From the NCBI GenBank assembly GCA_964016885.1, contig OZ024759.1:33294001-33358000 (forward strand): a DNA stretch of 64,000 nucleotides, read 5' to 3'. The notes below the pieces were generated by a model, which saw nothing but the letters and a program-made list of their open reading frames with translations, was not told the origin of the DNA and searched no databases. Below, in pieces: positions 1 through 64,000 of this stretch; position 1 is the stretch's first letter, and each line of letters begins with the position of its first letter. Source of the stretch: Eledone cirrhosa. Lineage: Eukaryota. Made by a program: the position numbers and the translations under genes.

Positions 1-17270: not shown

Positions 17271-17860
17271 TTGTATGGTAACATGTATCCCAGTACAACC
17301 TGTCACATGGTCGGGTCGTTGGCGACTAAACTGGCGACTCCACGAAGGTTTCTTTGTGAGGAGGGTGACTTTCGACATCCTGCAGGACTAAAAACAAAAC
17401 CTGTCAAAGGGCAAAGGAGCTCTTAAGAGTCAATGGCCATCCAAAATCACCGGGAGAGATGACCCCTTAGCCTTTGTCAAGGCAGAATTCTAGGAGAAGG
17501 AAAACTCTGATATAACACCTGCAACCCTGATGGTATCCAATGATGTTGACTTGTTCTTCTTTTTGGTAAATATCATCTTGGTTAAGAGAGTGGGACTGGC
17601 TTTGTGCAGTGCCTTTTCTCACTATAAAAGCTTCACGGCACAGGCATTGCTTTATATCTGGAGATCTCTCTGCACTTGTCGTCACATGGTACCATGGACC
17701 CAGCACTATGTGTTAGTAATTGTCACAAGTGTAGTGTTTGTACCAGAGTTTTCAAGTCGCTGGCTGGACTAAAAAGTCACACTTGTTCAGCGCATCGGTA
17801 GGGGTTCTCCTACATGGATATAAAGTAGTGGCTGTACTCGAAAACGAGTTGGCAGCCACC
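17271..17860 (+). mobile_element. Non-autonomous bipartite RTE-derived retroelement (5'-UTR part fused to the 3' end), 590 bp
   Basis: 11-bp TSD atgtatacaag (17260-17270 and 17861-17871). RTE 5'-UTR-like motif ctaggagaaggaaaactctga at ~17489-17510. The 3' part encodes a degenerate C-terminal zinc-finger-like CSVCTRVFKSLAGLKSH and ends in a stem-loop (gtggctg...ctcgaaaacgag...cagccac). Other copies at 1-46 and 63817-64000. Confidence 0.8.
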
Positions 17861-18065
17861 ATGTATACAAGCATGTACATGAAATATAGATAACTATTGT
17901 GTATATGTCATTCACGATTTCTACATGCATTTTTACACAACGTCTGCTCTTATACATACATGTATACCTGCATCTGCTGCCATTTCTCTATACGCAGGTC
18001 ATCTTACTAGACTGCATATATACGAGAGTCGACACCTACCATGTATCATTATACCTATCTTATAT

Positions 18066-18260
18066 ATATAAGGGCGAGGGATTGGCAGTATCGGTAGAGG
18101 GTCGGACGCCATGCTTTGCGGCACAGTTACGTCCCTTTACGGACTGAGTTTTAATCCCGCCGAGGTTAACTTTGCCTTTCATCCTTACGGGGTCGATAAA
18201 ATAAAGTACCAGTAATACACTGGCATAATTGCTGGCCTTGTGCCAACAGTACAAACAATG
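18066..18260 (+). mobile_element. Full-length tRNA-derived SINE with Meta-like domain
   Basis: A-box-like tggcagtatcgg; B-box-like gagttttaatccc; Meta-like ttaactttgcctttcatccttacggggtcgataaaataaagtaccag. 15-bp TSD atacctatcttatat (18051-18065 and 18261-18275). Confidence 0.92.
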
Positions 18261-18297
18261 ATACCTATCTTATATTGATGTACACACACACACACAC

Positions 18298-18399
<102 letters not shown>

Positions 18400-19149
18400 C
18401 ATGATTATTATCACCACATCTAACTATACTTCTGTCAACATTTCCAGACCACCAATAACAATACCAACACTAACAACAAGACCACAAACAATCGCTCCTT
18501 CCTAAGTTAGAAAAACTATAGCCAGACTCAACGCCAACAAAATGACCAACATCTTTAAAATGAACACCACAACCATCATAATCAACTGCTACTACACGCA
18601 TTACCAGACATCATTTGTCTCCACCCTAACACCTGGCTAGGCAACACAGTAGCCTATCCCTGTCTAGCCACCACCATGCCATCATCCCCCATCACATTCC
18701 AACACCTAAGAAATGAAGAAAAAATCAATAAGCTCTGATCAAACGGAATAGTATAAAACTAATATTGATCTTCGGCATGTATGGCGTCAGTCATGTATGA
18801 AAATCTCGTCGAAAATACGAAATTTACATCTAATCTAACCCGATATGCCCTCAACCTCCTCTTTCCATATGGCAACACCAACATCATCATCACTGGCCGG
18901 ATATACTGACCGATTCTCTCCCTTTATTTTATCTTACTCTCCATATTTCTTAAACTAGCAACTACTGGATTAGCCATGATATCTTTAGGCAACATCCTTG
19001 GACTGAATGAAACGAGAATTTAACGAGAATGTCAAACAGTATATTTCTGTTTCTTCCCTTACGTACAGTCAGAGGTAATTAAACTAATATTTTATTAATG
19101 ATAAGTGAGAGGCATATATGCTGTTATCTCTTCATGCCTAGTTATCTAT

Positions 19150-20350
<1,201 letters not shown>

Positions 20351-20619
20351 ACGTACATGTATGTAATATTTATACATGCATTACAGATGCAATAAAGATC
20401 AAAGTATGGAACCAAACCTTCGATATTGTGTATATTATACACACTCCATGATGCTCCCCCTCCCTCTCGCCCTCTCTCTCCCTCTCTTTCTCTACCTCTA
20501 CCTCACTCATCCCTCGCCCTCTCTCGTACTCTAGTTATCTCTGTCTCTCTGTATCTCTCTTATTTTTTTATCCTTACTTACATGTCTATTTTTGTCTATG
20601 TCTTCTAAATTGTATAGCT

Positions 20620-20735
20620 TCCATCTCTTCTCCTTCCCTGTGTGTCTTTTTCTATCTCTATTTTCTCTCTCTCTCTACTCCCTTCTCTATCTCTCTCTCT
20701 TCTCCTTCCCTGTGTGTCTTTTTCTATCTCTATTT

Positions 20736-20767
<32 letters not shown>

Positions 20768-20950
20768 TTCCCTGTGTGTCTTTTTCTATCTCTATTTTCT
20801 CTCTCTCTCTCTAACCCCCTCTCTATCTCTCTCTCTTCTCCTTCCCTGTGTGTATTTTTCTATCTCTATTTTCTCTCTCCTCATCCCTCGCCCCTCTCTC
20901 TCTTCTCCTTCCCTGTGTGTATTTTTCTATCTCTATTTTCTCTCTCTCTT
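20620..20950. repeat. Pyrimidine-rich minisatellite, 5 copies of ~60-70 bp
   Basis: Recurrent tctcttctccttccctgtgtgt(c/a)tttttctatctctattttctctc. Confidence 0.9.
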
Positions 20951-21069
20951 TTCCCTCCCCTCTCTCGCCCTCTATGGTTGCTAACTTTGTTTGTGAGGTA
21001 CACTACACAACAACAAGCATCACAATAACGAGGATGGGGATAAACATCAATATAACAATAATAAAAATA

Positions 21070-21330
21070 ATAATTGTTTCTACGTTTGGCACAAGGCCAG
21101 CAATTATCCAGTCCATTACTGGTACTTTGTTAATAATAATAATAACAAGAATTGTTTCTGATTTAGGCACAAGGTCAACGATTTTGAGGACGGGAAAGTC
21201 GATTAAATCGACCCCAGTACATTACGGGTACTTAATTTTATCGACCCCGTAAGGATAACAAGCAAAGCTAACCTGGGCAGGAGGTTTGGACTTCTGAACG
21301 TAATGGACTGTAACTCTATGCCACAGAGCA
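21070..21330 (-). mobile_element. Meta-like SINE copy plus an extra tail fragment
   Basis: ggcacaaggccagcaatt...actggtactt; ttttatcgaccccgtaaggat. Confidence 0.8.
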
Positions 21331-22439
21331 TCTTGTCCCACGATATAATTCACTTTTTCTCTCACCAATAGTTGCTAGCTTTGTGTCTAAATTCGTATGA
21401 AATCCGACCCCAAAGAACGAGAATTTTTGTGGCAACATTGACACAATGACATTAGGTTTCATTATTCTATCGTCGACCACAGAAAATGGAGATGATACCC
21501 TGGGTCTCGAAGTAACGGGAATTCCACAAACATTTGATGTTTATTTAACACTTTAACAATTCTGCTAATTCTCCACCATTTTTGTTAACAATAATAACAA
21601 CAACATAAATAAAACAACCCCACTAACAAAGTCAAGTTTCAGTTAAATTTAATGTAATTTTGCTTTTAATTAAATTATTTCGTTAATTTCTCTACATGTG
21701 TATTTATAACAACTTTACTATTTTTCTTAAGTATTTTGTTTACCATTCGCATTTGTTTTCCTCATATATTTTTGTTGTGTTTGCTCTTTTTGTTGCTGTC
21801 GTTGTTGTTATTGTTGTTACGAAGTTTATTACTGTTAATTTTATTGTTTTTGATCTAGAGGTTGTTGTTGTTATGTTTATATTATTTTATTATATTTTAT
21901 TTTGTTTTGTTTTATCTCTCAATCGACATATTTTTTTTATTATTTTTTTTACTGAAATGCGGTTTTTTAAAAGATATATTTTTAATAAATATAGCTACAC
22001 GGCATTTCTCTGTCCTATTTATAGCCCATAATTTAGATGAATATTCCATACTAATGGCAGTTTCTTATTTTAATTAGTTTCATATGTTTCTTAATTGTTA
22101 ATTGCTCCTCTCATTAGTTCGCTGTTCCAGCCTTTAACGACTCAATGGACAGATATTTTTTTACACAGTTAATTTCAAAGAAACAACTTAAACGTCAAGA
22201 TTATAAATGGTTTCTCGGTTAAGAAGAGGGCCAGCAATTTATTACAAGAAGAAAGCAAGTCCATTAAATTTGAACCTATTACTTAACTTTTACCTAGATT
22301 TATGATCTCGGAAAGATGAAGACCAGGAAATGGCAAATGCAATCCATTAACGGAACTGTAAGATCATGTAAAACATTCCAAACATTTACCATATAATAAT
22401 TGCATGTACACACGTTTAGCTACGGAAACATTATATGTG

Positions 22440-22525
<86 letters not shown>

Positions 22526-22608
22526 CATTTATTTGTATTTATATATATTTATATGTTTATATATATATATATGCGTGTATGTATATATATGTATATATAT
22601 ATTTATAT

Positions 22609-22657
<49 letters not shown>

Positions 22658-22943
22658 TACATATATATATATGTGTGTGTGTGTGTATGTATATAAGTAC
22701 ACATGTATAATTCCCACCATACATAACCATACACGCGCTCTGATACCATACTTGCACACATACCTACACGCCGACTAACATACATAATTATCCTGTTCCT
22801 GTTGTGAAAATACTAATTAAGAGGCGTTGTACCTGGCTTAGAAACAGTTCCTCTCTCTCCCTCACTGACTCACTTCCTCTCACGCCTCATTTATTGGTGT
22901 TAAATTAAAACAATATAAAACCAGAAGAATTTACATGCACATA

Positions 22944-23024
<81 letters not shown>

Positions 23025-23958
23025 ATATATATATATATTTGTGTGTGTGTGTATATATATAAGTGTGAACGTGTGATATTTCTATGTATACCTAAGTATC
23101 AATAGGCCTATATTTCGTGAGGAGTTACAACAACAAATCAGAATTTTTGAAAACGATTGCGAATTATCTGCAATTACAATAAACGACCAGAGCTTACAAT
23201 CTGTGTGTGATATTGAGATAACCTGAACAGAATGAATGCGAGTGGAGATCATGTGTCGAATATAAGCTTGGTTCATGAAGTTAAATTTATAGTTGATGGC
23301 GAAGATTATATAAGTTGAGCTGAAGATGGGGGAATGAAGTCACAATGAGCTGAGCTCAGTGTGGGTGAATGAAAAGGAGAATATCTCAGCTGAAGGTAGG
23401 TGAATGACGATGCAATGAGCTGAGAGAAATGTGGGTGAATGTAAACACGAATTGCTGAGAGGAGTTTAGGTGAATAAAGATGCAAAGTACTGACTGGTAA
23501 ATGGAGAATAACTATGCATGGACTTGAGTTCATGGTGAGTGTTGAGGAGGAGATAATGTTAGCTGAAGGTGGATGAATGGAGGAGGATGAGATGATATAA
23601 GTGGTGATGAAGATGGATAGTTGAACTCTGAATGAGTTCGTCTGAATTTGTGTGGGTGAAGACGCGAAGAACTGAGCCTACAATGGCTGAATATATGATT
23701 GAAGAGAGCGGGAACTAAAGGTATGTCGGGGTAAGAGGAGATGAACTGATTTGAAAGAATGTTGAAGAAGAGGAGCTGAGCTGAGCTGAATTCATGTGGG
23801 AGGAGGTAAGGTGAGCTGAAGGAGGATGGGGAGAATGAGATGAGTTGTACTAAAAGAAAGTAGGTTACGACATGAGCTCAGCTATGTGTGACATGACGTA
23901 AAAGTTATCGTTGTACATACACAGTTACCGTTTTTGAAACTCTTTCTCTCACCCACCA

Positions 23959-23994
<36 letters not shown>

Positions 23995-24504
23995 TGTTGT
24001 GTGTAAATTCTAATTTTATTATTTGTATATATGTGTGTGTTTTTTTGTCATAGTCTTTGATACATAGTTTATGATGTTTCGTGTTTTTACTTTCTCTCGT
24101 TCATTGAACCGAAACAAGGTAATAATGCTTTCTTCATGTTTCATCGAGTATGAAAACAGTGTTGTGCCCCCTCCACCCACCCCTATTAATACTGATGAAT
24201 TTATTAAGATCGTCTCTTTTATGTATTAAAGGAAAACACAAATAGAATATGAAACACACACAAATATAGTTTGCTTTGTGCAGGTTTTATGGGAATATGA
24301 TATGCAAAGAAAAATATACAAAAAATTATAATTTTAATATATGGAATGGAAACTCTTTGACAAAATATCGTAAAGAATTACTCGCTTTTTTTGTTTAATT
24401 AGTATAAAGTAGAAATAGAAACAAATTTTTTCTCAAATTAAAATTAGAAAAAATATGTAAAATCTCGAAATATTTCAAAGCAAATAAAATAAATAATCAT
24501 ATAA

Positions 24505-24535
<31 letters not shown>

Positions 24536-24717
24536 TAACAACACCAACAACATGCATATCTATAACAATCATCATCGTCCTATCACAATATTGTAATAAT
24601 TAGCTTCAATATTATCATTATAAATATAGTAATAATAAAAATAACAAACACACAGCTATAAACAATAACAATAAAAATAATAATAACACTAGCGATAATA
24701 AAAGCAATGAGGATGGG

Positions 24718-24737
24718 ATGAAGAAGAAGAAGAACGA

Positions 24738-24781
<44 letters not shown>

Positions 24782-24827
24782 AAAGGAAAGAAGAAGAAGA
24801 AGAAGAACGAAAGAAGAAGAATAAGAA

Positions 24828-24858
<31 letters not shown>

Positions 24859-24887
24859 AAGAAGAAGAAGAAGAAGAAGAAGAAGAA
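24718..24887. repeat. (GAA)n microsatellite
   Basis: Direct reading. Confidence 0.95.
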
Positions 24888-25380
24888 ATGACAATAGCAA
24901 CTACAATAACAATATAATTTGGTGGGAGGGAGGGGGTGATTCGTCCATAAACATGCTTAGCCCTTAGCCTACAGATTTACTGTCACCTTAAATTACTTTC
25001 ATACAGTTTCCTCTCTCCAGTATGTTAGCAATGTTATATCGCAGACAAATCAGGATTTGTTGTTGCTTTTTTACCGCTTCTACCTGCAGTCATAAAATTT
25101 CAAGTCTTTTGAAGGTGAACATTAACTGCCTTTAATATCTCCATGGTCCCAGAGAGCTTACACAGAGCATGTCAATTGTCCGACTCTGGCGGATATTTTT
25201 TGAAAAGAAATTGAGACACAGAAAACGAAGGTTTTATTACTGTATTACAAAAAATAAAGTTTTATATGAGATAACGAAAGAACTTGAGCTGTTTATATCC
25301 AGAGGTAATTGTGTTGAGAGAGAAAGAGAAAAATTACGCCACAGAAATAGGTCTGAGTAGTTTGTCAAGCAGCATATGTA

Positions 25381-25519
<139 letters not shown>

Positions 25520-25616
25520 GCGTGTGCGTGTTCAAATCACGGCTCAGAAAAACCTCTTTCTTCGAGCTATTTAATTGTAAGAGACTATTTTGAATTTCTA
25601 ACTCAATATATACCTT

Positions 25617-25693
<77 letters not shown>

Positions 25694-25823
25694 TAAAAGG
25701 AATTCCAACTTTGTTTGATTTACTCGTTTTATTTACAATCCTTTAACATTTATAATGGTATTAGAATGAAATAGTATGGTAGAATATTAAATGTTAAGTG
25801 TTCTTGAACAAGTACTTTCATGC

Positions 25824-25936
25824 TTTCGCAATCTTCAGTTTCATATGCTGTGGTGATAGTCAAGTTTGCAATTTTCAACTGTCGAAAATTGCAAACTTGA
25901 CTGTCACCACACATTATGAACCTGAAGATTGCGAAA
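25824..25936. repeat. ~113-bp near-perfect palindrome (MITE-like hairpin)
   Basis: Arms 25824-25876 and 25884-25936 are reverse complements with a few mismatches; 7-nt loop. Confidence 0.85.
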
Positions 25937-25948
25937 TATATATATATA

Positions 25949-26027
25949 CAGGGTGTACCCACCAAAGTGTGTATACTTTTCAGTAATCTGCTTTTGAGGT
26001 GTGTATACGTTTGTTGCGACATCGTGC
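25949..26027. mobile_element. Degenerate ~80-bp Tc1/mariner-type MITE
   Basis: Starts TA-CAGGGTGT (Tc1-like terminus); the right end is a decayed inverted copy; TA flanks. Confidence 0.4.
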
Positions 26028-26364
26028 ATATATATATATATACATAAGTGTGTGTGTGTAGCTAACGGAAGTATGTACTCTGCTCATCTGTGTTCGAATG
26101 TTCATAATAGGAACCTAGATAACCATTCAGTGAGTGAAGAAATAGACAAAGCTATGTCTGTTCTATTCGACTGACTTCGTCTCCTAATTATAAATATATA
26201 TATATATATGCATGCATGTATGCATACATATACAGACATACATACATGCATATATACAATGTCCTCTTTCAGAGTCATATTTTTTTAAAACCAATTTTAA
26301 ACTACTAATATATTCGAGCTATAGAGACAGCTGTATAATATGTGGAACACTACAGTAAAGATAT

Positions 26365-26528
26365 TTACATACATATAATAATATATGTGTACAATATGTG
26401 TACATACATATAATAATATGTGTACAATATGTGTACATACATATAATAATATGTGTGTACAATATGTGTACATACATATAATAATATATGTGTACATTAT
26501 GTGTACATACATATAATAATATATGTGT
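26365..26528. repeat. Minisatellite of ~31-35 bp units, ~5 copies
   Basis: tacatacatataataatatatgtgtacaatatgtg repeated. Confidence 0.9.
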
Positions 26529-26669
26529 AGAAAGACACGCCGCACACATCCTCACTCCCACAAGACTTTAGATGCATACATGCAAACATCAAAACACTGA
26601 CACCATGAAATATCTATATAGACAAATATATAGGCAGTCAACACACTATATTTTAATAACTTTACACTG

Positions 26670-26722
<53 letters not shown>

Positions 26723-26879
26723 TTATTTATTTATTTATTTATAAACGCCACGAGAGTTTAACACAGTTGCGTATCTGATCTGAAATATGTGTGTCCATGT
26801 GTACACACACACACACACACATATATTTGAAATTGTATAGGCACTTGAAGAATGCCCATATATATATATATATATATAT

Positions 26880-26948
<69 letters not shown>

Positions 26949-27309
26949 GTGTTATATATATAGCTATACACATTAAGTCCGTTATACATAGACACATACC
27001 TACAAACATTAATTTAATGTATACAATATATTTACTTAAGCATGTGTGTGTATGTGTTTGCTATGCTATTGAGTATATATGTGTGTGAATGTATTCTATA
27101 TTAATATATTGAACTATATTTACAAAACCTGGTAAATAAAAAAAAAAACTAATTTAATTTTCTCTTCTTTTTTTTCTGATAAATATGTTTTTTAATATAT
27201 TCAGAAAGCCATAAGGAATTGTCACCTGACGAGAAGTGTACTTTATATCTGCAATGGCTGTGATTTCGTTCCCAGATAAACATAATTTCTCATTATTTCT
27301 GGTGCCATT

Positions 27310-27662
27310 TCGAGCACTATTCTTTGCGGCATGTAGGTACGTTCATTCCCGTTCTGATTTCAAATTTCTCCAAGGTTAGCTTTGCCTTCCATCCTTACAG
27401 GGTCAGTAAAATAAAGTACCAGTAACGTACTGGTTCGATTTAAGCGACATTCCCCTACCCCAAAATTGCTGAGCTTGTGCCTATAGTAGAAACAGTTATT
27501 GACGGTAGAACGTCAGACACTATGCTTTGCAACATCGTTATGACCGTTTAGGTTCTGAGTTCAAATCTCGCCAAGATTAGCTTTGGCTTTCATCTTTACA
27601 GTACCAGTAATACACTGGAGTAATTGCTGGCATTGTGCAAAAAGTAGAAACAATTATTGACG
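27310..27662 (+). mobile_element. Tandem pair of Meta-like SINE copies
   Basis: ttagctttgccttccatccttacagggtcagtaaaataaagtaccag, then a second copy ctgagttcaaatctcgcc...gtaccagtaatacactgg...gtagaaacaattatt. Confidence 0.8.
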
Positions 27663-28094
27663 GTGTTGAGTACTGGTTTTCACGTGATGTGGTCAATTTT
27701 GATTGATTCTTTATGGTGTCGTTAAAATAAATACCCGGGGAGGATTTAATCGGCCACGTCCAACCAAACTATTGAACATATGTCTCAATTAAAAAATCGT
27801 TATTCATATTGATGATTCTTTTCTGAATTTACCCGGGGAAACATGTTTTAAGAGAATGAGGAATGGTGTCTAGCGAAGGGCTTCTGTTTGTCTCCTCTTT
27901 CATCACAGTCTCTGGTTATTTTATTAGAATCTAACATTAAGCTCGGCTGGAATCAGACCCAGATGGATCTTGGATCTAATTAGGTTTATTTACAATAGTA
28001 TATAACTCTGCTTATTAATCCGTATGGTGAGCAAATGGGGTCCCGCATGCTGGCCTCCCCACAGCCCTGGCGGGTAGGCTGGAGAAGGCGATTG

Positions 28095-28519
28095 CCCGGA
28101 GGATGGTAAGGGAGATGCGCTGGATGGTAAGGGAGATTCCCCGGAGGATGGTAAGGGAGATACGCTGGATGGTAAGGGAGATTCCCCGGAGGATGGTAAG
28201 GGAGATTCCCCGGAGGATGGTAAGGGAGATACGCTGGATGGTAAGGGAGATTCCCCGGAGGATGGTAAGGGAGATTCCCCGGAGGATGGTAAGGGAGATA
28301 CGCTGGATGGTAAGGGAGATTCCCCGGAGGATGGTAAGGGAGATACGCTGGATGGTAAGGGAGATTCCCCGGAGGATGGTAAGGGAGATGCGCTGGATGG
28401 TAAGGGAGATTCCCCGGAGGATGGTAAGGGAGATGCGCTGGATGGTAAGGGAGATTCCCCGGGGGATGGTAAGGGAGATGCGCTGGATGGTAAGGGAGAT
28501 TCCCCGGAGGATGGTAAGG
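28095..28519. repeat. GC-rich composite minisatellite: 16-bp core ggatggtaagggagat plus a 5-nt or 8-nt linker (21/24-bp units, 19 cores, the last one partial)
   Basis: Linkers are gcgct, acgct or tccccgga; the cores are invariant. Confidence 0.97.
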
Positions 28520-28861
28520 CAGAGCCATTCCAAATCGAGAGACTCACACCTGACCAAACTTCGAAAGGTTCGACGCTATATTTTCATCTATCTCAGTAAC
28601 TGGGTAAGACGCGTGTATTACTGGTATAACATCATATACATTTTAACCATCTCTCTCCCTCTCTCTTACTCTCTGTCTCTTTTATATATATATATATGTA
28701 TGTGCGTGTGTATGTGTGTATGTGTGTGTGTGTGTCTGCGTGTATCGATATACTATCAACAAATACAATGACTTGTGTGACTCTTCTAATATTATTGATG
28801 CACCTCTTGGGTCTCCATACAATTGATTTGTTCTATTGTATATTAATGGAGAAAAACACAG

Positions 28862-28895
<34 letters not shown>

Positions 28896-28937
28896 GTGTA
28901 TATATATATATACACGTGTATATATATATATATATAT

Positions 28938-28983
<46 letters not shown>

Positions 28984-29061
28984 GTGTATGTATATATATA
29001 TACACATATATATATATATATATATATAAATACACATATATATATATATATATATATAAAT

Positions 29062-29108
<47 letters not shown>

Positions 29109-30221
29109 TATGTATGCATATCATGTATGTAAAAAAATTAATATACATAAATATATACATACACACGAATAGTCACACACAGATATAGATATATATATAC
29201 ACGCATATATATATATAGATATATATATATATAGAGAGAGAGAGAGATAGCGGAAGAGTGAGTGTGAGAGAGTGAGACAAAGCGATAGTGGTAGATATAG
29301 CGAGTGAGGAGAGAGGAGAAGAGAGATGGCGGGAGAGGGATAGGGGGCAAGAGATAGAGGGAAAGATAAATAGATAGAGAGATACAGAAAGGGAGAGAGA
29401 TAGAGGAACAGCTATAGAGGTAAAGAGACAGAGATAGAGGGACAGATATAGAGATAAAGAGACAGAGATAGAGGGCAAGAGATAGAGGTAAAGCTATAGA
29501 GAGAGAGGAAAAGATAGAGAGATGTAGATAGAGGGAGAGCGATAGAGGTAGATAGAGGAAGAGAGATAAAAGAAAATGAGATAGAGTTACTAGGAAACAG
29601 AGTCAGCACTAAAAGAATACAAAGAATAATAAATTATTTTTCAGGCCCTACTCTTTTGTAATTAATTAAGAATAGTACAAGAAATAGATTTGGCTGTAAA
29701 GTCTTGCCAGAAAGATCTGTTTGATTTTCACTTGAATTCCACAGGGTGTAATTTATCTTAGCACAAGGCTCCTGCCCCACCACCAACACAACAACCACCA
29801 CAACCATCACCACTAGTCTATTAAATCTTCACAACAAAAACCGTGATTAGTCTTTTTAATAAAATACTTCATGAACAAGAACCGTAATTCATTGCATCCC
29901 GAAAACGTAGCCATTTTATTTTTATCTACATCCATTAAAGATAGGGAAGCAAGGAACTGATCAAACGACGTATATGCACTTGAACTATGAATTCAAAACT
30001 AAATAGGTAGGTAGGACAGTGTACTGGGAAATATGAAGGAAATTGCCTCGTCCCTTCATCATATATACAATTATATATGTGCATATGTTCATATATATAT
30101 ATATATATAAAATTAGAATTGGTGCACCAATTCTAATTTTCAATTTCTGATTGACCGGTAACCGCTCTGTATAACCAGTTCCTTATTAATACTAAAATTC
30201 TATAAGAATCAAACATTCATG

Positions 30222-30316
30222 ATTTTCAGCAAACAGGTGGAGTAGTTAGCTTTGATAAGCACCAACAAGTGCGAAACAGAAGTATGTCAGCTTTATCTCC
30301 CCTGTTTGCTGAAAAT
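30222..30316 (+). ncRNA. Type I hammerhead ribozyme, U3-A8 core variant, extended stem I
   Basis: Stem I agct (30248-51); core UUGAUAA (30252-58); stem II gcac-caacaa-gtgc; GAAA (30273-76); stem III ACA/UGU with loop gaagta; GUC triplet (C17 = 30288); stem I' agct. The distal stem I is a perfect 16-bp helix, 30222-30237 with 30301-30316. Confidence 0.8.
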
Positions 30317-30417
30317 TAAAGTAAGTGAGAGTGTCACTACTCTAAATCAATAGCGTAAGGTCTTCGAAATGCTTTTAATTAAACATACAGTTTATTGCAA
30401 AATACACAGTATATACA

Positions 30418-30452
<35 letters not shown>

Positions 30453-30502
30453 CTTATCCCGGGTTCAATCAGGGTAACCGCAGTAAGTAAGGTACTCAAT
30501 AC

Positions 30503-30594
<92 letters not shown>

Positions 30595-30699
30595 CACAAG
30601 AGCAAGAATGAAGGGTTCGTTCCACTGACATGTCTTTAAAAATGTGGCTTGTTTGCATAATTGCAAACGATTCGAATGTTATTATTAACTTTGTTAACT

Positions 30700-30800
30700 T
30701 TGGTTAACTTTGCCTTTCATCCTTCCGGGGTCGATAGAGTAAAGCACCAGTAATGCATTGGGTAATTGCTGGCCTTGTGCCAAAAGAAGAAACAATTATT
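30700..30800 (+). mobile_element. Meta-like SINE 3' half
   Basis: ttaactttgcctttcatccttccggggtcgatagagtaaagcaccag...ggccttgtgcc. Confidence 0.85.
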
Positions 30801-30879
30801 AATATTAAAAAAGCTCAGATTTTATTTATGATATATATTTATATATATATATATATATATTTGTTTTGCGTAATAATAG

Positions 30880-31110
30880 TACCACTGATGATGATGTAAA
30901 TGTGCAACGAAAGAACTTTGAGAGACTATATATATATATTTATCTCTGTATTTTTAACCGCTAAACATTGATAAACATTGATTGCCAAATAAATTTACTA
31001 TGGAGATATAAAAGTTACAGAAGCGAAAGCCAACCAAACAGTGAGTGTGTTCTGTTATTATTTCTGGCAATATTATTACAACAATATGACCCTCCCCAAG
31101 TATAACAATA
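30880..31110 (+). mobile_element. PLE family A pLTR, diverged copy with a degenerate minimal hammerhead
   Basis: CTGATGA (30885-91)...GAAAgaacTTtg; ends in atgaccctccccaagtataacaat, like the 55.9-kb copy. Confidence 0.65.
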
Positions 31111-31118
31111 TATATATA

Positions 31119-31223
31119 ACCTCCCACATCTCCGACACCAACCACGCCCTGCGCCTTTTCGACTCCTTCACCTACCTACCCGGCCCACAGCCATTCCTCT
31201 TCACCATAGACATCAAGTCCCTC
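31119..31223 (+). pseudogene. Penelope-like reverse transcriptase fragment (motif A region)
   Basis: TSHISDTNHALRLFDSFTYLPGPQPFLFTIDIKSL resembles the PLE RT pattern PSYIxDT...LxTxDVxSLY. It lies directly after a pLTR-like segment. Confidence 0.75.
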
Positions 31224-31341
31224 CCCCCACCTACCCCCACTCTCCTGAGCGTGAATTTAATAAACATTTATTGTACTGCCTCTCTGTTCTGTCCCTGTTC
31301 AAAAAATGTTTCATTATATATATATATATATATATATATAT

Positions 31342-31774
31342 AGGAAAGAGTAGGACCCCGACGGCTAATTCTGAACTAAATGAACATTTTTATCCCGGTA
31401 CATGAATAGCCGAGCTTCTCAGGGGGTAATTCCATACATGGTAAAAGTGATTGTCACAAGGATTGGTCAAAAGTTTGTTGTTGAGACACATAATTCTATC
31501 ATGGCAATTTGTGGAAGGAAGGGGTAGCTGAACTTGCCAGTAGAAGAAAGAGGGAGAGGGAGGGGAGGAAACTCAGCCGTGCGTTGATAGTGCGAACTAC
31601 AGCAGGATCCTAAGGATAAGAGGTCAAGAGAAGTATACTAGGGAGGGGGAGGGGGATGGGGAGGAATTAGAAACAGTAAGTAAATCAATATGGAGTAAAT
31701 GTATAGAAGAATAATAAGTATTGAGTACTTTGGTGCGTTATGGTCCATCTGGTTCCTTACCACATTTCCTTCGT

Positions 31775-31775
<1 letters not shown>
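31342..31775. mobile_element. PLE-like family B element (inverted hammerhead part plus a shared tail)
   Basis: Minus strand: accccCTGAGAAgctcggctattc...gaattagccgtcggggtc. The plus-strand tail aagtattgagtactttggtgcgttatggtcca...cttcgtta is shared with the 43.6-kb and 57.95-kb copies. Confidence 0.65.
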
Positions 31776-31823
<48 letters not shown>

Positions 31824-32881
31824 ATGAAGCAAACATTGTGTACATCTGGTTGACGGATCATCGACTGTTTAAACTACATCACATCCTAAATTCATGGCCC
31901 CTATTATTCATTCGGTCCTAGTTACCAGCTTTGTGTAGTGTTCAATCTCTACTCTAAATCATGCAGATCTTTCCCTCCATATACCTGTCGTCCGCGTCAC
32001 TCAGGGCCTCTCTATACACATTTCTTCCCAAAATTAGTTGACCTGCAATAGTCTATATACATATCAATTGCTTCAACCCCTGTTGATTTTGGAGAGCCAG
32101 TGACGGTCACGGTTAGACTACCTTTTTCCGTCAGTCTAAGCAAGTAAAGAAAATGAAATAAAACATCGTATTTCGTTTGTAACGAAACATTGTAAAACTT
32201 CGTATCTTTTCTCACTTCAGTGTTGCTGTTTTACATCAGCATAACCTCAAAAGCAGTGAACCTCTATCAAAGTATACATTTGTATTAGTTACTGCTCCTG
32301 TATTTCTATTTCTGCGTGTGTTTGTAAATATATATTTATCTCTATGTGGGTATATTTGTAAATACGTATGATTTTGTATGTGAGTATATTTGTAAATATG
32401 TATGTACATCTCTGTGGGTATATTTGCAAACATATATGTATTTGTATGTGGGTAATATCTGTGATATGCAGTTATGAATACATATATGGTTATGATAACT
32501 ATGTATTTCTTTCTACTGTCTCTAGTTGCAATTGAGCTTATATTTATATGTTACTGTGTCTATATATAAAACATTTATTGTTGGTGGATGTGTGTGTATT
32601 TCTAACTGGTTGCATCTTTGAATGTATATATTCTTTTGACCAAGGGTGTTTATATGCTTTTTTGTGAAGTAGGTTTTTTTGTTATTGTATTTGTTCCTGA
32701 GTTTCTTTGTAAGTAAGTGTGCCTTTGTGTACTTTTGAACGTGTGTTCCATTGTAGCCGAGTATCTTTTTTATAGCCGCAAATATTTAGCCATTTTGTGT
32801 ATGTGTATGTTCTTTTTAATTTTTTTTTTTTTGCATCGATGTATGCCTTTGTAAATGTATATGTGATAGTAACTACGTGGC

Positions 32882-32973
<92 letters not shown>

Positions 32974-34095
32974 ATAGTAGTTATGTATGTATATATAAAT
33001 GTATATGTGATAATAACTGTATATGTATATGTGATAGTCACTATGTGTGTATATGTAAATGTATATATTTATTTTCAATGTGTATTTATTTGTGGCAGTT
33101 TATGTGTTTGTGGTTTTGAATATGTTAGTATTTGTGAATATGTGTATTTCTACAAACGTGTGCGTCTTTGTAAATGTATATATGTTTGGAACTATGTGAG
33201 AATATGTAAATATCTGTGTATGAGTTAAAACGTTTGTCTTTCGAAATGTGGTCGCTTGACTCTATCTCTATGAGGTCGGCGTGTCTTTGTAAAATGGCCG
33301 CTATATGTGTTGCACAAAACAAACACTTCCATAAAGTTCGTACAAATTTAATATAATAGATCGAACAAAAATGTATAAATACTGATTGAAAATCTTTTAT
33401 TAATCTGGTTTACACTTAGAACTTCGATCTTCCATTATCAACCAATTTTATCCACTTATTTCTACACGATTTCATTAAATGTTTTTCGGAGTAAAAAAAA
33501 AAAGAAAAAGAAACACCATCCCTCACTAGTTTTCTAGTTTTCATCCATAAAGTAGAAACGAAAAAAAAATGAGAGAGAGAGAAAAAAAGAAAGAGGATTG
33601 AGACGAAAATAGAAAGGAAAGAGAAGATGAGAAAAAAGAAATATTCTTGATTCATTGTGTTTCAGACTTAACCATTATTCTCATCAGCAACCGTAACATC
33701 ATGATCAGAATCAGAATCATCACCATCATCATTAACAAAACTCCATAGATTACCAATACAAAAACACTAACGTCTCCAACTTCCCCACCAACATCTACTG
33801 TAATCACTAACTACTATAACTACCAGCACGGCTTCCAATAGACTATTACCAAAGTCACTGATACTACAACTGTGATTCCCATCCTTAGTATTAACCATAC
33901 TACCATTGAGACTACCATAAATAACAGAGGTTGGAGTTGGACTGACATCCTCATTCATTGCCAAATTCCAAAGGGAAAATATTTCTCAATAAAAAGCCTT
34001 TATTTGTTTTCTATTATGAAGAATGAATTGATGAATAAAGCATAGTAACGGGATATCATAGTATACCACTCTCACAATAGATAGATGATACTGTC

Positions 34096-34192
<97 letters not shown>

Positions 34193-34447
34193 TTTTTACG
34201 TATACACACATATATATATATTTACATATATATATATATAAGAACGTTACTTCTCGCTCTAGCACAGCTGATACGTAAAGGTGCGCGTATATAGATACGC
34301 ACACACACATATATATATATATATATACACGTATCCGTATATATATATATATATATATATATACACGCACACACATATATACGTATACATAATAATATGG
34401 ATATGAATATATGTGTGTATGTATATACATTTGAGTGTACGTATGAT

Positions 34448-34590
<143 letters not shown>

Positions 34591-34842
34591 CGTGCATGTA
34601 TATGTGCGTGTGTGTGTGTGAGTGCATGTATGTATGTAAGTGTGTGTGTCCATCTATATGATTAGCAGACTGTAAATGGCAATTGCTTAATCTGCTGAGC
34701 TATAAACTAGGCAGAGATATTTATGGTAAAATGTTTGCAATTATTGTGTTTATATAATTTCTCGTATTCCCTCAACTGAGTAAAAATATAATGGAATAAA
34801 GGGATTGTTAGGGTTAAAGGAAACCATGTACCACAATATACG

Positions 34843-34887
<45 letters not shown>

Positions 34888-35055
34888 GTGTATATATATA
34901 TATGTATATATATATAAATATGTTTATATATATGTAAATATACATGTATATATACATGTGTATATATATATATACATACATATGTGTAAATATATATGTA
35001 TATATATATAAATATATTTATATATATGTATATATATATGTATATATATATATAG

Positions 35056-35097
<42 letters not shown>

Positions 35098-35109
35098 ATC
35101 TATATCTAT

Positions 35110-35179
<70 letters not shown>

Positions 35180-35256
35180 ATATATATATATATTTATAGA
35201 TAATTATATCTCATACTTATTTACATATACATACATCTCTATCTCTATCTATCTAT

Positions 35257-35350
<94 letters not shown>

Positions 35351-36888
35351 CTGTCTGTATGTAAGTGTGTTGTACGGGTCAATTTATATCTTTGTACTGA
35401 ATATAAGGAAATTTTGTTTATAAGCTGCAACTTCATAGTAACTCTATTTTATAATCTACTTTAACATAACACAGCATAAGAGATGCAATAAATTACGTAT
35501 GTGATGATCATGAGAGCCAATACAACATAACAATAGCAACAACAACAACATCAAACAGTAAATATCAACCACATCAATAACAATTACCAGAACCTCTGCC
35601 CCACCACCAACAAAAACAAACTCCGGCTACCATCACCACCAACATGAAAACCTAAAACCTGCTCTACTATTACCGAATTACTACACCAATAGCGAACCTA
35701 TTGAGCAATACCAATAACATGAAAGGTCTACAGACTCCGAGAATAATAACAATCTACAAAACTAATACCAACATGAAAAACAAGATTAAAATCTCCAGCA
35801 ACGTTGTATCTCGTGTTACTACCGTTAAAAACCTTTAAAATGAAAACCTCTATCACCAATACTATTGCTACTGCTACTAACAACAACCAGCGCTTCTTAC
35901 GCAAACACACAAAAAACGTCGTTACCAATGCCACTAACACCATTACTAACATCGCTACTAACAACCGATTTACACACTTATATCGTTACATATCCTCTGC
36001 AACTCTTAAATCAATCAACATCGCAAACATCAATACTGGTTTGTATCAAATAACAAATTTCAAAACAAAATGAAAGAACTATAAAAAACAACAACTGACC
36101 AATACCCCAAACATGGTAGCTATATATATGTACTATACTAAGACCTGCTAAACGTAGCAATTAAATTGTCTTTACAGTGAGATTTTTGTTGGTGTTTTTT
36201 ACGTCATAAAATATAGAGCTAGTTACCGATATATATATGGCTATGGTTGTGGTTACTTAGATGATAGGTTATCGTAGGGTTATACGAGAGCAACGACTGA
36301 TATCAAACAGAACACTGACACCTCAATAGACAATCTGAAATCAGCTTTAACCCGGTGGCAATATATACAACACCAACACCAAACAAACAAACTACAGCAC
36401 TTTGCTCCATAAATCACACTAATCATATTATTGCTAGATAGCAAAAAACAGTAAAAATAGAAGACAACATAATATGGAAGGCTCATAAAACATTACAAAA
36501 TTGCACCATCTTACTAGTATGATTTTCATATATATATATATATATATATATATTAATTTAACAGTATTATTTTATTTTAAAAGTGTTGACTCATGATGCA
36601 CCATTACCATTACAAATATACTACACAATATATGTATTTCCATACAATAGAACTAATGTTTGTTTAAAATTCAGGAAAACAAGTTGAAATATAAAAGAAA
36701 AAAACGTGTTATTTATTGTAAGGACAAATAATTAGATCTACACTCATGCCAAATGTTTCAGTATAGGTTTAACGGGAAAGGAATGTCACTCGTTCAATGA
36801 TGTGACCCGTGGTAATGTGTAAACGTTATAAAACTATATACTGTTATAGGTCATTTTGAATGGGAATATATCTCGGGAGAATTTGTAC

Positions 36889-36939
<51 letters not shown>

Positions 36940-37096
36940 TATAAACACACACGCACACACACACATATATATATACATATATTATATATATGTATTGCCA
37001 CCGACGGGAATTGTTGCAAAAACTTTAGTCGAAGACCGTTGGCATCATTCACAAATATATTTATACTATATTTAATCTATACACACATATACACGC

Positions 37097-37192
<96 letters not shown>

Positions 37193-37280
37193 CTGTGTGA
37201 GGTATATATATATATATATATATAATATAAATATATATATAATATATATATATAATATAAATGTATATATAATATATATA

Positions 37281-37711
37281 TTTATTAAAATAACAGATTA
37301 AAGTTTAAGCAAAGAATCGCTGCTTTCACCCTTAACGGGATCTTCTGAAACTAACAAAGTCAATCTGTAAACGCAGAACTGGATATTTCAAAAAACGTTG
37401 CAACCGGAGGAAGACAGGAAGACGATACTTTGGTTCGTGGTAACGTTCGCTGGCAAAGAACGGGAAAAAACGAATTATACGTCATTAATAGGAGCGGTGA
37501 AAAACAATTACGCGCAAAGACAAAACCACATTTATGGTATAAAAGAGGTCGTAGACTAATGTTCTCTTAGGTGGTGCATAGAGACGTTCTCTGGCAATGA
37601 ACGAAAAAACGAAGATAATAAGTCATATGTGGAGCGTGGAGAAGAATAGCACGCAAAGACAAAACCACGTAAATGGTATAGCAGAAATCGTAGACTAAAA
37701 TTCTAACTAGG
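37281..37711 (-). mobile_element. Interspersed repeat family C, longest copy, with an internal ~141-bp tandem duplication
   Basis: Copies at 6157-6307, 50292-50363, 56307-56351 and 57357-57612. The minus strand carries a hammerhead-like vestige CAGAAGA-tccc-gttaa-gggt-GAAA and ends aataaa before (TA)n. Confidence 0.8.
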
Positions 37712-37849
37712 AGACCAAATGAATCTCCACTACAGAGTTAAGGTTTTGCGTATGCTTGTGTATGTACGTATCTGTTTGCGTGTATGTATTTATTTGTTTC
37801 TATTACTTCTGTATTGTATTTATTTACTTTGTTCTTAACTCTGTAGATT

Positions 37850-38106
<257 letters not shown>

Positions 38107-38290
38107 AATATATATATATGTAATATATATATATAATATATATATATATATACATATATAATATATATATATAGTATATATATATATATAAAATATAGTA
38201 ATAATAATAAATTTGAACACTAAAACCCAAAGAGGGCTATATATATATATATATATACATATTTTTCTACGATTCTCGCTGAATTATATT

Positions 38291-38346
<56 letters not shown>

Positions 38347-38879
38347 TTAACAGCATACTGAATGTATGGTAAGATTTATTATTCACATTATTCAATTGTT
38401 GAACAGTTAAAGAATATATATATTATCAAATTAAATGTTACAAACTGAAATTTCATTTTATTTCTCTTTAAATCAATTGTCACTTTCTTAAACTTTCAAG
38501 ATTTGCTAAAATCTCGGCGTTCCTAATAAGAACCGCACAATTTTATCATCCGACATTTTTAATTTTATGTAATTATTGAATTTTTGTCCAACGAAAACAG
38601 CTTTTACAAAGTTTCATATCGCAGAAATAAATTTTGAAAATGTTTGTCTTGTCCTTGTTTATGTTGGAGGTAATTCTCTTGTTCGAATTTGTTTCTTTTT
38701 TTTTAAGCTTTTCTTCTTATTCTTCCTCTTCTTTCATCTTCTTCTTCCTCCTTCTGTTTCTTCTCCCCCTCCTCATTTTTCCTTCGTCTCCCTTCTTCCT
38801 TCTTTATTCCTTCATTTTCTTTCTCTTTCCTCCTTCTTCCTTCCTCTGTTTCATCCTTCTTCTTCCATCTCCTTCTGCT

Positions 38880-39075
38880 TGCGGCAGACACCATGCTGTG
38901 AAGCAAAGAGCTTTGACCCTTTTTGATCTAAGTTCAAATCTCGCGGAGGTTAACTTTGCATTTCATCCTTACGAGGTCGACAAAATAAAGTACCAGTGAC
39001 GCACTGGGGTCGATTTAATCGACTTTCCCTCCTCCAAAATTGCTGGCCTTGTGCCTATATGAGAAACCATTATTA
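38880..39075 (+). mobile_element. Meta-like SINE
   Basis: agttcaaatctcgcggaggttaactttgcatttcatccttacgaggtcgacaaaataaagtaccag...ggccttgtgcc. Confidence 0.88.
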
Positions 39076-39450
39076 TTCTCATGATTCATGTTTTTAAATC
39101 TTAGACACCTAGATGTTGAAAGATGCGGGTATTCCTGTTACGATGCATTCAACATCAAGTTGACAAAATTCCCTCACTGCATCCTTTCCTGTGTTTATCA
39201 TAGTTAAACTTTCCTTAAAATAATGTTGTACCAAATTTACATCCATACACACAATACATACATCCAAACAAACATTCGTAAATACAATACATAAGTAAAT
39301 TTAGGTACAAGGCCAAATGTTAGGGCAGGGAAAGTCACACTCACTGTTTGTAATAACTGGAAGTAAATTGAACTGAGAATGTTAGGAGACAGAAAAAGTA
39401 CACGGAGGAATTTTTTCAAACATTCTACTAATGTTGCCAACACAACACCC

Positions 39451-39451
39451 T

Positions 39452-39540
<89 letters not shown>
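39451..39540. repeat. Compound (CTA)n(CGA)n microsatellite
   Basis: Direct reading; the two units differ by one base, in register. Confidence 0.95.
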
Positions 39541-39680
39541 TGGAGAAGAAGAAGAAAAAAGAAAAAGAAACACAAGAAGAAAAGGCAAGATATGAAAGAG
39601 AAAGAAAAAGACCAAAACGTTGGAAGAATATAAAGATGTTCATATGTATATACATACATAAATAAACAAACAACATATAC

Positions 39681-39724
<44 letters not shown>

Positions 39725-39730
39725 AAATAA

Positions 39731-39812
<82 letters not shown>

Positions 39813-40363
39813 CACATATATATGTGCATGTGTATGTGTTAATCTGTGTGTGTCTCTGCACATATGCACCAATTTTACTTTCATATAAAAAGTGTTTTTT
39901 TAAGTTTTCCCTATTCTAATATTTTCTATACAAATTTAAATTTCATTATCTCTTTATAGTTTATCATAATATTTTCTTTGAATTAATTCAGTACATCGCT
40001 CTGTTTATTTAACGTAATAATTTTAACCACTTCGACATTTTATAGTAAAAAAATTTTAAGAAAAAGTAACAAAAAGAAATCAGAAAAAAGGGGGAATAAA
40101 TTTTCGATAAATTTGTTTAAGCTTTTAAAATCCCAATTCCTGTAATTTTCTCAATCGTTAGCAAATGTAAACATATGCTACTTCAGGTTTATTGTCCATA
40201 ACAGACTGCTGAGACTGTAGAAGTGTGTAGAGAAATCTATTTGGTAGAAAAGAAGGCAAGACGAGAATCTAATGGATAGAATTTAGACTTGTTTCTATTT
40301 TTATAAGCCTATGGTCGATATGGTAAATTAAATAACATGTCTTTGAGTAACTGGTGCTGAAAC

Positions 40364-40441
<78 letters not shown>

Positions 40442-40550
40442 ATGTGTATATATAGTCATACATGTATATATATATATACATATATACATATATATACACA
40501 TGTATTGATATATATATATACATGTATTGATATATATATATATATATATA

Positions 40551-40622
40551 TTAGGTCGTAAAATATGAAATTTGTAGAAAATTTGTAGAGAAATAACTTT
40601 TTACAAAATTCAATACTTGACG

Positions 40623-40628
<6 letters not shown>
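40551..40628. mobile_element. ~78-bp mariner-type MITE (MADE1-like architecture)
   Basis: Left end TA-ttaggtcgtaaaatatgaaatttgtagaaa versus reverse complement of the right end TA-ttggatcgtcaagtattgaattttgtaaaa; inserted in (TA)n. Confidence 0.55.
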
Positions 40629-40715
<87 letters not shown>

Positions 40716-40791
40716 TGTTTGTTAAAATAATCAAATTAAATTAATGCAACAGTTAAACATACATAGGTATAATAAGGTTGTACCAAAGATC

Positions 40792-41265
40792 CATAAGATT
40801 GACAAGTCGACCCTAAATATGAGTAAGAGCTCTAGGAAAGCCATGAAGCCCACCACATCTTTTAAATTTTGAAAGGTTTATATTCATAAATTTTCATTGT
40901 ACTTTTGTAGTTATCTCGGTGGCCGAGTTGGAGGAATTACAGACTATGGTGATCCTAGTCTAAAGTTCGATGCTGGTCGGGAGTAGGGTTCCCGGTAAAC
41001 TTTTTCAGTTTTTTTTCTTCTATGGGATGTAAAATAAAAACTGAAAAAGGTTACATGTACCTCTTGACCAGGATTGAACCTAATGCCGTGATCTCCACCG
41101 TCTCTAGTACCTACCGGTAGGCTACAGAGACAACTACAAAAAGCTCGTGAAAATGTATACTTATAAACCTACTTTCAACATTTTCAAAACAAAACGATGA
41201 GGGGGCGTTCATGGGTTTCTTAATGTTATTGCTACTACTTAAGGTCCACTTCTAAATCGTTTATG
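40792..41265. mobile_element. Decayed fold-back element with ~230-bp inverted arms, each carrying a tRNA-like unit
   Basis: The arms align by eye along their length. tRNA-like units at 40914-40982 (+; A box tggccgagttgg, B box gttcgatgc) and 41060-41131 (-; B box ggttcaatcc), each followed by T-runs. Confidence 0.65.
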
Positions 41266-41455
41266 TGTTCCATAAACTACATCCTCATTTTGTTGCACAT
41301 CTATCTAGACTATATTTTAAACTGTAATCCATGTCTCATTTCTTTTGCACCTCACTTCTCCCCCTCCTCTCTGTCATATTTGAACCTACATGTTTGGGCT
41401 TACCTTATTCATATATATGTTTTTGCATGTCAGATTCAAACTTACAATGGTTGGC

Positions 41456-41490
<35 letters not shown>

Positions 41491-41642
41491 TGTAATCTGA
41501 GTTTTTCGAATATTAATAATAACATTCGATTCGTTTGCAATTTTGTAAACAAGCCTCAATTTTATTTATATATATATATATATATATAATAATAATAAAA
41601 TGTGGAGAGGAAGCATACGAGTTATATATATATATATATAGG

Positions 41643-42280
41643 AAAACAGGGAGCAAGAGACGATTATTAGGAAGAAACATATATTTTCTGGGTTAGCAAA
41701 TGATTAAAACGAAATGTTTTATTTTGTGTGAAGTGTTAAGGTATTAGTTGATTTATTTATTATTTAACAATGGCATTTATGTATCTATTTATATATTTAA
41801 TTATTATCTATTACCGGTTTCAGCATTTTTATGCATTATCAAATGATAGTGAAATGTATTAGACTGGTGTTGCACATGTTAAACAGAGGGTGCAGAAAGA
41901 ATAATGTTATTTACAAGCAAGGTTTATGAAGTGAAAAGAAAAAAGTAAAAGTAAAAAAAACGTGCATAATGTAGAGCATAAAAAGTCAATATGGAAGAAA
42001 AGATAATGTGTTTTACAAGCTTAGTAATTGAAGTTAAGCAGATCAAAATGTGTTAATATAGCAAGAGTGCTTAGATGATCCATGATTCCATGATGGAGGC
42101 AAATAGATAAATAAATGCCATTGTTAAATAATAAATAAATCAACTAATACCTGAACACTTCACACAAATTAAAACATTTCGTTTTAATCATTTTCTAACC
42201 CAGAAAAAAGAGAGAGAGAAACAAAAAGGGAACAAAAAAAATTATTTTTCTTTCTAATAATCGTCCCTTTCTCCCTGTTT

Positions 42281-42281
<1 letters not shown>
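41643..42281. mobile_element. PLE-like family D element: ~150-bp inverted repeats flanking a minus-strand minimal hammerhead
   Basis: Arms 41643-41790 and 42101-42281 (the right arm has a short insertion); (TA)n on both sides. Confidence 0.75.
41804..41849 (-). ncRNA. Minimal hammerhead ribozyme motif, U3-A8 variant
   Basis: Minus strand: tatcat UUGAUAA t-gcat-aaaa-atgc-t GAAA ccgg UA at(a)gata. Stem III is the palindrome ACCGGU; GUA triplet. Confidence 0.6.
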
Positions 42282-42339
<58 letters not shown>

Positions 42340-42443
42340 TACATATATACATACATATATACACCAAGCACATTCACTCAAGTATCTAAGGTGAGACCTG
42401 TACTCATGTAGTACATGTTTTAACAAGTAAAGTTATGCCTTAT

Positions 42444-42511
<68 letters not shown>

Positions 42512-43474
42512 ATATAATGTTTTGATTACTTTAGGGGGCATCAATGCGAACCCTCAATGTAAGTACTTTAAAATTTGAGTTGAAGAGGAATGTCAATTAA
42601 ATCGACACCATTGTTTTACTGGTACTTTATTTTATCTGCCACGCACGAGTGGAAAATGAACTTAACCACGGCTGGATTTGAGTTTAGAACATAAATTACC
42701 CTAACTTTGAGACACAGAGCAACACATATGTAAGAATGACGCCATAAAGCCTAGATTTTCGATATTCTTTTTGATTCATAATACGGTGATCTTTCATAAC
42801 ATCTGAAAGCATTTCTAAGTAGTGTGTTGGAACTGAGATGTCTGTAAATCTGTAAAGGTGTTAACACGCTAAATAACCTTATTAGAAAATTGTTTAACAT
42901 AGAACTATGGAACTTCGTGTTGAGATAATCATTCGAAACTATATTCACTTATAAAGGCTCAACCTATTGAAATTAGTTTACTCTCTGTAATAATTCCGTA
43001 TATTAAATTCCGAATATTCTTCAACAATTTCATATTTTTAACGACAAGACATTTCTTGTAGAATTGAATGTTGTTGTTACCCTTCGTTTGATCGCTGTTG
43101 TTGTTGTTACACTTGCTCTTGTTGTTATTGTTGTTGTTGTAGTTATTGTTACTGTGGTTGTTACATTTACGTCACGTTTGTAATACGTGTTTTCTCTTTT
43201 CTTTTCGATTTAGAAGAAGAATGAGAAGAATAAAGAGGAGAGGAAGTAAAAGAAGAAAAAGAAAAAGAAAAAGAAGAAGAAGAAGAAAAAGAAGAAGAAG
43301 AAGAATACGCAAATGATTTTAATGTAATTAGAACATTATTATAAGCAAATAAATCTTTAGATGTAAGAAATTGATTGTGAAATGAATTTCTTAACAATTT
43401 TGTTGCGCGTTCTGACCTTCAGGACCACGTTTGCGTTCAAGCGGGTGAATGGGTGTATATATTTATCTATATAT

Positions 43475-43670
43475 ATAGGAAATAGTATGACCACGACGGC
43501 AGAGCTCAAGCCGTTTAGACGGCTATTTCTGTCCAGATATAGCCGTCGAAACGGCTTGAGCTCTGCTGTTGGGGGTCATACTTTTTCCTATTTCCTACTC
43601 TACTACCCTAAGTATTGAGTACTCTGGTGCGTTATGGTCCATCTGGTTCCTTAGCACAATTCCTTTGTTT
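43475..43670. mobile_element. PLE-like family B palindromic element plus tail
   Basis: Imperfect palindrome 43475-43591 made of two half-hammerheads, followed by the shared tail. Confidence 0.75.
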
Positions 43671-43689
43671 TATATATGTATATACAAAC

Positions 43690-43723
<34 letters not shown>

Positions 43724-43728
43724 ATAAA

Positions 43729-43765
<37 letters not shown>

Positions 43766-43959
43766 GTATATACAAACATATATATATATTTACACGCACT
43801 TAATTTCACTTACGTACCTACTTACAAACATATCTCCTTACATACAGACACATACATTGACACACACACATGCCTCTCTGCAACTAAGTAAATTTGGCAC
43901 ATGCATTTGTTTGTCGTATATCAAAGATTTTAGAAATAAATATGCAGAAAGAAAAAAAT

Positions 43960-45140
<1,181 letters not shown>

Positions 45141-45434
45141 TATGGAGAACAGTACAGGCAACAAATCAAAAATTACCTTACGACAATTAACGCCATAAAA
45201 ATGTGTAAACTGTGTCCTTGTTAATTCAACTATATATTTGATTAAATTTAAGCTGCTTTTATCTTCTTTTGAACTAAACATGTTGGGTTGAAAATACATA
45301 GAAATAAAGAAATAAAATATGTGACTGATGCGAATATAAATGTGACTTGGATTCCTACGTAGATATACATAAATGTGCATACGTACTGGCGGATATATGT
45401 ATATAAGTATGAATATGTGTATATTTATGGATCT

Positions 45435-45650
45435 ACGTATATATGTATATATGTACGTATATTATGTATGTATGTTATGTATATATGTATACATGTACGT
45501 ATATTATGTAAGTATGTTATGTATATATGTATACATGTACGTATATTATGTATGTATGTTGTGTATACATGTATATTATGTATGTATGTTATGTATATAT
45601 GTATACATGTACGTATATTATGTATGTATGTTGTGTATATATGTATACAT
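45435..45650. repeat. ~42-bp AT-rich minisatellite
   Basis: acgtatattatgtatgtatgttatgtatatatgtatacatgt repeated ~5 times. Confidence 0.85.
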
Positions 45651-45749
45651 GTATGTATATATATATATATATACATATATATGTTTTTGTATGTATACAT
45701 ATATGTATATATATATATATATGTAATTATATATATATATATGTAATTA

Positions 45750-45784
<35 letters not shown>

Positions 45785-61466: not shown

Positions 61467-61686
61467 ATATATATCTATATATATATCCATATCCATATAT
61501 ATATATATATATATATATATATCCATATATATCTATATATATATCCATATCCATATATATATATATCCATATCCATATATATCTATATATATATCCATAT
61601 CCATATATATATATATCCATATCCATATATATCTATATATATATCCATATATATCCATATATATCTATATATATATCCATATATAT

Positions 61687-61744
<58 letters not shown>

Positions 61745-61817
61745 ATATATGTATATATATATCCAAATATATATATATATCCATATATGTATATATATAT
61801 TGTTATACTTTGGGAGG

Positions 61818-61860
61818 GTCACTGAAGAGGTCACAGAGTGTGTGACGAAAGGACTATGAC
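61818..61860 (+). ncRNA. Minimal type I hammerhead ribozyme (family A)
   Basis: gtca CUGAAGA g gtcaca-gagtg-tgtgac GAAA g-ga-c UA tgac, preceded by the inverted family A terminus ttgttatactttgggagg. Confidence 0.72.
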
Positions 61861-61888
61861 TATATATATATATATATATATATATATC

Positions 61889-61919
<31 letters not shown>

Positions 61920-61936
61920 CCATGTATATATATATC

Positions 61937-61975
<39 letters not shown>

Positions 61976-62003
61976 ATATATGTTTATATATATATAAATA
62001 TAT

Positions 62004-62089
<86 letters not shown>

Positions 62090-62104
62090 ATGTATATAAA
62101 TATC

Positions 62105-62185
<81 letters not shown>

Positions 62186-62200
62186 ATGTATATAAATATC

Positions 62201-62231
<31 letters not shown>

Positions 62232-62251
62232 CCATGTATATAAATATCCAC

Positions 62252-62331
<80 letters not shown>

Positions 62332-62338
62332 ATGTATC

Positions 62339-62409
<71 letters not shown>

Positions 62410-62491
62410 ATGTATATATATATCCATACATATATCTACATATACATATATCCATGTATATATATATATCCATATATATATATATCCATGT

Positions 62492-62529
<38 letters not shown>

Positions 62530-62531
<2 letters not shown>

Positions 62532-62628
62532 AAGGCGGGTAAAATTCCCGAGATCCATGGACGAGTTCTCTCCAGCGGTCTCTGTCCCTAATTATCGCTG
62601 CCATGTCCTGCATCTCCAACAGACCAGT
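62530..62628 (-). mobile_element. RTE LINE extreme 3' fragment
   Basis: [32 protein letters not shown] carries the DRxxWR terminal motif; embedded in (TA)n. Confidence 0.7.
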
Positions 62629-62646
62629 ATATATATATATCCATAA

Positions 62647-62702
<56 letters not shown>

Positions 62703-62703
62703 A

Positions 62704-62840
<137 letters not shown>

Positions 62841-62843
62841 CCA

Positions 62844-62894
<51 letters not shown>

Positions 62895-63055
62895 CCACAT
62901 ATATATATATATCTCCATATATATATATATCCATATATATATATATCCATATATATATATCCATACATACATATATATACATAGATACAACATACATATA
63001 TATACATAGATACATACATATATATATACATATACACATACATATATATACATAG

Positions 63056-63107
<52 letters not shown>

Positions 63108-63451
63108 TAGTTGATTCCTTGAATTGCTGGTGCAGAGTCCTGAGCCAGCTCTCTGCGAAACAGGCGTATCAGGAAGGTAAACAATATATATATGTATATA
63201 TTATGTCCCTATTACGGGCGTAAATAATCTTGTGCAATGTTCTGCTAATTCATCGTGGTCCAGAGGCCAAACAACAATAACAACAATTGGAACCACAGAT
63301 AACTAGAATGGAAACCACGTTCCTAGTTATCGATCGACAGTGGGTGTTCTAGAATTCTCGCGAAATTAACATGAACAGACGCGTATGCCCTTAAGACAAT
63401 TCATAGCAATATTTAACGCGCTACAGTATCCCAAAAATAGCCATTAGTATA

Positions 63452-63634
63452 TTTGTTTCTACATTTGGTACAAGTCCAGCAATTATCCAGTACATTACTG
63501 GTACTTTATTTTATCGACCCCGTAAGGATGAAAGGCAAACTTAACCTTGACGGGATTTGATCTCAGATCATAAAGGGAGGTTCCTATATGCTTCAAAGCA
63601 GCATGGTGTCAGACTCACTACCGATACTGCCAAG
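63452..63634 (-). mobile_element. Meta-like SINE
   Basis: actggtactttattttatcgaccccgtaaggatgaaaggcaaac...accgatactgccaa. Confidence 0.9.
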
Positions 63635-63816
63635 TAAAATATACTTATATTATCGTACAATCTACATAAACATTTCTAGCTTCATATTTTCATTCAGTCT
63701 GTCGAGCCTATATTATGGTAAATGAGACTAGTACAAGATTACAGGAATATACTCCTGGAATCATATGAATGACAATCTAATGTCTTTAAGTATTCAGAGA
63801 AAACACGTCTACGATA

Positions 63817-64000
63817 CCAGCGACTTGAAAACTCTGGTACAAAAACTACACTTGTGACAATTATTGACACATAGTGCTGGGCCCATGGTACCATGCGACG
63901 ACAAGTGCAGAGAGATCTCCAGATATAAAGCAATGCTTGTGTCGTGAAGCTTTTATAGTGAGCAAAGGCACTGCACAAAGCCAGTCCCACTCTCTTAACC
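63817..64000 (-). mobile_element. Bipartite RTE-derived element copy, 3'-truncated, running off the window
   Basis: Reverse complement of ~17580-17764 with scattered substitutions. Confidence 0.9.

Follow-up and report, generated by a model that had tools for sequence, protein, structure and literature searches.

A U3-A8 type I hammerhead motif in an abundant (TA)n-flanked repeat of Eledone cirrhosa, probably the tail of a Penelope-like element

The hammerhead motif and its repeat unit

The stretch of DNA analysed here (the window, 64 kb of AT-rich animal-type DNA, rich in microsatellites and short repeats) carries on its plus strand, at 30248-30292, a type I hammerhead motif with a U3-A8 core. 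Three helices surround the junction and the ends lie in stem I, which corresponds to type I topology. Read from the outside inwards, the 5' strand of a perfect 16-bp distal helix I (30222-30237, paired with 30301-30316 with a pair probability of 0.95 or more) is followed by a bulged U (30238), a middle helix of 4 bp (30239-42/30297-300), an internal loop (30243-47/30293-96) whose 5' side is predicted to make a tertiary contact with loop 2, and the proximal part of stem I, AGCT/AGCT (30248-51/30289-92). The core UUGAUAA (30252-58) supplies U3, U4, G5, A6, U7, A8 and A9, with a Watson–Crick 3-8 pair between U30252 and A30257, and leads into a 4-bp stem II (GCAC at 30259-62 with GUGC at 30269-72, including G10.1-C11.1) that is closed by a 6-nt loop 2, CAACAA. 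The GAAA at 30273-76 corresponds to G12, A13, A14 and A15.1, the last of which opens a stem III that is 3 bp long in this copy (30276-78/30285-87, with a 6-nt loop, GAAGUA). The GUC triplet at 30286-88 ends in C17 (30288, in hammerhead numbering), 3' of which cleavage is predicted, and 30289-30316 comprises the 3' sides of stem I, of the internal loop and of the middle and distal helices. All the core letters (U4, G5, A6 and A9; G12, A13 and A14; the A15.1-U16.1 pair; H17) are present in the 30248-30292 motif. The sequence-only reading had placed the hammerhead elements in register, and this holds on the plus strand for core, stem II, GAAA, stem III and GUC; for stem I, it was right about the internal loop and the perfect 16-bp helix but had passed over the 4-bp helix and the bulged U30238 that intervene. 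Its statement that U3-A8 is a natural covariant of C3-G8 agrees with the relevant passages of PMC3088659, where the covariant is described as active, and of PMC4209133.

A strict descriptor, which demanded only Watson–Crick pairing at 3-8, gave one match in 128 kb (both strands of the window) as against a mean of 0.01 per shuffle, with any match at all in 1 of 100 shuffled windows. With a looser descriptor that permitted one core mismatch and bulges, 30248-30292 was still the top match, and one real match compares with 0.275 per shuffle at equal score. Hammerhead models, to which the sequence-only reading had pointed as a check, gave a divided answer: no match is listed for the hammerhead region at Rfam gathering thresholds, but at the E-value level Hammerhead_HH9 (RF02275) aligns with 30238-30307 at 25.3 bits (E = 0.0009), its gathering score of 52 not being reached. 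The fold z-score of the hairpin region (-6.8) was rejected as evidence for a ribozyme because it is accounted for by the distal helix, the opposite strand scoring -7.0 and the junction alone -0.76. In the predicted ensemble of the window copy, the active secondary structure represents 6% and lies 1.7 kcal/mol above the ensemble, stem III has a pair probability of about 0.1, and a wrong pairing of U3-U4-G5 with 30277-79 is possible. Outside the hairpin, every frame is broken by stops and the unit lacks structure (z +0.7).

The hairpin lies within a non-coding, (TA)n-flanked unit of some 310 bp (30109-30420), whose existence had been claimed from the letters and is borne out. On its left, a (TA)n tract (30091-30109), likely part of the insertion target and preceded by flank at single-copy depth, runs directly into a perfect palindrome of 32 bp at 30109-30140. 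With arms of at least 14, the window has three perfect palindromes of non-simple sequence, this one included. The left arm of the 32-bp palindrome (30109-30124, minus strand) is a 16-bp inverted duplicate of 30125-30140 and would represent a Penelope-type inverted 5' junction. The repeat body (30125-30420, plus strand) has 296 nt, 33% GC and no ORF, and is a candidate 5'-truncated 3' end (pLTR/3'UTR) of a Penelope-like element (PLE). Downstream of the hairpin it contains GTAAGT (30321-30326), a splice-donor-like hexamer that is kept in diverged relatives (with loose ends at 30317 and 30350); PLE pLTRs can contain introns. The 3' tail (30350-30420), which is the deepest part of the family, abuts a right (TA)n tract (30421-30451).

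The 3' end of the repeat is fixed at (TA)n. In raw reads, depth inside the (TA)n bin was 389 and 541, as against 413 and 599 just before it, i.e. 90-94% continuing, and the figure for contigs (42% continuing into (TA)n) is lower because contigs break there. Among the joints listed for 29900-30430, none connects the end of the unit to its start at family depth, and the sole one leaving the 3' end (30430 to 30268) has a depth of 8-13, as for a single locus. There is no second unit in tandem, the unit being single-copy in the 64-kb window, a result that is firm for the locus only since arrays might go unseen if their units were longer or spaced by (TA)n. No reverse transcriptase (RT) or endonuclease was found among the 111 ORFs of the window by Pfam family match, pattern scans of metagenome, viral and prokaryote genome contigs gave 0 matches, and no convincing host exon was found in the 64-kb window.

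An abundant and variable family

Four public sequencing runs of one organism, representing at most two samples from two studies, were aligned to 29900-30430; the depth profile of the repeat begins at 30124, with 30080-30123 left out, and one of the runs (X5) is DNA RAD-seq. No RNA run was listed as containing the sequence, a result that has no bearing on expression. The left flank is at single-copy depth (3.4-8.3 in runs X1-X3, with 0-1 differences in 180 nt), and between 30124 and the right (TA)n contig depths add up to 19,000-750,000. Over the ribozyme the sum is 24,000-41,000, from 2,320-2,592 contigs per run, which is 3,700-6,900 times the left flank, or 120-220 times were every base counted 31 times, and 4,100 of 12.5 million raw reads align to the repeat. 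Because summed depth is no true copy number, the abundance of the 30125-30420 unit is given as roughly 10^2-10^4 copies, which makes it a very abundant repeat. In contigs, depth over the 3' tail exceeds that over the ribozyme by a factor of 5-25, as expected from 5' truncation, although this is not a clean truncation gradient since contig depth falls over the ribozyme and then climbs again 5' of it. More than half of the raw reads (2,195/4,100) are less than 90% alike. Sharp read ends in X5 at 30142, 30196, 30317 and 30377/30380 were considered as element ends or cleavage sites and rejected; all of them fall on AATT sites which, in a RAD-seq run, makes them likely library cuts.

Variation across 30222-30316 was assessed on 40 of the 125 variant rows, and every variant figure for this interval refers to these. 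They affect 7 of 23 unpaired non-core positions, 3 of 62 paired positions and none of the 10 core positions, an enrichment in unpaired positions (Fisher p = 0.002) that weakens to p = 0.02 with indel rows (five of which fall in helices) and to p = 0.056 without the window copy's own loop 3 changes. The three varying paired positions among the rows listed all retain pairing: 30248 A>G gives a G-U pair, while a C-G pair of stem II becomes U-A through 30260 C>T (261/411 and 267/456 X5 reads) and 30271 G>A (247/404 and 250/442), two changes that were counted position by position and have similar frequencies. In a loose-end consensus of 10 contigs (agreement 0.87), the fourth pair of stem II is also switched and compensated. 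In 1 of 3 contigs (0.72), the same stem I is followed by CUGAAGA, which is only suggestive of a C3-G8 sister form in the family. No compensated change in the distal helix appears among the variants listed. The compensated stem II, the unvaried core (in the rows listed) and the putative C3-G8 sister form point to selection on the catalytic fold at the level of the family, and the expectation that other copies would keep helices and core is upheld by a core devoid of variants (40 of 125 rows) and a stem II that covaries. Pairings in other copies were read off the variant table, folding having been done on the window copy.

The window copy departs from 97-100% of X1 contig depth at 14 of its 296 positions (4.7%). 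Three of these near-private changes (30281, 30282 and 30284, against about 99% of contig depth) sit in loop 3, where they remove the fourth pair of stem III and its palindrome. With the majority letters, an extra G-C pair yields a palindromic 4-bp stem III, ACAG/CUGU, with a 4-nt loop, and a palindromic stem III is the form that permits dimer cleavage according to the passages cited from PMC4209133 and PMC6765202. The copy is off the majority at two further positions, G30245 being C in most copies (56% of X5 reads, 74% of X1 depth) and C30266 being A or U in about 85% of X5 reads. Since the majority C30245 gives the UAC of the HH9 stem I bulge and the majority loop 2 variant, CAAAAA, is the HH9 consensus loop, the window copy has likely lost predicted tertiary-contact bases at 30245 and 30266. 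Describing this copy as 'apparently intact', as had been done, is thus too strong, because loop 3 and two predicted contact positions differ and the active structure holds only 6% of the ensemble. The 72 positions that are paired or in the core are spared by all 14 near-private changes (p = 0.018, or p = 0.095 with 30284 counted as paired), so that descent from a functional minor subfamily may be envisaged, as against pure decay. With its weakened stem III, the window copy is likely to be a passenger; we put its chances of measurable cleavage in vitro at about even, and a role for the host is very unlikely.

Origin of the repeat

The unit is probably the 5'-truncated 3' end (pLTR) of a (TA)n-targeting PLE or of a non-autonomous derivative. 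A hammerhead in a Penelope-type repeat tail is an ordinary arrangement in animal genomes, and two traits expected of such a tail are found here: a sense hammerhead near the 3' end (192 nt from it in the repeat unit) and insertion at (TA)n with a fixed 3' end for the 30125-30420 unit. The 16-bp inverted arm is a candidate inverted 5' copy, the depth profile starting at 30124. PMC8557442, as far as cited here, describes PLEs that are truncated at the 5' end, carry inverted 5' copies and target (TA)n; its tables list a (TA)n target for 26 of 27 Hydra-clade families and, in 23 of 24 families, have the hammerhead entry beginning 87-210 nt upstream of the consensus 3' end, a count that left out one 5'-end row and one antisense row. 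Of the two origins that the sequence-only reading had offered, the PLE pLTR gains from the (TA)n, the fixed 3' end and the 192-nt distance, and the retrozyme-like unit is the weaker half because the unit is single-copy and no end-to-start joint is listed.

If the unit is a PLE tail, a GIY-YIG endonuclease would nick the (TA)n target and the element's RT would copy the RNA starting at the fixed 3' end (target-primed), reverse transcription being halted after about 296 nt with the 16-bp inverted duplicate produced at the 5' junction; a non-autonomous derivative would borrow these enzymes from a PLE. We infer the mobilizing element itself, since the 111 ORFs show no RT or endonuclease in Pfam and the collection scans were blank. 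The family is predicted to self-cleave and, in source elements, a cut after C17 would free element RNA from read-through or tandem transcripts. Monomers might be assisted in cleavage by contact between loop 1 and loop 2, or dimers might form through the palindromic stem III and cleave as such, and U3-A8 would stand in for the C3-G8 tertiary pair. Trimming of element RNA by hammerheads is proposed in PMC4209133, and the role of PLE ribozymes is called unclear in PMC8557442, in the sections relevant here.

The unit could instead be a dispersed monomer of a non-LTR retrozyme, whose tandem arrays would be transcribed, cut by the hammerhead, circularized and reinserted by PLE enzymes, which is possible but doubtful. 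A non-coding unit of 296 nt with 33% GC is within the range that PMC7229834, in the part cited, gives for retrozymes (170-400 nt, <45% GC), and the canonical scaffold, with its long helix I interrupted by an internal loop, its 4-bp stem II and its 6-nt loop 2, is of the retrozyme type described there rather than the minimal PLE type. The match of the majority loop 2, CAAAAA, and of the UAC bulge with C30245 to the HH9 consensus is in the same vein, and both dispersed retrozyme monomers and a pLTR ancestry are documented in a preprint (bioRxiv 10.64898/2026.07.22.740005, in the portion relevant here). Difficult to reconcile with this scenario are a 3' end that is fixed instead of permuted, the lack of an end-to-start joint at family depth among those listed (the 30430-30268 joint being at 8-13) and flanking parts that are unstructured (z +0.7), whereas retrozyme circles are highly self-paired in the description of PMC7229834. 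Nevertheless, the two readings lie close together since the same preprint makes retrozymes pLTR derivatives. An expressed, non-autonomous, (TA)n-targeted retrozyme-like family in which a fast, tertiary-stabilized hammerhead switched from C3-G8 to U3-A8 and became dominant, with a surviving C3-G8 sister family, is unlikely. Were it true, there would be thousands of natural variants for asking why C3-G8 is almost universal and, the host being a cephalopod, a long ADAR-type duplex would lie beside A8, where editing could abolish cleavage.

A relic, whose helices persist by recent common descent and in which neither the window copy nor the majority cleaves, would fit with an Rfam score at half of the gathering threshold, with a stem III pairing of about 0.1 and the possible mispairing of U3-U4-G5 with 30277-79, and with the divergence of 2,195/4,100 raw reads (<90% alike). 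In addition, the results cited from bioRxiv 10.64898/2026.07.22.740005 include in vitro cleavage for just 1 of the 9 Xenopus retrozyme dimers that had been predicted, which calls for caution over any claim of activity. However, compensated stem II pairs, an unvaried core (40 of 125 rows) and the C3-G8 sister form argue for selection, and U3-A8 ribozymes are reported active in the relevant part of PMC3088659, which makes a relic improbable. Domestication as a cis-regulatory ribozyme in a host transcript, comparable to the intronic HH9/HH10 of amniotes, is very improbable: HH9 is indeed the best Rfam model and the window copy's own changes avoid core and helices, but this copy is one among very many, lies in a microsatellite beside other insertions and has no convincing host exon within the window.

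Known hammerheads and neighbouring repeats

A PLE tail, the origin that we favour, has its closest parallels in the hammerheads of Hydra-clade PLEs (Craig et al. 2021, PMC8557442), which in the tables cited are alike in (TA)n targeting, in a sense type I motif and in its distance from the 3' end (192 nt here, 87-210 nt there). Their stem III has 3-4 bp and is ACAG/CUGU, the majority form of the family here, in 4 of 26 rows, and an inverted 5' copy is recorded for one family, as compared with the 16-bp inverted arm here. They differ in being C3-G8 throughout (26 of 26 hammerhead rows), as opposed to U3-A8, and in that no ORF is linked to the unit here; the ribozyme of the sole octopus family listed there, Hydra-1_Obim, has a different sequence. 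About 1,300 U3-A8 motifs were found via the Cercyon PLE of Schistosoma mansoni (Cervera & de la Pena 2014, PMC4209133), one of them, in the part cited, with the same UUGAUAA. These heterogeneous motifs have more than 1,000, mostly single, copies, and the repeat here is also abundant. They are, however, minimal motifs, almost without helix III, with an extra base after A9 and without a loop-loop contact, whereas the motif here has a long helix I on a canonical scaffold. Non-LTR retrozymes, as described in the sections cited of PMC7229834 and bioRxiv 10.64898/2026.07.22.740005, are similar in size (~300 nt), low GC, canonical type I motif, thousands of copies and relation to PLEs, but are defined by tandem repeats and circular RNA, whereas the unit here is single-copy with a fixed 3' end and is known from DNA alone. 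The HH9 model shares the type I topology, the 4-bp stem II, the 6-nt A-rich loop and the bulged stem I. It differs by having six proximal stem I pairs (against four canonical ones here) and by the U3-A8 of the motif here, which scores 25.3 bits against a gathering score of 52, and HH9 is a conserved intronic locus, whereas the motif here belongs to a mobile repeat.

In cephalopods, 235 Rfam hammerhead matches have been recorded in a squid genome (PMC6962438) and active PLEs in Octopus vulgaris (PMC13282606), each in the passage cited. The repeat family is unreported in the octopus and cephalopod hammerhead literature searched, which covered few subscription papers and repeat databases; the supplements of PMC7229834 and PMC4209133 (file 1) may list cephalopod or canonical U3-A8 motifs. 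The U3-A8 core and the PLE-type context are each already documented, and the novelty is a modest one, namely that the scaffold which bears U3-A8 is canonical and extended and belongs to an abundant (TA)n-inserted family that perhaps has a C3-G8 sister. Our knowledge of hammerheads and PLEs is unchanged by it. Its interest is that an abundant animal hammerhead family is missed in its entirety by strict CUGANGA searches and at Rfam gathering thresholds, and that U3-A8 is now found on a canonical extended scaffold, the large published set consisting of minimal ones. With a possible C3-G8 sister beside it, the U3-A8 family would also be material for tests of the 3-8 pair and of a continuum from pLTR to retrozyme.

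Several other repeats of the window adjoin (TA)n. A second (TA)n-flanked family (43475-43690, 57827-58017 and 5746-5819, all plus strand, and 31342-31775) holds the 3' half of a hammerhead, with GAAA, a stem III of 4-5 bp, a palindromic GAGCUC loop and GUC. Three of its copies start within stem II or loop 2, and in two of them (43475 and 57827, the copy at 5746 being without one) there is a 50-60 bp fold-back centred at stem II/loop 2, as if the cDNA had self-primed on the stem II hairpin; these two fold-backs support the reading of 30109-30140 as an inverted 5' junction. Short (TA)n-ending tails (30451-30505, minus strand; 57195-57262 and 31716-31775, plus strand; 55381-55414) have GTATTGAGTAC in common, some 45-60 nt before the 3' end, and a word nearly identical to GTATTGAGTAC occurs near the 3' end of Hydra-2_Amil in the part cited of the supplement of PMC8557442. 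The tail at 30451-30505 adjoins the right (TA)n of the ribozyme unit in the opposite orientation. A third (TA)n-ending repeat is found on the minus strand at 37282-37380, 6157-6260, 50290-50360 and 56307-56360. A type I hammerhead can be drawn from its 37282-37380 copy with CAGAAGA (U4A) as the core, but was rejected because score and folding do not exceed those of shuffles.

On the plus strand at 31113-31235, after a short (TA)n, lies a 41-aa frame, of which the 37 codons at 31116-31227 look similar to Penelope/Neptune RT motifs; a PLE RT was not confirmed, the frame having no homologue, a single match to a low-complexity repeat protein and no Pfam match. An imperfect 113-bp fold-back at 25824-25936 adjoins (TA)n and is probably another inverted 5' repeat junction. 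At 49530-49934 (minus strand), a 135-aa frame that presumably resembles the C-terminal end of an RTE/CR1-type LINE ORF2 has no Pfam match. The window also harbours nine copies of a SINE-like repeat (5847-6011, 18068-18337, 21060-21340, 27322-27657, 30702-30860, 37843-37973, 38881-39074, 46913-47105 and 63446-63633), which we assume to be one known from octopus genomes, and a degenerate, MITE-like inverted repeat of about 470 bp at 40792-41265.
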